Origin: a virus | Lineage: Duplodnaviria > Caudoviricetes | Direction: 5' to 3' (one strand) | Length of the DNA: 64,000 bases | Virus record (IMG/VR): IMGVR_UViG_3300039076_000082 | Location: 1-64,000 of that record | In this document: one piece after another, positions 1-64,000 of the stretch | How the letters are laid out: each line of letters opens with the position of its first letter | How positions within the stretch are numbered: position 1 is the stretch's first letter | Translations under genes and position numbers: made by a program | The notes under the pieces: model-generated | Told to the model about the DNA's origin: nothing | What the model saw: the letters and a program-made list of their open reading frames with translations, nothing else | Databases searched by the model: none

Positions 1-2
1 TA

Positions 3-149
3 GGAGATAACTTTGTAAGTGTTGGCGGTTACTACGGTAACGGCTACCATGGAGAGCTAACTAAGATTTATGTAAAGCATCACGTCTTTGACCATACCGA
101 GCTAAATAAGTTAGGCTATGGAATAGTAGTAAAGGGGAGGGTAATATGA
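3..149 (+). CDS. 3' end of hypothetical protein running in from outside the window
   Basis: Open frame GDNFVSVGG...VKGRVI to TGA 147-149; stop overlaps the next ATG (ATGA coupling); not in ORF track. Confidence 0.5.
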   Translation, partial: GDNFVSVGGYYGNGYHGELTKIYVKHHVFDHTELNKLGYGIVVKGRVI

Positions 150-238
150 CTAGACAATTTGTAAATATTGAGGTGTTATTTGTAGTAACAATGCTATTGG
201 CTATGATTGGTCCAGTAGTTGAATATCTAGTGAGGTAA
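146..238 (+). CDS. Small hydrophobic peptide (30 aa)
   Basis: GGAGG SD, ATG 146, MTRQFVNIEVLFVVTMLLAMIGPVVEYLVR. Confidence 0.4.
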   Translation: MTRQFVNIEVLFVVTMLLAMIGPVVEYLVR

Positions 239-265
239 TTATCTAACACATTCTATAAAGCTATT

Positions 266-289
266 AGCCCCTATTACAGGGGCTTTTTT
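266..289 (+). terminator. Rho-independent terminator
   Basis: AGCCCCT-ATTAC-AGGGGCT hairpin followed by a T run. Confidence 0.75.
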
Positions 290-362
290 GCATCTACTTA
301 GGCTACCCTACTTACAGTATATCTAAATCGATTTAAAGGGCTATTAAAGCTTGTTTGATGCT

Positions 363-392
363 ATTGTATCATGGAGAGTAGTAGTTTGTCAA
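363..392 (-). promoter_or_regulatory. Leftward sigma70-type promoter
   Basis: TTGACA (392-387), 18 nt spacer, TACAAT (368-363). Confidence 0.4.
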
Positions 393-425
393 GAGAGAAA
401 AGCGATAGTAAAAGAGAGATAATAG

Positions 426-454
426 TTGACTTTTCATTGGAGAAATGAGATAAT
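426..454 (+). promoter_or_regulatory. Rightward sigma70-type promoter into the non-coding AT-rich region
   Basis: TTGACT, 17 nt spacer, GATAAT preceded by TG. Confidence 0.45.
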
Positions 455-528
455 TTTTTTACAAAGAGTTTCTAACCTAATTTCTTCTAGGTTAATCCAT
501 CTTTAAACCCTACCTTAAAACACTTCCT

Positions 529-562
529 ATAGCTCTTATTGATCCTAATCAATAGGAGCTAT
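529..562. repeat. 15-bp inverted repeat / hairpin
   Basis: ATAGCTCTTATTGAT-CCTA-ATCAATAGGAGCTAT (one G-U), followed by CCCTTTTCTT. Confidence 0.65.
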
Positions 563-599
563 CCCTTTTCTTCCTATTCTAGAGTACTTAGTTAACTGA

Positions 600-760
600 T
601 TTCTTTATTGCTTTTAGTTGGAATTTATAATACACTATAATAAGTTACTTACTACTTTTTACTATTTTATTATTACTTCTTTCTTTTTACTTGTTACTAC
701 TTACTTATTTATTATTACTGTTTAATTATTACTTATTAATAGGTCTAAAATTAATAGTTA
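600..760. repeat. Strand-skewed AT-rich low-complexity tract with TTACT/TATTATTACT repeats
   Basis: Very T-rich, G-poor + strand with recurring TTACT and ATTATTACT units; no ORF. Confidence 0.5.
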
Positions 761-815
761 ACTACTTGTAAATGGATATTTTGAAGTGGGATTCTGATAA
801 GTTAGATATTGAGAG

Positions 816-1478
816 CTATTGAATATTTCTGTTAAAAACCGTTAAAAGTCTTTCATTAATCCTTTTAAGTTTACCAACAATTTTGAAACTTTTATTGAAT
901 TGTGGATTGTAGTTTTGCCTGAAATAGTCAAATTTATTAACTATTTTATGAATAGCTAAGATATTGTTTTCTTGCTCAGAAGATAGGGTATTAATTGAAT
1001 TAGTATCGTCGTATATTTCTCCAGTAATAAAGCCTATAACTTGCTTCTGTTGTTCAATTAAGTCAGAAGTGAGATAGCTAAGTATTGTCTCATTCTTTAC
1101 AGTACACACCATTACTTCATTCCTTTTTCTTTTAAGCTTTTGAATAGATACTAAGCTTTTAGAAATTGTGCTAATAAATAACTTATATTGGTTGTTGTCT
1201 ATCTTGACTCTATTTTTATGGTTGCAATCGTTATCAACAAGATCAATTAATGTTTTCCTAGTTAAGATAAACACTTTCCTATTTTGAGTCAATATCCCAT
1301 TCATTAGACTTATAGAAGCTTTAGTTATCCAATGTTTATTATTACATTCCTTGTATTCTTCTAACATCATTCTGCTAAGTTTATTTGATTTAGGTAATTT
1401 ATTATAATCAGTAGTACTTACTAACGTGTAAGATGATTCTGCTATATTTGATTCTATTAAGTTAGTAATGTTACCCAT
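816..1478 (-). CDS. Hypothetical basic protein; only substantial - strand gene of the left arm
   Basis: 220 aa ORF with its own promoter; no recognisable motif. Confidence 0.7.
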   Translation of the reverse strand: MGNITNLIESNIAESSYTLVSTTDYNKLPKSNKLSRMMLEEYKECNNKHWITKASISLMNGILTQNRKVFILTRKTLIDLVDNDCNHKNRVKIDNNQYKLFISTISKSLVSIQKLKRKRNEVMVCTVKNETILSYLTSDLIEQQKQVIGFITGEIYDDTNSINTLSSEQENNILAIHKIVNKFDYFRQNYNPQFNKSFKIVGKLKRINERLLTVFNRNIQ

Positions 1479-1497
1479 ATTATTCTATCCTATAAAT

Positions 1498-1525
1498 AGT
1501 GTAAACTTTTAAATAACTTTGTCAA
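1498..1525 (-). promoter_or_regulatory. Promoter for the 816-1478 gene
   Basis: TTGACA (1525-1520), 16 nt spacer, TACACT (1503-1498). Confidence 0.6.
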
Positions 1526-1539
1526 GCTTTAATTAGCTA

Positions 1540-1568
1540 TTGACAATACTAACGCATTGCGTTATAAT
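1540..1568 (+). promoter_or_regulatory. Consensus sigma70 early promoter with palindrome AACGCATTGCGTT (1551-1563)
   Basis: TTGACA-17-TATAAT. Confidence 0.9.
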
Positions 1569-1598
1569 AGCATTAAGAAACAAAACAATGAGGCGTTT

Positions 1599-1856
1599 AT
1601 GAATATCGATACTTGGACTAAACTTAACCAAAATATTAAAAGTATGATGATTAAAAATGGATTAACTGTTGAGGATATTTCATCAGAAGTTACAGGTGAG
1701 CTAAATGAATTAGCTATAAAAACAGAATACGGCTGGGAAACTTTATTCTACGGTAACAAAGAAGCATTTATAACCGTAAACGTTGATGGTATTGATTATT
1801 CATTCAGTTACGTTATAGATACTTACGGAGATAAAAGTTACATTGTCAATTTCTAA
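1599..1856 (+). CDS. Hypothetical early protein
   Basis: ATG 1599 after GAGG; the track's 1557 start lies inside the promoter. Confidence 0.7.
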   Translation: MNIDTWTKLNQNIKSMMIKNGLTVEDISSEVTGELNELAIKTEYGWETLFYGNKEAFITVNVDGIDYSFSYVIDTYGDKSYIVNF

Positions 1857-1882
1857 CTAATACTAATTAAGAGGAGAATTTT

Positions 1883-1989
1883 ATGAGTCAATATTTAACA
1901 GAGTAATTTGCGGTCAAACACTAAACGAACTAATAAAAATTATTGAGTCGAATAAGTATTGCGTAAACTATTTAAGATATGAGGTTTAA
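1883..1989 (+). pseudogene. Small frameshifted ORF (or assembly error)
   Basis: GAGGAG SD + ATG gives only MSQYLTE*, but a shifted frame reads FNRVICGQTLNEL...RYEV* up to the next gene. Confidence 0.35.
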
Positions 1990-1991
1990 TC

Positions 1992-2321
1992 ATGGGACCG
2001 TATTGTAAACATTGTGATAGTAGATGCTTTATTCCTACTACTAAAGATGATTTTATTAAAACTGATTTAAAAGCAACTTGCGAAAAAGGAATATTACAAG
2101 ATCTAGACGCTACTTATATTCCTATTTTAAAAGACAATAAACGCATATTTTGGCTATTAGAGGTTAAACCTTATGATGAGTATAGCCTAGCACTAGAATT
2201 AGTAAATAATGAGCCAATGCCTATTGAGATTAAAACGTCAGAGTTATCTTACATAATAAATTTATCAAATTTAGAATTATACAATATGCTAGGAAGAAGA
2301 GATTATTATAGATTAAAATAA
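1992..2321 (+). CDS. Hypothetical protein with N-terminal CxxC
   Basis: 109 aa, GAGG SD. Confidence 0.7.
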   Translation: MGPYCKHCDSRCFIPTTKDDFIKTDLKATCEKGILQDLDATYIPILKDNKRIFWLLEVKPYDEYSLALELVNNEPMPIEIKTSELSYIINLSNLELYNMLGRRDYYRLK

Positions 2322-2324
2322 TTA

Positions 2325-2353
2325 TTGACAATATTAACACAATGCGTTATACT
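2325..2353 (+). promoter_or_regulatory. Early promoter with operator-like AACACAATGCGTT
   Basis: TTGACA-17-TATACT. Confidence 0.85.
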
Positions 2354-2383
2354 TTAATTAGAACTACAACAAAGGATAGCAAA

Positions 2384-2584
2384 ATGAAATATCAAGGTAA
2401 AGTTCTTTGGACTAGCTTAAAAGACGGTAACGGTATTATTTTAGTTAACGATAAAGTCGAAGTCTATTTTGACAAGTCAGTAAGTAAACAGTTTCAAGAT
2501 ATGAAAAGACATGACCTAGTTGAGTTTGAAGTTAGACAAACAGGCGGTTGTAATTGTGCTTTTAATGTTGAGATAGTAGGATAG
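2384..2584 (+). CDS. Cold-shock-domain (OB-fold) protein, degenerate RNP motifs
   Basis: MKYQGKVLW..KDGNGII..VEVYFD..DLVEFEV..AFNV follows the CspA pattern; 66 aa from ATG 2384. Confidence 0.7.
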   Translation: MKYQGKVLWTSLKDGNGIILVNDKVEVYFDKSVSKQFQDMKRHDLVEFEVRQTGGCNCAFNVEIVG

Positions 2585-2587
2585 TTA

Positions 2588-2616
2588 TTGACGCATTGCA
2601 TTAATTCCTGTATACT
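2588..2616 (+). promoter_or_regulatory. Early promoter with operator-like GACGCATTGCATT
   Basis: TTGACG-17-TATACT. Confidence 0.8.
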
Positions 2617-2646
2617 GTTAATAGGACTACAACAGAGGATAATAAA

Positions 2647-2886
2647 ATGAACTTAGACAATAACAAATTCTTTCTAACTTTTGCAGAATGTTTAAAAAAG
2701 AATATGATAGCTAATCCTGAGCTATACAGTAAGTCTTATGAAGAAACTTTACAAGCTTATAAAGCTATTAAATTTGAAAAGTTTACTTACGACAAAGATA
2801 GTAAATCGATTAAAGATACTTGTAAAATACTAGGAATTAAAAATACTTATTTAGCAATTGATACTTACTTGAAAAACAATCAATAA
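2647..2886 (+). CDS. Hypothetical protein
   Basis: 79 aa, GAGG SD. Confidence 0.7.
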   Translation: MNLDNNKFFLTFAECLKKNMIANPELYSKSYEETLQAYKAIKFEKFTYDKDSKSIKDTCKILGIKNTYLAIDTYLKNNQ

Positions 2887-2897
2887 TAGAGGTAGTT

Positions 2898-3215
2898 ATG
2901 TATATTCGCAAAAAATTCGCATTAAAGAAAACTAGACTTCATAGTGATGATAGTTCGGATACAAAAGCTTATTGTGAAAAAGGTACAGTCTATTATCAAA
3001 TTAGCAACGGTACTATCGGAAAAGGTGCTAGAAGCTATAATATGAGCGAGAAAGCTATGCAAGAACTAATCAATAGCAAAGCTAGTAACTGGAATAAGAA
3101 CGGCTATATTGAGTTAGAAGAAGTTAAAAGTAATGTGATTCAATTTCCTAAAAAAGAAGTAGAATATAGTATAGAGGCTGATAGGTTATTCACTTATGAC
3201 GATATTCCATTTTAG
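2898..3215 (+). CDS. Hypothetical protein with SSB-like C-terminal tail (YDDIPF)
   Basis: 105 aa, GAGG SD, terminal DDIPF. Confidence 0.7.
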   Translation: MYIRKKFALKKTRLHSDDSSDTKAYCEKGTVYYQISNGTIGKGARSYNMSEKAMQELINSKASNWNKNGYIELEEVKSNVIQFPKKEVEYSIEADRLFTYDDIPF

Positions 3216-3218
3216 TAG

Positions 3219-3246
3219 TTGACTTATTGACGCAATATGTTATTAT
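3219..3246 (+). promoter_or_regulatory. Early promoter with operator-like GACGCAATATGTT
   Basis: TTGACT-16-TATTAT; second TTGACG at 3227. Confidence 0.65.
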
Positions 3247-3275
3247 CAATTAACGGCTAACAAACGGAGCATAAT

Positions 3276-3791
3276 ATGAAATATGAAACACTTCAAAAAT
3301 TACTTAAGTTCTCAATTTCAAAAGATGAAACTAGACCTTATTTGAACGGAGTCTATTTTGACTCTAAACTTGAGCAAGCTGTATCAACGGATGGATACAT
3401 TATGACAGTTTCAAAACGCTTATATGTTCCAGAATTTGCCGATAAGATTATCAACTTCAATGATATGAATGTTTGTGATAGAGAGTTTTTAAAATATAGC
3501 TCAATTCTTCCTAGAAAGTTTGAAGGTGAGTTTATGGTAACTATCCCTAAAGCTGATCCAATTATTAAAGGTAAAAATGAAAGACAATATGGATTTTTTC
3601 TTAAAAAAGATCAAACGTGGGAAATTGCAATCAATCCACCACAAGATATTATTTGTAAACTTAATCCTCATTTCCTTAAACCGTTGCAAGGATTGACCAT
3701 CAAAGTAAAATATAATGGTGAACTTAATCCTGTAGTATTTGAATTAGTCGAAGATGATACTATCTATGTTGTAATGCCTATTAAAGTTTAG
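3276..3791 (+). CDS. Truncated DNA polymerase III beta-clamp-like protein
   Basis: DETRPYLNGVYF, VSTDGY and terminal YVVMPIKV match DnaN segments DVRYYLNG, VATDGH and YVVMPMRL; only 171 aa. Confidence 0.8.
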   Translation: MKYETLQKLLKFSISKDETRPYLNGVYFDSKLEQAVSTDGYIMTVSKRLYVPEFADKIINFNDMNVCDREFLKYSSILPRKFEGEFMVTIPKADPIIKGKNERQYGFFLKKDQTWEIAINPPQDIICKLNPHFLKPLQGLTIKVKYNGELNPVVFELVEDDTIYVVMPIKV

Positions 3792-3802
3792 GAAGGTAGT
3801 TT

Positions 3803-3883
3803 ATGAGAGTAATAAGAAGTTACAAAACTAGGTGTCCTGATTGTGGTTCTAGGTTAGGAATAGACGAAAAATGTAGATGTTAG
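3803..3883 (+). CDS. Tiny Cys-rich peptide
   Basis: MRVIRSYKTRCPDCGSRLGIDEKCRC after an AGG/GAAGG SD. Confidence 0.35.
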   Translation: MRVIRSYKTRCPDCGSRLGIDEKCRC

Positions 3884-3894
3884 GAGTGTGATTT

Positions 3895-4311
3895 ATGTTT
3901 CAAATTACATTAAAAAGTGAAAAATACTTAAAGCGACTACCTGATAGATATTTTGATGGGAGCTATAATGTTTCAAAAAATCTTACTTTAAATGAAGCCA
4001 AGTCAGTTTTAAGTTATTTTAAGTTAGTTAAAATAGGAAACTTGTTATATAATGAAAATGAGACTGAAATAGTAGGGAATATTGAAAAAGTTGAACTAAA
4101 TATAAAAACTACTAAAAAAGATAAGTATATCAGATTAACTAGAGCTATTGTACCAGTAGAATTAGTGAGTCTATCCGAAATTGAAAAATCCCATATAATC
4201 AAAGTCAATGAGTATACATCAAATAAGACACAAGCCTCTGAAATATTGGGAATAACACTTAGAACATTATACAATAAAATAGAAGCTTACAACATACAAT
4301 GGAAAGATTGA
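3895..4311 (+). CDS. Protein with C-terminal Fis-type (HTH_8) helix-turn-helix
   Basis: NKTQASEILGITLRTLYNKI matches the NtrC/Fis HTH. Confidence 0.8.
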   Translation: MFQITLKSEKYLKRLPDRYFDGSYNVSKNLTLNEAKSVLSYFKLVKIGNLLYNENETEIVGNIEKVELNIKTTKKDKYIRLTRAIVPVELVSLSEIEKSHIIKVNEYTSNKTQASEILGITLRTLYNKIEAYNIQWKD

Positions 4312-4336
4312 CAAACTTAACATAGTGCGTTAATAT
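4308..4336 (+). promoter_or_regulatory. Early promoter with operator-like AACATAGTGCGTT
   Basis: TTGACA-17-TAATAT. Confidence 0.8.
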
Positions 4337-4363
4337 TAGTTAACAACTAATCGTGAGGTAGTT

Positions 4364-4630
4364 ATGAACTTTGAAGAAGCACTAACTAAAAAGCAATTAC
4401 TTGAATCAAAAGTTGATGAGTATTCGGATAAGTTGAGAGAATTAGTTGCTAATGACAGGAATAGTCTAGGATTGACTAGCGACTCAATAAAAAATGCCCT
4501 TGAATATAAAAGAACTAAACATAGCTACAATCAAGCTTTTAGAGAATTAAGAGAATTTAACGCATATTATGTAAAACAGTTTAAAGCTGAAATAGCAGAA
4601 CTAAGGAAAAGGAAGTATGACGCGGATTAA
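4364..4630 (+). CDS. Hypothetical helical protein
   Basis: 88 aa, GAGG SD. Confidence 0.7.
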   Translation: MNFEEALTKKQLLESKVDEYSDKLRELVANDRNSLGLTSDSIKNALEYKRTKHSYNQAFRELREFNAYYVKQFKAEIAELRKRKYDAD

Positions 4631-4991
4631 TTTGGTCAATCCAAAAGAATTATCACAACTTCATTTGATAGCGGAATATCGAGAGATATCTAGACTCCCT
4701 AAGAACTTAGATAAAAGTCTTAACCGTAAAGGTAAACCATTTTCATTAACTGAAATTCCTACCGAGTATACTCTAGGTAAAGGTCATGTCAAATTCTTTT
4801 TTTGTCGCATGCTATTCCTTAAAAAGCGTTATGAAGCTCTAATAGCTGAAATGCTGAGTCGAGGCTATAACCCTACATTCAGAGATAGCTCTATATTTGA
4901 AAACTGCCCTAAAGAGTTTTATAACGACTATACGCCGACTATTGAAGCTATTGAGATCAACCGTCAAAGAATTAAAGAACGTACTAAATAA
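4617..4991 (+). CDS. denV: Pyrimidine-dimer DNA glycosylase (T4 endonuclease V family)
   Basis: MTRINL...HLIAEYREISRL...LGKGHVKFF...LIAEMLSRG, closely following T4 DenV. Confidence 0.95.
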   Translation: MTRINLVNPKELSQLHLIAEYREISRLPKNLDKSLNRKGKPFSLTEIPTEYTLGKGHVKFFFCRMLFLKKRYEALIAEMLSRGYNPTFRDSSIFENCPKEFYNDYTPTIEAIEINRQRIKERTK

Positions 4992-4993
4992 TA

Positions 4994-5022
4994 TTGACAC
5001 ACCGCATAAATAATGCTACAAT
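4994..5022 (+). promoter_or_regulatory. Early promoter
   Basis: TTGACA-17-TACAAT; partial CGCA half-site in the spacer. Confidence 0.8.
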
Positions 5023-5049
5023 AGTTTCAGGACCAACGAGGAGTTGTAA

Positions 5050-5538
5050 ATGAAAACATTACTTATCTTAGCTAGCTTATTGTTTGTATCTTGTGGTAAT
5101 AATACTCAAATACTAGAAAACAAATACGACGATACTCAAATACAAGCTATTCTAGTTATTCAAGATGCTAGAATTAAAGCATTAGAAGCGAGAATTGATG
5201 CTTATATTACTGATTTTGATTTAGTTACTATCGAGTTTAGTGAAAAGCTAAGTAATTTAGAAACTAATTTAGCCAACAGAGATGAGATTTTAGAAAACAA
5301 TATTCAACTTGTAAATACCGCTTTAGGTGATTTGCAAGGTAAACAGATTGAAGCATTGAAAATCTGCTCAAGTAACGAGCATTTGATTAAGCAAGGGAAT
5401 AACTTTTACGCAGTTTACATGGTGAGTAATAATTATGGGACTTTCCTAGGTAAGTTAGCTGAGAACGTGGTATATAGAACAACGGATAATGTTGGTGCTA
5501 ATTTTAAAATTATTAATAATAGAATTGTTTGTCAATAG
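5050..5538 (+). CDS. Coiled-coil lipoprotein
   Basis: Signal peptide with lipobox-like FVS-C, then heptad region. Confidence 0.7.
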   Translation: MKTLLILASLLFVSCGNNTQILENKYDDTQIQAILVIQDARIKALEARIDAYITDFDLVTIEFSEKLSNLETNLANRDEILENNIQLVNTALGDLQGKQIEALKICSSNEHLIKQGNNFYAVYMVSNNYGTFLGKLAENVVYRTTDNVGANFKIINNRIVCQ

Positions 5539-5546
5539 AGGTTAGT

Positions 5547-5714
5547 ATGATTACTTTAATGATTTTTTCACTAATAGCTAAGTTTGCGTTATCAATTTTA
5601 ATGATTATTGTAGGACTAAGAGAGCTATCACTGAGTCATAAAGGAAGTAGAGTATTTATTGGGACTTTCTTAGTATTTGTCGGAGTTATTGGCTACGTTA
5701 GTAGTTTCTTTTAG
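5547..5714 (+). CDS. Small membrane protein (2 TM)
   Basis: Two hydrophobic segments; GAGG SD before ATG 5547. Confidence 0.6.
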   Translation: MITLMIFSLIAKFALSILMIIVGLRELSLSHKGSRVFIGTFLVFVGVIGYVSSFF

Positions 5715-5723
5715 GAGGTTGCT

Positions 5724-6065
5724 ATGAAATATAAGATAGGAGATACTTTTGTTGCTAAAAATGTTGATTACATGAGAGACTTTGTAAGTTATAAGATTAT
5801 CGATAAAGATCCTATAAACGGATACAAACTATCATACGAAAATAGCTATTTTCAAGATGGTTGGGTTTTTGAAACTCTTATTGATTCTGATATTAGAAAA
5901 GGGTATGTAGAATTACAAGTTGAACCTAGACAGGCTTTTTATGCAGGATACGATAAACCTGAACCAATTAAAGTGTGCTCCCATTTAAACAAAAAGAAAG
6001 TGCTAATGATTACAAGTTCATTTTACTTATGTGAGTCGTGCGGTCTAGATCTAGGAGATGCTTAA
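5724..6065 (+). CDS. Hypothetical protein with C-terminal Zn-finger-like motif
   Basis: GGAGG SD; CSH...CESCG. Confidence 0.7.
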   Translation: MKYKIGDTFVAKNVDYMRDFVSYKIIDKDPINGYKLSYENSYFQDGWVFETLIDSDIRKGYVELQVEPRQAFYAGYDKPEPIKVCSHLNKKKVLMITSSFYLCESCGLDLGDA

Positions 6066-6306
6066 AATGAAAATTAAACGTCATAAAAATCGCAAACTCT
6101 ACTCATATACTCTAAGTAAATGGGTCACTATGTTAGAACTATTACAACTATATAAAACCAATCAGGAAATGGAAATTGTTGACCATGAAGGTAACAATAT
6201 TACTGATAGGACTTTACTTTCCGCTTTATTTGAAGTAGAATCTATGCAAGGCGTAAGTAGAGACGAGCTAAACAGGAGAGTATTCAATGAAGGTAAAACG
6301 GTTTAA
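6058..6306 (+). CDS. PhaR/PHB-regulator N-terminal DNA-binding-domain-like protein
   Basis: IKRHKNRKLY...SKWVTM...IVDHEGNNITDRTL resembles PhaR IKKYPNRRLY...SxYIT...VVDAKTGEDLTRxIL. Confidence 0.7.
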   Translation: MLKMKIKRHKNRKLYSYTLSKWVTMLELLQLYKTNQEMEIVDHEGNNITDRTLLSALFEVESMQGVSRDELNRRVFNEGKTV

Positions 6307-6472
6307 AGTAGGTAACAAGTACTTGTATACGTTTATTGACCATAAAAATGAGTTTACTTTTAGGAAGAAAAACAATAACATTATGATGTGGACAAAGAAA
6401 GAGATTGTTTACTTACAGAAAGCTTTGAATGTAATGGGTCAAGAATACATTAGACAGTATTACTGTAAATAG
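6287..6472 (+). CDS. Hypothetical protein
   Basis: 61 aa, coupled to neighbours. Confidence 0.55.
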   Translation: MKVKRFKVGNKYLYTFIDHKNEFTFRKKNNNIMMWTKKEIVYLQKALNVMGQEYIRQYYCK

Positions 6473-6481
6473 GAGATAAAT

Positions 6482-6859
6482 ATGACTAGACAAGAATCTA
6501 TTAATAAAATTAAAACTGCTTTTGAGAATAAGCAACTAGGATTTCAAAAAGGTGCTATGTCCTGTAAATACTATTGTGCAATTTCAGATAGTCATTGTGC
6601 GATTGGAGTTTTAATCGGTAAAGATCAGGAATTGATTAATGAATCGGGAGATATTCATCTTCCACTAAAAGACATTAAAGAGTCAAAAATTGAATTAGCT
6701 TTAGACAGAGACAAAAAAAGTGAAATGTTTGGACTATCTAGAAATGAACTACAGTCTTTACAAGAACTTCATGATAATTGCGTAGGTAAGAATTTATATG
6801 GAGATATATTGAATCAGAGAATTGAAGAATTTAAAAACTATTTATATAGCTTAAAATAA
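6482..6859 (+). CDS. Hypothetical protein
   Basis: 125 aa, AGGAG SD. Confidence 0.7.
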   Translation: MTRQESINKIKTAFENKQLGFQKGAMSCKYYCAISDSHCAIGVLIGKDQELINESGDIHLPLKDIKESKIELALDRDKKSEMFGLSRNELQSLQELHDNCVGKNLYGDILNQRIEEFKNYLYSLK

Positions 6860-6869
6860 GGATTATTAT

Positions 6870-7055
6870 ATGAAAGTAAATAAAGAAGAGTTTGAAGTAC
6901 TACTAAAGAATCATGATTGGTACTATCATAACAGTGATAGTATGAAAGTATTCGATAAAGGCGATAGAGAGCATAAAACTATTATGTATCTAATGAAGGA
7001 TAACGCAGAGTTTAAAAGCTTGTATGAAGAGTATAAAGCTAAATTTCAAGTATAG
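6870..7055 (+). CDS. Hypothetical protein (HDWYY motif)
   Basis: 61 aa, AGG SD. Confidence 0.65.
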   Translation: MKVNKEEFEVLLKNHDWYYHNSDSMKVFDKGDREHKTIMYLMKDNAEFKSLYEEYKAKFQV

Positions 7056-7056
7056 C

Positions 7057-7085
7057 TTGACTAGTAAATAAAGTTATACTATTAT
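7057..7085 (+). promoter_or_regulatory. sigma70-type promoter
   Basis: TTGACT-17-TATTAT. Confidence 0.7.
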
Positions 7086-7185
7086 AGCTAGAGGTTTGTT
7101 TATGGATGATAGCTGGTTTGAGTTTATTATAAGTGTTGTCGGAAGTGGAATTATATTACTATTGTTATTTAACTAGGAGATGTTT

Positions 7186-7305
7186 ATGAAAGTTATTATT
7201 TTATGTGTTATTATGTCTACGTTACTTGTTAGTTGTTCAAGTACTGTAAAGAAAAAGAATCAGTTACCGAGTAAAGTTACTACAGAAGCTAGAGACAGAA
7301 ACTAA
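7186..7305 (+). CDS. Small lipoprotein (39 aa)
   Basis: AGGAG SD; MKVIILCVIMSTLLVS-C lipobox; not in track. Confidence 0.5.
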   Translation: MKVIILCVIMSTLLVSCSSTVKKKNQLPSKVTTEARDRN

Positions 7306-7322
7306 TTTTGGAGGTAAGTACC

Positions 7323-7496
7323 ATGATTACTAAGCTAATAGAGACAATTATTACTTTGCTATATGTTAGTGGTTCAACTTGTTTTTACTTAGCTTACATG
7401 ATGCTTACCTTTGTTTTCTTTGTCCCATTATACTTCTATGCTCAATTGGGAGCTTTCTACTATAGAGTGAGATATAAGCCGTGCCGATCAATTTAA
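7323..7496 (+). CDS. Small membrane protein
   Basis: GGAGG SD before ATG 7323; hydrophobic. Confidence 0.55.
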   Translation: MITKLIETIITLLYVSGSTCFYLAYMMLTFVFFVPLYFYAQLGAFYYRVRYKPCRSI

Positions 7497-8464
7497 GCTA
7501 TTCAGCTATTTCTACATATTTGACTTGCTCAGAAAAGTATAGACTTGAACGAGTCGAGAAGATTCCACAAGAGTACGCTAAAACTCCGCTATGGTTCGGT
7601 AGTTCTATTGACTCAGCATCATCCGTTATATTCAATGATAAGATCAATGACTTCTTTGAGTACGAAGAATACTCTTGGGATCGTGCAGTTAGAAACTTTG
7701 AACACAGTCTCACTTACGTCAGATTTAACGATAAGATGATTGATACTCGTTACAATAAGCTAGTTAGATATTCTAAAGCAGATTTTGACCTAAGATTACT
7801 ACAGGATGAGGATTTAGAAAAGATCAGAATGAGATCACTAGAGCTAGAGTTTGAAGACTTCGATAAGCCTACCATGGAAGAGTTTGTTGAGTATTGCCAA
7901 GGAATTAAAGGTGAGATGGATGAGTTAGACTTGCTAATGTATAATTATATTGGCTATCATTGTCTATATAGGAAGGGATTACTTTTACTGAAAGCTATTA
8001 AAGATTGGTCAGATAAAAACGTAAAGGAAGTTATTTCTACTCAAAGGTATTTTAGAATTACTAATGAAGATGGGGATAATTATAGCGGTCTATTGGACTT
8101 GGAAGCTATACTAAACGATGGGAAGCAGTATACTATTGACTTGAAAACTGCAAGTAATCCGAAGCAACAGTACCCAGAGAACTGTATTGACACTTCAATG
8201 CAACTCCATAGCTATGCTGAAGTCGGAAGTAAGTTAGTTGGTTATTTGGTATTGGGTAAGAGTATCCGAGTTAAAGAACCGAAAGTAGACTTGAGAGAAG
8301 TTTACGGTGAAGTAACTGATGAGATGCTAGATAAATCTTTTGACATTATTGATAATGTGATGCAAGATATTAAAAGTGGGAAGTTTGAGAAAAATCGGGA
8401 CGGTTGTTTTTCGTTCGGACCTTGCCCCCATATGAGTAGATGTTTTCCTAGGAGTAAAAAATGA
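7481..8464 (+). CDS. PD-(D/E)XK (RecB/Cas4-like) exonuclease, probable recombination partner of ERF
   Basis: LSYSAISTYLTC...GLLDL...IDLKT...C-terminal CxxxxxCPxxxxC. Confidence 0.85.
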   Translation: MPINLSYSAISTYLTCSEKYRLERVEKIPQEYAKTPLWFGSSIDSASSVIFNDKINDFFEYEEYSWDRAVRNFEHSLTYVRFNDKMIDTRYNKLVRYSKADFDLRLLQDEDLEKIRMRSLELEFEDFDKPTMEEFVEYCQGIKGEMDELDLLMYNYIGYHCLYRKGLLLLKAIKDWSDKNVKEVISTQRYFRITNEDGDNYSGLLDLEAILNDGKQYTIDLKTASNPKQQYPENCIDTSMQLHSYAEVGSKLVGYLVLGKSIRVKEPKVDLREVYGEVTDEMLDKSFDIIDNVMQDIKSGKFEKNRDGCFSFGPCPHMSRCFPRSKK

Positions 8465-8589
8465 AAGACACAAAAGACGAGATCATTGAGCAGTATCTAC
8501 AGAAAGTATTACCGAGCGCTATTGACAAACATATAAATGTTACAGTTATTAAAAAAGAATTATTGAAGGTATTGGAAAAATTATCATAA
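8461..8589 (+). CDS. Small hypothetical protein
   Basis: AGGAG SD, ATGA overlap, 42 aa. Confidence 0.45.
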   Translation: MKDTKDEIIEQYLQKVLPSAIDKHINVTVIKKELLKVLEKLS

Positions 8590-8599
8590 GAGGTGTTAA

Positions 8600-8929
8600 A
8601 TGAGCTTTGAACAAATGAAGAAAGATGAATTGGTTAAAGAAGCTAGAGAACTATCCCAACAACTAAAAGAAGCTAATGCTCGTATTAAAGAGCTAGAGTC
8701 GCAAGTTAAGACTGATAAAGCTAACGAAGTGCCTATGGCGCTAGGAGCAGTATCGCTCTATCGTAATAAGGACAAAGAGCTGGTATTAGCTACTTTGAAG
8801 TTCAATCCTGAGACAGGAGATGCTAAAGTAGATAGTCTACAGCCGTACAAATCAAGTGTGGAGCATAAGGCTTGTTTTGAAGCTGAGAAGTTGTTGCAAG
8901 GTACGTTCTTTTTTCAGAGAGAGGAATAA
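8600..8929 (+). CDS. Hypothetical protein, N-terminal coiled coil
   Basis: 109 aa, GAGG SD. Confidence 0.7.
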   Translation: MSFEQMKKDELVKEARELSQQLKEANARIKELESQVKTDKANEVPMALGAVSLYRNKDKELVLATLKFNPETGDAKVDSLQPYKSSVEHKACFEAEKLLQGTFFFQREE

Positions 8930-9373
8930 ATGAAAATTACAGATGAATTAGTAGCGGTAATTAACGGTGGACTACAAGACTTACAATTTGAAATTGAGCT
9001 ATTAGAAGCACTAGAACGTATTGCTGAAGGTGAGGAGCGTACTCAAGATGAGCTAGATGCTGTTGAGAGAGCAGTAAAAGCTGTAGGACTAACACTAGAA
9101 AATAGATCGCTAGAACTATGCGGAGTACTATCTAATCGCTTTAAAACCACAGTAAACAATTCAGAAGAGGCTTATCAGGAGTATTCTAAGTTAGCTAATA
9201 CTATCAACTATACAGTACAAATGGATAGAGTACTGTCCTTTGTAGCTAGTCAGAATGTTAGTAAAAGTACAATTAGTGAGATTACTAGCTTGAAAGTTAG
9301 TTTGGTTAATGATATCTTAGCTAAGTTAGGAATTGACCTACAGATTAAGGAGTCGTTAGATGAGAATATTTAA
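8930..9373 (+). CDS. Hypothetical helical protein
   Basis: 147 aa, GAGG SD. Confidence 0.7.
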   Translation: MKITDELVAVINGGLQDLQFEIELLEALERIAEGEERTQDELDAVERAVKAVGLTLENRSLELCGVLSNRFKTTVNNSEEAYQEYSKLANTINYTVQMDRVLSFVASQNVSKSTISEITSLKVSLVNDILAKLGIDLQIKESLDENI

Positions 9374-9701
9374 AGTTGGTGATAGAGTTAGAGTAGCACA
9401 AATATTTGGTGATACTTTTGGTAGTGGTATAACAATTGGAGATTTAGGAATAGTTGTTGAAGTAGAATCAGATAGTATCGGAGTACAGTTTGACTTTACT
9501 TTTGATTGCGGTCATGATTGTGCAGGTAAAGCTATTAAAGGTAGAGGTCGTTATTTAGAACCGGAAGAATTAGAATTAGTAGAACCAGTTCAAGAAAAAG
9601 AAAGCCCAAGAACTTTTACTCTATTTGAGCGAATGGATAGAGTAAGAGAGTTAGAAATTGAATTACAAAAAGCTAAAAAAGAGCTTAAAGATATATTATA
9701 G
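9360..9701 (+). CDS. Hypothetical protein with SH3/KOW-like N-terminus
   Basis: FKVGDRVRV...GDLGIVVEV...IGVQFD. Confidence 0.6.
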   Translation: MRIFKVGDRVRVAQIFGDTFGSGITIGDLGIVVEVESDSIGVQFDFTFDCGHDCAGKAIKGRGRYLEPEELELVEPVQEKESPRTFTLFERMDRVRELEIELQKAKKELKDIL

Positions 9702-9710
9702 GAGAATTAT

Positions 9711-10220
9711 ATGAATAAAGAATTTATTAAAAAAGTAGCAGAAATTCAGAAACATTTGAAAGCCCATAAGAGTCAAAGAAATACCTTTGGAAATTATAAT
9801 TATCGCAATCAAGAAGATATACTTGAAGCAGTAAAGCCTCTCTTGAGCGAAAGAGAATTAGTATTAACAATCAGTGACGAAATTGTTTCAGTTCAAGATA
9901 GTATTGATAGCAGTAGAGTTTATGTAAAAGCTACCGCAATTCTAACTGATGGTGAAAATAGCATCTCCAATACAGCATTTGCTAGAGAGTCTTTGGATAA
10001 GAAGGGAATGGATAGCTCACAGATTACAGGAGCTACATCCTCTTATGCTAGAAAATACGCTTTAAATGGATTATTTTTGATTGATGATACCAAAGATGCG
10101 GATTCAATGGATAATAATAAAGAAGAGAAGTCAGACAAAACACCAACAGAAAAAAACTCTACACCAGACGGTAATACTACCAAACCTACAGGTAGTAGAT
10201 TCAGAAGAGGAGCTAAATAA
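9711..10220 (+). CDS. erf: ERF-family single-strand annealing protein
   Basis: KSQRNTFGNYNYR..EDILEAVKPLL...GATSSYARKYALNGLFLI.D.KDAD. Confidence 0.92.
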   Translation: MNKEFIKKVAEIQKHLKAHKSQRNTFGNYNYRNQEDILEAVKPLLSERELVLTISDEIVSVQDSIDSSRVYVKATAILTDGENSISNTAFARESLDKKGMDSSQITGATSSYARKYALNGLFLIDDTKDADSMDNNKEEKSDKTPTEKNSTPDGNTTKPTGSRFRRGAK

Positions 10221-10540
10221 TGAAAGTGCAATACGAAAACGAACAATCTTTAGTAGAAGCTTTGAACGACTTGGAATCAAGAAAGAATCAAGTATCAAAG
10301 CAAGCTAACATGATTATTGAAAGTAATAAACTTAGTAAAAAAGGTTTAGGAAGGGTAATGAGAGCATTGAACGACTACCCTAGGGTCAAGACTAAACTAA
10401 CCGATCCAGATGAAGCGGCTTTATTGACGCTATCAGTAGAAGTAAAGAATCATCAGCTATCAATGATGGTTTTAGTAGACGCAATTAATACGTTGCAAAA
10501 GCAACAACAAAATACACAGGGAGAACAAAATGAGCTTTAG
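10220..10540 (+). CDS. Hypothetical protein
   Basis: 106 aa, TAATG coupling. Confidence 0.7.
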   Translation: MKVQYENEQSLVEALNDLESRKNQVSKQANMIIESNKLSKKGLGRVMRALNDYPRVKTKLTDPDEAALLTLSVEVKNHQLSMMVLVDAINTLQKQQQNTQGEQNEL

Positions 10541-10889
10541 AAAAAGAACAGCACAAGCAGTAGAACAACCAAAAGTAGAAAAAGACCCTACACCTACCAA
10601 GAACGCAGTTAAGCCTCAAGCAAAAGGTAAATCAACTTTCCTTAAATTGGGAGCGATTATTGAAAAGAAAGACGGTGGAGCTTATATTAAGTTAGACGGC
10701 GGTAAAGAAGGTATCCTACCCGAGATTGAAATCGATGGTAAAAGAGTTACAGGATTCCAACTAGAGGACCCTACAGTAAAGTTTGAGCGTATGGTAAACG
10801 CTGGAAAAATGTCAGAAGAAGAAGCAGAAGAGAAAGCTTCTAAAGTACCTAGCTACGTTCTATTTGAGATTACTGCTATTACAGAATAA
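10530..10889 (+). CDS. Hypothetical protein
   Basis: 119 aa, GGAG SD. Confidence 0.7.
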   Translation: MSFRKRTAQAVEQPKVEKDPTPTKNAVKPQAKGKSTFLKLGAIIEKKDGGAYIKLDGGKEGILPEIEIDGKRVTGFQLEDPTVKFERMVNAGKMSEEEAEEKASKVPSYVLFEITAITE

Positions 10890-10895
10890 TAATAT

Positions 10896-10952
10896 GAGGT
10901 AAGAGTCACAGCTCACGTTTAAAGTAGGTTAGAGTTACCTACGCCTCTTTTT
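10896..10952 (+). terminator. Branched stem-loop with T-tract (terminator or small RNA)
   Basis: GAGGT/GCCTC closing stem; GAGT/GCTC and GTAGGT/ACCTAC inner hairpins; then TTTTT. Confidence 0.5.
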
Positions 10953-10956
10953 AATC

Positions 10957-10985
10957 TTGCACTTTGGTTAGTAATAGTCTATACT
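10957..10985 (+). promoter_or_regulatory. sigma70-type promoter
   Basis: TTGCAC-17-TATACT. Confidence 0.65.
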
Positions 10986-11003
10986 ATTATTGTCGGAGGT
11001 ACT

Positions 11004-11219
11004 ATGAAAACTGAAGTAGAGCTATTTAGAAAACAGAAAAAGCTAATTGTTGATTTTGTTGCTAAAAATGGAATTGATAAAGTATCGCTTTATAGTGCTA
11101 CTTGTGGGATACCTCTTGTTGTTATTTATACTTATGTGATGGAAGATTTACCCCAGCATAAAGAGTTCGCAGAAGCTAAGATTGAGAGCTTAAAGAAGTT
11201 TTACGGATTAAGGGAGTAG
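11004..11219 (+). CDS. Hypothetical protein
   Basis: GGAGG SD, 71 aa. Confidence 0.7.
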   Translation: MKTEVELFRKQKKLIVDFVAKNGIDKVSLYSATCGIPLVVIYTYVMEDLPQHKEFAEAKIESLKKFYGLRE

Positions 11220-11221
11220 AT

Positions 11222-11434
11222 ATGGATAAAGTATTAGCAGTAATTATTTTAGCTTCGTGTTGGATATTTATTGTAACTCCTGTACTTACAAGTTTACTAT
11301 TTGACAGAATAACCGATGGGTCTTACATTGGATCAGTTAAAGTAGGTTTATTTATTCAAGCATTAGTATTGTTTTTCGTGGTATTTATTTTTGCAATTAG
11401 TTGGTCAACAGAAGTATTATTTGGAGTAAGTTAA
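11222..11434 (+). CDS. Membrane protein (2 TM)
   Basis: Two hydrophobic helices. Confidence 0.65.
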   Translation: MDKVLAVIILASCWIFIVTPVLTSLLFDRITDGSYIGSVKVGLFIQALVLFFVVFIFAISWSTEVLFGVS

Positions 11435-11703
11435 TGATTAGTAAAAAGCGATATTTAGAGCTAAAAAAGAAACGTAAACTGCTTCATAAAGAGCTTGTTT
11501 CTGAAAAAAAGAGAGTAACTAGGTATAAGAATTATATGGATACTATATCAATGTCAGCTTTTAGACCAGAATTTAATATGGCTATGATGATTTATACTCA
11601 ACTTAAAACTGAGTATAGATTGATTACTGAGTTAATTGACTCTGTTATAGAGTTAAGATTTGCTAGAGAATTAGTTAAAGTTTCTACTAGAGTAGTGGAG
11701 TAA
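11434..11703 (+). CDS. Basic coiled-coil hypothetical protein
   Basis: ATG 11434 overlaps the upstream TAA. Confidence 0.6.
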   Translation: MISKKRYLELKKKRKLLHKELVSEKKRVTRYKNYMDTISMSAFRPEFNMAMMIYTQLKTEYRLITELIDSVIELRFARELVKVSTRVVE

Positions 11704-11705
11704 TT

Positions 11706-12058
11706 ATGGAAAATTGTAAATGTGAGCAATGTGAAAATTCTGTACCAAAAATACAACTATTAAATATTATTGATCCATTTAGTGGAAAATTAGTATTAAC
11801 TATTTGCGAAGTTTGCAATGAAAGAAACTACGACAACTATATTGAGAGTTTTTACGGATAGTAGAATAAGTCATTGGGAGTTGCTAAAAGATGAAGAATA
11901 ATACAATAGAGTTGATTAAAATGAAAGTAGAGATTTTAAAACTAAAAGCTAACGACTATGAGTGGAATTGTCATGTACCTGCTGATGTTAAAGATGAATT
12001 AGAGCAAGTTTTAATGCAAATAAACAACGCTTTACAAAATAACAAAGATGAAGTGTAG
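11706..12058 (+). CDS. Two small hypothetical ORFs (11706-11861 Cys-rich; 11891-12058)
   Basis: Read manually; fill the gap in the track. Confidence 0.45.
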
Positions 12059-12263
12059 CTTTTGTAGCGAAAGTTGCAGTAGTGAGTATTGTAGCTATTA
12101 TCAAGAAGGGAAGAGTTTATTCTTAGCTGATGATATTAATATTGCTTTTATGGAGTATTATGATATAGACTATGCTACAGCTATTAATAAGGCGTATGAA
12201 GAGGCTTATAGAGCTTTTTATGATAGTGTGAAGAGAGGAGTGAGGGTATATAAATGGATTTGA
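12048..12263 (+). CDS. Hypothetical protein, N-terminal Cys cluster
   Basis: 71 aa. Confidence 0.55.
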   Translation: MKCSFCSESCSSEYCSYYQEGKSLFLADDINIAFMEYYDIDYATAINKAYEEAYRAFYDSVKRGVRVYKWI

Positions 12264-12484
12264 ATAAGAGATTAGTTAGACTGAAAGCCGGAGACAGTAT
12301 TCCTGAAAATGCTAAATTTGTCCATGCTGAAAGTGTTGATGAGTTCGATGGGTATGAATATTTTAGCAGAGAAGGATTATTTATTACTACAGATTATAAA
12401 AGAGCCAAGTATAAGAAAGTTACATATTTGTGGTATGAAGTAGAGAACTGTGAATCAAGGGAAAACCAATGGACGAAGTATTAA
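12254..12484 (+). CDS. Hypothetical protein
   Basis: 76 aa, GAGG SD. Confidence 0.6.
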   Translation: MDLNKRLVRLKAGDSIPENAKFVHAESVDEFDGYEYFSREGLFITTDYKRAKYKKVTYLWYEVENCESRENQWTKY

Positions 12485-12708
12485 TTGAAGACGATTTAGA
12501 TATCTTGGATAAAATAAGCATTAATGGTAGGGTAAGTAAGAAGCTTTTTAATAAGGTAGTAAGACCTCAGTTAGAAGAGTTATATGTTTTACAAAATAGA
12601 GTAAAAGTTTTAGAGCGACAAATGAAATGCAATTATTTGCATAATTTTACTGTTAGTGGTTTTTATTGTAATAAATGTGGTTGGTCACAACCTACTTTAG
12701 ATAGATAA
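12469..12708 (+). CDS. Hypothetical protein, C-terminal CxxC
   Basis: 79 aa. Confidence 0.6.
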   Translation: MDEVLIEDDLDILDKISINGRVSKKLFNKVVRPQLEELYVLQNRVKVLERQMKCNYLHNFTVSGFYCNKCGWSQPTLDR

Positions 12709-12718
12709 AGGAGATATA

Positions 12719-13732
12719 ATGGATTTTAAAGCAAAAAGAAAATTAGAAATTAAAAGAAAACTTCCATTGGCTTCTGAGTTAGCTCAGAACTACGACAAGG
12801 TGGAGGACGAAATAGGTAAAACCATTTTTGGTATTAGATTCTACGAAGGATTAACAGTGAAGCCTAGAAAAGGTCACATCGGAGGGCTTCTTGCTGGTCC
12901 CGGAGTAGGTAAATCTACTACTTCAGGAGTAATGGTTAGAGATTTTCTATTAGACGATAGAAATAAAGGATATGTCGCAGTAATCTCCTTGGAACTAACA
13001 AAGCATGAAACTTTAGAGCCTATTATGAAATCGGTAGGTAATGAATATCCTGAGAAGCTAGAAAAATTAATTATTATCGACTGTTATGACGATGAAGGTA
13101 AAGATAAAGACATGACTGTACAAGATATTAAAATGGAATTATTAAATATTCAAAGGGAACTAGGAGAGTCTATTGATTTTGTAATCGTTGACCATTTTCA
13201 CGAAACCTTTAATAACGGATCAACCGATTTTAACCCAGTTGCAAAAGCATATAAAGGTTTAGCAATGGAATTAGATGCATTTGTATTATTACCTTCTCAA
13301 ACAACTAAGGATAAAGGCTGTGGTGATATCCCGGTTCCGAAAAATGGTTGTTATGGTTGTAGTAAATATGAAAATCTTTGTTCACATATTTTAACTATTT
13401 TTCAACCGCTATTGAGAGTGCAAAACGAATGTGATTTAAAAGCATTAGGTTGGCAGTTATCCAAAATAAGATGGAAAAGAGGAGATAAAGATAAGACCAA
13501 AGAGGGAATTAATTATGTATATAAATATGTACCAGATGAGGAGAATTTTGAAGAACTTACACCTAATGAAAAATTTACATTTCAAATGTATTATGAAAAA
13601 GTATTAGAGTTAAGAGATAACGAAGAGAAGAAAAAATCATATACTTTCGATTTATCTACAATCATTAAAGGTAAAGATGGTAAAGAAGTCAAGTTGACTA
13701 AAATTATTGGCGGTAAAGAAGAAGATAGTTGA
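12719..13732 (+). CDS. SF4 (DnaB/T7 gp4-like) replicative helicase, motor domain only
   Basis: Walker A AGPGVGKS, IVDHFH (Walker B/H2), LAMELDAFVLLPSQ (H3). Confidence 0.85.
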   Translation: MDFKAKRKLEIKRKLPLASELAQNYDKVEDEIGKTIFGIRFYEGLTVKPRKGHIGGLLAGPGVGKSTTSGVMVRDFLLDDRNKGYVAVISLELTKHETLEPIMKSVGNEYPEKLEKLIIIDCYDDEGKDKDMTVQDIKMELLNIQRELGESIDFVIVDHFHETFNNGSTDFNPVAKAYKGLAMELDAFVLLPSQTTKDKGCGDIPVPKNGCYGCSKYENLCSHILTIFQPLLRVQNECDLKALGWQLSKIRWKRGDKDKTKEGINYVYKYVPDEENFEELTPNEKFTFQMYYEKVLELRDNEEKKKSYTFDLSTIIKGKDGKEVKLTKIIGGKEEDS

Positions 13733-13757
13733 CCTAATAAAAATATTACAGTATTAT
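13729..13757 (+). promoter_or_regulatory. sigma70-type promoter
   Basis: TTGACC-17-TATTAT. Confidence 0.55.
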
Positions 13758-13760
13758 ATT

Positions 13761-13788
13761 ACCAGAGACTAGTGTTCTCTGGTTTTTT
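13761..13788 (+). terminator. Rho-independent terminator
   Basis: ACCAGAGA-CTAGTGT-TCTCTGGT then a T run. Confidence 0.8.
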
Positions 13789-13805
13789 ATATAAGGAGTA
13801 ACAAA

Positions 13806-14612
13806 TTGGCTAATTTTACTGTAATTAAAAAGTTTGAAAAGAAAACTAAAATAAGATGTGTATGTGGAAATGAATTATATATAAAAAATCGACTAGAATT
13901 AAAAAATACATGCAACTGTGAAATTAAAGATTCGAGATCCGAAAATTTTAATACTTCCTATAATATTTATAAAAATGGAGCAAAAGAAAGGAATTTAGAG
14001 TTTAAAATAACACCAGAACATTTTGAACATTTAATAAATAGTATATGTTTTTATTGTGATGAAAAACCTAGAATGTATTCAGAAGGTGTGGAGCGTATGG
14101 GAATAGATAGAACTTGTAACAGTGAGGGCTATCTTCCGCACAACGTAATATCTTGTTGCACTAGGTGTAATATTGGTAAACGTGATATGGATTTAGGTGA
14201 GTATGAAGAGTATATTTCAAAAGTCTATCATAACCTTAAAAAATATAGAGAATTTGTCGATAAAGATCCACAAAGAAACTTATTTCTTTTCAAAAGAGGA
14301 TATATGTTAACTGGTTCACACGTAGTTAGACTTTTGGACATGGGGCTTATCAGTAAAGAAGAAGTTCGTTACGACTTATCTAAAACATTGTTTAATAATC
14401 AATACGAGTCTAATGGGTTTGTCAATATGCTAATAGATATTGTAAGTACCTACGCTGGTACTAAAAAAGCTAAAAGTAAAGTAATGAAAACACGTTACGA
14501 CAAAATAGAAAGAATATATGCTGATTTTTTGGAAAATAAAAGAATAGATCATCAATTGGTGTGTCGTTTGATTTTAAATAAAGAATTAATTCTTTTTGAC
14601 AAAGGTAAATAA
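13806..14612 (+). CDS. HNH homing-type endonuclease
   Basis: CVCGN, CFYC...GIDR..N..GY...NVISCCTRCN..K; TTG start after AAGGAG. Confidence 0.85.
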   Translation: MANFTVIKKFEKKTKIRCVCGNELYIKNRLELKNTCNCEIKDSRSENFNTSYNIYKNGAKERNLEFKITPEHFEHLINSICFYCDEKPRMYSEGVERMGIDRTCNSEGYLPHNVISCCTRCNIGKRDMDLGEYEEYISKVYHNLKKYREFVDKDPQRNLFLFKRGYMLTGSHVVRLLDMGLISKEEVRYDLSKTLFNNQYESNGFVNMLIDIVSTYAGTKKAKSKVMKTRYDKIERIYADFLENKRIDHQLVCRLILNKELILFDKGK

Positions 14613-14617
14613 ACTAA

Positions 14618-14646
14618 TTGACACATCTCTCACTTTAAACTAAACT
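14618..14646 (+). promoter_or_regulatory. sigma70-type promoter
   Basis: TTGACA-17-TAAACT. Confidence 0.7.
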
Positions 14647-14674
14647 ATTCCTAATCGACTACTCGGAGGATCAA

Positions 14675-16579
14675 TTGTCACAAATCAAAACGAAAATTGC
14701 TAAACTAAACCAAACAAAGGTAAACCTCAAGAAAAAGTTTATTGGGATCGACCGTCAAATTGACCAAATTGTTAACTCAATTAAAGCGTTCATACTCTTT
14801 CCTGAGACATTAAATAAGCCTCTTATCATTAACCTTTGGGGAATTACTGGTACGTTTAAAACATCAGTTTTGCGCGAGCTAATCAAAGAATTAGAACTTA
14901 CTTCTCGTTTTGTTGAAGTAGACTCAAGAGACTTGCAAAGTGGTATCACTCCTTTATTAGGACACCCTAATCCTGATAAAAAAGATATTATTATGCCGTG
15001 TGTATTCTTATTGGACGAGTTTCAAAACACTAGAACTATTGATATCCACGGTAATGATACGGAAAGAGCTGACGGTTTAGCAGAACTATTCTCGTTTCTA
15101 TCTGATGGGAAAATTGTAATTAATCGTAATCAATACAAAGTAGAACAAGTTTTATTTCTACTGAATAGAATTAAAATTGATGTAGATTCAGTAGTTCAAC
15201 AAATTGAAGATTTCTACGAGCAAAGAGCTACTTCTAGCCTATCTAAACCTACAGTAGTAGGTCAAAAAACATCAAATGACTCTAGTGAGAAGCCAGAAAG
15301 AAAACAAGTATCTTTTGAAACTAAAATGTTTTACTTTTACGACTACTATATTGACAATATTGAAGCTCTAGTTGGTGCTGACTTTCTTCAAATCAAGTAT
15401 AAATCGCCACAAGATGCTCTATTAGCTTTAGCAGAAGCCTTAAAGGACTACGGACCTACTAAAGTATTCGACCTATCTAAATCGTTAGTTTTCGTAGCAG
15501 GTAACATTGATGAAGCATTTGCTGGACTAACTTCTATTACCGATAACGATTACTTCTCTCCTGACGACTTTTATGCGCTATCTTCAAAAGTAAACTTCAA
15601 TCAAGTTAAGCAAGCTTTATTCTACCGTTTTAAGCCGGAACAAGTAAGTAGGCTAGGTAGTAACCACGTCATCTTCCCAAGCTTTAATACGGCTATGTAT
15701 AAGGCTCTAATTACGTCTCTAAACAAGCGCTCTATCTCGAAATACAAAGATCTTGGCATCAAAATCAAGATTGACAAGTCAATTGACGAATTTATTTTGA
15801 AGCACAACGCTATACCTTCTCAGGGAGCTAGAAGTGTGTTATCTGCACATGAGTACTTAGTTGATAGCAACCTATCGGAAATTATCGCTGAGACAATGAT
15901 TAGAGGCGGTAAAGAAGTACTAATTGGAGTAGTAAACAATCGAGTCCACTTAATTAACGACAAGAAAAAAGTAATCAAAAAGAATATTGACATTATCGAT
16001 TTGACTGTGCTAAAGAACTATGAAGATAAACGAACAAACCATACTATTTCGGTTCATGAAGCATCTCATGCTGTAGTCTCAATTGCTTTATTAGGAGAAT
16101 TGCCGTCAACGATTAAAGTAAGAATGAATGATAGTAGTATAGGTGGTTATTGCAAAATAGAAGGATTCCCAGAACTTGCGAATAGACGTGATTATATTAA
16201 CTTTATCGCTATAGCATTAGCTGGTTATGTCGGAGAGTTAATTGATAATAATTACAACATTGATATGGTTTCGGTAGGAAGTTCTAGCGATATTGTAAAA
16301 GCTACTGGTATTGCTACAGACTTAGTTAAGGTATTAGGTTTAGGGATTAGTGGAGATATAACAGCTAGAGGTGTATCTGGTATGGTAGCCGATGTAATGC
16401 TAAGAGAAAATAACAAAGAAGTAGAAGAAGAGATTGAAAATATTGTAAATGAAGGATTTTTATTAGCGCATTTGGTGCTGGTTACAATGCAAAAAGAACA
16501 TAGATTATTGACGGAAGTTTTGAAAAAGAATGTCACTATTAAACCTAATCAGATTAAACATATTTTTTATAGGAGTTGA
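14675..16579 (+). CDS. Soluble AAA+ ATPase (Clp-like) fused to FtsH-type M41 Zn peptidase
   Basis: GITGTFKT (variant Walker A), FLLDEFQ, FKPEQVSRLG; C-terminal HEASH, LAGYVGE, GSSSDIVKAT; no TM segment. Confidence 0.8.
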   Translation: MSQIKTKIAKLNQTKVNLKKKFIGIDRQIDQIVNSIKAFILFPETLNKPLIINLWGITGTFKTSVLRELIKELELTSRFVEVDSRDLQSGITPLLGHPNPDKKDIIMPCVFLLDEFQNTRTIDIHGNDTERADGLAELFSFLSDGKIVINRNQYKVEQVLFLLNRIKIDVDSVVQQIEDFYEQRATSSLSKPTVVGQKTSNDSSEKPERKQVSFETKMFYFYDYYIDNIEALVGADFLQIKYKSPQDALLALAEALKDYGPTKVFDLSKSLVFVAGNIDEAFAGLTSITDNDYFSPDDFYALSSKVNFNQVKQALFYRFKPEQVSRLGSNHVIFPSFNTAMYKALITSLNKRSISKYKDLGIKIKIDKSIDEFILKHNAIPSQGARSVLSAHEYLVDSNLSEIIAETMIRGGKEVLIGVVNNRVHLINDKKKVIKKNIDIIDLTVLKNYEDKRTNHTISVHEASHAVVSIALLGELPSTIKVRMNDSSIGGYCKIEGFPELANRRDYINFIAIALAGYVGELIDNNYNIDMVSVGSSSDIVKATGIATDLVKVLGLGISGDITARGVSGMVADVMLRENNKEVEEEIENIVNEGFLLAHLVLVTMQKEHRLLTEVLKKNVTIKPNQIKHIFYRS

Positions 16580-17118
16580 ATTTGACAGAAGAGATTTGGA
16601 AAGATATTCGGGGATTTGAAGGATATTATCAAATATCTAATCATGGAAGGGTTAGGTCTTTAGATAGAATTATTCCGACCAAGAAATTTAATATAAAGAG
16701 AAAAGGTGAAGTAATGAGTACTTCGCTCAATACTAAAGGTTACCCTCATATTAGATTATGTAAGAATGGTAAAAGAGAAACATTTAGAGTTCACAGACTA
16801 GTGGCACAAACATTTTTACCTAATCCCAATAATGATGAAATTGTAAACCATAAAGATTCAAATAAGACTAATAATAATCTAGACAATCTTGAATGGTGTA
16901 GCGAAATGGACAATAGACAACACGCAAGAAAAATTTTCAACGATACAGCCTACGGAGAAGCCTGTAATCTTAGTAAATTAACTGAGCAACAAGTTAGAGA
17001 AATAAGAGCCAATGGAAAAAATGGTAGAACTAATGAGCAAATAGCTAAGTTATATAATGTATCTCATGAAACTATCAGGAATGTTTTAAACGGTAATTCT
17101 TGGAAACATATATTATAG
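16576..17118 (+). CDS. NUMOD4-HNH homing endonuclease
   Basis: EIWKDIRGFEGYYQISNHGRVRS; VHRLVA...VNHKDSNKTNN...NLEW; start may be TTG 16582. Confidence 0.92.
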   Translation: MNLTEEIWKDIRGFEGYYQISNHGRVRSLDRIIPTKKFNIKRKGEVMSTSLNTKGYPHIRLCKNGKRETFRVHRLVAQTFLPNPNNDEIVNHKDSNKTNNNLDNLEWCSEMDNRQHARKIFNDTAYGEACNLSKLTEQQVREIRANGKNGRTNEQIAKLYNVSHETIRNVLNGNSWKHIL

Positions 17119-17146
17119 TTGACATTTTAAAGAAAAATGTTACAGT
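17119..17146 (+). promoter_or_regulatory. sigma70-type promoter
   Basis: TTGACA-16-TACAGT. Confidence 0.5.
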
Positions 17147-17188
17147 TAAACCTGAGATGATTGCTCACATTTTTAGATAGGAGAACTT

Positions 17189-17506
17189 ATGAAGTATAAA
17201 GTTGGCGATAAAATTAAATTTAAAAAAGAAAAACAACGATATACGATCAGAGCTTGTGACGAAAGATTTATCATTGCTACTAAACCTTTCAACGCTAGAA
17301 AAACTTATTTTTATGTTATTGTAGACTTAGTTGAGAAAATTAGAGGATCGGATAATTACCACTGTAGATTCAATTATGAGAACAACGAAGAAGCTAACAA
17401 AGCTTTACAATTATTAAATGACGATTTAAAAAAAGAACAGTATATAGATGCTTTTTATATTAGCTCAAGAAATAGAGTTAAGTTAGATATTGAGGAGAAA
17501 CTATGA
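17189..17506 (+). CDS. Hypothetical protein
   Basis: AGGAG SD, 105 aa. Confidence 0.7.
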   Translation: MKYKVGDKIKFKKEKQRYTIRACDERFIIATKPFNARKTYFYVIVDLVEKIRGSDNYHCRFNYENNEEANKALQLLNDDLKKEQYIDAFYISSRNRVKLDIEEKL

Positions 17507-17652
17507 AATATTTACTATTACTGCTACCGATTTTAGCTTCTTGCGATCCTCCAGAAAAATGCATTCAGCGGACTATGTATTTGGATTACGATATCAACAA
17601 ACCTACAGGTATTACAGCAGAACAAGCTATGAAAATATGCGGAGTAAAGTAA
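17503..17652 (+). CDS. Small lipoprotein (49 aa)
   Basis: GAGGAG SD; MKYLLLLLPILAS-C; not in track. Confidence 0.55.
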   Translation: MKYLLLLLPILASCDPPEKCIQRTMYLDYDINKPTGITAEQAMKICGVK

Positions 17653-17846
17653 TGAGTATCCAACTATTAGCAATTATTACAGCTATCTGTAACTCATCAC
17701 CTATTACTAACTGTGAAGCTAAACTTTCTACTTGTGTAAAAGACACAAAGGTGTTAGAGTTTCTAGAAGAACCCGAAGCAGTATCAAGATGTACTGTTAG
17801 ATTGGAGGAAGATAGTGATAAGAACGGCTCAACAGTGCATAAATAA
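17652..17846 (+). CDS. Small Cys-containing hypothetical protein
   Basis: ATG overlaps the previous TAA; likely true start of track ORF 17490. Confidence 0.5.
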   Translation: MSIQLLAIITAICNSSPITNCEAKLSTCVKDTKVLEFLEEPEAVSRCTVRLEEDSDKNGSTVHK

Positions 17847-18081
17847 AAGAAAATGTAAAACGTATAAGAAAAACAGAAAGAAGCTAATCGAAGCTCAGTT
17901 TGCTGAACATGGACGTAATTTCTGTGAGTACTGTGGTAAGTGGGTTACAAGATTTCCTACCAACTTACCGTTTACGCTATCAGTAGATCATAAAAAAAGC
18001 ATTAAATATGGCGGTAGTAGTAAATTATCTAACTTAGCTATTTGTTGTTTAGAGTGTAACTTGAAGAAGGGGTGCGAATGA
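17815..18081 (+). CDS. Small HNH endonuclease (McrA-like)
   Basis: CEYCG...SVDHKK....GG.....NLAICCLECN..K. Confidence 0.85.
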   Translation: MIRTAQQCINKRKCKTYKKNRKKLIEAQFAEHGRNFCEYCGKWVTRFPTNLPFTLSVDHKKSIKYGGSSKLSNLAICCLECNLKKGCE

Positions 18082-18213
18082 GAGCTAAAAGAAGAAGATT
18101 TTATGTTGGTGAAGATTATGAAATGCTTGAATTTTTAACTGAAATCGGTAAAGAAAGATTCATTTCAATGATTAAAATAGAACTTGATACTATAGTATAT
18201 TACTGGGAAGAAG

Positions 18214-18408
18214 ATGAGAATTCTTAAAAGAGTTATGTTCGTACAACTAATGCTGTTGTGGATGCTGTTATTTCCTCCAATTTTGATTATATCAATAATT
18301 AGTAATCCTTTTGTGTGGATTTTGACAGGAGAAACATCAATGATGGATCGTACACTTGAGGTATGTTTAGATATTAGGAATTTTTTATTTGAAATGGTAG
18401 AAAGTTAA
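18214..18408 (+). CDS. Small membrane protein
   Basis: Hydrophobic N-terminal half. Confidence 0.55.
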   Translation: MRILKRVMFVQLMLLWMLLFPPILIISIISNPFVWILTGETSMMDRTLEVCLDIRNFLFEMVES

Positions 18409-18410
18409 TT

Positions 18411-19325
18411 ATGAAGATTAGTATATTCCCAGATGTTAAACCTTTACCTACCAAAAAAGAAAAGCCTTTTGAAGCTTCTCGCACTGGTGTAGTTCGTGAT
18501 AAGAAAACTGGTGAAGTCATTAAAGAATATTTACCAGAAGTAGTAGAAGTATTTACCGAAGAGGACCTAATAAAAGTAGTCACTTCTTACGCATGGAGTC
18601 CTTCTGTTTTCAAAGGTCCCAGACTTCAAGAGAACTTCTTATCTGCCGATTTTATCGCTCTAGATATTGACTCAGGACTTACTATAGAAGAAGCTGAAAA
18701 ACGCTGTATAGAGCTAAATTTGACGGTATTATGCGTTCCCAGCACTTCTCATAAACCAGAAGCCCATAGATTCAGATTAATTTTCCCAACATTGAGATCA
18801 ATTACCAGCAATGAAGAGTATCAAGCTACGGCTAGTAAGCTTTTTGAAAAGTTTCCAGAAGCCGACCCCAAATGTGTTACCGACTCGGCGAGATTTTTCT
18901 TTGGATCGACAACCAACGATGGTTTCTGGCAAGAAGGTGATTTCCTCCCAGTAGAACTTCCAACTCCTCCTAAAGCTAAAACTAAAGGTTACGTTCACAG
19001 TGGAGAACGAGTACCTGTTGACATGAGTATCGAACAGATTGTACTTGACTTATACGGAGAGAAGCGAGATACTATTCCTGAAGCTGTTGCACATTTCATT
19101 AGCAACGCTCACACAGGATTACCCGGGACTTGGACAACAGACTTAAATAGTTGCATTTATACATTATCGCTTCAAGGTATAGACGAAGATACTATTTGGG
19201 ACTTGGTTGAGTTTTTAGCACCAAGAGGCGAGCTGACTAAGAGAGATGTGGATACTGTTGAACGAGCTATAAAAGATGGTGTAAAAGCTAGAGAAGAAGA
19301 TGTTGATAGAGAGGAGAATGGATAA
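18411..19325 (+). CDS. AEP-family primase/primase-polymerase with helical C-terminal domain
   Basis: WSPSVF, ALDID, STSH, RFRLIF motifs. Confidence 0.8.
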   Translation: MKISIFPDVKPLPTKKEKPFEASRTGVVRDKKTGEVIKEYLPEVVEVFTEEDLIKVVTSYAWSPSVFKGPRLQENFLSADFIALDIDSGLTIEEAEKRCIELNLTVLCVPSTSHKPEAHRFRLIFPTLRSITSNEEYQATASKLFEKFPEADPKCVTDSARFFFGSTTNDGFWQEGDFLPVELPTPPKAKTKGYVHSGERVPVDMSIEQIVLDLYGEKRDTIPEAVAHFISNAHTGLPGTWTTDLNSCIYTLSLQGIDEDTIWDLVEFLAPRGELTKRDVDTVERAIKDGVKAREEDVDREENG

Positions 19326-19516
19326 TGAAAACTAGAGACGGTTTATTATGTGTCGAAGAAGGTCTAATAGGGTCTGGTCCAGTAATGAGACTTAAACAAG
19401 GTAAGAGGAAAATTGATATTTATACTGTAAAAGAGGCTCAGTTAATCAAGAAAGAGTTGAATAGATTCATCAAAGCTCATAAAGATTTAGACAAAAGAGT
19501 AAAAAATGAGAGATAG
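19325..19516 (+). CDS. Hypothetical protein
   Basis: 63 aa, TAATG coupling. Confidence 0.55.
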   Translation: MKTRDGLLCVEEGLIGSGPVMRLKQGKRKIDIYTVKEAQLIKKELNRFIKAHKDLDKRVKNER

Positions 19517-19754
19517 AAGTGTGAAGGAAATATTAAGTACTATGAAATTTAAAATTGGCATGAAGGTTTATGTAAATAAGTTACCTGATACACAGAGTCA
19601 CTTTCCTCAAGAATTGGAAGCAGAAATTGATGGTACATACGAAATGTTTTATGGTGGAGTGGTTGAAAACAATAAAAAGTATAGATTAATTTTTAAAGAT
19701 CCAGTTAACAATACTGTTAGTTGGTATGATGAAAAGTATTTAGAGGAAGTATAA
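19506..19754 (+). CDS. Hypothetical protein (SH3-like)
   Basis: 82 aa. Confidence 0.55.
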   Translation: MRDRSVKEILSTMKFKIGMKVYVNKLPDTQSHFPQELEAEIDGTYEMFYGGVVENNKKYRLIFKDPVNNTVSWYDEKYLEEV

Positions 19755-19955
19755 ATGAGTAATAATAACTTAATCATAGGAAACTACTACTTGACTAGCA
19801 AACGTAGTAATGACGTTATCGGAGAAGCTGTAGTAATGAGTAACGATTTGGTAATATACCATTTGTTTAAAAATAACAAGATATCAGAAAACAGAGAGTC
19901 TACTGTTGAACAACTTTTGAAAAAGTATAAAGTTCTGCCAAAGGAAAGAAAATGA
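19755..19955 (+). CDS. Hypothetical protein
   Basis: 66 aa, GAGG SD. Confidence 0.55.
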   Translation: MSNNNLIIGNYYLTSKRSNDVIGEAVVMSNDLVIYHLFKNNKISENRESTVEQLLKKYKVLPKERK

Positions 19956-20170
19956 AAAGAAGCGAAATGATTCAAGAGTTAACTAATGATATAGTTGCAC
20001 TACGAAGATATATAGGTCCAGTATCGGAAGTAGAACTTATTGAAAGAGTTCTGAATTATGCCGAAAAATTAGGTATGTCACCTCCTGAATACTTACCAGA
20101 ACCAAAGTATTGCGAAGTAACAGGAAAGCAACTAGAGTGTAAGCCTGTTAGAAAATGGGAGCAAGAGTAG
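19952..20170 (+). CDS. Hypothetical protein
   Basis: 72 aa, ATGA overlap. Confidence 0.6.
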   Translation: MKRSEMIQELTNDIVALRRYIGPVSEVELIERVLNYAEKLGMSPPEYLPEPKYCEVTGKQLECKPVRKWEQE

Positions 20171-20172
20171 TT

Positions 20173-20532
20173 ATGACAGATTTAGATTTACTAATTGGTA
20201 GAAACTGTTTAAGTATGAAGTATGATACCGAAAGTATTACTTTTGATTTAGACAATGAAAGACTAGATTACATTGCCGTAGGCGATTGTTGTTCTTCCAG
20301 CTATATCGAATCTATTGACGACGAATCCGTATTTGATGATAGCGTTATTTTAGAAGTATCCGTTGAGTCTGGACAAGCTGAAGAAGTTGATGAATTTGAC
20401 ATTCATAAATGGACATTTTACAAGTTCAAAACTACTAAGGGTTATGCTACATTAAGTTTTAGAAACGAGTCAAACGGCTACTATGATGGATATTTAGAAC
20501 TATACAGTAGAATTAAGTTACCAAATGCTTAA
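20173..20532 (+). CDS. Conserved phage hypothetical protein (DCC...WTFY...TxKG...ESNGYY family)
   Basis: Motif pattern recalled from many phages; ATG 20173. Confidence 0.65.
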   Translation: MTDLDLLIGRNCLSMKYDTESITFDLDNERLDYIAVGDCCSSSYIESIDDESVFDDSVILEVSVESGQAEEVDEFDIHKWTFYKFKTTKGYATLSFRNESNGYYDGYLELYSRIKLPNA

Positions 20533-20573
20533 ACTTGTAGAATCTAATAAAAAGTATAATAGGAGAAACATTA

Positions 20574-20828
20574 ATGAAATATACTAAGGGTGATGTTTTA
20601 CAGGTCACATACGAAGATGGTGGTACTGATTTGAGAATTTTTCACGAATATGCAAATGAAAGAACCTTATTAGTAAAACCTTTTGAACATGAAACTTATT
20701 GGTCTCATTATTGGTCAATTGATAACGTAAAATTAGCTACTGACGAACAGATTATAGAAAAACTCTCTGAGCGAGTTAAAGAAATTGTTATTGAAGAGAA
20801 ATTAGAAGAGTATAAAAAATATATTTAA
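20574..20828 (+). CDS. Hypothetical protein
   Basis: AGGAG SD, 84 aa. Confidence 0.65.
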   Translation: MKYTKGDVLQVTYEDGGTDLRIFHEYANERTLLVKPFEHETYWSHYWSIDNVKLATDEQIIEKLSERVKEIVIEEKLEEYKKYI

Positions 20829-20990
20829 AATGTTAAAATTAGTAGAACCATTATACGATATCAAAATAGAAGTAGGAACTGTAATAGAACTTACTAGACA
20901 GCAGAAAATTGATTTAATTCTTGAAATGTTACAAAAAATAAAGTACTATGAAGAAGATATACAAATGCTTGTGTCAAAAGAAGAGTATCT

Positions 20991-21182
20991 ATGCTATATT
21001 TGAACTGTAGAAACGTACTAACTAAAAACTATAAGTACCAAGTTAGCTATTTACTAATAATGGGGCTAGTATTTCGTAAGCTAGTAAAACTAAAAATACC
21101 GTACTTTATTAAGCGTTCAAATTTAAGTAAAGAAGTAATAGAAGAGATTGATAAAACTGTTAGATTCTTGAATAGGAGTTAG
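20991..21182 (+). CDS. Hypothetical basic protein
   Basis: 63 aa. Confidence 0.45.
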   Translation: MLYLNCRNVLTKNYKYQVSYLLIMGLVFRKLVKLKIPYFIKRSNLSKEVIEEIDKTVRFLNRS

Positions 21183-21184
21183 TT

Positions 21185-21370
21185 ATAAAAGATAGACAGC
21201 TTATAATTGACTACTTAATGAATAACTTCAATTTTAGCTATGAAAATGCTATTACTTGGATAAGTACTAGTAATGCTAACTTTGGTATGAGTAGTCCTGA
21301 AGAGTTAATAGAAGCTGGTAGAGTTGATAAAGTTATGCTATACTTGATAGCAATAAAGGAAGGATATTAG
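21185..21370 (+). CDS. MbcA/ParS/Xre antitoxin C-terminal-domain-like protein (ATA start; not in ORF track)
   Basis: IKDRQLIIDYLMNNFNFSYENAITWISTSNANFGMSSPEELIEAGRVDKVMLYLIAIKEGY; A..W...N..FG..SP.EL...G....V..YL..I..G pattern; AGGAG 6 nt before ATA. Confidence 0.6.
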   Translation: MKDRQLIIDYLMNNFNFSYENAITWISTSNANFGMSSPEELIEAGRVDKVMLYLIAIKEGY

Positions 21371-21372
21371 TT

Positions 21373-21603
21373 ATGACTAAAGATGAAGCATTGGAATTGC
21401 TAAACAATAAAAGAGACTATTTTGCTGTAGCATATAATAGAGAAGATATCACAGGTAAAAAAGTAGGCGATAGTGCTATACTTGAAGCGTTAACTGATAA
21501 ATTATACGACATAAAAAAAGTTTTGGTAGATTTACATTCAATAGATGAAAGTGACTCACAAATTGGAGAGTTATTAACAATAAGAGTCAAGAGGTTACTG
21601 TAG
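21373..21603 (+). CDS. Hypothetical protein
   Basis: 76 aa. Confidence 0.6.
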   Translation: MTKDEALELLNNKRDYFAVAYNREDITGKKVGDSAILEALTDKLYDIKKVLVDLHSIDESDSQIGELLTIRVKRLL

Positions 21604-21736
21604 GAGTAGTTATGTTTGGTTGCTTTTTTAGACACAAGTTTACGAAATGGTCAGAGATCAGAGTCGATACTGTTGGTTTAAATTATCAGATTAAGACTTG
21701 TTTAAGACGTAATTTGAAACAAGTGAGAATTATATA

Positions 21737-24280
21737 ATGACTAAAACTACTGATACTATTACAACTATAGAAGAACTAGACGAGCTAACAGAATATTTAG
21801 TGAATCCTGTAAACAATGATACTATTATTGAAATTAGCGATAGTCATGTTGAAACCGATAAGTTAATTATCAGCTTTAACGGAAGTATTGCTAAAGAAGC
21901 TGTAATCAGAATGACTGATATCGTAATGGGAGAGATCGAATGGGTAGAAGAATCTTGTAATGGACCGATTGACACATTAACAATTGATGCACTTTTCGGT
22001 AAAGATAAACGTGCTAATATTGTAAATATCGCAATCAAAAATGATTTACTTTATTTATTCTATCTTGATGGTTCAAGCGAAACTATTCCATGTAAATATT
22101 TTATTTTATCTTCAACTAAATATGACTCTAAGTTTGAAAGACTTGAAGGTGAAACATTTTATAAATATATTAGATACTTTAATAATTTAGAATCTTATAA
22201 TTTATTTAAGAAAAATAATTACCATTCAATTTCATCAAAAGTGCTTCATGCCATTAATGATCCATTACAGCAACAATTATATTTAACAGGAATAACTTTA
22301 TATAAAGATTTAGAATTTAAGTCATTAAGAATTTTAGGGTTCGATATCGAAACTAACGGTGTCATTAAAGATAAAAATTCGTCAATTAAAGTTATTACTA
22401 ATACTCTCTGGGATGGAAATAGTCTAACTAGAACAATCTTTAGAGAAGATCACTATAAGAATGAAGGAGAAATGTTAGTAGCTTGGTCCAACTATGTCCA
22501 AGAAGTAAACCCTTCAGTAATGACTGGTCATAATATATTTGGATTCGATTTACCTTATATGATGCACGTTGCTAAATTGAATAAAGTAGAATTAAATATA
22601 AGTAGAGACGGTGGCTCCCCAATTGTCGCAAAAAGAGCTAGAAAATATCGTGTCGATGGAAGTCAAACTTGGGACTTTTTTAATATTGAAGTCTTCGGAA
22701 GAGATATTATTGATGGTATGTTCTTAGCAGTAAAATATGATGTTGGACGAAACTTCTCTAGTTGGGGACTAAAATCTATTATTGAAGCTTTAGGGCTAGT
22801 TAAAGAAGGAAGGCAATTCTATGATGCATCTAAAATTGGAGAAAACTGGAGTGACTTAGTCGAAAGAGAAAAGATTGTTGAATATTGTAAAGATGATGGT
22901 GACGATTCTATCAGTATCTTTAATACTATGACTCCTGCGTTCTTTTATTTAGCTAGGTCCATTCCTAATACGCTCCAAAACATTATTAATAGTGCTTCTG
23001 GAAGCTGGTTAAATAGCATTATAGTTAGAGCCTATATGCAGAATGGTAAGTCTATAGCAAAGCCTAATGAGCCTACAACCGTTACTGGGGGCATCTCGTT
23101 TGGTATCCCCGGCATCCATAAAAATGTGAAAAAAATAGATATTGTCTCAATGTATCCCTCAATAATGAGAGAATGGAAAATTTTTGACGATAAAAAAGAC
23201 CCTGATGCTATTTTTAATAAAATGGTAGAGTGCTATACTTTAGATCGACTAAAACATAAAAAACTTTTTAAAGAAACTAAAAATAGCTACCATGATGATA
23301 TGCAAGCTTCCTTAAAAATTGCAATTAACTCTTTATACGGATTGAATGCAACTAGTGGACTCAATTACAATAACTTTCAAAATGCTGATAAAATTACAAC
23401 ATTAGGAAGGCTAATTTTAAGAGCTAGTACAATGTGGGCATCAGGTGAAGACGTTGACTTTTGGTTTCCAGAATATAAAAACCTTGAGCATGATAATCAA
23501 TATTTCGATTTATTAAAATTAAAAGATTTTACTTCTCATAATTTTTTAATTGTCAATGGTGATACAGATTCAATCTCTTTTAAAAAGAAAGATGAAAGTC
23601 CGTTTACAGAAGAAGAAACTAAAACTTTATTAGACGAAATTAATAACATTCTTCCCAATTTAATTACATTTGAGGATGATGGGACTTTTCCAGTTGTAGT
23701 AGTTCTTAAAGCTAAAAACTATGTTTTATATGATGGAAAGAAAGTTAAGTTTAAAGGTTCAAGTTTACGTTCATCTCGCCAAGAACCTGCACTTAAAGAA
23801 ATGATGGACCGTATTCTTAAAGACTGCCTAGTTTTTGAAAAAGAAGATTACGTTAAAGTTTACAACGAATATATTAGGGAAATATTAGATATTAAAGATA
23901 TATCTCGTTGGGCTAAAAAAGAATCAGTAACAGATACAATGTTTGATAGCGATAGACTGACTGAAACAAAGAAAGTTGAAGCTATCTTAGGTATGGGCGC
24001 AAAAGTTGGCGACAAAGTATTTTTATACAACGCTTTAGATGGAGAGGAACCAGTTTTAGATAAAGATGGTAATGAAAAGAAAGATCGAAAAGGTAATACT
24101 AAAATGCAACCTAAACGAATTTTAAAGCATATCAGTAATTTTAATAATGATTATGAGCTTGACCATTATCTAAAAAGATGCTACGATTCAATTAGTATCT
24201 TAGAAAATGTAATAGATATGGAAAAAATTATTGATTATACTAAAAAAAAGAATAAGGAACTTCTTGAGCAGATAAAATGA
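21737..24280 (+). CDS. polB: Family B DNA polymerase with 3'-5' exonuclease
   Basis: FDIET, GHNIFGFDLPY, YCKDD; DIVSMYPS, KIAINSLYG, NGDTDS. Confidence 0.95.
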   Translation: MTKTTDTITTIEELDELTEYLVNPVNNDTIIEISDSHVETDKLIISFNGSIAKEAVIRMTDIVMGEIEWVEESCNGPIDTLTIDALFGKDKRANIVNIAIKNDLLYLFYLDGSSETIPCKYFILSSTKYDSKFERLEGETFYKYIRYFNNLESYNLFKKNNYHSISSKVLHAINDPLQQQLYLTGITLYKDLEFKSLRILGFDIETNGVIKDKNSSIKVITNTLWDGNSLTRTIFREDHYKNEGEMLVAWSNYVQEVNPSVMTGHNIFGFDLPYMMHVAKLNKVELNISRDGGSPIVAKRARKYRVDGSQTWDFFNIEVFGRDIIDGMFLAVKYDVGRNFSSWGLKSIIEALGLVKEGRQFYDASKIGENWSDLVEREKIVEYCKDDGDDSISIFNTMTPAFFYLARSIPNTLQNIINSASGSWLNSIIVRAYMQNGKSIAKPNEPTTVTGGISFGIPGIHKNVKKIDIVSMYPSIMREWKIFDDKKDPDAIFNKMVECYTLDRLKHKKLFKETKNSYHDDMQASLKIAINSLYGLNATSGLNYNNFQNADKITTLGRLILRASTMWASGEDVDFWFPEYKNLEHDNQYFDLLKLKDFTSHNFLIVNGDTDSISFKKKDESPFTEEETKTLLDEINNILPNLITFEDDGTFPVVVVLKAKNYVLYDGKKVKFKGSSLRSSRQEPALKEMMDRILKDCLVFEKEDYVKVYNEYIREILDIKDISRWAKKESVTDTMFDSDRLTETKKVEAILGMGAKVGDKVFLYNALDGEEPVLDKDGNEKKDRKGNTKMQPKRILKHISNFNNDYELDHYLKRCYDSISILENVIDMEKIIDYTKKKNKELLEQIK

Positions 24281-24942
24281 TTATTTGCGGTGTTTATCAA
24301 ATTAAAAATTTAGTAACTGGCGACTTATATATCGGCAGTTCTAATGATATTTTAAAAAGATTTAAAGATCATAAGAGAAAATTATTAATTAAAAGGCATC
24401 ATTCTAGATTTTTACAACTTGCTTATAATAAATATTCACTAATTAATTTTGAATTTACAATAATATGTAAATGTGATAAATTTTTAAAATTGTATATTGA
24501 GCAACTTTATATAAATTCAATGAATCCTAAATACAATACCGCCAAATCTAGTTGTGCTCCAATGGAAGGGAGAAGACATTCAGAAGAACCCAAGTTAAAA
24601 TTTAAGAATAGAGTAGTTAGAAAAGGAAAAGATAGTCCAAGTTATGGTAAAAAATGGTCAGATGAATATAAGAAAAAATGGATAGAAATTAGGACTGGCG
24701 AAAAACGCTCAGAAGAATTCAGTAAAAAAGTTTCAAAAAAGAACATAGAAACTAATAGTATTAAGTATCTAAAGCCATATCATGAGACTAATCGAAAAAA
24801 GGTTAAAAGTTCTGATGGGAATGTATTTAAATCCTTACTAGAGTGTGCTAATTTTTATAATGTTAAAGTTGCTACAGTGTGTGACGTTTTAAAAGGAAGA
24901 AGTAAAACATTAAAACGAAAATTTATTTTAGAATATTGTTGA
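24277..24942 (+). CDS. GIY-YIG homing endonuclease with NUMOD3-like region
   Basis: GVYQIKN...YIGSS...RF..H...E..YI...YN; GRRHSEE..K. Confidence 0.92.
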   Translation: MIICGVYQIKNLVTGDLYIGSSNDILKRFKDHKRKLLIKRHHSRFLQLAYNKYSLINFEFTIICKCDKFLKLYIEQLYINSMNPKYNTAKSSCAPMEGRRHSEEPKLKFKNRVVRKGKDSPSYGKKWSDEYKKKWIEIRTGEKRSEEFSKKVSKKNIETNSIKYLKPYHETNRKKVKSSDGNVFKSLLECANFYNVKVATVCDVLKGRSKTLKRKFILEYC

Positions 24943-25030
24943 CTATAAAGAAATGATAGACTATGATTACTATATAGAAGAAGCTAAGAAACTAGCTGAT
25001 GTATTTACTAATTACAAAGAAATAGAATAA
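24932..25030 (+). pseudogene. Relic fragment resembling a DNA polymerase C-terminus
   Basis: Frame reads NIVDYKEMIDYDYYIEEAKKLADVFTNYKEIE*. Confidence 0.4.
24939..24967 (+). promoter_or_regulatory. sigma70-type promoter
   Basis: TTGACT-17-TATGAT. Confidence 0.65.
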
Positions 25031-25039
25031 GGAGTAACA

Positions 25040-25363
25040 ATGACAGAAAAAACAAAATTTAACGATCCTAAACTAATGGAAGCTTATTTAGAACAGGTAC
25101 TAGATGGTGACTTAAGTGAAGCTCCATATAAGCCTGAAAACATTGACGGAGTAGACTTAGAAACCGTAAAACAATGGGGAGGAGAAGGTGAAGGTGACTC
25201 TATCGGATATATTCTTAAAGTAACTGAAGCTGATAAATCGGTATTCGTAGAAGTAACAGGATACTATGATTCTTATAACGGCTCAGATTTTAGTAGCGCT
25301 TCAGTAATTTTGGTAGAACCAAAAGAAGTTACTGTAACAAAATACTTTCCTATCAAACTATAA
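25040..25363 (+). CDS. Conserved phage hypothetical protein (acidic; GYYDSY motif)
   Basis: AAGGAG SD, 107 aa. Confidence 0.7.
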   Translation: MTEKTKFNDPKLMEAYLEQVLDGDLSEAPYKPENIDGVDLETVKQWGGEGEGDSIGYILKVTEADKSVFVEVTGYYDSYNGSDFSSASVILVEPKEVTVTKYFPIKL

Positions 25364-26121
25364 TGAACAATAAAACTATCATCATTGGGAGCTATGCTAT
25401 CAGTCACCATTTTAGTGACTATAACAGAACTCCTTCTGATATAGACTATGTAGTTCGTGGACAACAAACTATATTCATAGACGAGCTGTCTAAGCGTCAA
25501 GAAATCCATCATGGTAATCATTTTGACTACTTGTTAGATAACAATAAAGACTCATTCTTTGCTGATCCTGATATGGTATATACGATCAAAGTATCCCACT
25601 TAGCTTGGGACATTAACTTCGACAAACACATGAAAGATGTGATCTTTTTGAAGTCTAAAGGTTGTAAACTTATTCTTGAGTTTTATAAAACGCTATATAA
25701 TCATTGGCAAATTGTCCACGGTAGCAAATCATACATAAACTTGAGTCGTCCGGTTAGTAAATTCTTTCACGATACCATCAGTCGTAAATATGACCACGAT
25801 TCACTTCATGAGTTAGTAGCTTTTTACGATAGACCTCTCCATGAAAAGATTAGGAAATCTGTGGATAATGCCCTCCCATCTCAAACTAAATGGAACGAGT
25901 TATCGCACGAAGATAAAATTAAATGTAGCCTTGAAGAAATTTATGTGATATTCTTGGAAAGATATAGCAATTTTCCTATCTCTCATGGGATAGTAAAGGC
26001 TATGAAACAGCTAATTACGAGTATGACTAAAGGGTATTTTAACTTGTTTTTAATTGAGAACTTTGAAGAACTTAGAACATACGACAAAACTCACCTTAAA
26101 CTGAAAATGGAGCAACTATGA
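25363..26121 (+). CDS. Pol-beta-superfamily nucleotidyltransferase-like protein
   Basis: IIGSYA...PSDIDY; C-terminal YDHDSLHE motif. Confidence 0.7.
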   Translation: MNNKTIIIGSYAISHHFSDYNRTPSDIDYVVRGQQTIFIDELSKRQEIHHGNHFDYLLDNNKDSFFADPDMVYTIKVSHLAWDINFDKHMKDVIFLKSKGCKLILEFYKTLYNHWQIVHGSKSYINLSRPVSKFFHDTISRKYDHDSLHELVAFYDRPLHEKIRKSVDNALPSQTKWNELSHEDKIKCSLEEIYVIFLERYSNFPISHGIVKAMKQLITSMTKGYFNLFLIENFEELRTYDKTHLKLKMEQL

Positions 26122-26318
26122 CACCTAATCAACATGACCAACAGACCTCAACAACACTACAAGATACTGCTACTGCTATTATTGCATCAGGAACCAAAAC
26201 TCCGTTCTCTACTGCTTTCAAAATTACTCTAGGTATCGGACTAGCTAGACTATCGCTATTCTTATTAGGAGTAGGAGTAATTGCTGGTTCAATTGCTATT
26301 TATAACTTGACGAAGTAG
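26118..26318 (+). CDS. Small membrane protein
   Basis: C-terminal hydrophobic segment. Confidence 0.6.
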   Translation: MTPNQHDQQTSTTLQDTATAIIASGTKTPFSTAFKITLGIGLARLSLFLLGVGVIAGSIAIYNLTK

Positions 26319-26326
26319 GAGTAATT

Positions 26327-26551
26327 ATGACAATTCGTTCACCTAGGAAAATTCTTCAAGATGAGTTTAGTCCAGAACAGATTATTGAAATGGCTAAAAA
26401 TGTCTTAGAATCTTACAATAGTAATACTTTAAATAAATTGAATCATTTATTTATTTCTTATTTAGACCAATATCCTATGAATACAAGAAGACGTTTAGCT
26501 GAAGAAGCAATTAAAGACTATGCTTTATATATTCTAATAACTTACAAATAA
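26327..26551 (+). CDS. Hypothetical protein
   Basis: AGGAG SD. Confidence 0.6.
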   Translation: MTIRSPRKILQDEFSPEQIIEMAKNVLESYNSNTLNKLNHLFISYLDQYPMNTRRRLAEEAIKDYALYILITYK

Positions 26552-26560
26552 GGAATAGCT

Positions 26561-26821
26561 ATGAAACAATTTACTATAAGATTTACTACAGAAAATATTT
26601 CAAATTGCGAATGGATATTTGACCAAATCAAAACAGGTAAGTCTTCCAACGGTATCTCAATAAATGCTATTGCTGATGGTGACTTATTCCAAAGAGTAGA
26701 TATTTTAGAGCAACAGATTGATATTTTAATGGACAATAGTTACGATCTTCAAAATGAAGAAGCTGAAAATTTTGAAAAGTTAGAAGAAAAATTACAAAAT
26801 ACTTACAAAAGAGAAATATAA
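26561..26821 (+). CDS. Hypothetical protein
   Basis: 86 aa. Confidence 0.6.
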   Translation: MKQFTIRFTTENISNCEWIFDQIKTGKSSNGISINAIADGDLFQRVDILEQQIDILMDNSYDLQNEEAENFEKLEEKLQNTYKREI

Positions 26822-26823
26822 CC

Positions 26824-27021
26824 ATGAATCTTCTTCAACTAAACAAAACACTCAAATCTACTCCGTATACTCTTCCTAAAGTAAACTACGACTTTTTACA
26901 AAAAGTAGTAATAAATTGTGGCAACTCCGATATTGCAATTACTGGAAGGCTGTGTTACGATCAGTATAAGTTAGCTAAAAAGCTATTACATAGAAATCTA
27001 TGTAAAACTAAAACAACATAG
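26824..27021 (+). CDS. Hypothetical protein
   Basis: 65 aa. Confidence 0.5.
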   Translation: MNLLQLNKTLKSTPYTLPKVNYDFLQKVVINCGNSDIAITGRLCYDQYKLAKKLLHRNLCKTKTT

Positions 27022-27358
27022 AAAACTATGTAAAAAGGTAGGAATATGAACAATTTAACGCAAAAACTTACAACTCAAAAAACTGGTCTAGTAGAGTATT
27101 TAAAGCTAAAAGTTCTACAAGAAGATTGGCATGCTGTAGCAGATGCATCTATGGACATTCGTGAAATTGAAGCTAAACTTCAGCTACTAAAACAATTAGA
27201 CGGAGACAGTAAATAATGGCACTTCAAAATATTCCAGACTACTCTATACTATTTGCAGTAGTATTCTGCGGAGGTTTGCTAGTAGGAGCTACAACAACAT
27301 TAATTATTACAAGCTTGTCGGAAGCTAGAGAACGAAAAAGAGATAGAAGGGAGTAGTT

Positions 27359-28387
27359 ATGAAAACAACTACTGAGCTACTCCGCTGGTTCTATAGCAAC
27401 TATCCTCGCTTAGTTGAGGAAATGAGAAACTGCGACCACAACTTATCCTACGATGAGCCCAATAGCTATCATTTAGAAGGCGATGTTTGGTGTCATGTTA
27501 TGATGATTCTGAAACAGATTCAACAAGCTAACTACTTGACTGATTATGATAAGTATATCTATTCAGTTATAGCTCTCTGTCACGATTTAGGGAAGCCTGA
27601 AGCGCGACAAATCAGAGACGGTAAAGTAACATTCTACAACCATGATGCTATTTCAGCATTTAAAGCTATCGAAGTACTAAATCACTTAGCACTTTCCCAA
27701 GAAGAAAAAGAAGTAATCTTTCAAACTATAGCTCACCATACTCAAGTATTCAGATTGACTCGTCAACAATTATTTGACAAGCTACTTGACGCTAAACTTA
27801 GAAATACTATAGAAACTTTTGGAGTATTCGACCATGATGGACGTTTTCATGATAATCAAGAAGTAGAAAAGTCTTATACTTTATGTGAAGATTTGGTAGT
27901 AAAATATAGCTCTCAGAACGCTCCTAAAACTGTTACTGTAATGGTAGGACTTCCTGCTAGTGGTAAATCTACTTATATTGAACAAAACGCTTCAGAAGGC
28001 TCGTTTATCGTATCTAGAGATAGGATTGTAGAAGACTTAGGAGACGGTATTACTTACTCTGAGAAGTGGTATAGTGCTAATCAAAAAGAAGTAGATGAAG
28101 TGCTTCAAGAAGTATTCAAGCAAGCCAAAAAAGAAAACGAAGTATTTGTCGATATGACCCATTTGAGTACTAAGTCTAGACGTAGAACTTTGTCGCATTT
28201 CGGTAAAGAGTGGAAGAAGAAGTGTGTGGTAGTACTACCAAGTTTGACCCAACTAACTAACAATAGCGAATATCGTAAAAATACTACTGGTAAATTTGTA
28301 TCGGATAGTGTAGTATTAGAAATGATGAGTAGGTTTAGCAGTCCTACTTATAGCGAAGGGTTCGATGAGATTGAGTGGAGATTTTAA
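27359..28387 (+). CDS. HD-Pnk end-healing enzyme (HD phosphoesterase + P-loop polynucleotide kinase)
   Basis: YHLEGDVWCH...CHDLGKP...FYNH; VMVGLPASGKST...SRD...VDMTH. Confidence 0.9.
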   Translation: MKTTTELLRWFYSNYPRLVEEMRNCDHNLSYDEPNSYHLEGDVWCHVMMILKQIQQANYLTDYDKYIYSVIALCHDLGKPEARQIRDGKVTFYNHDAISAFKAIEVLNHLALSQEEKEVIFQTIAHHTQVFRLTRQQLFDKLLDAKLRNTIETFGVFDHDGRFHDNQEVEKSYTLCEDLVVKYSSQNAPKTVTVMVGLPASGKSTYIEQNASEGSFIVSRDRIVEDLGDGITYSEKWYSANQKEVDEVLQEVFKQAKKENEVFVDMTHLSTKSRRRTLSHFGKEWKKKCVVVLPSLTQLTNNSEYRKNTTGKFVSDSVVLEMMSRFSSPTYSEGFDEIEWRF

Positions 28388-28419
28388 TATGGAAAAAAGT
28401 AAAACAAATAGTGGATTTA

Positions 28420-29031
28420 ATGCGTAGAATTGATCTAGTAGGGAAAAGAAAAGATAAGTTGGTGGTTATGTCTTTTTTAGAAAAGAGAGGAAAACATTTA
28501 TATTGGAAAGCGTTATGTGATTGTGGTAAGGAAAACAAAATATCTAGTACAAATTTTCTTCAAAAAGAAACTGCTTCGTGCGGTTGTACCAGAAATAAAA
28601 AAGCTAGCGATAGGTGGAAAGGTCAAAAAAGAAAAAATACACTACCTGAAGGAGAAGGATCATTATCTTGTTTAATAAATCAATATAAACAAGGGGCTAA
28701 ATTAAAAAATGTTCCTTTCTCTTTGAGTAGAGATGAATTTAGACAATTGACAAAAAGTAACTGTTACTACTGCGGAAGAAAACCGGAAAATATCATAAAA
28801 GGTAAAAGAAGTAATGGTGAATATGTCTATAATGGAATTGATCGCATAAATTCAGATTTAGGTTATTCATATTCTAATTGTGTTACATGTTGCGTTAAGT
28901 GTAATACATCAAAAATGGATTATTCTTTTTCAGAATTTATCAATTGGGCTGAAAAATTAGCAAATAATTTATTGAAAATGGGAGATATCCAATTAGATGA
29001 AGAAGTTTATTTAAAACTGGAAAAATTATAA
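28420..29031 (+). CDS. HNH homing-type endonuclease
   Basis: MRRIDLVGKR..LVV..W...CDCG; CYYCG...NGIDRINS..GYS.SNCVTCC..CN; ATG 28420 preferred over track GTG 28375. Confidence 0.88.
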   Translation: MRRIDLVGKRKDKLVVMSFLEKRGKHLYWKALCDCGKENKISSTNFLQKETASCGCTRNKKASDRWKGQKRKNTLPEGEGSLSCLINQYKQGAKLKNVPFSLSRDEFRQLTKSNCYYCGRKPENIIKGKRSNGEYVYNGIDRINSDLGYSYSNCVTCCVKCNTSKMDYSFSEFINWAEKLANNLLKMGDIQLDEEVYLKLEKL

Positions 29032-29039
29032 AAAGTATA

Positions 29040-29068
29040 TTGACAGAATAATATAAATAAAGTATTAT
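29040..29068 (+). promoter_or_regulatory. Strong sigma70-type promoter for the ncRNA-tRNA-ligase transcript
   Basis: TTGACA-17-TATTAT. Confidence 0.8.
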
Positions 29069-29074
29069 CAATTT

Positions 29075-29165
29075 GTCTAGGTAAGAATATGATTTAGATC
29101 GGATTCGAGCCAAAAGAGAAGTTAGAGTATTGAATCATTCTCGTAAACAATACTTCCACCTAGAC
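29075..29165 (+). ncRNA. Putative ~90-nt structured RNA
   Basis: Begins at the predicted TSS; GTCTAGGT/ACCTAGAC terminal stem, AGTATTG/CAATACT hairpin, GG-ATTCGAG-CC mini hairpin. Confidence 0.5.
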
Positions 29166-29175
29166 ATTTTATATA

Positions 29176-29250
29176 TCCGAGTTCGTTTATGTAGTAAGAC
29201 GGGAGATTGTGATTCTCCTCAAAAGGGTGCAAATCCCTTACTTGGAACCA
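29176..29250 (+). tRNA. tRNA, anticodon GUG (His), atypical acceptor end
   Basis: TCCGAGT/ACTTGGA acceptor, GTTT/AGAC D stem, GGAGA-TTGTGAT-TCTCC, AAGGG-TGCAAAT-CCCTT, encoded CCA. Confidence 0.85.
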
Positions 29251-29262
29251 TTAAGGAGCATT

Positions 29263-30429
29263 ATGTCATTTAAAACTTGTTTCACTAAAATCTTAGCAGT
29301 TAATCCTCATCCGGATACTGAGACTACAGGATTAGATATCGCAACAGTTTACGGATTTAACATTGTTGTGAAACGCGGATCAATGAAAGTTGGAGATATC
29401 GTTTACTATATCCCTATTGACTCAGTATTACCTCAAGATTTAGAAGAACTTATTTTTCCACCGACAGGGAAAGTAAAGTTATCAAATTCAAGAGTACGTC
29501 AAATTAGACTTCGTAAATTCCCATCGGAAGGTCTGTTAGTGGAAGCCGATACTATCCACTCCTTCATGGTAGCACAAAGAGCTTTACGCCCACAAATTAC
29601 TTCTAATGCGATGTTAGAGCAAGATACTAGCCATATTTTAGGTATTAAAAAATTTGAACCACCTGCTCCAAAAGAAACTATTTCAGGTAAACCTATTACT
29701 TCTAAAAAAAGATTAGCTGAACACCCTCAATTTCATAAGTATAATGGGTTAGATGCACTAAAATGGGGTAATCCTTTTACCGAAGACGAACAAGTATCTA
29801 TTCAACTCAAAATGCACGGAACAAATGCTAGATTTGGTAAATTAGCAACAAAACCCAAAAACCTATTTCAGCGTATTTTGAACCTACTTAAATTATTACC
29901 AGAGTATGAGACTAGATACGGTAGCAACAATGTGGATATTACTCTTAAAAACGGCGCTAGTGGGTTCTACGACACTGACGTATATGGTACGGCTTTTAAA
30001 GCTTGTAATGCTGATACTAAAGTAAAAGAGAATGAGATGATATTTGGAGAAATTGTAGGTGAAGGTATTCAGAAGAATTACCACTATGGACACAAGACTC
30101 CACATTTTGTATTATTTGATGTCAAAGTATTTACTGATAAAAACGATTTAAAAGGTCGTTGGTTAACTCCTTCAGAAGTAGAAATTTATGCTAAAGAAAG
30201 AGGATTTGAGATGGTTCCTGTGCTATATAAAGGCTTTTATGACAAAGCTACTATGGAATCATTGATCTCAGGAGTAGATCCTTATTACCCTCCACATAAA
30301 ATTAGAGAAGGTATTGTTATTAAATCTGAGAGTAACTATAATGATCCAATGAGTAGTGCTGGTAAGAAAGCTAGAAAGGTTATTTCACCAGAATACTTGG
30401 ATGATAAGTCAAATACCGATTTACACTAA
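29263..30429 (+). CDS. RNA ligase, DRB0094/Rnl5 family
   Basis: N-terminal OB module (HPD...VGD..YYIPIDSVLP), KMHGTN (motif I), FGEIVG, FVLFDV, REGIVIK; AAGGAG SD before ATG 29263. Confidence 0.92.
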   Translation: MSFKTCFTKILAVNPHPDTETTGLDIATVYGFNIVVKRGSMKVGDIVYYIPIDSVLPQDLEELIFPPTGKVKLSNSRVRQIRLRKFPSEGLLVEADTIHSFMVAQRALRPQITSNAMLEQDTSHILGIKKFEPPAPKETISGKPITSKKRLAEHPQFHKYNGLDALKWGNPFTEDEQVSIQLKMHGTNARFGKLATKPKNLFQRILNLLKLLPEYETRYGSNNVDITLKNGASGFYDTDVYGTAFKACNADTKVKENEMIFGEIVGEGIQKNYHYGHKTPHFVLFDVKVFTDKNDLKGRWLTPSEVEIYAKERGFEMVPVLYKGFYDKATMESLISGVDPYYPPHKIREGIVIKSESNYNDPMSSAGKKARKVISPEYLDDKSNTDLH

Positions 30430-30439
30430 AGGATCAACC

Positions 30440-30613
30440 ATGAGTGAAATTATTTTCCTAACAATTTTCCTATTAGTTCAACTATTTGCTATATTTATCG
30501 CTTTTACTTTCAGTAAAGTTATAGCAGGACTATTGACTTTAGTTTGTTTACCGTTTATAGTAGTTTACTTAGGAGTTATCCTAGATAGGGGAAATAATAA
30601 TGAAAACCGTTGA
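30440..30613 (+). CDS. Small membrane protein (2 TM)
   Basis: ATG 30440; hydrophobic. Confidence 0.55.
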   Translation: MSEIIFLTIFLLVQLFAIFIAFTFSKVIAGLLTLVCLPFIVVYLGVILDRGNNNENR

Positions 30614-30788
30614 CCAATACATAGAAATGTTACAATACTGCTTACCTTACGATAACAACGATATAGTAAAAGCTATTGAGTTCGGTAGACAATTAGCTCT
30701 ACTTGAGGTAAAGTCTAAGTTGACAGGAATGGTTGTAAACGGTACAGTTAAAGGTGTAGTTACTGAGGAGCAGTTGGAGAAGTTATGA
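30600..30788 (+). CDS. Hypothetical protein
   Basis: 62 aa. Confidence 0.5.
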   Translation: MKTVDQYIEMLQYCLPYDNNDIVKAIEFGRQLALLEVKSKLTGMVVNGTVKGVVTEEQLEKL

Positions 30789-30994
30789 TTTTACAAGATG
30801 AAGAACAGTGTTTAGACTTTTATATTAGAGAATTTGATAGAAGTAATTTCACTCACGTTAACGATACCAGTATTGGAGAAAGTGTATCTTATGTTATGTG
30901 CGAAGATATTTGTAATCTACTGAAAAAACTTAAAAATTCTAAACAAAAGATAAAAGAACTCGAAGAAGACTTATATTATTCTTATTACTTTTAG
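30785..30994 (+). CDS. Hypothetical protein
   Basis: 69 aa, ATGA overlap. Confidence 0.5.
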   Translation: MILQDEEQCLDFYIREFDRSNFTHVNDTSIGESVSYVMCEDICNLLKKLKNSKQKIKELEEDLYYSYYF

Positions 30995-30997
30995 TAT

Positions 30998-31288
30998 ATG
31001 AGCCTTAAATCTCCTTCCAAATACTACTCACTATCCTATCTCCTCCTAATCAAACAGAACAATTACTATCTCAACTACGACTTTCAGCCAGAAGAAGTAG
31101 ATGCACTTATTTGGCAGAAGCAACAAAAGCTGTTACCTAAGCCTCAAATAAATATAGAAGATATTACTTCAAAGCTTTGTACTAGCTGTAAGAAAGTGAA
31201 AGATTTAGTGGAGTTTGATAGGGACTCGTCGAAACTTTTGTTGAGACGATCACATTGTAAGAAATGTAGAAAAAGAGTTCCTTTTTAA
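30998..31288 (+). CDS. Hypothetical protein with endonuclease-associated Zn finger (CxxC..K...EF...CxxC)
   Basis: KLCTSCKKVKDLVEF...SHCKKC. Confidence 0.55.
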   Translation: MSLKSPSKYYSLSYLLLIKQNNYYLNYDFQPEEVDALIWQKQQKLLPKPQINIEDITSKLCTSCKKVKDLVEFDRDSSKLLLRRSHCKKCRKRVPF

Positions 31289-31300
31289 TTGGGAGAATTT

Positions 31301-31921
31301 ATGAAAAATATTAGCAATACTTTTGTTACTTCAGATTTACATTTCGGACATAAAGCGGTTATTGAATACTGTAATCGACCATTTAAAAGCCTAGAGGAAA
31401 TGGACGAAACTTTAATTAAAAACTGGAACAAGGTTGTTAAACCTATAGACAAAGTTTATGTATTGGGCGATTTCTTCATGTATCACAAAAAACCTAAGCT
31501 GAGAGAGATTATGTCTCGTTTAAACGGCACTAAGATTTTAGTACTAGGGAACCACGACATGAGCGATAGAGAGATGGAATCTATAGGATTCTCTTTTGTT
31601 TGTAGAAGTGCAACTATAAATTTAGCTAATGAATTAGTAAATTTGTCACATTTCCCATATAAAAGAAGTAAGTTATACTACCTATTTTGGGATACGCTAC
31701 ATAAACTATTTCCTAAACGATTTTTTAGACCGAGAAGATTTCATTATATGTTAGAGGATGATGGTAAGTACCTTCTACATGGGCACACGCATGGGAAAGA
31801 TAAAGTTACTGCTGGTAAAATGATTCATGTTGGTGTAGACGCTTGGAATTATACTCCTGTACCTTTACAAAAGATTGCGGATATTATCGGTAAGTTGAAA
31901 AAAGGTGAAATAATTAGTTGA
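31301..31921 (+). CDS. Calcineurin-like metallophosphoesterase
   Basis: SDLHFGH, LGDF, GNHD, SHFP, HGHTH. Confidence 0.92.
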   Translation: MKNISNTFVTSDLHFGHKAVIEYCNRPFKSLEEMDETLIKNWNKVVKPIDKVYVLGDFFMYHKKPKLREIMSRLNGTKILVLGNHDMSDREMESIGFSFVCRSATINLANELVNLSHFPYKRSKLYYLFWDTLHKLFPKRFFRPRRFHYMLEDDGKYLLHGHTHGKDKVTAGKMIHVGVDAWNYTPVPLQKIADIIGKLKKGEIIS

Positions 31922-31946
31922 CAATACTTTTTAGCTATTGTAAACT
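31918..31946 (+). promoter_or_regulatory. sigma70-type promoter for the ncRNA pair
   Basis: TTGACA-17-TAAACT. Confidence 0.75.
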
Positions 31947-31951
31947 ATATT

Positions 31952-32147
31952 TGAGCTAGCGATGTGGTAAGCTGAGAAAGTTGTTACAAGAGGTTCGATT
32001 CCTCGGGTACTAGATGGGTTCATAACAACAAGTAACTGGAGACACTTCCTTTGCCGGCACGACAAGAGTTCCTGCGAGTACCTTCAACAATCGTGTACTG
32101 GTTGGTACTTTAAATAGAAAAGTCAGAGTAGCGCCTGACCTAGCTCA
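31952..32147 (+). ncRNA. Putative ~196-nt structured RNA with tRNA T-arm
   Basis: TGAGCTAG/CTAGCTCA closure starting at the predicted TSS; GAGG-TTCGATT-CCTC; GTTGTTA/TAACAAC; GTCAG/CTGAC; GC-richer than flanks; no ORF. Confidence 0.7.
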
Positions 32148-32149
32148 TT

Positions 32150-32330
32150 ATTTAAAGGTTCTACTGTAAAATTTGATGATTAATAATTGGAGCTTTTCAT
32201 ATTGATGTTCAAGCTGGAAAGTAGCGCCTCTGACAATGCTGACTCAATATAATACTAGTCGAAAAGTAGGTGCGGTTCGCTTTATACCGCTTAATGAAAT
32301 GGATGATCAGCGTACCATTAGCCTTTAAAT
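32150..32330 (+). ncRNA. Putative ~180-nt structured RNA
   Basis: ATTTAAAGGTT/AGCCTTTAAAT closure; GCGGT/ACCGC, AATGG/CCATT, AGCTT/AAGCT hairpins. Confidence 0.6.
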
Positions 32331-32475
32331 CCTTTATTCGGAGATAATTATGATTACTTTAATTTTTGTGCTAATATACTACTATATACTCTTCAATAGT
32401 TCAACTACTGAAACAGATTTATATAAACAATATGACTATATCGGTATTTGTAAATCAAATCCTTGGGACTAACAA

Positions 32476-32940
32476 ATGACTAAACTTATACTAATACTAC
32501 TACTAACATTAGCACCACTATCTTACGCTAGTGCTCCTATTAACTATGCTTCAGGTATTGATCCTGCTTCTTTTGAAAAGCTCCATCCTAAACTTAAAGA
32601 TATTGCTTATTTTGTAGCATCATTTTGTCAACAGAACGGTATTAAGTTTGTAATTACTTCTACCATTAGAACAAAAGAAAGGAATCGTTTAGTTGGTGGA
32701 AAGAGCGAAACCCACACCTCCGGACGTGCGTTCGATTTCTCATTAAGAGAAGAATATGGTTGGACTGATGATAGGATCATGCTACTAGTTTATCAAATTG
32801 AGAGAAACTATAAAGAGTTTGGAGCTTACTCATTAAACGGAGGTAAGCAAGTAGTAATCTTTAATCATAGTGCAGAATCTGGTAAGGGGGGATTGTACCA
32901 TTCTCATATTCAAGTAAGAAGAGATTTACCGTGGAATTGA
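32476..32940 (+). CDS. Peptidase M15-family endolysin with N-terminal signal peptide
   Basis: ITSTIRT, SxHxxGxAxD (SETHTSGRAFD), HSHIQ; MTKLILILLLTLAPLSYA-S. Confidence 0.85.
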   Translation: MTKLILILLLTLAPLSYASAPINYASGIDPASFEKLHPKLKDIAYFVASFCQQNGIKFVITSTIRTKERNRLVGGKSETHTSGRAFDFSLREEYGWTDDRIMLLVYQIERNYKEFGAYSLNGGKQVVIFNHSAESGKGGLYHSHIQVRRDLPWN

Positions 32941-32943
32941 TTA

Positions 32944-33855
32944 ATGAAGAATAAATACCAAGATAGAATAGGATCTATTATTAGAGGTTGTCTAGTATTA
33001 GAATGTTTTAAAAAAGACAATATACAAAATCCTTATTTTAAAGTAAAATGCAAATGTGGTAATATTTTTACAATAGCTAGTACTACTTTATGTAATAAAG
33101 CTTATTCAAATAAAGATTCTAATTGTGGGTGTATTGTTAGAGTAACGTCTAATGGTAAAAAAGATGGTAGGATAATTCCTGAGAATAATATAGGTAAAAC
33201 AATTAGACAATGTAAAATATTAAGCTATATTCCTAATTTACAAAAACCAAAAGATAAAAGTTCAGGTAAATATGAGTGCGTTTGTACTTGTGGAAATACT
33301 TTTATTATCTCTCATAGTCATTTATTTAAAAAGCAATTAAAGAACATTAGAGCTAATTGCGGATGCTTCAGAGAAGAGCCGAAAGAATACAAAAGAGAGT
33401 ACGATTCTGCAACATATCATAGACTTTATCAACATAAAAAATATACTACCATTCGTAGAAATTTAGAATTTTCTTTATCTGAAGAACAATTCATTAATAT
33501 ATCAAAAAAGCCGTGCATATATTGTGAAAAAGTGACATTAAGGAACTCTTATATAAAAGTAGAGGATACCTTTGGTTCCAATAAAGGAAAAACTGGAGAA
33601 TTAATTCTTAGTAATATAAAGGGAGATAGATTAAAGAATGTAGATAAGTATACTGTACCATGTTCAGGTATAGATAGAATAGATAATAGTAAAGGGTATA
33701 TAGTAGATAATTGTGTACCATGTTGCACTTATTGTAACACCATAAAAGGTACTAGAACTGTTGAAGAGTTTTACAAAAGAGTAGAAGATCTTGCACCAAC
33801 TCATGAACAGTGTGCTAAAATCTTATCAGTCAAAAGAAAACGTGAGAAAAAATAA
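32944..33855 (+). CDS. HNH homing-type endonuclease with duplicated CxCG N-terminal modules
   Basis: CKCGN / CTCGN; CIYC...GIDRIDNSKGY..DNCVPCC..CN..K. Confidence 0.88.
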   Translation: MKNKYQDRIGSIIRGCLVLECFKKDNIQNPYFKVKCKCGNIFTIASTTLCNKAYSNKDSNCGCIVRVTSNGKKDGRIIPENNIGKTIRQCKILSYIPNLQKPKDKSSGKYECVCTCGNTFIISHSHLFKKQLKNIRANCGCFREEPKEYKREYDSATYHRLYQHKKYTTIRRNLEFSLSEEQFINISKKPCIYCEKVTLRNSYIKVEDTFGSNKGKTGELILSNIKGDRLKNVDKYTVPCSGIDRIDNSKGYIVDNCVPCCTYCNTIKGTRTVEEFYKRVEDLAPTHEQCAKILSVKRKREKK

Positions 33856-34250
33856 TGGAATATAGAGCTACTACCGAAGACATTACAATCCTCGTTTCTA
33901 CTCGTTACAATCACGAAAAGTCCAGTAACGAATCTACTTACTACAACTACTCAGTTATCTTCCTAAACAATACCATCTTCGATTGGGAAATAGTTGGTAG
34001 GAGCTTAACAGTACGTCCTAATACAATGGACAATCAATCTAAAGATATCACTATAAACAGTCTCAGTCAGTCAATTAAAGGTGCTATTCTACCTTACGAA
34101 GGTGAGTACGTCTACGATACATTCTCCGCTAATAACGGACCAGTAAGCGTTCGTGGCTACTACGTTTTAAGAAATACTACAACTAACCAGCTACTTGAGG
34201 TAAAGTTCCCATTAACATTCTTTCCGAAGGTAGACTATGACCTTTTCTGA
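33855..34250 (+). CDS. ApaG-like domain protein (divergent)
   Basis: YRATT..I.I.V...Y..E.S......Y.Y.V...N......I.GR...YxY...RGYY...EVKFP follows the ApaG pattern. Confidence 0.65.
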   Translation: MEYRATTEDITILVSTRYNHEKSSNESTYYNYSVIFLNNTIFDWEIVGRSLTVRPNTMDNQSKDITINSLSQSIKGAILPYEGEYVYDTFSANNGPVSVRGYYVLRNTTTNQLLEVKFPLTFFPKVDYDLF

Positions 34251-34425
34251 AGTACTATTCCTAATCCCATTACTGATTCTGTGGATGAGTTTAATAGCTA
34301 TAACTACTGCCAATATGATTAAATTCACGTTTATTGCTGTCAAAGAACGTGATTATAATTTCTTAGCTCAAGCTTTTCTCTTGACAATTATCCCGATACT
34401 GTTAGTATTCTTGTTAGATACCTAG
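34237..34425 (+). CDS. Small membrane protein (2 TM)
   Basis: Hydrophobic. Confidence 0.6.
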   Translation: MTFSEVLFLIPLLILWMSLIAITTANMIKFTFIAVKERDYNFLAQAFLLTIIPILLVFLLDT

Positions 34426-34435
34426 GAGGTTCTAC

Positions 34436-34816
34436 TTGGGAAGAAATAAGGACATATACTCGGAACCCAAAAGCGGAGAAGTAAAATCTCTCAAAAAGAG
34501 AATAGCTAAGTTAGAAAATGAAAATAGGCGATTAAAAAGCGAACTTAAAACTTTTGAAGCTATGTTTCGTCGTACTGTAATATACTTGAAAAAAGATACC
34601 GAAGAGCTTAGTATTGAGCAGATTATCAAAGGTGTGGATGACGATAAGACGCTGTTCCAGATTAAAGAAGACAATAAAGGTAAATGGGCTTGTCATAAAT
34701 GCGAAGATGGAGAATTACGCTTAATTATTGTACCTCAAGGACGTTACTTTAGAAAATGTAATAAGTGCGAGAATAGAACAGATACAAAGACTTATCACGA
34801 TAAAGTGGAGAAATAG
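34436..34816 (+). CDS. Coiled-coil + C-terminal Zn-ribbon protein
   Basis: GGAGG SD + TTG; CHKC...CNKC. Confidence 0.7.
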   Translation: MGRNKDIYSEPKSGEVKSLKKRIAKLENENRRLKSELKTFEAMFRRTVIYLKKDTEELSIEQIIKGVDDDKTLFQIKEDNKGKWACHKCEDGELRLIIVPQGRYFRKCNKCENRTDTKTYHDKVEK

Positions 34817-34818
34817 TT

Positions 34819-35082
34819 ATGAAATGGGTAAAATGGTTAATTGATTGGTGGATAGATTTTGATCCTGTATATTATGAACCTTTAGTAAAGGTTACAGATC
34901 GTTACTGTAAAGGTTCTCAACATGAGTTTCCTCGTTATGTGACTTACAATAGTGTTATAGGAGCTAAAGATACCGATTTTTGTCAGTGTCGTAAATATCG
35001 TGCTAAAGAGTATTTCGATTTACAGATTTCAGAAATGAGAGAATTGTTATACGGTAAAAATGAACATACAACTAAAATGTAA
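34819..35082 (+). CDS. Hypothetical protein
   Basis: 87 aa. Confidence 0.6.
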   Translation: MKWVKWLIDWWIDFDPVYYEPLVKVTDRYCKGSQHEFPRYVTYNSVIGAKDTDFCQCRKYRAKEYFDLQISEMRELLYGKNEHTTKM

Positions 35083-35332
35083 ATATTGTGATTCTGTCAT
35101 TGAAGTACCGTTAAAGTGGGCTATTGATAATCAAAGAGTTTTTTGCAATTTCTGCTGTAAATCCTTTGACGTATCAGTTCAAAGTGCTCCAGACGAAGCC
35201 AAACAAGACCATTCTGCTGTAGAACAAGAAGTACAATCTATAGTTAACAAAGATATCGAATCAGAAGAAGCGTTATATATCGCATCCGATGAAGACGACC
35301 AATGGAACTTTTATGACGGATTACCATTTTAG
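35060..35332 (+). CDS. Zn-ribbon protein with acidic tail ending DGLPF
   Basis: CKYC...CNFC; D/E-rich C-terminus. Confidence 0.65.
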   Translation: MNIQLKCKYCDSVIEVPLKWAIDNQRVFCNFCCKSFDVSVQSAPDEAKQDHSAVEQEVQSIVNKDIESEEALYIASDEDDQWNFYDGLPF

Positions 35333-35338
35333 GAGATT

Positions 35339-35803
35339 ATGAATAAAGTAATACTATTTCCCGAATATAAAAACGAAGCTATAGTAAAACCTTTTCTGTA
35401 CGATCTTTATAGCGATAAGAAACTTGCGACCACTTACTTCAACAATATTACTAGACCTAATAATGAAACTGAAGCTAGACAGTATGTTGACGATATACTA
35501 AGTTGGCAAGCTTATAAAGGCTACATCATACTATACGAAGGTATAATGGTAGGAGAAGTTGGTTACTTAGCTAACAGTCCCAATCCATTAAACGTAGTAA
35601 TCAGAGAACAGTTCCAAGGTAAAGGAATAGCTAAAGAAGCCATTAAACAAATAATGGCGCTTTACCCAAATAAAACATTTACAGCTACTATTCTATCTGA
35701 TAATATAGCTTCTATAAGCTTGTTTAAAAGCTTAGGGTTTGTTAAAACCGGAAGAGACGATTACTATCAACTGGATATCTACGAGTATAATTATGAGCTA
35801 TAA
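35339..35803 (+). CDS. GNAT acetyltransferase (RimJ/RimL-like)
   Basis: FQGKGIA (Q/RxxGxG/A), DNIASISLFKSLGF. Confidence 0.88.
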   Translation: MNKVILFPEYKNEAIVKPFLYDLYSDKKLATTYFNNITRPNNETEARQYVDDILSWQAYKGYIILYEGIMVGEVGYLANSPNPLNVVIREQFQGKGIAKEAIKQIMALYPNKTFTATILSDNIASISLFKSLGFVKTGRDDYYQLDIYEYNYEL

Positions 35804-36434
35804 ATTAATTTTAGGTGATTGTTTACAAGAAATTGATAAATTAGCATCAGTAGACCATGTTCTAACTAGTCCTCCCTATAACAGGAAAAGAAACGACAAA
35901 TATTTACATTTTAAAGATCAAAATAATAATTGGTATGAAATGAATAAGCAAGTAATTACTAAACTACTAGCTATAACAAAGGGTTATATATTCTACAACA
36001 TTCAAGCTAATTATTACAATAGAGCTGACGTTTATCGTTTAATTGGTGATTTTGCTAATGAAATTAAAGAAATCATAATTTGGGAAAAATCTAACCCTAT
36101 GCCAGCTTCAGGTAATAGTATTACTAATTCTGTAGAATATTTTTTAGTTTTAGGTAACAAACCACTAAAATCCAATAAAACTTATACTAAAAATATCATA
36201 ACTACCTCAGTTAATTCTAATATGCCAAAAATACATAAAGCTGTCATGAAGCAAGAAGTATCTGATTATTTTATTAATAACTTTACCCAAGAAGGTGAGA
36301 CGGTGCTAGACTGTTTTAGTGGTTTAGCTACTACTGGTGTAAGTTGTCTAAAGAATAATAGAAATTATATAGGTATAGAATTAGAAGAAGTTTACTATAA
36401 CGAGTCAATTAAAATATTGGAGAAATTGTCATGA
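35793..36434 (+). CDS. Beta-class amino DNA methyltransferase (probably N4-cytosine)
   Basis: LTSPPYN (motif IV) before VLDCFSG..TTG (motif I); IGIEL; start ATG 35793. Confidence 0.9.
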   Translation: MSYKLILGDCLQEIDKLASVDHVLTSPPYNRKRNDKYLHFKDQNNNWYEMNKQVITKLLAITKGYIFYNIQANYYNRADVYRLIGDFANEIKEIIIWEKSNPMPASGNSITNSVEYFLVLGNKPLKSNKTYTKNIITTSVNSNMPKIHKAVMKQEVSDYFINNFTQEGETVLDCFSGLATTGVSCLKNNRNYIGIELEEVYYNESIKILEKLS

Positions 36435-36524
36435 TTGGTTTGGAACAAATAGGACTCATTATCGGATTAGGATTTGTAATAGCTTTACCTATTGCTACGT
36501 TGCTAATTCTTAGGAGTAAATACG

Positions 36525-37403
36525 GTGGAAAATAAGTACTTAGAAAAAGGACAATCTCTCATATTACCATTTGGTATATTTACTGCTCCTATTTCTGGAA
36601 ATTACTCTATACATGAAGATTCTTGTTTATACAATCCTTCTTATATAAATATTTTTAATATAGTAAAAAGTAGCATTACAATAGATAGCAGTAAACTTGA
36701 AGGCTACTATACTAGTATTCCTAAACAACTAGACCAAGTACTTGAATACGTGAAAGATCGTTATAAACTTAACAATGATACTGCTAATAAACTCTATATA
36801 GCTGGTGGAGCGATTCGTAGTTTAATTTTAAACGAAGAAGTCAAAGATTACGATATCTTTATTGAGAATGACGAAGTAAAAACGCTTCTACTAGAAGAAT
36901 CTAAAACCAAATGTAATGGTTCTTATATCTCAGATAACGCTATTACTTTATACTCTCCTTATGGTCAGATTCAAATTATTACGACTAAAACTGGCTTTCC
37001 TTGGGAAGTAATTGATGAGTTTGACTTTGTAATGAATCAGAACTACTACTGTCCTAATCTAACAGTAGCAGGAGTTTGTGATGGGTTGTATATTGCCGAT
37101 ATTGATACTGTAATGAGTAAGAAGCTCAAGATAAATAAACATTGTCGTAACAAGCTCGGAACACTAGCTAGATTAGCTAAGTTTTTAGAACGTGGCTACT
37201 TACCTCCAAATAAGTTGGACTTAGTAGAGTTAGGAATAGCTATTTCAAAACTTAATCCAATTACTACCTTGACAGAATTAGCTTCCGAGAGTAAATTGTA
37301 CTTGAATGCGGAAGAAGTTTCAGGTCTATGTGATGGGACTACTTTAGCATTTTGTAGTGACGAAGAGATAGATAGTTTAAATAATAGAGGGAGTGGGTTA
37401 TGA
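36525..37403 (+). CDS. CCA-adding/poly(A)-polymerase-head-like nucleotidyltransferase
   Basis: IAGGAIRSLIL..VKDYDIF; IQII; FDF; R..KF..RGY. Confidence 0.75.
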   Translation: MENKYLEKGQSLILPFGIFTAPISGNYSIHEDSCLYNPSYINIFNIVKSSITIDSSKLEGYYTSIPKQLDQVLEYVKDRYKLNNDTANKLYIAGGAIRSLILNEEVKDYDIFIENDEVKTLLLEESKTKCNGSYISDNAITLYSPYGQIQIITTKTGFPWEVIDEFDFVMNQNYYCPNLTVAGVCDGLYIADIDTVMSKKLKINKHCRNKLGTLARLAKFLERGYLPPNKLDLVELGIAISKLNPITTLTELASESKLYLNAEEVSGLCDGTTLAFCSDEEIDSLNNRGSGL

Positions 37404-37569
37404 AGTATGAGATATCTGTTCATAAATATAAGTACTCTCAAAGCAGTAGACGTAATATTTTAAAAAAGCTATCAAACCAAGGTTTTATAAATTATATAGG
37501 TCAAAATAAAACACACTACTATTATACAATAACTTCAGAAGTTGGAATGACCGAATATAGGAAGAGGAA

Positions 37570-38229
37570 ATGAATAGCGAAAAGAAACTAATTATTAGCT
37601 TAACTGGTGCCAAGAAATCAGGTAAATCTACAGCTGGTGAGATTCTGTCTTACATGTTCCCAGATGCTAAAGTTACAGCAATTGCTGGAAAACTTAAACA
37701 AGCTTGCTCAAATGCATACGATTTAGAGCCTATCTTTTTCGAGTCTCAGGAGCTAAAAGAAACAAATCTAATCTACCCCATTAAGACTGACGTATTGAAG
37801 CTATGCGAGCTTATTAACAGCTTTAAAGTTAATAAAAAAGCTATCAAGATTGACAGTAATCTATTGGAAGAGTTTGCTACTTATAAAATGCAGAATCCTC
37901 GCCATATTATGCAACAAGTCGGTATGTTAATTCGTAACCTGTTCGGTAGCGATATCCACATGAAACACTTGGACCTGTCCCATGACGTAACTATCGTAAC
38001 TGATGTTAGGTTTAAGAATGAGTTTGATTGGCTAAATAAGAGGAAAGATGCTATTCATTTACCGCTATACGTTAAGAATGATCTAGTTGAAAATTCAGGA
38101 GATCTCCATATTTCTGAACAAGAGTACTTGACATTTAAAGATAAGTGTGTAACTATCGACAATAGTAAATTGGATATCATGGACTTCTCTGAACAAATTG
38201 AAGACGTTATTTTTAGTAGGTTTAGCTAG
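37570..38229 (+). CDS. Deoxynucleoside monophosphate kinase (T4 gp1-like)
   Basis: LTGAKKSGKST, R..MQQVG, TDVRF.NE. Confidence 0.88.
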   Translation: MNSEKKLIISLTGAKKSGKSTAGEILSYMFPDAKVTAIAGKLKQACSNAYDLEPIFFESQELKETNLIYPIKTDVLKLCELINSFKVNKKAIKIDSNLLEEFATYKMQNPRHIMQQVGMLIRNLFGSDIHMKHLDLSHDVTIVTDVRFKNEFDWLNKRKDAIHLPLYVKNDLVENSGDLHISEQEYLTFKDKCVTIDNSKLDIMDFSEQIEDVIFSRFS

Positions 38230-38639
38230 TGACTTATAGAACAGAAGAAACTGACGAAATTAGATTAATACAAGAAATTGCTTACAAGGGTAGAACTATC
38301 CTTACTTGGTATAACCAGACTAAGAAGCTATTTAGTTTAACTATCTTTAACTATAGAGATCAACCTAATATTGTAGCTAAGTTATCTACATTAACTAATT
38401 GGGGATATCCTACTTATCACGGTGAAGAGTCAGAAGATCATGCTGAAGGTGCTGAAATATCAGCTTTATTTATTGAAGATTTATTGAAAGAGAATTACTG
38501 GTGGGAAAATGATGCTAACTTTTTTATCCCAGAAGAGACTTGGAAGCTATTAGAAGAAGTTACAGGTGAAGTTAGAGGAGTTCAAGAGGACTTGACAATT
38601 AAGCGACCTAAGCTTACACTTATTAAGAACGAGGAGTAG
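38229..38639 (+). CDS. Hypothetical protein
   Basis: 136 aa, GTG start. Confidence 0.65.
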   Translation: MTYRTEETDEIRLIQEIAYKGRTILTWYNQTKKLFSLTIFNYRDQPNIVAKLSTLTNWGYPTYHGEESEDHAEGAEISALFIEDLLKENYWWENDANFFIPEETWKLLEEVTGEVRGVQEDLTIKRPKLTLIKNEE

Positions 38640-38641
38640 TT

Positions 38642-38833
38642 ATGGATTATGGATCGGTTTATTATAGCGAAGTTTTAGATAGAATTGTAATAGTTACTAC
38701 TGGTATAAGCAATGACATGGTAGTAAAAGGTATTAGTAAATCAAATCAAACATTCCAAGTATCGTCTTTTGATAAAGATAAAGTTTCAGATGAGTTATTG
38801 AAAAAAGATTATGAACTTATTGGATACTTATAG
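38642..38833 (+). CDS. Hypothetical protein
   Basis: GAGGAG SD. Confidence 0.55.
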   Translation: MDYGSVYYSEVLDRIVIVTTGISNDMVVKGISKSNQTFQVSSFDKDKVSDELLKKDYELIGYL

Positions 38834-38841
38834 GTGATGAT

Positions 38842-39285
38842 ATGAACAATTTAAGTTTTTTACAGAAAGCTATAGAAATGATGGAAAATGACTCAAGATT
38901 AGTACTTTGTGGCAGTTTAGCTTTAATCTTATCTAAGAATATACCAGATAGAGAAGTAAATGATTTAGATTTTGTCTTCATTGATGCTCCATCTAAGTTT
39001 AATTTAACTAATCATTATAAAGCAAGAGAAGATCATATTTATGAACAAGAAGGTTATGTTTGCTACAAAACGTATGTTTCTCCTCATGGAAATCATGCCA
39101 ACATTTTTGTATTTGATGATCATAAGTCAATTTTAATTGAAGAATTGACTATATTTGGTAAAACTATTCTTATTCAAAATCCAGAACAAATGTTACAATA
39201 TAAAAAATTATACGATAGACCAAAAGATAGAAAAGATTTAGGTATTGAAGAAAAAGTTTTTACTTCAGATGATATCCCATTTTAG
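38842..39285 (+). CDS. Minimal nucleotidyltransferase (GS...DxD; RxKD..D) with DDIPF tail
   Basis: LCGSLAL...VNDLDFV...DRPKDRKDL...SDDIPF. Confidence 0.75.
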   Translation: MNNLSFLQKAIEMMENDSRLVLCGSLALILSKNIPDREVNDLDFVFIDAPSKFNLTNHYKAREDHIYEQEGYVCYKTYVSPHGNHANIFVFDDHKSILIEELTIFGKTILIQNPEQMLQYKKLYDRPKDRKDLGIEEKVFTSDDIPF

Positions 39286-39293
39286 GAACAACT

Positions 39294-39527
39294 ATGACGC
39301 AACAACAAAAACCCTCACTAACTGATACAATCAAAGAATGGGGTAGTATTATCCTCTCAGGATTAGGAATTGTATTCCTTCTGACTCTGCTAAGAAAAGA
39401 CAACGGTAGCGAGATTCAAGGCTTAAAATCAGATATCAAAGATGTTGAGGACAATATTAAGGACATTGAGCTAAGTGATCCTAGTATCGATGAGATTATT
39501 AACAGATGGAACAATAGGAATAAGTAA
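39294..39527 (+). CDS. Single-pass membrane coiled-coil protein
   Basis: N-terminal TM then heptads. Confidence 0.6.
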   Translation: MTQQQKPSLTDTIKEWGSIILSGLGIVFLLTLLRKDNGSEIQGLKSDIKDVEDNIKDIELSDPSIDEIINRWNNRNK

Positions 39528-39688
39528 ATGACTTTTATTTTATTTGGTATATTACAGTTACCACCAAAGACATTCAACTATTTCGTAAGATACAATACAG
39601 TAAAAGAGTGTGTAGATGCTCGTAAATCCTTAGAACGTAAATATGGATTTCATAATTTTTCTGGATTTTGTGCAATAGAGGTAGTAGA

Positions 39689-39859
39689 ATGAAATTAGGC
39701 GTATATATTGAACCAAATGGGAGACTTTTAGAAGTAGACCGATGGAGTGGTTATTATTATGTTTATGATAGACAAAAACTTGTAATAATTGTTTTTCACA
39801 ATAGAGAAAAAGAATGGGAACATTATTTAAAAATTTGTAAATATAAAGGTAAGCTATGA
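39689..39859 (+). CDS. Hypothetical protein
   Basis: GAGG SD before ATG 39689. Confidence 0.45.
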   Translation: MKLGVYIEPNGRLLEVDRWSGYYYVYDRQKLVIIVFHNREKEWEHYLKICKYKGKL

Positions 39860-40170
39860 AAACTATATTAATATTTCTACTAACAACCAATTTAGTATTT
39901 GCTCAAGATGCTGTTATCATTAAAAAAGGTCAGAAAAGTCCTATTGATGGAGTAGTAATTACAGAAAATCTTGCAAAAGAGCTTGACAAGAGTTCTCGAC
40001 TTGTGGTAGAGTACCAAGAATTAGGTAGACTCAACAAAGAGCTTATCGAAAAACAACAACAGAAAATTGACCATCTTGAACAAAAAGAAACAATCAATAT
40101 ATTTAAAAACATTGGCTACTTCATCCTTGGTGGTGCAGTTGTCGCTTTATCAGTAAAGGCATCTAAATGA
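39856..40170 (+). CDS. Signal peptide + coiled coil + C-terminal TM protein
   Basis: MKTILIFLLTTNLVFA-Q; C-terminal hydrophobic helix. Confidence 0.65.
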   Translation: MKTILIFLLTTNLVFAQDAVIIKKGQKSPIDGVVITENLAKELDKSSRLVVEYQELGRLNKELIEKQQQKIDHLEQKETINIFKNIGYFILGGAVVALSVKASK

Positions 40171-41489
40171 AAAATTATGTCATTTCAAGCTATATCCCAA
40201 ATACGCATATTGATGATAAGTTTGTCAGAGTATTAAATAATTTTACAAAACATACTGACTCTGAGTTTAAGTTACTGCAATGTAAAGAGAATTATAATAA
40301 AGATCATGAAATGCCATTAGAATTGGCTATTATTGAAGAGTTTGGTAGTGTTATTAGTACAAAATCTTTTAACTTAGGTAAACATCTCCATGTATCTGAT
40401 TTTAGAATAAGTATAAATACTATCGATCCTATTTCTGGAATGGAATCATTTGCTTCCAAGCATGGTTGTATGATATTACCGTTTCCACGCCATAGATTTA
40501 AGACTGTACCTAGAATGTTAAAAGAGTCACAAACGCCTAGAGCTATTTGGTGTACTGGTACTATTTCAGAAAATGATAGTTATAAGAATAACAAGTCTGG
40601 AACTAGAATGAAAGACTATCATGTAAAAGGTGCTTTATTCGTACAATTAGATGAAAAAACTGGTAGATTCTCAATTAGACAGCTTCAATTTGATGGTCAA
40701 GGGTTTTACGATTTAGATAAATATTATACTGAATCATCTGTGAAGACCGTAAGACCTTTAGCTATTTCTTGTGGAGACGACCACGCTTTATTTCAATCTC
40801 CTATTGCCATGAAGAAAACAGAAGAGTTTATAAACCAAGTAAAGCCTCTTAATATCTTTAGACATGACACTTTGGACTTTGGTACAGCAGGTTCTCACCA
40901 TTTGATCGGTAAACATTTAACTAAATCTAAACTCCCAATGACTTTAGAAGAAGAGTTAAAGTTAACTTCAGATACTATTGCTCGTTTTGAAAAGCTTTTT
41001 CCATTTGCTAAACAATATATGGTAGCAAGTAACCATCCTGAGCACTTAGATCGATACTTAGATGAAGCTAGATACTATGATGATTACCCAAATCACATTA
41101 TCGGTTTAGAGTTAGCACTAGCTAAAGCGCAAGGTAAAAATGTATATCAATACTCTATGGAAAAATATAATAAGCTAAATAATACTACATTTTGCTCAAG
41201 AAAAAGTAGTCTAAAATTAGCAGGTGTAGAATTGTTAGATCATGGAGATGAAGGCTCGAATGGAGCTAAAGCTACCCCTAAAGAAAAAGGTATTGTTTAC
41301 TCAGGTAAGTCCATTACAGGACATACTCACTCACCAGAAATTGGTGTATTTGGTAATTTTGTAAACGGTACTCTTACTCATTTAAGTCTACCATATACTA
41401 AAGATTCAGGTAGTAGTTCTTGGTTGTGGACAAATACATTACTTTATCCTAATGGTAAAATGACCCATATTCATATTATACCGGAGTAG
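40167..41489 (+). CDS. A1: T5 A1-like metallophosphoesterase-fold nuclease
   Basis: TGTIS..Y...K.G...YH..GAL.V...RQL; GDDH, HD, SHH, SNH.EHL.R, HGD.G.NG, GHTHSP, SSW...YPNG. Confidence 0.8.
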   Translation: MKNYVISSYIPNTHIDDKFVRVLNNFTKHTDSEFKLLQCKENYNKDHEMPLELAIIEEFGSVISTKSFNLGKHLHVSDFRISINTIDPISGMESFASKHGCMILPFPRHRFKTVPRMLKESQTPRAIWCTGTISENDSYKNNKSGTRMKDYHVKGALFVQLDEKTGRFSIRQLQFDGQGFYDLDKYYTESSVKTVRPLAISCGDDHALFQSPIAMKKTEEFINQVKPLNIFRHDTLDFGTAGSHHLIGKHLTKSKLPMTLEEELKLTSDTIARFEKLFPFAKQYMVASNHPEHLDRYLDEARYYDDYPNHIIGLELALAKAQGKNVYQYSMEKYNKLNNTTFCSRKSSLKLAGVELLDHGDEGSNGAKATPKEKGIVYSGKSITGHTHSPEIGVFGNFVNGTLTHLSLPYTKDSGSSSWLWTNTLLYPNGKMTHIHIIPE

Positions 41490-41499
41490 AAGTATTAAA

Positions 41500-42303
41500 T
41501 TGTGTTTAAGGTGTCATATTTACAAGAAAGAAACAGATTTTGGATTTAAAAGTAGTGCCGGTAAAGGTAATGTTTGTAGAGGGTGCTGGTCTAATAATCC
41601 TTATAAAGAAATATCTGAAGAAAAGTTTACTTTCATAAAGCATTGTAAAAAATGTAACAAGTATTATCCTAGAACTTTAGAGTTTTTCTTTAAAAAATTA
41701 AAGGCTATAGCAAATGATTGTAAAAAGTGTTCATTGACTAGAAATCATTCATATTACAAAAACAATTCTAAAACTATTTTAAAACAGAAACAAAAATATT
41801 ATATTGACAATTTACCAAAAATTACAAAATATAAGCGTAAATATAACAATACAGAAATGGCTAGAATTCGTTATAAAAAATTATATCAAAAAAGAATTAA
41901 TTGTCCAATAGAATACTTAAAAAAGAATATTTCATCTAGAATAGTAAATGTGTTAAAATCTAAGGGGAAGAAGAAGTTGAAACTTACGGAAGAGATTCTG
42001 GGTTGCAACAGATTTCAGTTTTATGAATACCTGAAAAATACATTTGAGACTAATTATGCGATAAAATGGAACGAAAGCTATATAAAATTACTGAATATTG
42101 ATCATATCAATCCAATTTCGCTAGCAATGAATGAAAAAGAGGTATATGAATTAAATCATTACACTAATTTACAATTCTTATACAAAAGAGACAACCTTCA
42201 AAAGAATAATAACTTAGATTGGAAATTAGACTTGACAAAAACTAAATTGTTTGATAATATTAAAAAACTTAACCTACCTATAGAGATTATATCTAATGTC
42301 TGA
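41500..42303 (+). CDS. HNH-type endonuclease with CxxC repeats
   Basis: Multiple CxxC; NIDHINP...HYTNLQ.L...NL.K; TTG start. Confidence 0.75.
   Translation: MCLRCHIYKKETDFGFKSSAGKGNVCRGCWSNNPYKEISEEKFTFIKHCKKCNKYYPRTLEFFFKKLKAIANDCKKCSLTRNHSYYKNNSKTILKQKQKYYIDNLPKITKYKRKYNNTEMARIRYKKLYQKRINCPIEYLKKNISSRIVNVLKSKGKKKLKLTEEILGCNRFQFYEYLKNTFETNYAIKWNESYIKLLNIDHINPISLAMNEKEVYELNHYTNLQFLYKRDNLQKNNNLDWKLDLTKTKLFDNIKKLNLPIEIISNV
42232..42260 (+). promoter_or_regulatory. Promoter for clpP inside the upstream HNH gene
   Basis: TTGACA-17-TAATAT. Confidence 0.65.
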
Positions 42304-42874
42304 AAAAACAGCTAAACGTCTTAACATAGACAATATTACTACATTTCTTGAAGACGGTATCGATATTGACAATCGCAAAGTTCAAATATTTCAAGATATT
42401 GACCAAAAACTATCAGCTAAAGTTATCAGCGGTATCCAACTAATGTTAGCTAAAAATAAAGAAAATCCTATCGATATTTATATCAACTCGTTTGGTGGCG
42501 ATATCTATTCGGGGTTTGGTTTATACGACTTTATCAGCTTATTAGACGTTCAAATAACGATCACAGTAGTTGGTTGTGCCATGAGTGCTGCTAGTGTCGT
42601 CCTAATGGCAGGAGACGTTCGTAAAATGACTAAAAACTCTCGTTTAATGTTACATACTACTAGCGGAGGCGTGGAAGGTAAGAGTTATGAGATCATTACC
42701 GATGGAGAAGAACACAAAGTGCTTCATAACCAAATGTGTGAGTTATATGGAGATCGATCTAAAGTAACTAGTAAACAATGGAAAAAAGACTTAGAATATG
42801 TTGATAAATTTTACAGCGCTAAAAAAGCATTAGAATTAGGTCTAATTGACGAAATTCTTGAACAAAACTCTTGA
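42296..42874 (+). CDS. clpP: ClpP-family serine protease
   Basis: IDIYINSFGG, GCAMSAAS (Ser), RLMLHT (His). Confidence 0.9.
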   Translation: MSEKTAKRLNIDNITTFLEDGIDIDNRKVQIFQDIDQKLSAKVISGIQLMLAKNKENPIDIYINSFGGDIYSGFGLYDFISLLDVQITITVVGCAMSAASVVLMAGDVRKMTKNSRLMLHTTSGGVEGKSYEIITDGEEHKVLHNQMCELYGDRSKVTSKQWKKDLEYVDKFYSAKKALELGLIDEILEQNS

Positions 42875-42917
42875 CAATGATAAAAAACTAATGTACTAAT
42901 AGTATTTAGGAGTAATT

Positions 42918-43457
42918 ATGTTAAAAATAGTAGACGAAAGTAATGACTTAGAGTTTTCAATTGACGACTTCTCAGTTTCACCTGTAGAAAATGTAGTAGA
43001 TTACAATAAAGCTAATGACTTAGCGGAAGACGAAATTATTGACTACTATCCTACCCATACATTTCTTAATCCGTTTAGTAGAAACTCAGTAATTGAGCTT
43101 AAAACGCCTAATAGAGAGCGATACTCTTATATCATTTCTCCACCAAATGAAATCGCTAAAGTTGGAGAACTACTCGGTAACAATCAAGTAAATATTGCAA
43201 TGTGGGATTCTTACCCATCTGTTATTAAAAACGTATCTATCAATGATATCACACTATCTAGAAACAACTTATTAAAGGTAAAATTGGCTTATTTTACAAT
43301 TAAAGTCATTAGAGCTATTATCCCTAACTGGTATATTCAAAAGCCGTTAAAAGCCCACTATTCCACTTATATTGACCGATTAAAGATTAAAAAGAAGACA
43401 ATATTTTCAAGATTAGTATTGTTTATTGACTCAAAGATTTCAAATGGCAAGCAGTAA
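42918..43457 (+). CDS. Hypothetical protein
   Basis: AGGAG SD, 179 aa. Confidence 0.7.
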   Translation: MLKIVDESNDLEFSIDDFSVSPVENVVDYNKANDLAEDEIIDYYPTHTFLNPFSRNSVIELKTPNRERYSYIISPPNEIAKVGELLGNNQVNIAMWDSYPSVIKNVSINDITLSRNNLLKVKLAYFTIKVIRAIIPNWYIQKPLKAHYSTYIDRLKIKKKTIFSRLVLFIDSKISNGKQ

Positions 43458-43860
43458 AAAGAAACGTATCCATATATTCAAAGCTCCACTTCATGTCGTA
43501 TTAAGTAGAGATCAAAAGCGTGGTAAGAAATTTATCATCAATCTAAACCAATACAGAAATTGGCACTATAGAACCAGCAACAGCATTAAAATTAAGTATA
43601 AAGAACTAATGAAGTCCCAGTTAGACGGAGTAAAGATCAATACCCCTCTTAAACTGACTTTTAAACTATTCAAATCTAGCAACCGTAGATCAGATAGGGC
43701 TAATGTTCTTTCCATCCATGAGAAGTTCTTTTGTGATGCTATGGTGGAGTTTAAATGTATCCCTGACGATAATGACAAATATATTGTAGAAACCAGTTAT
43801 ATTAGCGGTGGAGTAGATAGGAAGAATCCTAGAGTAGAAATCCACATTGAGGAGTTATAA
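43444..43860 (+). CDS. rusA: RusA-like Holliday junction resolvase
   Basis: RRSDRANV...KFFCDAM...IPDDN...C-terminal NPRVEIHIEE. Confidence 0.8.
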   Translation: MASSKKKRIHIFKAPLHVVLSRDQKRGKKFIINLNQYRNWHYRTSNSIKIKYKELMKSQLDGVKINTPLKLTFKLFKSSNRRSDRANVLSIHEKFFCDAMVEFKCIPDDNDKYIVETSYISGGVDRKNPRVEIHIEEL

Positions 43861-44444
43861 TGAGACATTTACTGACTGTGCTTTTTTCTCTAGCTTTATT
43901 ATCATGTACTTCAATTAGAAGTAAAGACAACGATGTAGTAGCTTTTGTTGCTAAGAACTATGTTAATAAAATTTACACAGCCGATGGAGGTCACTGTACT
44001 TCTTTTTATGCTGATGTGAACGGTAAGATTCGCCATTTGACAGCGGCTCATTGCTGTAAACAAACTATGTTTTTAGACTCAAAACCTTTAGAGTTCGTAA
44101 AAGTAGATTTCGGTAGCGATGTTTGTGAACTATCTATTGATTCTTCAATTAATAGAGGAATTAAACTAGCACTTCAGCCTTCAGAATTAACAGATATTAC
44201 TCATGTTATAGGGTTTCCTATTGACAGTGAGCTTACTATTACTTCTGGAAGAACCAATAAAACTCTTAGACGAGGATTATTTGACACATTGGTAGTAAGA
44301 ACAACTTCAGTAGTATTAGGGGGAAACTCTGGTGGACCAGTTGTTAACGATAACGGTGAACTTGTTGGGATTGTATCTCAAACTACAGGTTTTTATAACG
44401 GTCTTTTTGTCCCTACTGATATTGTTTTAGATATTATCAAATGA
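43860..44444 (+). CDS. Trypsin-like (S1) serine protease lipoprotein
   Basis: LLS-C lipobox; LTAAHC, SDVCEL, GNSGGP. Confidence 0.9.
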   Translation: MRHLLTVLFSLALLSCTSIRSKDNDVVAFVAKNYVNKIYTADGGHCTSFYADVNGKIRHLTAAHCCKQTMFLDSKPLEFVKVDFGSDVCELSIDSSINRGIKLALQPSELTDITHVIGFPIDSELTITSGRTNKTLRRGLFDTLVVRTTSVVLGGNSGGPVVNDNGELVGIVSQTTGFYNGLFVPTDIVLDIIK

Positions 44445-44782
44445 TAGAATTATCAGACTTATTATCTCGAATTGAAAAGAACAAGCAAAGGAAAGAAGTT
44501 GTCTTTAATTCATTCAGCTTCTTTCTAGAATCTTATAATATCCAAAACGGTCTTGACAAAGTTCCTACTTATCTGATATATTACCTATATAGAAAGTTTC
44601 TAAGTAATAATTTAGAAATATTCCCTATAAAAAAGCGACAATTTTTTAAACAATTTAAACAACTCTTTAAGTTAAAGAGATACGGTAAACAAAGATACTA
44701 CTTACTAGATAAAAAAGTGCTAAAGTTTACTGAAGATGACTTGATTAATAGCAGGATATATGAAAAGAAAAAGAAAGTATGA
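44441..44782 (+). CDS. Stand-alone winged-helix-like domain resembling the D5 primase-helicase C-terminus
   Basis: V...LIY..Y..F.......K..F...F......R......YY pattern. Confidence 0.45.
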   Translation: MIELSDLLSRIEKNKQRKEVVFNSFSFFLESYNIQNGLDKVPTYLIYYLYRKFLSNNLEIFPIKKRQFFKQFKQLFKLKRYGKQRYYLLDKKVLKFTEDDLINSRIYEKKKKV

Positions 44783-45281
44783 AAGGGAAATTAGTAGCGT
44801 AGACTATATTGAAGGCGTAAAAGGCTGTGATGGTAGTTTAGCTATTAGACCTTTAAACCAAGAAGAGTTGGAGTTTTTAAAGAAGTTTAACGACGAATAT
44901 GTTGGCGGTAACTTCCAAAAAACTGACAATCTCCATGATTCTTTGATTGAAAAAAACACTGACAAGACTACAGAAATTAAGAACAATATTCAACAACTAA
45001 AATTACAATTAAAAGAACTATCATCTTCGTTTAAAAAGACTTGGAAGAAGACTCAGAAGATTATCCATTCAGATAAAAGAAATGCCTTAAAAGAACAAAT
45101 AGAAGCTTTAAAAGAGGAGCTATTGAAGTATGATGTTAAGGGTAATATTTGGAAAGATCGTTATGCTAAACGTATGGATATGTACCATAGTGAAGTCATG
45201 AACGTAAGTGATTTCTTCTCTGATGAAGAATTTAAGTCTGAGTCAGAAATGTTCGATGCTATTCTTAGCCGACAAATTTAA
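44760..45281 (+). CDS. Hypothetical protein with central coiled coil
   Basis: 173 aa; last + strand gene, end overlaps the convergent gene. Confidence 0.7.
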   Translation: MKRKRKYEREISSVDYIEGVKGCDGSLAIRPLNQEELEFLKKFNDEYVGGNFQKTDNLHDSLIEKNTDKTTEIKNNIQQLKLQLKELSSSFKKTWKKTQKIIHSDKRNALKEQIEALKEELLKYDVKGNIWKDRYAKRMDMYHSEVMNVSDFFSDEEFKSESEMFDAILSRQI

Positions 45282-45639
45282 AGTAAATACCTACTGCTAC
45301 TGAAATAGCGGTCAATACCCCACCAATAATAGTAATATTTTGTTGTAAGTATGCTCTAAACTTAGTCCCATTAGTTTCGTTTAACTGTTTAGCTTTTCTC
45401 TCTAACAGTACTTCTTTGATTTGTGGTAGATCGTCTTTGCAGAATATTTGAAATGCTTGTAATGCTGGCATAATTTCAATAATAACTTTATCATCACCGC
45501 CAACGTGCTTTACTACTTCTTGAGTATAAATCTTAACTTCAGCTCTCAACTCAGTCAAGTTATCTCTGATAACATCAACTTTATCATCCAATCTCTCAAC
45601 TCTAGCTTCTAACTTATCAAACTGCTTTTCCATACTCAT
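45265..45639 (-). CDS. Coiled-coil protein with C-terminal TM (holin/XhlA-like candidate)
   Basis: Heptads then IIGGVLTAISVAVGIYF; end of the late operon. Confidence 0.55.
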   Translation of the reverse strand: MSMEKQFDKLEARVERLDDKVDVIRDNLTELRAEVKIYTQEVVKHVGGDDKVIIEIMPALQAFQIFCKDDLPQIKEVLLERKAKQLNETNGTKFRAYLQQNITIIGGVLTAISVAVGIYFKFVG

Positions 45640-45658
45640 GAAAACTAACCTCTAAATA

Positions 45659-47590
45659 TTAATTTTGATTGTCCTGTTCTGTCTTATTAACCATTTCTCT
45701 AAATGCCGGCTGTTGTGAAATTGACCACAATAACCTATCTCTTTTTGGAGATTGTAATATTTTATCTAATTTATCAGCAAATTCTGTTGCTCCCGGACTA
45801 CCAGAAGTTCTTAGCTTATTGGCAACATTACTAATTGCTGTATCTTCCATCTTAATTAAACGCTTGGTGAAATCACCTACTGGTTTTACTAGATTTTCTG
45901 CTTTATTGGTAACATTTCCTAATGCCGCACCAGTTCTAACACTCATAGAAGAAGGGTTAACAAATCCCCCTAAAATAGAACCTTCACCTTCAAGAGCTTT
46001 AGACAATCCAAGTCTAGTATTTAACTCAGAAGCTTTTTGTCCTAATTCTGGACTAATTTCTGTTCCGTAACCCATAGCTCTCTGTAGAGATTCTTCTTTT
46101 AAGTTGTCAGCATTCATTAACTTTTGTGCTAATGGAATATCTAAATCTTGTGCAAATCTATTATCAGGAGATAATTCAGATAAAATATCACCAGCTCTAT
46201 AAGTTGAGCTAATCTCTTTATTACCAGCTTCGTACAATGCTCTAGCTTCTGGACTCATATTTGAAGTAATAGCAGTATCGACCTCTTCAACTAGTTTAGA
46301 AACAATTCCCTTAGATTTAGAATCAATATTAGCATTATTAAGAATATTTTTTAATTCTTTTTTGACGTTATTCAAATCAGATAAACTCATTGTTTTATAT
46401 GATTCTACTTGCTCTTTAATTATTCTATCTTCCGGTATATCTACTTGTCTAACTTTAGGAATAGTTTGTCCCAATTCATCCGTAGTTGTTTGAAGTGATT
46501 GAATAAGGTTTGAATTTTCTACCACTTTAGGATTAGTAAACTTTGTAGATTGTCCGAGAGCTTGCGCTTCAGCTTGAGCCTTATTGATAATTCCTTGCAT
46601 TTTATCCATTGCTCGGTAAATGCCCGGTTCAACTTTTTCATTTACTGCTATATCTTTATATAAATCCAATTCTTTTTGAATTTTAGCTAAATCATCAGGT
46701 AGCATTGAAGAACTCTTCAGAGTGTCTTCTAAATTCTTAAGTTGATTAGAAAAGTCTACAGAAGTATCGCCACTACTCAAAGCCTGTCCTACTTTTTCGC
46801 TACCTTTTTTATATTGACTTCTAAAGCTATTTAATAACTCCTCAGACGTTTTTAATGCATCAGACTGAAGTTGTTTATTAGCTTTCTCTCCTACTACAGG
46901 GATACCTTTTTCGGCAACTCTAAACGCATCAAATCCCTTTTTAACAAATTTAGGAGCCATATCTAAAGTACTTTCAGCAGCTCCTTTAGCTAGCTTCGCA
47001 CCACCTTTAGCTACAGTTGGTAACGTAGCTCCAGCTACTCCTCCAACAAGTCCACCTAAACCGATATCTTTTCCTACTTCTTGTAGAGTTTCAACGCTAG
47101 GTTGTGTCAAATCTTCTTGAGATTCACCAAATCCAGTTAATCCACCTTGAATAGCTCCAGCTTTACCTAGTTGTAGAGCTGACGTTAGTGCTGGAACTTT
47201 CCCAATATTACTAACTGCGCCTATGCCTCCAGTAGCGAAACCGGGTAAAATAGCTCCACCAATTTCTGCCATAGTAGTAGAAGTTGGATATTGCTCTTTA
47301 CCTTCTTTCAAAGTTTGACGCTCTTGTTTTACTTTTTCTCTATATGTATCAAGTAAGTCCGCAAACTTCTTATCACCAAATGCAGTATCGTATAAAGCCT
47401 TAGCTCCAGCAGTAGCCTCATCCGATAGTCCAAAAGACGCACCAGAGAGCATTGCTTTACGATTAGCTTCCATAGCACCAACATCAGCTTTACCAAATAC
47501 GTCAGCATCAGGAGAAACAGGCTCCCAATCATCTGAACCTTGATCTGCTACAGGGACTTCTTGCCAATCGTCTTTATTATTGTCTACCAT
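45659..47590 (-). CDS. Internal virion/DNA ejection protein
   Basis: DDW repeats, GASFGLSDE..AG motif, Gly/Ala-rich amphipathic helices. Confidence 0.7.
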   Translation of the reverse strand: MVDNNKDDWQEVPVADQGSDDWEPVSPDADVFGKADVGAMEANRKAMLSGASFGLSDEATAGAKALYDTAFGDKKFADLLDTYREKVKQERQTLKEGKEQYPTSTTMAEIGGAILPGFATGGIGAVSNIGKVPALTSALQLGKAGAIQGGLTGFGESQEDLTQPSVETLQEVGKDIGLGGLVGGVAGATLPTVAKGGAKLAKGAAESTLDMAPKFVKKGFDAFRVAEKGIPVVGEKANKQLQSDALKTSEELLNSFRSQYKKGSEKVGQALSSGDTSVDFSNQLKNLEDTLKSSSMLPDDLAKIQKELDLYKDIAVNEKVEPGIYRAMDKMQGIINKAQAEAQALGQSTKFTNPKVVENSNLIQSLQTTTDELGQTIPKVRQVDIPEDRIIKEQVESYKTMSLSDLNNVKKELKNILNNANIDSKSKGIVSKLVEEVDTAITSNMSPEARALYEAGNKEISSTYRAGDILSELSPDNRFAQDLDIPLAQKLMNADNLKEESLQRAMGYGTEISPELGQKASELNTRLGLSKALEGEGSILGGFVNPSSMSVRTGAALGNVTNKAENLVKPVGDFTKRLIKMEDTAISNVANKLRTSGSPGATEFADKLDKILQSPKRDRLLWSISQQPAFREMVNKTEQDNQN

Positions 47591-48824
47591 TTAAAATTTC
47601 CTGTGTTCCATCAGAATAAGTAACTCTTGTTTGGTTTCTACTAGGAGAATATTCTTTAGATTTAATAGCTTTATTTGCTTTTTCCATGGGAGCTTGATTA
47701 GCTTTATAACCAGCTAAAGTTCCTCCGCTTTGTTCAAAATAATTAGCTTTTTGCGACTTATCTACAGCTTTATTTTCAAGATCGTTTACAAGTCTATCTA
47801 GACGAGCTAAGTTATTTTCGGTAGAATCACCTTCATTCCAAGTATTTTGAATGATTCTCTTACCTTCGTTTTCAGTAAACTGAGCACCTAAAATAGCTCT
47901 CAAACTATTCATTACAGTAGACTCAACATCAGCTCTAGCTCCAAGAACTTCTTTAGAGGTTATACGATCTGGAAATAGACCAGTTAACCCACCAGTAGAT
48001 AGTTCTTTGTTTCTAAGCTTATCAGCAACACTTCTTAGTTTACTTATCTCACTTTGAGCTATTTTCTGTCCACCAGAAGTCCAATCTTGGTATTCTTTAG
48101 CTACTTGCTTATCTAGTTCTCGTTGACCTGCTGATTGTTTTTCTTTAGTATCTTTACCTAATTTTAACATCTCTAGCTGAAGCATTTTATTTTTGTAATC
48201 TCTTTCAAAAGACCTATCTTGAGCTTGAAGTTTACGATTTTCTGCATCAATCTTAGCCTTTTCTTTATCGCTCATAAGCTGATATTGTTCCATAAGTGAA
48301 GCTAGTTTTTCTTTGTTATTACTAGAAACAGCTTGTGCTTGTTCAGATGCGAACTGAGCGGCTGGCATTTTAATATTAGTTGTACCGGCTCTATTAGCTA
48401 GACCTTCTCCTACTTGAGAAAAAGACTTCATTAATTGATTAGTTAATTCAGTTTGTGCATCTTTATTCCTAGCCTGATCTAAATCTGCTTTATTCTCCAT
48501 ACGAGCATTTTTAAGTTCTTCAGCTAGCTTGTCTCTAAAGTCAGGTTGAGTATCTGTACTCGGACGAACTGATGGAGCTTTTAAATTACTTATAGATTTT
48601 AAGATTTGCTGATACTTACTTACCGGACTTTCTTCAACAGGAGGTGTTTGTTGTTGAGGAGGAGTTACTACTTGAGCAACAGGTTCTTCTATTTGTTGGA
48701 CCTGCTGAGGGTTTAGTAAACCTTCTAATTGTGGAATTTCCGATTGAGGAGCTAAAGGAATTTGTTGTTCTTCTGGGAATGTAAATCCCATCAAATCTTT
48801 TAGTTTTTTATCTAAAGGGTTCAT
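47577..48824 (-). CDS. Internal virion/DNA ejection protein
   Basis: Q/P-rich N-terminus, long helices; ATG 48824 overlaps the upstream TAA. Confidence 0.65.
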   Translation of the reverse strand: MNPLDKKLKDLMGFTFPEEQQIPLAPQSEIPQLEGLLNPQQVQQIEEPVAQVVTPPQQQTPPVEESPVSKYQQILKSISNLKAPSVRPSTDTQPDFRDKLAEELKNARMENKADLDQARNKDAQTELTNQLMKSFSQVGEGLANRAGTTNIKMPAAQFASEQAQAVSSNNKEKLASLMEQYQLMSDKEKAKIDAENRKLQAQDRSFERDYKNKMLQLEMLKLGKDTKEKQSAGQRELDKQVAKEYQDWTSGGQKIAQSEISKLRSVADKLRNKELSTGGLTGLFPDRITSKEVLGARADVESTVMNSLRAILGAQFTENEGKRIIQNTWNEGDSTENNLARLDRLVNDLENKAVDKSQKANYFEQSGGTLAGYKANQAPMEKANKAIKSKEYSPSRNQTRVTYSDGTQEILNGRQ

Positions 48825-49819
48825 TATACTTCCCAAGAGTAAGAATTATTATTAGTTTTCTTTTTATTAGCGTTAGGGTCTTGTTGGTTATTGTAATAAT
48901 TACCTAATGCGCCAGCAGCATTTCCGACACCAGAAGCTATTTGACTATACATATTAGCCTTTCCTGCACCTGCTGTCAAGGCATTTTGTGCTTGATTACT
49001 AGCATAATTTGTATTCATACCAGCTTGAGCCGTTGCTCTATTTAAGCGATTAGTATAATCTTGCTGTAATAATCCCTTGTTATACATTTGTTGTTCATTA
49101 GCATTACTAGATGTTTGATTAGCTAAATTTTGTCTACTTGTAGTATTATATTGGTTAGCTTGATTTCTAGTTGAAGCATTAAATCTTTGAATAGCGTCTT
49201 GAGCAGTAGCTACATCAGCGGCTCTATTATAGTCCAGATTTTCTAAATTACCTGCTTGACTAGCTAAAGCGTTCATAGCACTTAAACGGCTTGATTGAGC
49301 TTGTTTAGCAATGTTTCTAGCGGCATCTAATTGATTTTGATTAGCTTGTTGGTTTGATTGTAATTGAGACGCTAGTTGAGCACCTGAATCTAGTGTACCA
49401 CGTTGAGCCATTTCGGATAAAATAGAAGCTCTACGAGATTTCTCATCTTGAGTAGCTTTTTCTTCAGCTTCATCTAAAGCAATTCTATCAACTGTTCCCA
49501 AACCTGTTTGTGATAATCCTTCCAGTTGAGCTAATACGTCCATTTGTTTTTGACGTAATTGAGGATTAGTAGCAATCTCTTTTAAAGCTGTTTCACCTTG
49601 TAACTCCGCAACTAAATCTCCAACGTATTCAGGATTAGTCAAAGCAATTTCTTGAGCTTCTATTGAAGGAATACCAATAGACTCTAAAAGAGCTTTATTT
49701 CTTTGATAATTCTGTTCTTGAATAGCGGCAGATTGAGCCGAAGCTTTTTCGGCAGCTTTACCTGCTAAAACTCCACCAATAATATTTGCACCAGCACCAG
49801 CTAGTAATCCGGGAACCAT
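48824..49819 (-). CDS. Pilot/ejection protein (P22 gp7-like)
   Basis: G/A-rich hydrophobic termini, Q/A/N-rich core. Confidence 0.7.
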   Translation of the reverse strand: MVPGLLAGAGANIIGGVLAGKAAEKASAQSAAIQEQNYQRNKALLESIGIPSIEAQEIALTNPEYVGDLVAELQGETALKEIATNPQLRQKQMDVLAQLEGLSQTGLGTVDRIALDEAEEKATQDEKSRRASILSEMAQRGTLDSGAQLASQLQSNQQANQNQLDAARNIAKQAQSSRLSAMNALASQAGNLENLDYNRAADVATAQDAIQRFNASTRNQANQYNTTSRQNLANQTSSNANEQQMYNKGLLQQDYTNRLNRATAQAGMNTNYASNQAQNALTAGAGKANMYSQIASGVGNAAGALGNYYNNQQDPNANKKKTNNNSYSWEV

Positions 49820-49827
49820 CGTAACTC

Positions 49828-52458
49828 CTATAAGTTGGTTGTATCCAACATTCCTAATAATTTATATAATTCTAAATCTTGAGCGGTATTTTGATTTACA
49901 CCTAATTGATTTTTTAATCCGCTAGTATTAATTTTATTACCAATATTCTGTTGCAGTTTAGTCAATGCATCTTGATAAGCAGCAAAATCGGCTCTACCTT
50001 GTGCTTCAGCACTAGAACCTCCAACAAAATTACCAACTAAATTAGCTAGAGCTAACGGAGCTGTTACTGGGTTAGAGAACATAGCATAGTTTGTAGCGGC
50101 TTTTCCGACAGGACTAGATCCTAAAATATTTTGTAACATGCTAGTAGGTAATTCGGCAGTACCTTGAACTGTCCCTACTAAATCAGGATTAACGTATCCA
50201 GTACCAAAAGATTGTTGACCTTGTGCATTTTGTGCAACTTGTCTCAATAAATCTCGATTAACTCCTTCATCGGAGTACATATTTCTATAAGCATCATTTT
50301 CTGATAAAAGATCACCAAAGTTCTTTTCTAAAGTTTTCCAAGATTGTGCACGTTTTGTGCCAAATGCTCCACCCGAAGAACCTGTACCATATCCAGCACC
50401 AGTAATATTACTTGATGCAGCATCGGTCCTAAAACCTCTTTCTGCACCTTGAAGTTGATTTCTGAAGTTTTCCAAATCTAAAGCAGAAGTAGCGTCTTGA
50501 GTACCAGCCAAATCTCTATCAGTAAATTGATTTCTATAATCGATACCAGAACCAGTAGTCCCATATCCTTTAGCCAATTCAGCTATAGATTGCAAACGAG
50601 CTAATTGTGATTGTTCATCTTGTGAAATTAATCTATTTTTATCAGCAGTAGCAGTTTTAAGTAATCCTTCTACTCCTTGCTCTTTTAATAGATTATATAA
50701 TCCTTCTCCACCTTTAACACCCAAAGCCTCCGCTTCTAGTTGAGATAGTCCTAGATTAAAAGCATTTGGATCTATATCTTTTCCTGCTAAATAAGGTTCA
50801 GCCTTATTTATTACATCGGTAGCATTACCTACTGTATTTTTTAATCTTTCTCTTTCGTTTACTACACCACCAAGAGCATTCTGGATTTTCTGACCTAGTT
50901 CGTATTTTTCAGATGCACTCATATTCTGAAATGTTTGAATATTTAACGGAAGCATTACACCTCCAGTTGTAGGGACGCCGACACCTAAGGATGAAGCGGA
51001 ATCAAATATCTTTTGTAATACTTGAGGATCGAATTGCCCATAATCAGCACCACTATATTGAGGATGAAATTTAGTAGCTATTTCTGAAACATAAGATACT
51101 TCTTCAGGATTGATATTTCCAATTGTTTTATTTAGTTCTGCAATTCTATTAGATGCACTACTTAAATCTTGAGTAGCTTTGTCGTACCCTCCAGAATAAG
51201 TATTAGCTATTTCATTGAATTTTTTATTCAAATCAACTTTAACCCCATAAGAGTCCAATTCTTGCTGAAATCTATCTCTGAAATATTGTGGGTATTTTTC
51301 CCAATTAGAAACAACTTCATTAATTCTGTCATTGACTTCTTTACTACGAGTATTTGCTGTAGCATTTAACTCTTGACGAGCGGTATTCTTAATATTCTCC
51401 ATTTCCTTTGTTTGATTTTGTGCTAAAGTTCTAGCACCCTTACTAACATCAGAAAATTCATCAGCTACTTTACCAGTAGCACTTTGACCTAAGTTTTTAG
51501 CAGTATCGGTCAATATTTTATTGGCATTTCCTTGACCTAATAATAACTCATCTAGCAGTTTATTACCAGTATTATATTCGGTATTAGGAGTAGCAAATGT
51601 TCTATTTAATAGTTCAGTTTTAGGACCAGCAGATAAAGCTTGCTTTTGTAATCCAGATAAATCTTGATATTGGTTGTAGGCTTGATTATACCCACCAATC
51701 TCACTTAATTCGTTAGGACCTTGATAACTAGCATTTAAAATATCGGATAATCTTTGATTAGATACCGATAAAGGATTCTGTTGCCCATAAGAATAGTAAG
51801 TAGGATTAGAAGCATTATAAGTATCAATAGCGTTCTGAGCTTCAGCTTGCGTATTGTACTCTTTAGTTGATCCGTCTCCAAAATTAACTCTAGCTTTATT
51901 AGCATCAATTAGAGCTTGGTCCTCAACACTATATGCACCTTGATCGTTTTTAGTCGGAGCATACATTGTAGCTTGAATACCATTTTGAGCTTTAGTTGTA
52001 GCCTTACCCGAAGCAGCTTCATTATAGGCGGTTTTAGCTTGATTTAAAGCGTTTCCGTAATCTTCTAAGCTTCCGGCTTGGACACCTTGTTGAAATTGAT
52101 TTTGAACCCCTTGTAGGTTCTTTCTTGCAATATCGCTTGTAGTAGTTAAGGTATTGGAAACTCCTTTACCTAACTGCTCACTAGATTGTTTATTCTTATC
52201 TACATAAGTCTGAACATTAGTAAAGCTACCAGAAGAAGGAGCACTTGTTGTCTTTCTTGAGGTTTGAGAAGCGTATTTACCGTAAGGATTACCATCACTG
52301 ACATAAGATGAAGAGGACCCACCACCGGAAGTGGTAGGTTGAGAAGGGGCTTGTTGAGGGGTAGATTCAGATTGAGTTTGTCCTACATTCTGTCCAGAAA
52401 GTACGTCAGTAGTATTCACCTGAGAAGATGTATTTGGATCTTGTGCGATGTATGCCAT
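49828..52458 (-). CDS. Large internal virion/ejection protein
   Basis: 876 aa, S/T/Q/N/G-rich, position downstream of tail genes. Confidence 0.6.
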   Translation of the reverse strand: MAYIAQDPNTSSQVNTTDVLSGQNVGQTQSESTPQQAPSQPTTSGGGSSSSYVSDGNPYGKYASQTSRKTTSAPSSGSFTNVQTYVDKNKQSSEQLGKGVSNTLTTTSDIARKNLQGVQNQFQQGVQAGSLEDYGNALNQAKTAYNEAASGKATTKAQNGIQATMYAPTKNDQGAYSVEDQALIDANKARVNFGDGSTKEYNTQAEAQNAIDTYNASNPTYYSYGQQNPLSVSNQRLSDILNASYQGPNELSEIGGYNQAYNQYQDLSGLQKQALSAGPKTELLNRTFATPNTEYNTGNKLLDELLLGQGNANKILTDTAKNLGQSATGKVADEFSDVSKGARTLAQNQTKEMENIKNTARQELNATANTRSKEVNDRINEVVSNWEKYPQYFRDRFQQELDSYGVKVDLNKKFNEIANTYSGGYDKATQDLSSASNRIAELNKTIGNINPEEVSYVSEIATKFHPQYSGADYGQFDPQVLQKIFDSASSLGVGVPTTGGVMLPLNIQTFQNMSASEKYELGQKIQNALGGVVNERERLKNTVGNATDVINKAEPYLAGKDIDPNAFNLGLSQLEAEALGVKGGEGLYNLLKEQGVEGLLKTATADKNRLISQDEQSQLARLQSIAELAKGYGTTGSGIDYRNQFTDRDLAGTQDATSALDLENFRNQLQGAERGFRTDAASSNITGAGYGTGSSGGAFGTKRAQSWKTLEKNFGDLLSENDAYRNMYSDEGVNRDLLRQVAQNAQGQQSFGTGYVNPDLVGTVQGTAELPTSMLQNILGSSPVGKAATNYAMFSNPVTAPLALANLVGNFVGGSSAEAQGRADFAAYQDALTKLQQNIGNKINTSGLKNQLGVNQNTAQDLELYKLLGMLDTTNL

Positions 52459-52500
52459 TTTTTAGGATATTCCTCTATATATTATAGGTTAATTTTTTAT

Positions 52501-52914
52501 TTACAAAAACCACACAGTTAGAGTTAAATTTGCATTACCACCAATATTCAATACCTTAGAAACTCGAATAATTCCGTCACTTAACGGTGTATAAATTAAA
52601 AAGGGAGTTCCTGTAATATTAGGAATAGCACTACTATTATTAGTATCCCTTACATCAATAACAATAAAACCATTAGGGAATCTACCCATATTTGGATTTA
52701 TGTCAATAGGAGCTTTCAAATTACCGTTTATATCAGTTTTAACTACAATCTTAGTTAATCCCGATGCTAAATTATCAAACGTAATACCGCCGTTCAATAT
52801 GTCAACAGTTCCAGCCATAAACGGATTGAGAATACGAGCTAACATGCTCATAGTCTCTTGCTGTTCAGCAGGTATTCCATCTAATTCAATTCTTTTAGGT
52901 AAAGGTAATCTCAT
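52501..52914 (-). CDS. Small tail-associated protein
   Basis: Directly after the nozzle; GRFPNGFIVI beta pattern. Confidence 0.5.
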   Translation of the reverse strand: MRLPLPKRIELDGIPAEQQETMSMLARILNPFMAGTVDILNGGITFDNLASGLTKIVVKTDINGNLKAPIDINPNMGRFPNGFIVIDVRDTNNSSAIPNITGTPFLIYTPLSDGIIRVSKVLNIGGNANLTLTVWFL

Positions 52915-52922
52915 ATAATATC

Positions 52923-55900
52923 CTATTTGTAAGCTTTAGCTGAGAACTGTCTTACATTGTGAGCTACACCAACAATTCTAAATACTCTTCTAGCTGTTGA
53001 ATGGGTAATTCTTACTGTTATATAACGACAACGCTGTTTATTTCGAGGAATAATAACTCTTCTAGGAGAATCTGAACCGTCTCCTCCCCAATAGTTTACG
53101 TTTTCAAATCCCCAAGTAGAAGAACCCCAAAAACCATCACCCTTCCCAAAGAACTCACTCCCTTCAAATGAAGGAGATAAGTCAGTTTTATATTCTAGTA
53201 ACATCTTGAAAAAGTTGTTCTGGTCAAAAAGTAAATACCCTTGATTGATTTGCTTAAACGAACTAGCATCTCCGAAAGAAATAGGATTAGTTTGAATTAT
53301 TGATTTAATTCTCTTATATACTCGTAAATTACCAATAACAAATTCAGTATCATCAAATAACTTGACTTCGCTAGTTATTGGATAAACTTCAATAACAACA
53401 TGCTCATATTCAATAGTACCTTCAGAGTACTTATAATCCTTAAATGCGGTTACAGTAGTCAACATATTCAATTGGTCAATCAAGTCATTATATTGAACTT
53501 GCATATCTACCCAATCAGAATTATTGTAGACATGGGAAGTAATATTTCCACTAGTATCCAACTCAACTAATTTATCGTTAACTGCTGTCAATAACGGTGC
53601 TAAACTTTGACCAGTAACGCAATTATAATCATTGTAGAAACTAGTAAAATTTAATCCTGTATCAATATCTAATTTCTTTAGAAATCTATTATACTCATCA
53701 ATATTTACATATTGTATTTGAGAAATAACATCACCTACTTCAATTTCAGTAATATCCGATACGCGATATCTATTATAGTTAAAAGCATCTAGACCTAATT
53801 CAATATCAAAGTTCTTATCTGAAAAATCAGTTCTGTCTAAGTTCTTTCTTTCTTGCATTACGATAGGTCTATCACCATCTCCGATATACATTAAAGACGA
53901 TCCAGTGTCAATGACCATTCCGCAAGTAGCGGTTTTAGTCCACCTTGTCCACATTCTTTCTAAAATATTATATCTATATGCTTCGGTACAAACTTCCACT
54001 TTAGAGCTTTCAGGGAGCCATAGTAAATAAGCCCTATCATCAGTATAAGATACTCCGAATCCTTGTCTTCTAACTAAACTTCTATATTTATTAGAAACTT
54101 GGAATTTATCTTCAATCATGCGAGAAATAATCATTGGAGTAGATTCATTAGCGGAGATAACTCCGTTATTAGCTAACATATAAATCTGATTATTAAGTAC
54201 TACTGCTGAATCTGGACATAGAATCTTTTCAGTATCTAGCATTTCTACAGAAAATGAAGCATTTCTTCCAGAGAGAATATATATTCCATCAGTCTTTAAG
54301 ATAAACAAATAATCTTTCAAAGCTAAGATTCTTTCTATAGCTTCATCCTTTGTCCCTACATCGATATAGTTGATTCTAGGAACCGCTTCTGGTTGACTCA
54401 GTTTAGAAAAATATATACGATTAGGTGTAGTTAAGTTATCAGAAGATTCAAAAGGGAAGAAAAAATAAGTATTAGTATTAGCTACCGAAGAAGTAGCTAC
54501 GCTTATTCTGAAAGTATTAGCATCAATTAAGTTAATTTTAAATACATTTTCTACCGAAGGAGTAGCGTCAGATAGACCAATAAATACCTCTTCATTATTG
54601 CTAAATCCATGGGTTGTATAGCCAATTTCTACAGTATTAGCATCAATTCTAGTTACACTATCAAAAGCATTACTAGTAACTGTTGGTAGTTCTGGATTAA
54701 AGTTATCGCTCGGGATACCATCAACTACTGAATAAAACTTTTCACTAGAAGAATATCTAGCCTTTAAGATATATTTACCCGGTAAATCGTTTACACCAGA
54801 TAGATAATATCCATTAGTATGACCATTTGGATCAGCGTTAATTACATTAATTAGCGATCTTATAGTTCTTTCAATTTTCAATCCAACTGAAGCAGATTTT
54901 GAAATAAGAGCTATACCGTTAATAAGGTCCTCTCCTAAGCCACTTTCAGTTCTAGTTAAAGTCCATCCTGCTCCAAAATCAGTCGCTATACCATTAGGAG
55001 TAGAAGCTGGAGTATTTGGTCCATTTTCAGAGTTATCAATTACGTTTACTACTACATCGAAATCATTCAATAAAGCAATAGCTGAGAAGAATTTGTCTCC
55101 ATAGTTTAAATCTGAAGGCTCAATTTGTACTTTTACAGGTATAAATCCGATATCAGTAGGAGTAGTAGCTGTCCCATCATCAAAATAAACTACATATTTA
55201 GTTTCATCATTAGCTGAGTATAAACGTAACTTAGCGTCAGGCTCACTGAGACTATGAATTTTAGGATAAGAACCAACAACAATAGTTTCTTTAGAAGAAG
55301 TCCCCCTAAAGCCATAGCTATTGACTACGGAACTACCTTGTTTGTAAATGTTATATTTTGAAGAACTATCGATCCCATCAATAGATACTGCTGTAACTGT
55401 TTGTTGATGATTTATTTTAGTATTTCCGTAAAACGTATAACCTTGATAGTTACAAATATCTTTAGCTACAGGTGGGATATCGTTAGACTGAAGAATACCT
55501 TCTCCTGAGATAGGATTGTTGTATAAAGCTTCTCCGGAGTTTCTAAATGTTTCATTTGTAATATCGGTTACTGTAATTTTTGTACCCGGTGCAACAGTAA
55601 CAGGACCTTCGTAAACCAAATTACACTCTTCACCCGGATCAATATCAGCTAATGTTAACCCTTCAGTAACAGTAATTGTAGGCGTTCTATAAATTCTGTA
55701 AAAGAATGTGCTATCTATTCCGTTAGGAACAGTAAACGTAACGTCAACATTTGCGTTTTGTCCTTCAGTAACTTCACCTTGATTAAGTACAGTTACTTCC
55801 ATTGTAGAAGTTGACAAATCGCCTTGCTCAACGTCTTCAATATTACCACCAGTAATATCAGTTAAAGATATAATAGGATTTGCACCAGAAGTATTAAGTT

Positions 55901-57170
55901 CTACTGTGTAAAACCCTGCTAATGTAGATCTTAATCGTTGACTTGCTATATTAGATACATAAGCCTTACTTGACTCGTTACCAATTTGGATACCAATAAA
56001 AGTAAATCCTAGCAAAGAAGGATCGTCAGGAATTTCAGTAATAGTTCTAGCATTACCAAAATAGAAACAGTAATCAGTTTCATTCGTATGGACAATAAAG
56101 TATTTTTGAATATATAAAGAATCGGTTCCAGTAGTTATAGTCGTATTCGACCATCCAGCGCCAATATCTACAGCTAAACTACCAGTAGGAGAAGTTGCTC
56201 CACTAGAAACGCCTTCTTCTGTATTTGTAATAGTTAAAGTAGTACCATTCAGCGCTACAGAAATATTTACCATATCAGCGCCTATCATGGCTTCATATAA
56301 TACTGGTGCTACATTTTCATGGTTAGCTAGCCCTGAGATATCGACTCTTACATTAGTAAATCCTACTAAAGCTGGAGCTACCCCTGTTCCGTTATCGAAC
56401 CAATAAGCGTATTTGTCAACATCATTAGCATTATATACTAATAATATAGAGTCTGGATTAGTACCATTAGTTTCAAAAGTTAAATCTTTTCTAGCACACA
56501 CTACATTAGTAACGTGAGCGATAAAATCTTCATCAACTTTGAAAGTTAAATTTGTTTTTTCATAAGTAAAAATATCTTGGGAAGTATTAGTTACAACAAA
56601 ACGAGATGTAGGTGTACCTAATAGTAGATTATTATTTCTATCTTTTTTCCCAAATAATACTTTATAAGCTACTTTTGAAAGTGGAGGTAAGTACCCATTT
56701 GAAGTATATACGGTCTTTCCTGATACATCAATAGCTTCCGGTACTCCAGCATTTTGAATATACCCTACTTCAGTAGAAAAATCTTCAGCCGTCAATGCTG
56801 AAATTTTCTTTATACCGTCAGAAGTAGTAAAATATAGGTTACTATTTGCTTCAAGATATTTAATCCTAATGTCAGGATCAACTTCAAAATATGAACCGTC
56901 AAATTGATTAAAAGTATTATTGGCATAATACTCCAACATTCCATTAACTCTATGACGAATTGGAATATCTTTGTATTGTATTAATTGTCTAATACGTTCA
57001 GTAGACGATGGAACTAGGTCAGCAAAATCGTTAAACCCTCTTCTCTGAGTAATTACATTTGGCTCATCAATGTTGATATTATCACCAACGTAAATAGAAC
57101 CTTCCGGTTGAACAATTTCATTACCGTAAGTATATAGACCTTTCAATCTGATTGTATTAGAAAGACTCAT
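52923..57170 (-). CDS. Tail nozzle / DNA-stabilisation protein (P22 gp10 / T7 gp12-like) with large insertion
   Basis: 1415 aa; propeller-like segments (NRIYFSKLSQPEAVP, YLFILKTDGIYILSG, YNILERMWTRW); follows the adaptor. Confidence 0.75.
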   Translation of the reverse strand: MSLSNTIRLKGLYTYGNEIVQPEGSIYVGDNINIDEPNVITQRRGFNDFADLVPSSTERIRQLIQYKDIPIRHRVNGMLEYYANNTFNQFDGSYFEVDPDIRIKYLEANSNLYFTTSDGIKKISALTAEDFSTEVGYIQNAGVPEAIDVSGKTVYTSNGYLPPLSKVAYKVLFGKKDRNNNLLLGTPTSRFVVTNTSQDIFTYEKTNLTFKVDEDFIAHVTNVVCARKDLTFETNGTNPDSILLVYNANDVDKYAYWFDNGTGVAPALVGFTNVRVDISGLANHENVAPVLYEAMIGADMVNISVALNGTTLTITNTEEGVSSGATSPTGSLAVDIGAGWSNTTITTGTDSLYIQKYFIVHTNETDYCFYFGNARTITEIPDDPSLLGFTFIGIQIGNESSKAYVSNIASQRLRSTLAGFYTVELNTSGANPIISLTDITGGNIEDVEQGDLSTSTMEVTVLNQGEVTEGQNANVDVTFTVPNGIDSTFFYRIYRTPTITVTEGLTLADIDPGEECNLVYEGPVTVAPGTKITVTDITNETFRNSGEALYNNPISGEGILQSNDIPPVAKDICNYQGYTFYGNTKINHQQTVTAVSIDGIDSSSKYNIYKQGSSVVNSYGFRGTSSKETIVVGSYPKIHSLSEPDAKLRLYSANDETKYVVYFDDGTATTPTDIGFIPVKVQIEPSDLNYGDKFFSAIALLNDFDVVVNVIDNSENGPNTPASTPNGIATDFGAGWTLTRTESGLGEDLINGIALISKSASVGLKIERTIRSLINVINADPNGHTNGYYLSGVNDLPGKYILKARYSSSEKFYSVVDGIPSDNFNPELPTVTSNAFDSVTRIDANTVEIGYTTHGFSNNEEVFIGLSDATPSVENVFKINLIDANTFRISVATSSVANTNTYFFFPFESSDNLTTPNRIYFSKLSQPEAVPRINYIDVGTKDEAIERILALKDYLFILKTDGIYILSGRNASFSVEMLDTEKILCPDSAVVLNNQIYMLANNGVISANESTPMIISRMIEDKFQVSNKYRSLVRRQGFGVSYTDDRAYLLWLPESSKVEVCTEAYRYNILERMWTRWTKTATCGMVIDTGSSLMYIGDGDRPIVMQERKNLDRTDFSDKNFDIELGLDAFNYNRYRVSDITEIEVGDVISQIQYVNIDEYNRFLKKLDIDTGLNFTSFYNDYNCVTGQSLAPLLTAVNDKLVELDTSGNITSHVYNNSDWVDMQVQYNDLIDQLNMLTTVTAFKDYKYSEGTIEYEHVVIEVYPITSEVKLFDDTEFVIGNLRVYKRIKSIIQTNPISFGDASSFKQINQGYLLFDQNNFFKMLLEYKTDLSPSFEGSEFFGKGDGFWGSSTWGFENVNYWGGDGSDSPRRVIIPRNKQRCRYITVRITHSTARRVFRIVGVAHNVRQFSAKAYK

Positions 57171-58126
57171 TAAAAATTACCTCTTCTGCGACGAAAGTAT
57201 CCGTTGTTTTTAGAAAGAAACCCATGACGATTTTTTATCTTTCTAGGAGAACCTTCAACTCTATCATCCAATAGCTTCTGAACAGACATTTCCATCTGCT
57301 TTAACTTACCTCTAGCTAGATTTAAGTTTTCAGCATCCCCCATTGCTTCTAAAATATAGACAGCAGCTCTTTGAGCTAAGACAGGATGAAGTTCTGTTGG
57401 AACATTTGGATAAGGACTTGTTTCAGGGAAACAAACCCAATCACCTTGTGTCAATCTTACCGGAATAGATGAAGGATCGACTGTTATAGTTCTAGTAGAT
57501 ATACTAACACTTTGTACGGAAATGTCAAATGCTAATATCTTATTTGGCGTTTTATTTTGAACAAAGTCTAACTCAGCCAATGAAGTAAAGTTCTGAGGTA
57601 TAGAATTAAATTGAATTATCCCAGTATTTCTATCAATAGACGCAATTTGCGCACAAGTATCCTCTTTAACTATTACATTTGGACGTAAGTAATAGTACAT
57701 TCTCACATTACCGCCCATAGAAGCATTAGGTAAAATTACAATTTCGTCACCTTCTACATAAAATAAACGACTTGATCCATAATTACCGTAAATATTTCTA
57801 TAATCGGATAATTCTTCTAAGTTAGTTCTACTCATCTCATAAACTACGTTTCCTGAAATAAGAGAAATATCACGAAGTTTTGTACCTACCGCTCTAGAAG
57901 GAATAACCATTCTAACAGGATCACCTGTGATAGTATTAGGTCTATCTGTATAAGTAACTAGATGTTCTTCATTTAAAGTTAATAACGTATCCAAAAGTCC
58001 TACGTCAATCTCTTCGTTAAGAATTTCCAATATAGCATCGTCATTGTAAACGCTAGAATCATCAGGAATCATTGCTCGATTTCTTACCGACTCAATAAGT
58101 TTAGTTGCTATTAAATTTCTTGCCAT
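57170..58126 (-). CDS. Head-to-tail adaptor/gatekeeper protein
   Basis: LI.SVR.RA.IP....Y....IL...N; P..P.ELH..L...A; synteny. Confidence 0.7.
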   Translation of the reverse strand: MARNLIATKLIESVRNRAMIPDDSSVYNDDAILEILNEEIDVGLLDTLLTLNEEHLVTYTDRPNTITGDPVRMVIPSRAVGTKLRDISLISGNVVYEMSRTNLEELSDYRNIYGNYGSSRLFYVEGDEIVILPNASMGGNVRMYYYLRPNVIVKEDTCAQIASIDRNTGIIQFNSIPQNFTSLAELDFVQNKTPNKILAFDISVQSVSISTRTITVDPSSIPVRLTQGDWVCFPETSPYPNVPTELHPVLAQRAAVYILEAMGDAENLNLARGKLKQMEMSVQKLLDDRVEGSPRKIKNRHGFLSKNNGYFRRRRGNF

Positions 58127-58136
58127 TATAGGCTCC

Positions 58137-58442
58137 TTAGTATTCTGACTCTTCGTCTCTCATTTTCTTAATGCAATCGATTAACTCTTCTCTACTCATC
58201 ATAGCTAGAGCTTCGTCGCTGTAGTCTTTTTCTTCAGACTCACCTTCCATTTCCATATCTTCTGACTCGGATTCCATTTCTCCACCAAGTTTAGATTCCA
58301 TAATATCTTCAGCTTTTTCTAAGCCTTCCATCAGCCCTTCTTCACTATCAGCCATTACTGATACTTTTTTAACTGGAACTTCGTCACCTACTGTTCTTAA
58401 ATTTTTCCTAAGTGAAGCAAGTGCGTTTTTTCTCATATTCAT
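58137..58442 (-). CDS. Small acidic (E/M-rich) protein
   Basis: 101 aa, GAGGAG SD. Confidence 0.65.
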   Translation of the reverse strand: MNMRKNALASLRKNLRTVGDEVPVKKVSVMADSEEGLMEGLEKAEDIMESKLGGEMESESEDMEMEGESEEKDYSDEALAMMSREELIDCIKKMRDEESEY

Positions 58443-59305
58443 TATTGTTCTCCTCTTTGTTGAGCTAACATTTCAATAGCTCGTCTTCGTTGTTCGTATG
58501 ATTTCGTAGGATCTTCTACTATTGATTCGGGACTATTACTTTCAGGACCTAAGTTATCTGCATCACCGACTAAAGGTAGACTAGCTTGAGTAGCGGCTGA
58601 AACATCACCAGTAGTAGCTAATGTTATTCCACCAGCTATTGCTGGACCTAAAACAGGTATTCCTTTCATTACTTTTTTAAAATCACCAGAAGCTACTCCT
58701 AGAGCGTTCTTCAATGAAGAAGTCATTTTAGAATTAGGATTCAAATGACCATGTTGCATGATCTCATGTCCAGCCAATGCTCCTAATTTGTTTAGTTGAT
58801 TTCCTCTAGCGCTAATTCCTTTTTCTTTCATTAAAGCTTCTTTAGCTTTATTCATGATATTATCTTTTACAGATTCTCCACCTTCAGCGTTTACCATCTG
58901 ATGGATAGGTTCGTGAGCGACAAGTCCCTTAGCTACATATAAACCGTTATTTGGGTCTTTTATATAGTTTTTACTAGCTTCTAATCCTTTTGTATTAGGA
59001 TTAAAATAACCATAAGCTTTAGGATCTTCAATCAATGACCAATTTGGGTCAGCTACATCAGTATATTGTTCCGTAAGTCTATTTAGAGTGTCAATAATTT
59101 GCTTGTCATTATCCATTTTAATAGGTATAGAAGTATTTTTGAACATTTCACTACCTACAAACTGGTCGAGTAAATCTCTAGTTTGTCTTGAGTTATCTAA
59201 ATTATCAGAACCATACTGAATCAAATCGTCGATATTAGCATCAGGTCCTTCATCTCTGAGTCTCTTGGCTAATTCTTTAAATAATTGTTCTCTTTTATCT
59301 GCCAT
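58442..59305 (-). CDS. Putative Zn-metallopeptidase-like (HExxH) protein with shared C-terminal module
   Basis: GYFNP...LVAHEPIH; C-terminus paralogous to 59960-60475. Confidence 0.6.
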   Translation of the reverse strand: MADKREQLFKELAKRLRDEGPDANIDDLIQYGSDNLDNSRQTRDLLDQFVGSEMFKNTSIPIKMDNDKQIIDTLNRLTEQYTDVADPNWSLIEDPKAYGYFNPNTKGLEASKNYIKDPNNGLYVAKGLVAHEPIHQMVNAEGGESVKDNIMNKAKEALMKEKGISARGNQLNKLGALAGHEIMQHGHLNPNSKMTSSLKNALGVASGDFKKVMKGIPVLGPAIAGGITLATTGDVSAATQASLPLVGDADNLGPESNSPESIVEDPTKSYEQRRRAIEMLAQQRGEQ

Positions 59306-59306
59306 T

Positions 59307-59960
59307 TTATGCCTTAACTACTCGAAATAAAGGAAATTCATCTTTTTCTTTGTTAAAGTAAATTTTTCTCATTTCAAATATAAAATTATCACCATACACC
59401 TTTTTCAATCTATTGTCAACATATTTTTTTATTAAATTATTAATAAAAGTATTAGGTAATGTTCTTAATTCTGTGTTATATATTAACTTAGAGCTAGTAT
59501 CTTCTTTTCTACCACTTAAAGTTTCTATTAAATTTATAATATAAAATGGTAAAAACAAATAAGATAGCTTAGATTCTGCATATTGACCCCAAGCGTAATA
59601 GTTTGCTAAATTAAAAGGTAGATAATCTGACCAATGCTCTACTACAGAAGGGTATGCGCCAAAATTAGCCTTTAGTTGCTCCCATATTTCAAATCTATGG
59701 GTAGTTTTAAGCGCGTAGCTAGATGCTAACATACCAGTAAGTTCATCATTACTTACGCTTCTTTTATTATGGTTAGCGGAACGTCTATACATTCCGTTAG
59801 GTAGTCTAGCATTTTTCATTTTAAGATTAAAAATCTGTAATGCTTTCCAAGTAGGTTTATCTGCTATATAATGAGCTAGAAACAATCCACCGTTCTCAGT
59901 TCCCGGATCTGCTTCCGTTACTAGTCCAAAAATTTCAGAAAAATATTCAAACTTTTCCAT
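59307..59960 (-). CDS. Hypothetical helical protein
   Basis: 217 aa; G...R.......S.D...G pattern. Confidence 0.7.
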   Translation of the reverse strand: MEKFEYFSEIFGLVTEADPGTENGGLFLAHYIADKPTWKALQIFNLKMKNARLPNGMYRRSANHNKRSVSNDELTGMLASSYALKTTHRFEIWEQLKANFGAYPSVVEHWSDYLPFNLANYYAWGQYAESKLSYLFLPFYIINLIETLSGRKEDTSSKLIYNTELRTLPNTFINNLIKKYVDNRLKKVYGDNFIFEMRKIYFNKEKDEFPLFRVVKA

Positions 59961-60475
59961 TATTTCCTTCTTGATAGAATAATGCGTTCTTCATCAGTTA
60001 AAGGTTCACCAGACTCTAATTTTTGCTCAATAGAGCCTACTTGAGGACCAAGAGGATTAGCCTCATTCAATAGAGGAGAAGCTTCGTTTAATGAAGCATT
60101 AGCGTCACCAGTAGCCATATAAGTAAGTCCACCAGCCAACATAGGTCCTAATAAAGGAATAGATTTTAAACCTTTTTTACCAATACTCGCAACATCTTCA
60201 GCACCTTTAGCTAATTTAGAAGCATTTCTAGCATTTAAGATAGATTGTATCTTATCTTTAAAAGCATTTCCTGTAATTGTTTTCATGGGAGTTTTAGTAT
60301 CAATAACATCAGTTGCATTACCGATAACCTTTTTAGCTTCAGGTACTAATTTCTCACCCTTAGCTAACATATTCTCGCCTTCTAACGGAGAAACATAGCC
60401 TCCAGCTTTCACTGGAGACTGTTTCAATTCGTTCATCTTTCTTCTAAATTCTAAAACTCTGTCAATAGAGTCCAT
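59960..60475 (-). CDS. Hypothetical protein with shared C-terminal module
   Basis: KSIPLLGPMLAGGLT..TGD...PL...LGP. Confidence 0.7.
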   Translation of the reverse strand: MDSIDRVLEFRRKMNELKQSPVKAGGYVSPLEGENMLAKGEKLVPEAKKVIGNATDVIDTKTPMKTITGNAFKDKIQSILNARNASKLAKGAEDVASIGKKGLKSIPLLGPMLAGGLTYMATGDANASLNEASPLLNEANPLGPQVGSIEQKLESGEPLTDEERIILSRRK

Positions 60476-60484
60476 AAATACCTC

Positions 60485-62410
60485 TTACAATAAGAATTTC
60501 TTAACGTCAGCTCTCATTGTAGCACCTTCTGTACTACTTGTATAGTTAAGAATCATATTACCGCCTGAAATAATAGCATCAAAGCTGATGTGGAGGTTTG
60601 TACTTGATCCATGAGACTCTTGAATAAATGCATTAGTTCCGTCTGTAATTAGACGAATTGTACCAATACGAGTAGCGTTACTTGCATTTTTCATCTTATA
60701 TGTAATTTCTACTGCATCGTAAGTAGCAATAGGGAAAGTAAAACTTGCAATAGAAGCGTTAGTTTGACTTGCGGCTAAAGCTACTGCGTGAACATATTCT
60801 TCTTCGACAAAGTTAGACTTAGAGGCTTGTTTAGCACGTTTAACCGATACTTGACCAGCTAGAACTACATCTGAAGTAGACGACTCTATAGCATTAGCTA
60901 ATACGTCTAAGTTACCACCTAATTCTGGAGTAGTATCTTCAACTACGTTCTTCAAGAAACCTTGTGAGTTAACATAAGTTTTAATTGAAGAAACTGAAGG
61001 AGCTTGATCTGTTTCATTTCCAGCAGTACTATTAACTACAGCGGCAGTTCTAGCTCTAGAATCTGTATAATAAAGATTTGAGCCTTCTGGAATATCACTA
61101 GTAGTTAAAGATTTAGCAATAAATTCACCACCAGCATCGTAAGCAAGAACTTGCCCATTTGTACCAGCAGGTAACTCATCTTGTTTTAAATCAAGTTGTG
61201 ATTTATTAACTGCATCTGTAGAAGCAGTACCAACAGCAAGATTGGTAATTTTCTTACTAGAAACGTCAACGCTTGTCGCTGGATTTAATGTAATAGCTCC
61301 AGAAGAAACAGAAATACTAGTAGGAACAGAAGAAGCAATACTTCCACTAGAAAATACTGTATTACCAGTAGTTAAAGATACTGCATTAACAATATCATTA
61401 CCACCTAAATCCAAATCTCCTGTCATTGCAACAGAACCGTCTTTTTTCAAATAATCAGCCAATTGAGCTTCAACAGCCGCTACTTCAGCATCTACATAAG
61501 TAATATCAGCTTTTAAATCTAGAGCCGCTTGTGTAGCTGTGGAAATAGGTTTATCTGCATCGGAAGTATTGTCTACTTGGTCTAGTCCAATATCAGCTTT
61601 AGTTAATACTACTACTCCAGTATATCCGTTTACAGACATTACTATGTTAGAGTTAGTAGATTTTTGCCAAATAGATCCGTTATAAACTACCCAATCCCCT
61701 ACAGCAAAAGTAATCGCTCCAGAACCTAAGTTTTGAGTTCCAGCAACACTTACTAGATATACCATACCAGCATCACCAACACCATCCGCTAGAGTTGGAG
61801 AGTTTGTACTAGCGTCCCAAGTTCCTTCGTAAGTCATAACTGCTGAAGGTAGTTGGTTTACTGGAATTTTACCTGCACCGTCAAGAGTTGCAACACCATT
61901 TGGAGCAGCTTTTTGTGTTAAAGGGATAAGTAAAGCGTCAGCCGCTTGTCTATCTGAAATTTCTTGGTCTAAAGCGGTTTGATCTGCTTTATCTGCTAAT
62001 AGTAAGTCAGTCTCAGTTTTTGTATAGTAATCAGTTAGGTCAATTGTAGCAATTTCAGCAGCAACATAATCCTTAACAGATTGTACTGATGGAGCTTGGT
62101 CAATTTGACTACCTGCCATTGAATTTACTACTACTGCATTTCTAGCTCTAGTGACAGTAAAGTATTGGTTAGTCGCACCTTCTTCAATATCATCAGTTGT
62201 AAGAGTTGCGATGATATTATCAATTTCAGCTTTAGTATAGTAATTAGCTAATTCTGATAAATTAACTTTTACTTCCCAAACATCATTCTCTCTAAAATAA
62301 ATGACGCTGTCAGTAGAATTATAGTACATTGTACCATTTTCTGGACTTGACGGTGCTGAAGGTAAACTACCTAATGTTAATGCCTGATCTAATTTTTGCG
62401 TAATTTTCAT
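60485..62410 (-). CDS. Tail fibre/spike protein
   Basis: GVATLDGAGKIP, GTWDASTN...GDWVVYNG, KITNLAVGT...DAVNK.QL, internal repeats. Confidence 0.8.
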   Translation of the reverse strand: MKITQKLDQALTLGSLPSAPSSPENGTMYYNSTDSVIYFRENDVWEVKVNLSELANYYTKAEIDNIIATLTTDDIEEGATNQYFTVTRARNAVVVNSMAGSQIDQAPSVQSVKDYVAAEIATIDLTDYYTKTETDLLLADKADQTALDQEISDRQAADALLIPLTQKAAPNGVATLDGAGKIPVNQLPSAVMTYEGTWDASTNSPTLADGVGDAGMVYLVSVAGTQNLGSGAITFAVGDWVVYNGSIWQKSTNSNIVMSVNGYTGVVVLTKADIGLDQVDNTSDADKPISTATQAALDLKADITYVDAEVAAVEAQLADYLKKDGSVAMTGDLDLGGNDIVNAVSLTTGNTVFSSGSIASSVPTSISVSSGAITLNPATSVDVSSKKITNLAVGTASTDAVNKSQLDLKQDELPAGTNGQVLAYDAGGEFIAKSLTTSDIPEGSNLYYTDSRARTAAVVNSTAGNETDQAPSVSSIKTYVNSQGFLKNVVEDTTPELGGNLDVLANAIESSTSDVVLAGQVSVKRAKQASKSNFVEEEYVHAVALAASQTNASIASFTFPIATYDAVEITYKMKNASNATRIGTIRLITDGTNAFIQESHGSSTNLHISFDAIISGGNMILNYTSSTEGATMRADVKKFLL

Positions 62411-62431
62411 TTTCTATTTTCCTCGTTGTTG

Positions 62432-63019
62432 TTATAACCATCTTTCGACGGAGTATTTAAAAATTCCTGACTGTCCTGTATCATTGCTAGTATATTCTAA
62501 GTAAACATTTCCCGGAGCTAATCTTACATCAATTTTAACTTCTAGATGAGATATGCCCTGTGTTCCATTTCCAGTATCTCCTGAAAATTCAAAACATCTT
62601 GCTACTGAGTTATTATGTGTAATAAATATTTTACCAATTCTAACTTCTCCACCTCTTTCAAGAGAGTAAGTTACTTCAAAAAATTTATAAGTAGAATCAA
62701 ATACTGCTAAATTAGAAGGAGTCGTTTGACCGTTTGCTACATTTATAGGGGTCATTAGACCACTTCGTACTTGATTACCTACTTTAAGTTCATTGGTTGC
62801 TGGATTCCAAGTAAACTCAGCAAATCCATTAAATAAATTACCAGTTCTTCTTACTTGAACAGAGTTTATTGGTCCACCGGGTTCACCAGTTCCACCAGTT
62901 CCACCACCACCTTCTAGATACCATTCCAACATATCTAAAACTAATGTTGAAGATTCTCTATTAGGTATTGCTGATCTAATGTAAGCTTCTACCGTATTAT
63001 CTATATTCTCGTATGCCAT
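62432..63019 (-). CDS. Tail-associated protein sharing its C-terminal beta domain with the fibre
   Basis: GG..NSVQ...F.G..FTW; EVTY...RIG.I... Confidence 0.65.
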   Translation of the reverse strand: MAYENIDNTVEAYIRSAIPNRESSTLVLDMLEWYLEGGGGTGGTGEPGGPINSVQVRRTGNLFNGFAEFTWNPATNELKVGNQVRSGLMTPINVANGQTTPSNLAVFDSTYKFFEVTYSLERGGEVRIGKIFITHNNSVARCFEFSGDTGNGTQGISHLEVKIDVRLAPGNVYLEYTSNDTGQSGIFKYSVERWL

Positions 63020-63020
63020 T

Positions 63021-63587
63021 TTATGCACTAACTCCTGTTATTTTTAAGTAAACAATAACTGGTAAGTTATTGTCAATATTTCGATTTTTTATTGCTATTA
63101 TTATTTGATCTTCAACAACGCTATCTATATAGACTGTAGGAATTTGCTCAAAATCTTTGTTAATTTTTCTAACACTTACTTGTATATCGCAATTCTCCAA
63201 ATTTTCAAATAAACTAATGCAATGTTCATGACCACTTCTGGTAATATTAAAAGTACAACATGATGAACTTGTATTAATTTTACAACTATAAGTTCTTATA
63301 TTAGTAGAAGGTATTATCTCTTTGTTATCAATCGAGCTGACATAGCTAATAGGACCAAATACACAATCGCATAAATTATTTTTTCTCTCTTGTTCATAAG
63401 AATCTTGTTCTATTGTACACATTTCTAAATATTGGTCATATTCGCTTTGTGTAACTACTTTCCAACCGTTTGCAATATACTCTTGTACCTGTTCATCCTG
63501 TATCTCTTCCATTTGCCAAGGAGTTAAACTTAGCACAGTAGAAGTATTTGCTGGATTACTAGAATAAGGCTTAAATGCTATCATCAT
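63021..63587 (-). CDS. Hypothetical (possible fibre-assembly) protein
   Basis: ATG 63587 just after the upstream stop. Confidence 0.55.
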   Translation of the reverse strand: MMIAFKPYSSNPANTSTVLSLTPWQMEEIQDEQVQEYIANGWKVVTQSEYDQYLEMCTIEQDSYEQERKNNLCDCVFGPISYVSSIDNKEIIPSTNIRTYSCKINTSSSCCTFNITRSGHEHCISLFENLENCDIQVSVRKINKDFEQIPTVYIDSVVEDQIIIAIKNRNIDNNLPVIVYLKITGVSA

Positions 63588-63589
63588 AA

Positions 63590-64000
63590 CTAATCCATTA
63601 GCTCCAGAATACCAATAGAGCCTATTCTGCAAGATACCTGAGAACCATTAATCTCCGACCTAAACTGAGGGAAGAAATTTCCTGATACTGTAGGCTTTAC
63701 TACTCCCGATATAATAGCAACATAAGTTGTATTTATCGCTTGTACTCCAGTTCCTATTACTAAATCTCCCGAAGAAGTAACCTGACCTTGAATAGCTCCA
63801 GCAGCTCCGTCATTACCTACCGGAATATCAACGCTAGCGCTTATTAAACCAGCAGGACAAGATAATGTTAACGCTATACCAGTATTAGCCGAAGCATTAG
63901 ACTGAAATAGTATTTTATATTCAAAAGAGTAAGTTTTATTTGCTTGTAAAACAAAGTTTAATTCGTTTATATTAGACAATGTAGCGTTTGAATTGTTAGT
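63590..64000 (-). CDS. C-terminal part of a tail-fibre-like protein (continues beyond window)
   Basis: Frame open to the window edge (TNNSNATLSNINELNF...); beta-rich. Confidence 0.6.
   Translation of the reverse strand, partial: TNNSNATLSNINELNFVLQANKTYSFEYKILFQSNASANTGIALTLSCPAGLISASVDIPVGNDGAAGAIQGQVTSSGDLVIGTGVQAINTTYVAIISGVVKPTVSGNFFPQFRSEINGSQVSCRIGSIGILELMD

Follow-up and report, generated by a model that had tools for sequence, protein, structure and literature searches.

This locus raises the question of what a phage does with a protein that carries the partner-binding pocket segments of the bacterial sliding clamp DnaN and yet is only 171 aa long. The window analyzed here (~31% G+C) covers positions 1-64000 of a virus record of 84,955 bp that is rated as complete. 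The gene in question (3276..3791, + strand; an ATG start and 171 codons plus stop) sits 3.3 kb in from the left end, among a series of small genes on the + strand. An earlier note on this DNA had picked out three motifs in the product, which we refer to as the mini-clamp (P0001), and these are present as described at residues 17-25 (DETRPYLNG), 36-43 (VSTDGYIM) and 164-171 (YVVMPIKV). A Shine-Dalgarno sequence (GGAG; 3266..3269, +) is situated 6 nt before the ATG, preceded by a sigma70-like promoter (3219..3246, +) with TTGACT and TATTAT hexamers 16 nt apart and a TG ahead of the -10, giving a 10/12 match with an extended -10. Near-consensus sigma70 promoters are found ahead of almost every small early gene (at 1540, 2325, 2588, 3219, 4308 and 4994, all within 1540-5022, +), and the spacers of five early promoters contain a 13-bp palindrome-like motif, of which the mini-clamp copy is the most degenerate. 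The note had called the mini-clamp promoter an early operator-type promoter; the promoter itself stands and the operator fares less well, as the candidate site (3229-3241) has three mismatches to the palindrome AACGCATTGCGTT and is the weakest of the five, the other four early promoters having this type of palindrome in common, and the 15 motif copies in the window do not stand out from the 10.5 +/- 3.75 expected by chance. Directly 3' of the gene there is a 26-codon ORF (3803-3883, +) with GGAAGG upstream, whose CPDC...CRC pattern may form a mini zinc ribbon.

Searches with the single mini-clamp sequence fall short of the curated family thresholds. In Pfam, PF02767 scores 25.5 bits against a cut-off of 27 (E 1.8e-5, over residues 10-48 only) and PF00712 and PF02768 give no match, and TIGR00663 scores 34.4 bits against a curated cut-off of 137.65 bits. 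NCBIfam has no dedicated family for the mini-clamp, PADLOC gives no match, and tblastn of P0001, P0024 and P0036 against 50,697 phage records finds none either; PHROG 947 ('processivity factor') gives a sub-threshold match to the single sequence, at 7e-9. An exhaustive HMMER search reveals at least 120 family clusters at 50% identity, nearly all of them 165-200 aa long, aligning end-to-end and having two deletions in common, with 16 closer relatives at 34-58% identity. A family profile (A1) built from an alignment of 77 members matches solved beta clamps in the PDB (E 1.1e-17) in one alignment that begins with domain II and extends to the C-terminus, and hhalign of the family profile against Escherichia coli DnaN (from NC_000913) pairs mini-clamp residues 4-171 with DnaN residues 136-366 at 97% probability. 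The equivalences (mini-clamp=E. coli) include R20=R152, L23=L155, T38=T172, G40=G174, Y41=H175, I42=R176, M43=L177, M167=M362 and P168=P363, and place the three motifs on DnaN R152/L155, T172-L177 and M362-P363, exactly the positions that had been proposed. The mini-clamp is a true, heavily trimmed homologue of DnaN domains II and III. We note that PHROG 3007 ('RusA-like Holliday junction resolvase') matches 55 of the 77 members and PHROG 6615 ('DNA polymerase') 32 of them, so the family is already present in databases under names that are uninformative or wrong; for a clamp-derived family, both of these labels look wrong.

The trimming has a specific pattern. Domain I is absent, and in the alignment E. 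coli DnaN residues 195-228, 266-270, 299-313 and 327-330 have no counterpart. Mini-clamp residues 1-46 (3276..3413, +) correspond to the first half of DnaN domain II, with a helix at 3-12 and strands at 26-29, 34-38 and 42-46 in the AF2 model, and include pocket residues R20, L23, T38, G40, Y41, I42 and M43. Residues 47-83 (3414..3524, +) span the deletion scar, a predicted dimer contact (49-66) and the domain II-III connector; the missing E. coli segment 195-228 is most of the second half of domain II, its junction falling near mini-clamp residues 58-61, and the connector sequence REFLKYSSILP corresponds to E. coli GRFPDYRRVLP and contains pocket residues L72, S76 and I77. Residues 84-171 (3525..3788, +) are a trimmed domain III with pocket residues N130, F133, L150, V165, M167, P168, I169 and K170, in which the first inner helix is replaced by a loop (90-105) with no predicted helix. 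The interface of the beta ring pairs I78/F106 with I272/L273, and K74, R96, R103 and R105 with E298-E304 (PMC11139829). In the mini-clamp, I96-I97 align with I272-L273, the 299-313 deletion removes E300, E301, E303 and E304, and the position aligned to E298 remains. With no domain I and with most of its acidic interface residues deleted, the protein cannot form a canonical head-to-tail ring. The pI of the mini-clamp was considered as a sign of DNA binding and rejected, since its value of 7.65 is ordinary in this proteome.

All positions of the pocket itself have come through this reduction. Using the 18 residues of clamp-binding-motif (CBM) subsites I and II listed in PMC11139829, all 18 positions are aligned in the mini-clamp, with eight identical to E. 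coli, seven conservative changes and three non-conservative changes (R176 to I, P242 to L and R246 to S, the family consensus keeping P242). Identity to E. coli is higher in the pocket (8/18) than elsewhere (30/148; Fisher p 0.027), and so is column conservation over the 77 sequences (0.667 vs 0.419 for the rest; Mann-Whitney p 6e-6), a test that is partly dependent, as the pocket residues partly serve the fold as well, and as homologues are detected through their conserved columns. The three most conserved columns are G40, P168 and M167, all of them pocket residues, and the host-type residues are widely retained (R in 70/77 members, L in 64/77, T in 59/77, G in 77/77, M in 74/77 and P in 77/77), in proteins that are only 25-35% identical. 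The trimming thus looks to be organized around the pocket, and the idea of a minimal, ring-less clamp that keeps the pocket segments is borne out by the lack of domain I and of the 299-313 strand and the presence of all 18 pocket positions.

Structure prediction, proposed as a check in the earlier note, gives a clamp fold. Modeled by AF2 from its single sequence the mini-clamp has a pLDDT of 31.8, and with the A1 alignment a pLDDT of 95.6 and a pTM of 0.90. A VIA comparison places 163 of the 171 residues on beta-clamp domains II and III (Z 14.5, rmsd 3.1 A), and in the exhaustive structural comparison PCNA, gp45, 9-1-1 and UL44 come next at Z 7-10, with unrelated folds at Z 4.5 or less; gp45, PCNA and UL44 match over the full length of the model (Z 9.7 to 7.4), and Foldseek agrees with the clamp fold. 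The predicted helices are restricted to 3-12 and 131-137, plus a short 74-77 turn, compared with four in beta domains II and III.

Folding two copies together with A1 yields a score of 0.50 (0.50, 0.50 and 0.48 in the three runs), against 0.01 for the best control, with a partner pLDDT of 91 and 100% of the contacts agreeing in the three runs. In calibration, 20/30 proteins with a solved homo-pair structure and 1/23 with a single-chain structure attained this mark, counts that apply only approximately here because the A1 alignment was supplied. The predicted interface has two-fold symmetry (61 with 61, 59 with 64), involves residues 7, 10-11, 26, 35 and 49-66, and is centered on the domain II deletion scar, such that the second copy would cover the surface that normally lies under the missing half-domain. 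The dimer score might partly reflect the model's memory of how clamp half-domains pack, and conservation in the interface columns does not rise above background (0.416 vs 0.420). On this modeling the mini-clamp is probably a two-fold dimer; the option of a self-oligomerizing clamp, also raised in the earlier note, is supported by the modeling to the extent of a dimer.

The genome encodes a PolB (21737-24280), a DnaB-like helicase, a primase-like protein, ERF, a PD-(D/E)XK nuclease and denV. The mini-clamp gene is 18 kb from PolB, and DNA-metabolism genes are present in the early region too (denV at 4617 and a nuclease at 7481). No clamp loader (PF13177) is found in the genome (controls positive), nor any other DnaN-like region (the gp45 model search being uninformative, with silent controls), and no Pfam SSB is detected. 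No phage partner for the pocket is evident: a canonical CBM is missing from both ends and from the interior of PolB, and CBM-like sequences are not enriched in the phage ORFs (12 vs 8.1 +/- 2.9). The only terminal CBM-like sequences, both of them weak leads, are QAKLF at the N-end of an 86-aa ORF and QLDIY in a GNAT-type acetyltransferase (PHROG 1249; 35339-35803, +). The latter is eleven residues from the C-terminus, is the only near-terminal CBM-like sequence on an annotated phage protein, and is a possible pocket ligand.

The gene immediately upstream of the mini-clamp (2898-3215, +) ends in YDDIPF, which we take to be a bacterial SSB-tail motif, and this neighbor is accordingly a candidate for a second replisome-hub mimic next door. 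SSB-tail-like ends are present on three ORFs without an SSB-family match (YDDIPF at 2898-3215, YDGLPF at 35060-35332 and SDDIPF at 38842-39285, all +), and other mini-clamp loci also encode proteins ending in DDIPF or DDLPF (L006 13491-13748; L008 9251-9565 and 7401-8492; L010 14638-14991 and 6763-7185).

Several other features of the genome deserve mention. A 634-aa protein (14675-16579, +) combines an AAA-type region at its N-terminus with a Peptidase_M41 domain (FtsH-like) at its C-terminus; its gene sits between those of the DnaB-like helicase and an HNH homing endonuclease, and it provides the only AAA match in the genome. At least five genes resemble homing endonucleases of the HNH, endonuclease VII-like or GIY-YIG types (13806-14612, 16576-17118, 24277-24942, 28375-29031 and 32944-33855, all +); they are interspersed with replication and RNA-repair genes, one of them directly following PolB. 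The RNA-repair set (27359-30429, +) includes an HD/polynucleotide-kinase-like protein (27359-28387), a tRNA-His(GTG) (29176-29250) and an RNA ligase ORF; the GTG start listed for this ORF (29209) falls within the tRNA, and the actual start is probably downstream.

The position of the mini-clamp gene recurs in several unrelated phages. In five different phage backgrounds the family gene is the first to sixth gene of an early operon, and placement among the first early genes is seen in P0013 (from a syntenic phage), P0017, P0024, P0032 and P0033, with P0024 being the first gene after a divergent junction; no polymerase is encoded within the sequenced flanks of P0017, P0024, P0032 and P0033. A full-length family member is also present in a cultured phage, the 106-kb Lactobacillus phage LfeInf (Herelleviridae), in which gp123 (hhalign 97.45%) carries the annotation 'DNA polymerase III beta chain'. 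No gene separates it from the right terminal repeat, and the phage polymerase is ~75 kb away. As annotated, gp123 begins with MVATDSH (L014 10468-11106, record 104467-105105), which omits about 46 in-frame codons that encode the conserved helix and the SKKESRPVLKGV motif; there is no ATG, GTG or TTG in frame upstream, so a rare codon may serve as the start of gp123, or the record may be in error.

The mini-clamp at 3276-3791 is free-standing, unlike some relatives in which the module is part of a much larger protein. P0133, a Bacteroidales prophage protein whose gene adjoins MPTase-PolyVal and MuF_C genes, has a Kinase-PolyVal domain followed by a whole clamp module at residues 286-464 (97.4%), and P0088 is a 1576-aa LPD1 protein with a clamp module at residues 934-1108 (96.3%). 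Another LPD protein is among the BFVD fold matches of the mini-clamp. The module is autonomous, being present whole inside these polyvalent proteins.

The reading that we favor, tentatively and with slightly less than even confidence, is that the mini-clamp is a ring-less, probably dimeric mimic of the clamp as a hub, binding the clamp-binding motifs of host proteins. The protein retains those parts of the clamp from which the CBM pocket is built (half of domain II, the II-III connector and a trimmed domain III); it would be synthesized early, probably as a two-fold dimer with two pockets, and, away from the host ring, would bind motifs of the Q-phi-x-L-F type in host clamp partners. Candidate partners are clamp-loader delta, Pol III alpha, translesion polymerases, MutL/MutS, Hda and ligase, among others, and these would be either titrated, with host shut-off or a block to repair as the outcome, or redirected to phage DNA. 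Peptide binding, the identity of the partners, dimerization and the choice between sequestration and recruitment are what we infer here. The persistence of host-type pocket residues in members only 25-35% identical, in phages with differing replication modules and in polyvalent proteins makes a host motif a more likely ligand than the tail of one given phage polymerase, such persistence being expected if the ligand is a motif that the phage cannot change. The affinity of clamp-loader delta for monomeric beta is about 50-fold that for the ring (PMC11139829), and a ring-less pocket is therefore plausible as a sink. With three non-conservative changes in the pocket it is conceivable that its specificity has shifted, and it may now accept a non-canonical or phage-encoded motif. 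The early position is made less discriminating by the presence of denV and the nuclease in the same region.

This mimicry could extend to the family as a whole, whose members would be phage 'client-side' decoys, pocket-only copies of the host clamp that soak up or re-route CBM-bearing host proteins; we put this forward as a real possibility, albeit a doubtful one. Such decoys would be the first products of an infection or would enter the cell within injected polyvalent proteins, and their targets would be the clamp-loader delta wrench, the replicative and translesion polymerases and mismatch repair. Structurally, this would imply a two-fold dimer, or conceivably a ring of four chains with 222 symmetry, displaying pockets on both faces; to our knowledge no solved clamp is arranged in this way.

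The same protein could instead be a loader-independent, non-ring processivity or DNA-tethering subunit, in which a dimeric arc binds DNA and holds PolB through the pocket; we consider this unlikely, if a serious contender. An 85-kb genome with PolB, a DnaB-like helicase and a primase, in which no clamp loader or other clamp is detected, is what a loader-free processivity factor also predicts, but PolB lacks a canonical CBM at its ends or internally, it is encoded 18 kb away (~75 kb for the polymerase in LfeInf), and there is no polymerase in the sequenced flanks of four to five other loci. The predicted two-fold homodimer (0.50 vs 0.01 for the best control) and the full-length fold matches to gp45, PCNA and UL44 would suit an arc on DNA, as would a family median pI of 8.6 and the conserved lysines K92, K98 and K135, which are located where the inner, DNA-facing elements would be; however, half of the inner helices are lost, 42% of the phage ORFs are at least as basic as the mini-clamp, and monomeric beta binds DNA without conferring processivity (PMC11139829). 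Precedents exist in non-ring clamps and a basic polIII-beta homologue without a loader (PMC3201878) and in Rhc (PMC13648687), and relatives in cultured phages are annotated as processivity factors, but neither the embedding of the module in kinase- and LPD-type polyvalent proteins nor the conservation of a bacterial-type pocket across phages with different replication modules is readily accommodated.

The mini-clamp might also act on the host clamp itself rather than on its partners, pairing with a beta protomer or capping an opened ring through its domain III edge, poisoning closure of the ring and so stopping host replication. Of the native beta dimer interface, the half contributed by domain III has been kept, with I96-I97 aligned to the interface residues I272-L273 (PMC11139829), but residues 266-270 are deleted, the helix that bears I272/L273 is not predicted, and four of the five acidic interface residues (E300, E301, E303 and E304) are lost with 299-313. 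Phage proteins that inhibit beta are known, the Gp168-clamp complex (7evp) being among the structural matches; a poison of this kind would nonetheless leave unexplained why the pocket columns are the most conserved, and we regard it as very improbable. That the gene is a decaying, functionless fragment of a phage dnaN is suggested by a length less than half that of DnaN and by single-sequence scores below the Pfam and NCBIfam cut-offs, but is scarcely credible for a family that comprises at least 120 clusters at 50% identity, with nearly all members 165-200 aa long and sharing the same two deletions, in which motifs are strongly conserved, the fold is compact and confidently predicted, and the module is reused inside polyvalent proteins; the gene also has its own promoter and Shine-Dalgarno sequence. 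The family data effectively refute decay.

Comparison with known systems places the mini-clamp between several of them. It resembles DnaN (PF00712+PF02767+PF02768, TIGR00663) in its homology to domains II and III, its fold, its II-III connector motif and its pocket positions, among them R152, L155, T172, G174, N320, V360, M362 and P363. DnaN, however, is ~366 aa long with three domains, whereas the mini-clamp has 171 aa and lies below the curated family cut-offs; DnaN forms a head-to-tail two-subunit ring, which the mini-clamp cannot, and lines a closed DNA channel with helices and needs a clamp loader, whereas the mini-clamp has two predicted full helices and no loader is detected in the genome. 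Non-ring processivity factors with a clamp fold include HCMV UL44, a C-shaped dimer, and HSV UL42, a monomer. In phage PhiKZ, Rhc is a single clamp-derived subunit that holds the polymerase (PMC13648687). Like the mini-clamp, these three proteins have a clamp fold without a closed ring or a loader, and they suggest a possible mode of action for it; UL44 dimerizes about a two-fold axis, as is predicted for the mini-clamp. They differ in being PCNA-like, with two complete domains and a basic face that binds DNA, and in binding their own polymerase, whereas the mini-clamp conserves a bacterial-type pocket, no polymerase motif was found for it, and its structural similarity is Z 7.4 to UL44 and 6.0 to UL42 compared with 14.5 to beta clamps. 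Twort Gp168 (PDB 7evp) parallels the proposed role as an early phage attack on the clamp hub, but it binds the host ring, whereas the mini-clamp would mimic the pocket of the ring and bind its clients, and the folds are unrelated.

The closest precedents are short phage polIII-beta homologues with domains II and III only (5/12), which were reported without further analysis (Kazlauskas and Venclovas 2011, PMC3201878). Cultured phages contain short proteins annotated as 'polIII beta' or 'processivity factor', namely LfeInf gp123, Sam46 gp53 and those of Seurat and Suba, the last three being fold matches of the mini-clamp. All are like the mini-clamp in being phage-encoded, having only domains II and III and lacking a clamp loader, although several are longer (211-250 aa). 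The existence of such homologues was thus already noted in 2011. In the accessible literature we found no description of a reduction centered on the pocket, of the predicted dimer, of the position among early genes or of the fusions to polyvalent proteins, and no experimental work or structure for the mini-clamp family was found in the literature. A clamp module is not mentioned in the polyvalent-protein paper (Iyer et al. 2017, PMC5512222) or in an overview of jumbo phages (PMC7824862). The module behaves as a domain of polyvalent proteins in that it occurs in large proteins with LPD or PolyVal domains.

In the bacterial replisome, docking centers on the pocket of the beta clamp, which is also a drug target, and a large phage protein family seems to have reduced the sliding clamp to this pocket. 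Should the mini-clamp prove to bind CBMs, it would represent a new phage route to seizing or disabling host replication and repair and a ready minimal scaffold on which pocket ligands could be studied or screened; the 'DNA polymerase III beta' labels on short phage proteins incapable of forming a ring would also be accounted for. A loader-free processivity factor would be a bacterial-virus counterpart of herpesvirus UL44, derived from a bacterial rather than a PCNA-type clamp. Decoys, if that is what they are, would be the mirror image of the phage inhibitors that plug the clamp and constitute a class previously unrecognized, and the presence of the module in injected polyvalent proteins would add a part that targets the host replisome to the arsenal of those proteins.

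Follow-up and report, generated by a model that had tools for sequence, protein, structure and literature searches.

A possible phage tRNA region around an RNA-repair module, with an atypical tRNA-His and a candidate tRNA-shaped RNA at a conserved predicted promoter

The window analysed here is a stretch of 64,000 nucleotides (positions 1 to 64,000 of IMG/VR record IMGVR_UViG_3300039076_000082) from the genome of an uncultured phage (84,955 bp, ~85 kb; overall GC 33.0%). The following features lie around its RNA-repair genes:

27359..28387, + strand: HD-Pnk end-healing enzyme, N-terminal HD phosphoesterase and C-terminal P-loop polynucleotide kinase (Pfam HD and AAA_33; phrog_6931)
28375..29031, + strand: HNH endonuclease gene, start uncertain (PHROG endonuclease VII and HNH families, E 1e-16 to 1e-9)
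29040..29068, + strand: predicted sigma-70-type promoter P1 (TTGACA, 17 nt, TATTAT; 11/12 consensus matches)
29074..29166, + strand: RNA1, candidate leader or stable RNA (9-bp terminal stem; MFE z -2.39)
29176..29250, + strand: tRNA-His(GUG) with encoded CCA (ARAGORN; Rfam tRNA, 42.3 bits)
29263..30429, + strand: ATP-dependent RNA ligase, DRB0094/Rnl5 type (PF21189 and PF09414)
30998..31288, + strand: Zn-ribbon ORF, 96 aa (weak PHROG Lar-like and HNH zinc-finger matches)
31301..31921, + strand: metallophosphoesterase (PF00149; phrog_547)
31918..31946, + strand: predicted promoter P2 (TTGACA, 17 nt, TAAACT; 10/12 consensus matches), homologous in L087, L088 and L089
31953..32147, + strand: RNA2, ~195 nt, starting at the predicted transcription start, with a 7-8-bp acceptor-like terminal stem
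32187..32335, + strand: RNA3, conserved leader-like RNA, homologous in L088 and L089
32350..33855, + strand: 40-aa ORF, M15 peptidase (32476-32940, PF08291) and second HNH-family gene (32944-33855, PHROG HNH)

The relatives compared are the loci labelled L003 to L089. Promoters were called by match to a sigma-70-type consensus in AT-rich DNA, where 31 promoter-like matches were observed for 22 expected, and are predicted sites only; P1 is the best match between 27000 and 33000. The original prediction placed the repair enzymes on either side of a promoter and proposed a second one downstream. Both promoter-like sites are present, but the HNH reading frame, which sits between HD-Pnk and P1, had been missed.

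The three enzymes named in that prediction, HD-Pnk, a DRB0094-type ligase and a metallophosphoesterase, are borne out by Pfam, PHROG and TIGR02306. The phrog_6931 match spans the full length of HD-Pnk; its HD region is similar to the HD domain of CCA enzymes, its kinase region to PNKP, and both the HD motif and the Walker A motif can be read in its amino-acid sequence. In the ligase an N-terminal OB domain (PF21189) precedes the nucleotidyltransferase domain (PF09414). Of the NCBIfam models TIGR02306 (RNA_lig_DRB0094) matches it best, over the full length and with 126.5 bits, under the cut-off of 151; the Naegleria Rnl5 ligase is the nearest solved structure, and K183-x-H185-G186 is invariant across 39 relatives. 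By sequence and comparison HD-Pnk and the Rnl5-type ligase make up a heal-and-seal pair. The metallophosphoesterase, which recurs near ligases in relatives, probably belongs to the same set: it is found close to an Rnl1-type ligase (L070), close to an Rnl5 ligase remnant (L067) and ~2.5 kb upstream of an Rnl5 ligase (L005).

A bacterial HD-Pnk and an ATP-dependent ligase are encoded side by side in Runella slithyformis, whose ligase failed to seal standard substrates (PMC6097658). The phage ligase is of the same type as that of the DRB0094 region of Deinococcus radiodurans. These clusters are cellular and have no adjacent tRNA or small RNA described, whereas the phage pair is interrupted by a cassette carrying an HNH gene and a tRNA.

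L003/L004, whose ligase is the nearest to that of the phage (88% identity), encode HD-Pnk and ligase but lack the HNH gene, RNA1 and the tRNA, which shows these to be an inserted cassette in the phage. The HNH gene, P1, RNA1 and tRNA-His entered between HD-Pnk and ligase, the tRNA arriving with the mobile nuclease gene, and tRNA-His and ligase now share one predicted transcript. The HNH gene has a GC content of 28.8%, and its homologues adjoin ligase genes in L006, L010 and L070. Phage tRNA genes appear often near this ligase family: a tRNA lies within 3.5 kb of the ligase in 15/57 other loci, and several abut the ligase ORF.

RNA1 begins at the predicted transcription start and its 3' end is 7-9 nt upstream of the tRNA. 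Its folding energy is modest (4/200 shuffles are equally stable) and its GC content (34.7%) is not enriched. The comparison with relatives gave no homologue, and a search for an acceptor-plus-T-arm layout found none. RNA1 is a weakly supported candidate.

The GUG tRNA of the original prediction is confirmed as tRNA-His(GUG), the sole tRNA of the genome. It is atypical, with A at -1, A73, U1-A72, and A18/G55 replacing G18/U55. In bacteria a single tRNA-His isoacceptor is the norm, and therefore anticodon choice does not explain its presence. It may be no more than a match to a host whose tRNA-His lacks G-1; such a tRNA-His with A73 occurs in one alphaproteobacterial group, but there with G1-U72 and not the U1-A72 of the phage (PMC3064791). 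Phage tRNAs can rescue infection from tRNA-cutting defences (PMC10264068, PMC11555353). The cases of the T5 tRNA-Tyr against retron Eco7 PtuAB and of anticodon-loop variants are shown experimentally and concern decoding tRNAs; an isotype with a single host isoacceptor and atypical features would fit such a replacement role (PMC10264068, PMC11555353). A literature search found no published case of an anticodon-less tRNA mimic evading tRNA-targeting defences.

The ligase RBS begins 4 nt past the CCA of tRNA-His. In L009, whose ligase is 62% identical, a tRNA-His likewise stands directly before the ligase RBS. An ACCA 3' end with RBS and start codon 4-6 nt on is common to these two tRNAs and to L087-B, and L064 and L010 are arranged in the same way, a tRNA or tRNA-like 3' end preceding RBS and start codon. 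This arrangement favours an explanation purely in cis, which we nevertheless regard as rather unlikely: the tRNA and the tRNA-shaped elements discussed below would be processing and stability signals, cuts by host RNase P and RNase Z defining where the ligase mRNA and the mRNA of the genes after RNA3 start, and the released RNAs would have no role of their own. It also accords with the position of every element, close to a promoter and followed by same-direction genes with no terminator between. Against it, the closest relatives carry the same genes without such elements.

The spacer of P2 is alignable across L087, L088 and L089, and homologues of the Zn-ribbon ORF (63-70% identity) lie directly before the island promoter in L087 and L089, their stop codon abutting it. 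In all three relatives the homologous promoter drives, from the same site, RNAs whose ends pair in a 7-bp acceptor-like stem, next to which lies a T-like hairpin. This layout begins 5-10 nt after the -10 element in 4/4 homologous loci, and arises in 9-15/3000 shuffles per locus (0.3-0.5%). Each of the five acceptor-like stems forms a perfect 7-bp helix located exactly at the predicted start site, and their sequences are entirely different. In RNA2 a 5-bp hairpin stands immediately before the 3' strand and a discriminator-like A is present. The MFE folds of L089-A and L088-A are cloverleaves without a usable anticodon loop, the "anticodon" arm having a 3-5-nt loop, or a 17-nt loop that forms a further small hairpin. 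Thus RNA2 as a member of a tRNA-shaped, non-decoding RNA set kept at a syntenic promoter is well supported by the comparison of loci. Such an RNA would retain the acceptor stem and, where a tRNA has its T-arm, a hairpin; with no usable anticodon loop, it could not read codons.

The rest of RNA2 is less regular. Its GC content is 46.2% (genome, 33.0%), its folding energy is no better than that of shuffles (z -0.06), and its canonical T-arm hairpin is internal, at 31990-32004. We found no homologue for its 150-nt interior; the last third of RNA2, at the 3' side, is alignable with the 5' half of L088-A. The Rfam scan proposed with the original prediction recovered the tRNA-His but matched no family to RNA2, nor was there a YrlA or Y RNA match at E up to 10, or a tRNA by ARAGORN or Rfam. 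YrlA is a case of a tRNA-like module in a non-decoding RNA and is sometimes encoded near the RNA-repair genes rtcBA. The topology of YrlA and the Y RNAs associated with Ro60/Rsr differs, as the ends of the phage RNA form the acceptor stem, as in tRNA.

Across the four loci from which the island is known, the RNA at the syntenic site varies from 58 to 195 nt and its content differs in every relative. The site, ~1.5 kb downstream of the repair pair, is a putative promoter hot-spot conserved in related phages and driving a fast-evolving tRNA-shaped RNA. That the conserved part is limited to the "top half" recognised by RNase P and RNase Z again suits the cis explanation, but such rapid turnover of size and content at a single site, combined with perfect stems, exceeds what a cutting signal needs, and RNA2 is far bigger than required. 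The turnover also recalls decay, in which homing endonucleases would have shuffled an earlier tRNA cluster and left the islands as its non-functional remains: both islands have HNH genes on their flanks (PHROG matches), RNA2 is mosaic-like, and the MFE z-scores of RNA2 and RNA3 are unremarkable. The five perfect stems of different sequence at the predicted start, the conserved promoter and the strong GC enrichment of RNA2 make decay improbable.

A further possibility is tRNA splicing in the phage. RNA2 and its relatives would then be tRNA precursors in interrupted or rearranged form, which tRNA-processing or anticodon nucleases cut and which HD-Pnk and ligase join again to give a functional tRNA. 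Heal-and-seal chemistry is of the kind used in tRNA splicing, the cloverleaf of L089-A resembles class II and its anticodon loop carries 10 additional nt, and in RNA2 the T-arm is followed by a strand able to pair with a downstream segment. But we could obtain no canonical tRNA from RNA2 by taking out any single segment, the search of its region at E up to 10 returned none, and in L088 the RNA occurs with no repair genes close by; we judge this reading very improbable.

RNA3 is conserved in another manner. Three phages share blocks at 32187-32196, 32261-32271 and 32322-32335, and positions 32297-32318 form a covarying 5-bp hairpin; a short upstream ORF may start at 32205. The consensus fold is weak (only -3.3 kcal/mol), the folding energy no better than that of shuffles (z -0.8), and the closing stem is absent from both homologues (L088, L089). 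The conservation is of sequence blocks and not of a tRNA-like fold. The genes downstream run in the same direction and are syntenic in L087 and L089; that the blocks are kept in three phages whose M15 peptidase is 65-73% identical also speaks against decay.

The original prediction had two ~190-nt structured RNAs at this place and tRNA mimicry for all three RNAs. The size holds for RNA2, whereas the conserved part of RNA3 is ~150 nt; the tRNA shape holds for RNA2, which has relatives, and not for RNA1 or RNA3. The TTCGA and GGTTCG words and terminal inverted repeats are present, but a true T-arm hairpin occurs in RNA2 alone, and not next to its 3' end. Folding energies give no sign of structure beyond that of shuffles in RNA2 and RNA3 and a modest one in RNA1 (z -2.4).

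In L089 the RNA island is 1.3 kb downstream of HD-Pnk and a ligase of Rnl1 type. In L088 the island is present while HD-Pnk and ligase are absent within 8 kb each side, the distance over which this was judged; linkage of island and repair genes is seen in 2/3 loci where it can be judged. The closest metallophosphoesterase relative (L066, 83%) has no RNA island after the gene. The co-occurrence proposed in the original prediction is accordingly found in L089 and broken in L088, L003/L004 and L066. Its model, in which the three RNAs and the tRNA join HD-Pnk and ligase physically as decoys or scaffolds of one anti-defence RNP, draws on the closeness of the parts, the recurrent pairing in L089 and the enrichment of tRNA genes near the Rnl5-type family. 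We give it little likelihood: the parts are inherited separately, two of the RNAs are not tRNA-like, and an RNA-binding partner such as Ro is not encoded, no Ro/TROVE gene being found in the phage genome. Moreover, the ligase partner is of the Rnl1 family in L089 and L070, and there is therefore no specific co-evolution.

The repair pair, the odd tRNA-His and the tRNA-shaped RNA are only loosely linked. We tentatively favour, at somewhat less than an even chance, a phage "tRNA region" in the style of T5 and T4 around an RNA-repair module over a single integrated RNP. RNase P and the enzymes that trim 3' ends in the host would excise the tRNA and the tRNA-shaped RNA from the transcripts, which would also fix where the downstream mRNAs begin. 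Each of the three parts would be a separate tool against tRNA-cutting or tRNA-depleting enzymes of the host: HD-Pnk and ligase would repair broken tRNA, the tRNA-His would substitute for a targeted tRNA, and the anticodon-less RNA would act in trans as a tRNA look-alike occupying a tRNA-binding host factor. Sequence comparison does not distinguish this decoy role from a purely cis processing role.

On this tRNA-region reading, parts of the locus appear to resemble the long-unexplained stable RNAs of T4 and T5. In T4 the tRNA gene cluster also encodes RNA C and RNA D (species 1 and 2), which are small, stable and co-transcribed with the phage tRNAs, their roles unknown (PMC3014915), and the T4 heal-and-seal pair Pnkp and Rnl1 counters the anticodon nuclease PrrC (PMC3014915, PMC2610378). 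HD-Pnk and Rnl5 belong to different families from these enzymes, and T4 is likened by description. To our knowledge, RNA C and RNA D are not adjacent to the T4 repair genes.

The closest known parallel is T5, by its order of small stable RNAs followed by tRNA-His(GUG) and by an adjacent HNH gene. We know of no HD-Pnk/RNA-ligase pair next to the T5 stable RNAs (29.5-32.0 kb inspected). T5 has many tRNAs where this phage has one, and its tRNA-His, unlike that of the phage, has C73 and a standard T-loop. In T5 (NC_005859, 29.4-32.0 kb) the stable RNAs RNA1 (annotated "tRNA-like"), RNAI and RNAIII lie upstream of the tRNA-His, with the HNH genes hegC and hegD; they are 106-144 nt long with terminal stems, and no sequence similarity to the phage RNAs was seen in a comparison made by eye only. 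T5 RNA1 has an acceptor-like stem and a T-arm immediately before the 3' strand. T5 RNAIII is closed by a 12-bp terminal stem and adjoins the tRNA; phage RNA1 likewise adjoins its tRNA and is the positional analogue of RNAIII.

The virus record is complete (84,955 bp, 33.0% GC), the window being its first 64 kb, and has no close cultured phage: no deposited phage has a family-B DNA polymerase more than 26% identical to its own. The genes of the region are ordered as follows.

27359-28387, + strand: HD-Pnk, 342 aa
28375-29031, + strand: HNH endonuclease ORF, 218 codons
29032-29262: gap of 231 nt between the HNH ORF and the ligase
29263-30429, + strand: RNA ligase
between the ligase and the metallophosphoesterase, + strand: four small ORFs
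31301-31921, + strand: metallophosphoesterase
31922-32349: gap of 428 nt after the metallophosphoesterase
after the 428-nt gap and before the M15 peptidase, + strand: ORF of 40 codons
32476-32940, + strand: M15 peptidase
32944-33855, + strand: second HNH-family gene

The two gaps are 2 of the ten ORF-free stretches of at least 120 nt in the genome. The first is associated with the predicted promoter P1 (29040-29068) and the candidate RNA1 (29074-29166), the second with promoter P2 (31918-31946) and the candidates RNA2 (31953-32147) and RNA3 (conserved part 32187-32335).

Searches with the sequences of the three RNAs (blastn and nhmmer against 60+ ligase loci; pattern scans of IMG/VR) returned chance matches only or none, and a pattern scan of JGI metagenomes two bacterial matches, both due to chance. 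Relatives collected through the ligase or the phosphoesterase do not carry the RNA island, i.e. the P2 site followed by tRNA-shaped RNA(s); in L066, whose phosphoesterase is 83% identical, a gene comes directly after the phosphoesterase and the island is absent. It was found solely via the downstream M15 peptidase gene, in three related phages (L087, L088 and L089). The homologue of ORF 30998-31288 in L087 and L089 is followed, immediately after its stop, by a promoter that is homologous to P2 and has spacer sequence in common with it; in the window the phosphoesterase gene is interposed between this ORF and P2. L088 has the homologous promoter and no detectable homologue of the ORF.

The first RNA of the island is shortest in L087 (58 nt), followed by L088 (81 nt), L089 (103 nt) and the window (RNA2, 194 nt), and the four sequences are wholly unlike. 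All four have a 7-bp helix between their 5' and 3' ends, starting 5-10 nt past the -10 element, and a 5-bp hairpin with a 7-9-nt loop immediately 5' of the 3' strand. This is the arrangement of the acceptor stem and T-arm of a tRNA (top-half layout). The five stems have no common sequence, and the helices have therefore been kept via changes on both strands. An unanchored genome-wide scan for the layout was uninformative (177 matches, 101-144 in shuffles); the test was therefore tied to the promoter position, where 9-15 of 3000 shuffles per transcribed region reproduce the layout (0.3-0.5% per locus).

Energy minimisation folds the first RNA of L089 into a class-II-like cloverleaf with an 8-bp variable arm and a 7-nt T-loop, its "anticodon" arm ending in a 17-nt loop which itself folds further; that of L088 also forms a cloverleaf, in which a loop of 3-5 nt closes the "anticodon" arm. 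The L089 RNA gives a partial match to the Rfam tRNA model (19.9 bits), and the second island RNA of L087 scores 19.9 bits on the tRNA-Sec model, with an ACCA end just 5' of a ribosome-binding site (RBS); the L088 island has no Rfam match. ARAGORN calls none of RNA1-3 or of the three relatives' RNAs a tRNA, and none reaches the Rfam threshold. Neither RNA1-3, for which the tRNA model gives no match at E up to 10, nor the relatives' RNAs combine a score at the RF00005 gathering threshold with a cloverleaf bearing a 7-nt anticodon loop. The island RNAs are predicted from sequence to be tRNA-shaped and unable to decode.

RNA2 is the largest and most derived member of the set. Its GC content is 46.2% (genome, 33.0%), and its 3' third can be aligned to the first L088 RNA, over the 5' half of the latter, an 8-nt loop motif being present in both. 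The interior, about 150 nt with a canonical T-arm hairpin at 31990-32004, lacks homologues, and its predicted folding does not surpass that of shuffles. We also considered RNA2 as a circularly permuted tRNA or a tRNA within a tRNA; no consistent cloverleaf could be derived by eye, and the interior is without homologues. At Rfam gathering thresholds the whole window has no match, even the tRNA (42 bits in a permissive search) being missed. The Rfam scan proposed with the original prediction identified no ncRNA family, leaving the tRNA alone at 42.3 bits, and searches for YrlA, Y RNA, tmRNA, tLRNA motifs, GOLLD and ROOL gave nothing relevant in 28900-32500 (E up to 10) or in the relatives' islands. 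Upstream of the L088 island, a gene of 515 aa (L088:4547-6094) gives faint intein and LAGLIDADG Pfam signals.

RNA3 (32187-32335) shares three conserved blocks with its homologues in L088 and L089. A 5-bp hairpin precedes the last block and its sequence differs in each phage; its loop of about 12 nt is outside the 7-9-nt range of the top-half test. RNAalifold finds a weak consensus for the three homologues (-3.3 kcal/mol), and nothing in the relatives corresponds to the 9-bp closing stem first proposed for RNA3 (32150-32158 with 32322-32330). The first block of each of the three phages includes GGAG, then an ATG 11-12 nt on that opens an ORF of 8-15 codons whose peptide is not conserved; RNA3 is therefore possibly a leader with a short upstream ORF. 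L087 lacks RNA3 and has at that place its second tRNA-like RNA, the 3' end of which aligns loosely with the last RNA3 block.

RNAs of this kind have precedents. Phage T5 is annotated, in order of transcription, with RNA1 (144 nt), RNAI (107 nt), RNAIII (106 nt), tRNA-His(GUG), a small ORF and the HNH gene hegD. T5 RNA1, for which the annotation reads 'tRNA-like stable RNA with unknown functions', forms an acceptor-like stem, with a T-arm preceding the 3' strand, i.e. the top-half layout of the window's RNA2; RNAI has a GCCA end after its terminal helix, and RNAIII, with a 12-bp terminal helix, abuts tRNA-His. In T4, RNA C and RNA D lie in the tRNA cluster and their roles are unknown (PMC3014915). 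The window is a new instance of this T5/T4 kind of stable RNA, unrelated to it in sequence (T5 was compared by eye) and placed beside a heal-and-seal pair. The 303-aa product of 32944-33855 is a second HNH-family protein, a remote relative of that of 28375-29031, and its L087 and L089 homologues are about 62% identical; HNH genes therefore flank each RNA island of the window, as they do the T5 tRNA region.

The heal-and-seal pair had been named correctly at the outset as HD-Pnk and a DRB0094-type ligase, as follows from domain matches, TIGR02306, the Naegleria Rnl5 structure and the K-x-H-G motif. HD-Pnk has an N-terminal HD phosphoesterase (Pfam HD, residues 47-132; similar to the HD of the CCA-adding enzyme) fused to a C-terminal P-loop 5'-OH polynucleotide kinase (AAA_33, residues 192-329; similar to PNKP / PNK-3'Pase), the architecture and domain order of the Runella enzyme (PMC6097658). 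The ligase carries an N-terminal OB domain (PF21189, residues 8-93) and PF09414 (residues 177-359). Its top NCBIfam model is TIGR02306 (RNA_lig_DRB0094), matched over the full length at 126.5 bits, which falls under the equivalog cut-off of 151 bits; Naegleria Rnl5 is its best PDB match, and K183, H185 and G186 of the K-x-H-G adenylylation motif are invariant in 39 relatives. It is thus a predicted enzyme of the Rnl5 / DRB0094 type. The metallophosphoesterase retains its metal-binding motifs and is probably part of the repair module, because it lies close to an Rnl1-type ligase in L070 and to an Rnl5 ligase remnant in L067, and because in L005 the Rnl5 ligase is found about 2.5 kb downstream of it. 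At L067:3943-5888 an IS605-type TnpB gene is found with this remnant of 31 residues, which shares 81% identity with the C-terminal end of the ligase in the window, just 5' of the phosphoesterase; the repair ligase has been lost from this phage.

Three ligase loci (L006:1813-1950, L009:7150-7289 and L005:6153-6312) have, directly 3' of the ligase stop and upstream of a family-B DNA polymerase gene, a consensus promoter together with a roughly 100-nt structured RNA and a U-tract resembling a terminator. This element directly precedes the polymerase gene in L006 and L009, whose RNAs have a common motif; in L005 small ORFs lie between. It is possibly a leader or operator for the polymerase gene, or else an sRNA.

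The original prediction did not mention the 218-codon HNH ORF that separates the two enzymes of the pair (28375-29031). Its PHROG matches are to endonuclease VII and HNH families (E 1e-16 to 1e-9), and at 28.8% its GC content is the lowest of the region. In the closest relatives of the ligase (88% identity; L003 and L004) HD-Pnk (78% identity) is followed by a 133-nt spacer with a small ORF and then the ligase, without HNH, RNA1 or tRNA. Comparison with these loci therefore indicates that HNH, promoter, RNA1 and tRNA-His were inserted as a segment of about 875 nt. HNH genes related to this one adjoin ligase genes in L006, L010 and L070.

Within this cassette P1 is the best promoter consensus match in the 6 kb examined. 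RNA1 has a 9-bp terminal helix that extends from the predicted transcription start to a point 9 nt short of the tRNA. Its fold is a modest improvement on shuffles (z -2.39, equalled by 4 of 200); it is not GC-enriched, has no homologue in the sequences searched and lacks the acceptor-plus-T-arm layout, and its TTCGA word sits in a predicted stem instead of a T-loop. RNA1 may perhaps be a leader released by RNase P.

The tRNA-His(GUG) (29176-29250, ARAGORN; Rfam tRNA model 42.3 bits) is the sole tRNA of the complete genome; its 7-bp acceptor stem is perfectly paired, and the CCA is encoded. In bacteria the norm is an encoded G-1 opposite C73, both main HisRS identity elements (PMC3064791, PMC4338351). 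Here the GUG anticodon is present, but with A at -1 and discriminator A73. A rare alphaproteobacterial group of tRNA-His has no G-1, A73, G1-U72 and a 9-nt D-loop (PMC3064791); the phage tRNA agrees only in part, in A73, the missing G-1 and the 9-nt D-loop, and has U1-A72, not G1-U72. Positions 18/55 are A/G instead of the usual G/U, a two-sided change of the elbow contact, and a change of this type also occurs in the L055 tRNA-His and in the T-loop of the first L089 RNA. The T-loop UGCAA(A/G/U)U with G55 (window 29233-29239, L055:2060-2066, L089:7303-7309, L038 about 4709-4715) recurs in tRNAs and tRNA-like RNAs of unrelated phages having this ligase family, with the A18 partner in two tRNA-His genes. 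Thg1, which adds G-1, was not found encoded, nor was a clear CCA-adding enzyme, the sole protein with a PolyA_pol head (36525-37403) matching generic nucleotidyltransferase families. This 292-aa protein (class II nucleotidyltransferase head) is too divergent for a CCA-adding call; it is kept at 49-69% identity in all three island-bearing relatives, where its precomputed Pfam label is Gad2.

The RBS of the ligase begins 4 nt past the CCA of tRNA-His. In L009 (ligase 62% identical) a tRNA-His(GUG) with A73 occupies the same place, the RBS lying 5 nt past its ACCA end. A tRNA is found within 3.5 kb in 15 of 57 other loci of this ligase family, and a tRNA or tRNA-like gene abuts the ligase ORF in L064, L055 and L038.

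We then compared the distribution of RNAs and enzymes. The window has HD-Pnk, an Rnl5-type ligase and the island 1.5 kb downstream; L089 has HD-Pnk (73% identical), an Rnl1-type ligase and the island 1.3 kb downstream. L088 has the island and neither HD-Pnk nor ligase within 8 kb on either side; L003 and L004 have the enzymes without the tRNA cassette, and L066 the phosphoesterase without the island. The parts are adjacent in some genomes but inherited separately, and such independent movement of RNAs and repair enzymes argues against the region being one system. The single anti-defence RNP initially suggested is not supported by this separability, nor is there a Ro-like protein: a search of the complete 85-kb genome for TROVE (PF05731) at E up to 1, which detected its positive controls, found none, and a Y-RNA/Ro60 reading is therefore rejected.

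What the genes encode, the insertion, and the conservation of both the promoter and the top-half layout are observed; from these we infer the following mechanism. RNase P and 3'-end trimming enzymes recognise the acceptor/T-arm half; the host enzymes would for this reason be expected to excise the tRNA and the tRNA-shaped RNA from their transcripts. The same cutting would determine where the ligase mRNA and the downstream mRNA begin. According to the main rival reading, which we consider rather unlikely, the tRNA-like elements are cis-acting processing or stability signals only. Many newly found bacterial defences cut tRNA, and the region therefore offers a concrete and cheap test of counter-defence decoys versus processing signals. 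Phage tRNAs rescue infection from tRNA-cutting defences (PMC10264068, PMC11555353) and the T4 repair enzymes counter PrrC (PMC2610378); on these grounds we tentatively, and at somewhat less than even odds, read the region as three separable tools that would be aimed at tRNA damage, i.e. repair, replace and mimic.

A bolder proposal, to which we give a low probability, is that the anticodon-less RNAs would act in trans as counter-defence decoys or inhibitors of host nucleases recognising the tRNA body or tail, alongside the repair enzymes and a cleavage-resistant tRNA-His; in a rarer variant they would be precursors rejoined by the phage ligase. If true, counter-defence would give a function to stable phage RNAs unexplained since T4 and T5, whose tRNA-region tRNA-like RNAs have been without a known function for decades. 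The set described here is new and unannotated, and the promoter at which it stands is conserved across a small clade of phages, all uncultured. It evolves fast yet keeps the part of tRNA recognised by processing enzymes and many tRNA-binding proteins, at most 1.5 kb from tRNA-repair enzymes and an atypical lone tRNA.

Beyond the window, further ORF-free islands occur at about 78,530-79,150 and 83,260-83,770 (genome coordinates), with no sequence in common with RNA1, RNA2 or RNA3; the latter contains two minus-strand consensus promoters (83,658 and 83,569) with similar downstream sequences. P1 and P2 lack the extended pattern of a family of near-identical strong promoters (window 1540, 2325, 4308 and 4994; genome 83,978). 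These consist of TTGACA and a conserved spacer ending TGCGTTATAAT or a close variant, and are probably the phage's early promoters.

What the first reader, a model, noticed from the sequence alone, without database searches (positions are those of the whole stretch)
31952..32147. ~196-nt RNA with a T-arm and permuted tRNA-like topology or a two-state switch
Seen: starts about 6 nt after a TTGACA-17-TAAACT promoter and is closed by TGAGCTAG/CTAGCTCA. It has a canonical T-loop hairpin GAGG-TTCGATT-CCTC (31990-32004), followed by GGGTACT (32005-32011), which can pair with the downstream AGTACCT (32077-32083); a CAAC/GTTG D-like stem follows. That order (T arm, acceptor 3', loop, acceptor 5', D arm) is circularly permuted relative to tRNA, as in bacterial YrlA Y-RNAs. 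AGTACC can alternatively pair with a second GGTACT (32104-32109), so two conformers exclude each other. No Ro60 gene is in the window. The identity is inference.
Basis: partly seen in the sequence, partly recalled or inferred. Interest (0 to 1): 0.78.

Follow-up and report, generated by a model that had tools for sequence, protein, structure and literature searches.

The report
Patchwork tRNA-derived RNA in phage slot
This 196-base stretch of an uncultivated phage is most likely a small RNA gene patched together from pieces of tRNA-like genes, at a spot where related phages carry ordinary or odd tRNAs or nothing; the evidence does not support a back-to-front tRNA mimic of the Y-RNA kind.

Summary
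Only some exceed chance. The T-arm is the only such motif in the 85-kb genome (0.13 expected). The "permuted acceptor" helix has a 4% chance expectation, about zero ensemble probability and costs 6.3 kcal/mol. The whole RNA folds no better than shuffles (z = -0.06).

No Rfam family matches (YrlA, permuted tmRNA, tRNA beyond the T-arm), and the phage has no Ro60/TROVE gene.

Eight related loci show that this position is a hypervariable tRNA slot. It lies between a conserved promoter and a conserved leader of the lysis genes. It holds:
- a tRNA-Cys in one relative;
- an 84-nt ACCA-ended cloverleaf ("type B") in four;
- other end-paired T-arm RNAs in two;
- nothing in one.

Positions 32100-32135 are homologous to the 5' half of type B (0 of 1000 shuffles score as high).

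Verdict: a real, tRNA-derived, chimeric RNA cassette. Its function is unproven, and the permuted, YrlA-like or switch readings are not supported. The exact RNA is known only from two near-identical phages. Other notes in this scan report permuted tRNA mimics on other DNA; this locus lacks their protein partners.

The parts
31918..31946 (+). Sigma-70-type promoter TTGACA-17-TAAACT, conserved in relatives
   Evidence: The block TTAGTTGACAATA..TTTTTAGCTAT.GTA is nearly invariant in the window, L011, L013, L015 and L016. In these loci the RNA, or in L016 the empty site, begins 5 nt after the -10 hexamer.
31952..32147 (+). RNA1 ('type A'), a 196-nt chimeric tRNA-derived RNA. The 5' end is probably at G31953 or A31954 (inferred from the promoter).
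   Evidence: 99.5% identical in the twin phage L015.
31952..31959 (+). 5' strand of the terminal (acceptor-like) stem, TGAGCTAG
   Evidence: Ensemble probability about 1. The same TGAG start has a different, matching 3' strand in L011 (TGAGATTG/CGATCTCA) and L013 (TGAGTAGT/ACTACTCA). In the empty site of L016, GAGCTAG is present without a partner.
31990..32004 (+). Canonical T-arm GAGG-TTCGATT-CCTC
   Evidence: Unique in the genome, 0.13 expected. Local tRNA-model hit of 9.4 bits to model positions 48-62. Pairing probability 0.61.
32005..32083 (+). This helix is possible but unsupported.
   Evidence: Probability near 0 and a cost of 6.3 kcal/mol. Chance 0.04. GTAC occurs four times in RNA1, which puts it in the top 0.45% of windows.
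32100..32139 (+). Segment homologous to the 5' half of the type-B tRNA-like RNA: GGTTGG (type B's acceptor strand), an A-rich D-like region, and the hairpin GTCAG-A-GT-AGC-GC-CTGAC with the same tip as type B
   Evidence: blastn E = 0.001. Local score 16 against a null of 8.1 +/- 1.3, reached by 0 of 1000 shuffles. Alignment. Hairpin probability 0.97. The full type-B covariance model scores only 8.8 bits, E = 8.
32140..32147 (+). 3' strand of the terminal stem, CTAGCTCA, followed by AU-rich TTATTTAAAGG with no CCA and no terminator
32185..32340 (+). Conserved leader ('RNA2') of the lysis cassette, downstream of the slot. It is not part of RNA1 but marks the right-hand edge of the slot.
   Evidence: The blocks GGAGCTTTTC, GAAAAGTAGGT and CCTTTAAATCCTTT are shared by 8 loci, and the P1 pairing is conserved.
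32350..32940 (+). Lysis cassette: a 40-aa hydrophobic peptide (32350-32472) and a signal-peptide-bearing M15 peptidase (32476-32940)

Best explanation
RNA1 is a chimeric, tRNA-derived small-RNA cassette. It sits in a hypervariable 'tRNA slot' between a conserved early-type promoter and the conserved leader of the lysis genes.

Shown:
- In relatives the slot holds a tRNA-Cys, an ACCA-ended 84-nt cloverleaf (type B), other end-paired RNAs with a T-arm next to their 3' strand, or nothing.
- The last third of RNA1 is homologous to the 5' half of type B.
- The first third has the layout of the L013 mini-RNA: 5' strand, hairpin, then a canonical T-arm in normal tRNA order.
- The ends pair in an 8-bp stem.

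Inferred:
- Transcription starts in the first bases of that stem, so the 5' end is buried in a helix.
- The RNA is made as the head of a transcript that runs on into the lysis leader. Host nucleases probably cut it off at the AU-rich tail, leaving a stable RNA.
- Its tRNA-type parts (terminal stem, T-arm, the hairpin with the GU-AGC-GC tip) let it engage enzymes that read tRNA shape. The most likely use is as a tRNA look-alike in the tRNA-centred conflict for which this phage also carries HD-Pnk, an RNA ligase, a CCA/poly(A)-type nucleotidyltransferase and a tRNA-His.
- It probably arose by recombination among slot cassettes in a genome rich in homing endonucleases.
For: - Slot contents (RNAs listed first, then the calls that show them): tRNA-Cys in L014. 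Type B in L010, L012, L017 and L015, where every varying stem pair stays paired and one closing-stem pair changes on both sides (G:C to U:A). The type-B model also picks up an ordinary tRNA in L002 at 18 bits. Type C in L011 and two units in L013. Empty site in L016.
- The promoter is conserved and the TGAG-class stems start 5 nt after the -10 hexamer.
- The inner four pairs of the terminal stem differ among the window, L011 and L013, and are complementary in each.
- Homology of RNA1 to type B. The lower stem of the shared hairpin is entirely different yet still pairs (GTCAG/CTGAC against GAAGG/CCTTT), while the tip is kept.
- The T-arm is unique in the genome.
- RNA-repair genes lie nearby.
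- Homing endonucleases.
- No credible ORF.
Against: - There is no expression data.
- The exact RNA is seen only in two genomes that are 99.4% identical, so there is no covariation for RNA1 itself.
- The fold energy is no better than shuffles.
- An 8-bp end pairing after a promoter has a 4.4% background rate.
- The full type-B model scores the window segment at only 8.8 bits.
- The 5' third shows no significant sequence similarity to the L011 or L013 RNAs beyond the promoter, TGAG and the T-loop.
- The slot can be empty, so the cassette is dispensable.
- The decoy role is pure inference.
Confidence: 0.55

Rival explanations
1. Inert relic. The stretch is a graveyard of tRNA-gene fragments left by repeated recombination and deletion in the slot. 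It is transcribed only as an untranslated 5' leader of the lysis mRNA, it has no function of its own, and the end pairing is a by-product.
For: - z = -0.06.
- The B-like unit is truncated and has no 3' half.
- A second, degenerate B-like remnant lies at 32211-32235 inside the leader.
- The slot is empty in L016.
- The twin phage L015 differs by a 390-nt indel right after RNA1.
- End pairing has a 4.4% background rate.
- The distribution is very narrow.
Against: - The T-arm keeps every conserved T-loop position in a genome of 32% G+C.
- The B-like hairpin keeps pairing although its stem sequence is fully changed.
- End stems recur with matching changes in three different TGAG-class RNAs.
Confidence: 0.25
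2. A circularly permuted tRNA mimic of the YrlA type: a T-arm stacked on a loop-capped acceptor helix (GGGUACU/AGUACCU), then a D-like arm, with the paired ends playing the Y-RNA stem. RNase P and RNase Z might cut the loop to give a two-piece RNA.
For: - The 7-nt complement lies directly 3' of the T-stem, as in tRNA geometry, and has a 4% chance expectation.
- GTAC is enriched.
- The M. smegmatis YrlA is cut in this way (PMC4201824).
- Earlier notes of this scan report permuted tRNA mimics in other phages. These notes are unchecked leads.
Against: - No RF02553 hit at E<=10 and no TROVE gene.
- No GNCGAA(N)G motif and no GG in the 'D-loop'.
- 196 nt, against 80-130 nt for YrlA.
- The helix has probability near 0 and costs 6.3 kcal/mol.
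- ARAGORN on the re-joined parts is not above controls.
- The 'D-arm' strand is homologous to type B's acceptor strand.
- No DUF7873 or Ro60-like family among the 39 proteins scanned.
Confidence: 0.1
3. Cis-regulatory two-state leader. RNA1 and RNA2 together act as an attenuator or switch that times expression of the lysis cassette from the early promoter, using the competing AGUACC pairings.
For: - There is no terminator between the promoter and the lysis genes.
- RNA2 is conserved across 8 loci and its P1 helix is conserved.
- Two partners for AGUACC exist.
Against: - RNA1 is replaced by unrelated RNAs, by a true tRNA, or by nothing in relatives that keep RNA2 and the lysis genes. Any regulation therefore resides in RNA2.
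- The alternative pairing has probability 0.09 and the first about 0.
- No riboswitch or T-box hit.
Confidence: 0.06
4. Two-piece (permuted) tmRNA-like RNA. The T-arm piece lies upstream, the 5' acceptor piece downstream, and a tag frame starts at GGAGCTTTTCA in RNA2.
For: ARAGORN reports a permuted tmRNA with tag GAFHIDVQAGK, but only at a 60% threshold.
Against: - No hit to RF04321 or any other tmRNA model.
- No G3:U70 pair and no encoded CCA.
- The 'tag' frame is not conserved in relatives, where the same block is followed by different short frames.
- In relatives the upstream RNA is a complete unit in normal order.
Confidence: 0.02

Closest known systems
Phage-encoded tRNA genes and the small stable tRNA-like RNAs found beside them (for example T4 'species 1/2' RNAs rnaC and rnaD; these are recalled from memory and were not checked here)
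   Same: - Lies in a tRNA gene slot of a lytic-type phage that also carries RNA-repair enzymes.
- The ends pair like an acceptor stem.
- It has a canonical T-arm.
- It is co-transcribed with other genes, so it needs processing.
- Its function is not obvious.
   Different: - 196 nt and built from parts of at least two tRNA-like units.
- No CCA end and no anticodon arm of standard form.
- Not detected by ARAGORN or by the tRNA model beyond the T-arm.
'Type B' slot RNA of related phages (L010, L012, L017, L015): an 84-nt ACCA-ended cloverleaf that is not in Rfam
   Same: - Positions 32100-32135 align to type-B positions 3-38 (0 of 1000 shuffles score as high).
- Same GGTTGG, and same hairpin tip GU-AGC-GC.
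- Same genomic slot.
   Different: - RNA1 lacks type B's variable hairpin, T-like arm, 3' acceptor strand and ACCA.
- In RNA1 the GGTTGG cannot pair as an acceptor strand.
- The full type-B model scores it at only 8.8 bits.
YrlA (Rfam RF02553), the tRNA-like Y RNA bound by bacterial and phage Ro60/Rsr (Chen et al. 2014, PMC4201824)
   Same: - Paired 5' and 3' ends.
- A canonical T-arm.
- A possible order of T-arm, capped helix, then a further stem-loop.
   Different: - No model hit, no Ro60 gene, and no Ro60-binding motif.
- No GG D-loop.
- Longer than YrlA.
- The capped helix is not supported by energy or by homology.
Permuted (two-piece) tmRNA (Rfam RF04321)
   Same: The T-arm with its 3' acceptor-like strand lies upstream of a possible 5' acceptor strand.
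   Different: - No model hit.
- No alanine identity pair and no CCA.
- No conserved tag frame.

Membership tests
YrlA / bacterial Y RNA (RF02553) | Match to the family covariance model | tested here: not met
   No hit at E<=10 in the whole 85-kb phage or in the sensitive 801-nt scan.
YrlA / bacterial Y RNA (RF02553) | Encoded next to a Ro60/Rsr (TROVE) gene | tested here: not met
   PF05731 finds nothing in the genome, while the control genomes ring. The neighbours are a metallophosphatase and the lysis genes. A Ro60-shaped protein without Pfam signal was not sought by structure.
YrlA / bacterial Y RNA (RF02553) | Conserved GNCGAA(N0-1)G on the 5' strand of the terminal stem (PMC4201824) | tested here: not met
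   The nearest word is TAGCGATG at 31957-64, with two of six specified positions wrong.
YrlA / bacterial Y RNA (RF02553) | T-arm, loop-capped acceptor-like stem, then a D-arm with the tRNA-invariant bases (GG in the D-loop) | tested here: inconclusive
   - The T-arm is canonical.
- The capped helix can be drawn, but has probability near 0 and costs 6.3 kcal/mol.
- The proposed D-loop AATCGTGTACTG has no GG.
- There are no relatives in which to test covariation.
tRNA (RF00005 / ARAGORN) | Full cloverleaf match | tested here: not met
   Only a local T-arm hit of 9.4 bits. ARAGORN finds nothing at its default setting. Calls at relaxed thresholds are at control level.
Permuted tmRNA (RF04321) | Model match, G3:U70 pair, CCA end, conserved tag frame | tested here: not met
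   No hit. The acceptor would read A-U, G-C, U-A, and the discriminator is followed by GAT. The frame is not conserved.
Type-B slot tRNA-like RNA (defined here, model R1) | Five-helix cloverleaf ending in ACCA | tested here: not met
   Only the 5' half is present. R1 scores it at 8.8 bits, E = 8. This makes it a relative by descent of one part, not a member.
DUF7873-linked double tRNA-mimic RNA (earlier notes of this scan, unchecked) | Lies directly downstream of a DUF7873 gene | tested here: not met
   The upstream gene hits only Metallophos families. None of the 29 proteins scanned against Pfam carried DUF7873.

The most novel reading that the evidence does not exclude
RNA1 is a working, Ro60-independent, circularly permuted tRNA mimic. 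The T-arm stacks on the GGGUACU/AGUACCU helix. Host RNase P and RNase Z open its 65-nt cap to give a two-piece RNA held together by the terminal stem. The phage's HD-Pnk, ligase and CCA-type enzymes act on it as part of a defence against tRNA-cutting host nucleases.
Probability: 0.08. Interest if true: 0.75.

Novelty: new variant of a known kind. Interest (0 to 1): 0.38.

Why it matters
If the reading is right, this group of uncultivated phages keeps a promoter-driven slot where tRNA genes and tRNA look-alikes are swapped, truncated and fused. That would be a natural record of how non-canonical tRNA-like RNAs, and possibly permuted ones, arise from ordinary tRNA genes. It would add to the evidence that phages field tRNA-shaped RNAs alongside RNA-repair enzymes.

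The case also carries a caution: 'T-arm before 5' half' can be produced by two partial units lying side by side, without a true circular permutation.

The specific 196-nt RNA is rare and its function is unproven, so on its own it is of moderate interest. The ACCA-ended type-B RNA and the conserved lysis leader beside it may be better targets.

Tried and rejected
- **Whole-window Rfam gathering scan:** no hits, but it also missed the tRNA-His that a small-region scan scores at 42 bits. I relied only on small-region scans and single-family searches.
- **Homologues by DNA:**
  - INPHARED blastn found none.
  - The IMG/VR exact pattern found none.
  - The JGI metagenome pattern gave four chance hits in 63-71% G+C DNA.
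- **IMG/VR loci found through flanking proteins:** only two distant loci, neither with the RNA.
- **Relatives of the upstream phosphatase:** the slot is not linked to that gene.
- **Permuted tRNA by ARAGORN:**
  - Nothing was found for the full re-join.
  - A 'tRNA-Stop(tta)' call appeared for a trimmed re-join at an 80% threshold, but 12-13% of controls reach it.
- **'tRNA-Ala(agc)' at an 80% threshold:** it uses promoter bases upstream of the start, so I rejected it.
- **tmRNA reading:** rejected.
- **Small protein:** no credible ORF.
- **Genome-wide 'promoter plus end-paired RNA' rule:** not enriched over background.
- **Ro60 or DUF7873 partner:** none found among the 39 proteins scanned.
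- **Cultured relatives:** the nearest DNA polymerase B is 26% identical (Salinibacter phages), so the host is unknown.
- **The look-up of encoding contigs:** A third contig that carries identical 62-aa and 69-aa neighbour proteins could not be fetched.

Full report
**Setting**

The window is the first 64 kb of an 85-kb IMG/VR phage record with about 32% G+C. It has no close cultured relative. The nearest DNA polymerase B is 26% identical, from Salinibacter phages.

The finding lies in a 428-nt gene-free gap, 31922-32349. On one side is a metallophosphatase (31289-31921). On the other is a lysis cassette: a 40-aa hydrophobic peptide and an M15 peptidase with a signal peptide. Two to four kilobases upstream are an HD-Pnk kinase/phosphatase, an HNH endonuclease, a tRNA-His and an RNA ligase. 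A poly(A)/CCA-type nucleotidyltransferase lies at 36525.

**Checking the observation**

The promoter scores 10 of 12.

- The T-arm is the strongest single feature. A 4-bp stem with G53:C61 and a TTCRANY loop occurs once in the whole genome on both strands, against 0.13 expected. The tRNA covariance model aligns it locally to its T-arm.
- The 8-bp end pairing has probability about 1 in the ensemble. But an 8-bp pairing starting 4-12 nt after any chosen position has a 4.4% background rate. One promoter-linked example in this genome lies inside a coding region.
- The helix that makes the topology 'permuted' (GGGUACU/AGUACCU) is weak. It has a 4% chance expectation, ensemble probability near 0, and costs 6.3 kcal/mol when enforced. 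The rival AGUACC/GGUACU pairing reaches 0.09.
- The 196 nt fold no better than dinucleotide shuffles (z = -0.06).
- No ORF longer than 20 aa lies on the + strand.

**Known families**

The whole-window Rfam scan returned nothing, but it also missed the tRNA-His that a small-region scan scores at 42 bits. I therefore relied on a sensitive 801-nt scan and on single-family searches.

- The sensitive scan gave only a chance snoRNA match in the neighbouring leader.
- YrlA (RF02553): no hit at E<=10.
- Permuted tmRNA (RF04321): no hit.
- tRNA (RF00005): the T-arm only, 9.4 bits.
- ARAGORN finds only the tRNA-His at default settings.
- At a 60% threshold ARAGORN proposes a permuted tmRNA, and at 80% a tRNA-Ala that uses promoter bases.
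- When I re-joined the parts in tRNA order, an 80%-threshold call appeared. However, 12-13% of controls with shuffled or random 5' parts do the same.
- No TROVE/Ro60 gene is present.
- The Ro60-binding motif and the size range given for YrlA in PMC4201824 are not met.

**Comparative evidence**

DNA searches found no copy of RNA1. Homologues of the downstream endolysin and the upstream phosphatase in the large protein collection gave nine useful contigs.

L015 is a twin phage, 99.4% identical. It carries RNA1 with a single substitution, at an unpaired position. It then carries 390 extra bases holding a terminator-like hairpin, an 84-nt RNA ('type B') and a 63-aa ORF.

In all loci the same two landmarks frame a variable stretch.

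- On the left is the promoter block, nearly invariant in the window, L011, L013, L015 and L016.
- On the right, in every locus except L013, is a leader with the blocks GGAGCTTTTC, GAAAAGTAGGT and CCTTTAAATCCTTT, followed by the ribosome-binding site of the first lysis gene.

Between these landmarks lie:

- L014: a tRNA-Cys(GCA).
- L010, L012, L017, and again L015: type B. Type B folds as a five-helix cloverleaf ending in A-CCA. Every variable stem position stays paired, and one closing-stem pair changes on both sides.
- L011: a 105-nt RNA, TGAGATTG...GTAGG-TGCAAGT-CCTAC-CGATCTCA.
- L013: a 60-nt RNA, TGAGTAGT...AAGG-TTCAACT-CCTT-T-ACTACTCA, followed by a 78-nt CCA-ended marginal tRNA.
- L016: nothing. 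The promoter and GAGCTAG run straight into a ribosome-binding site and a 45-aa ORF.

A covariance model built from type B also picks up an ordinary tRNA in L002. Type B is therefore genuinely tRNA-shaped, although neither ARAGORN nor Rfam calls it.

The position is thus a tRNA slot with fast-changing contents. The three TGAG-class RNAs (window, L011, L013) share the first four bases. They differ in the next four (CTAG, ATTG, TAGT), and each has the matching 3' strand. This is the best evidence that the end stem is selected.

**What RNA1 is made of**

Positions 32100-32135 align without gaps to positions 3-38 of type B: GGTTGG, a short A-rich hairpin region, and a hairpin with the tip GU-AGC-GC. 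The evidence:

- blastn E = 0.001.
- Local score 16 against a null of 8.1 +/- 1.3, reached by 0 of 1000 shuffles.
- The lower stem of the hairpin is wholly different in sequence but still pairs, with one bulged A (GTCAG/CTGAC in the window, GAAGG/CCTTT in type B). It has probability 0.97 in the ensemble.

In type B, GGTTGG is the 5' acceptor strand. In RNA1 its 3' partner is missing.

The first 53 nt of RNA1 have the same plan as the L013 mini-RNA: 5' strand, about 30 nt that can form a hairpin, then a canonical T-arm. That is normal tRNA order. Sequence similarity there is not significant beyond the T-loop.

A second, degenerate B-like word (GCTGGAAAGTAGCGCC) sits inside the window's leader, where the twin phage has different sequence.

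The genome carries at least five homing-endonuclease genes: a GIY-YIG at 24277, and HNH types at 13806, 16576, 28375 and 32944. These give a plausible source of such shuffling.

I therefore read the 'T-arm, then 5' half' order as two partial tRNA-like units lying one after the other inside one end-paired transcript, not as a circular permutation with a working acceptor helix.

**How it probably works**

Shown: the promoter and slot are conserved, and the RNA has a stable terminal stem, a canonical T-arm and a conserved-tip hairpin.

Inferred:

- Transcription starts at G31953 or A31954, inside the stem.
- There is no terminator before the lysis genes. A discrete RNA would therefore have to be cut out at the AU-rich tail after 32147.
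- Its tRNA-type parts would let it meet enzymes that read tRNA shape.
- Given the neighbouring HD-Pnk, ligase, nucleotidyltransferase and tRNA-His, a role as a tRNA look-alike in the contest with tRNA-cutting host defences is the most likely function. The idea that phage tRNAs serve that contest is argued in PMC10264068 (listed; I did not read it in full).

**Comparison and novelty**

The closest known kind is the set of tRNA genes and tRNA-like stable RNAs in phage tRNA regions. The closest actual relative is the unnamed type-B RNA. YrlA is similar only in having paired ends and a T-arm, and four of its defining features were tested and not met.

Other notes in this scan describe permuted tRNA mimics next to Ro60-like or DUF7873 proteins in other phages. 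Those are unchecked leads. Here no such protein was found among the 39 proteins I scanned, 29 of them against Pfam, and the upstream gene is a metallophosphatase.

**Limits**

- There is no covariation for RNA1 itself and no expression data.
A third contig with identical neighbour proteins was not examined.

Noticed in passing
window 32185-32340; L010 3299-3473, L011 3332-3475, L012 3107-3261, L014 3295-3471, L015 4251-4408, L016 629-751, L017 153-327: A conserved non-coding leader lies just before the lysis cassette. Three invariant blocks (GGAGCTTTTC, GAAAAGTAGGT, CCTTTAAATCCTTT) are separated by variable hairpins. The helix GCUUUUC/GAAAAGU is kept in 8 loci, with one compensatory change. 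A hairpin shared by the window and L016 changes G:C to A:U. It has no Rfam hit and is a candidate regulator of lysis timing.
   Followed up: partly
L010 3200-3283, L012 3008-3091, L017 54-137, L015 3956-4039: 'Type B' is an 84-nt five-helix cloverleaf ending in A-CCA. It starts at the predicted transcription start, has a 9-nt T-like loop and an anticodon-like hairpin with tip GU-AGC-GC. ARAGORN and Rfam do not call it, yet a model built from it finds an ordinary tRNA. It is a non-canonical tRNA or tRNA mimic that deserves its own study.
   Followed up: partly
window 29040-29166: A second promoter (TTGACA-17-TATTAT) is followed by a 93-nt end-paired RNA (TGTCTAGG.../...CCTAGACA) 9 nt upstream of tRNA-His. 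Its fold z-score is -2.45, so it is better supported by energy than RNA1.
   Followed up: partly
window 1-64000 (method): The whole-window Rfam gathering scan reported no match at all, although tRNA-His at 29176-29247 scores 42.3 bits (cut-off 29) in a 251-nt scan. In the same way, the tRNA-Cys of L014 was missed in a 13.8-kb scan. Large-input scans in this AT-rich DNA lose true tRNAs.
   Followed up: yes
window 13806-14612, 16576-17118, 24277-24942, 28375-29031, 30998-31288, 32944-33855: The early region carries many homing-endonuclease-type genes: four HNH/endonuclease VII types, one GIY-YIG with NUMOD3, and a small zinc-finger relative. One lies directly after the endolysin and one between HD-Pnk and the ligase. 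They are a likely driver of the local mosaicism.
   Followed up: partly
L015 3855-4250 versus window 32155-32184: The 99.4%-identical twin phage has 390 extra bases right after RNA1: a terminator-like hairpin, a complete type-B RNA and a 63-aa membrane-like ORF. The window instead has a degenerate B-like word inside its leader (32211-32235). This is a recent indel or recombination event at the slot.
   Followed up: partly
L011 2913-3183, L013 38-318, L016 141-431; window 30998-31288: In three relatives the gene just upstream of the slot promoter is a zinc-finger protein of about 93 aa ending in ...P(I/V)PF. It is homologous in position to the window's 96-aa ORF. In the window the metallophosphatase is inserted between that gene and the promoter.
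   Followed up: no
window 14675-16579 and 42296-42874; L006 943-2238: The phage encodes an FtsH-like protein (AAA+ with Peptidase_M41) and a ClpP-type protease. A related phage contig (L006) carries an IS605 OrfB/TnpB (Cas12f-like) gene.
   Followed up: no
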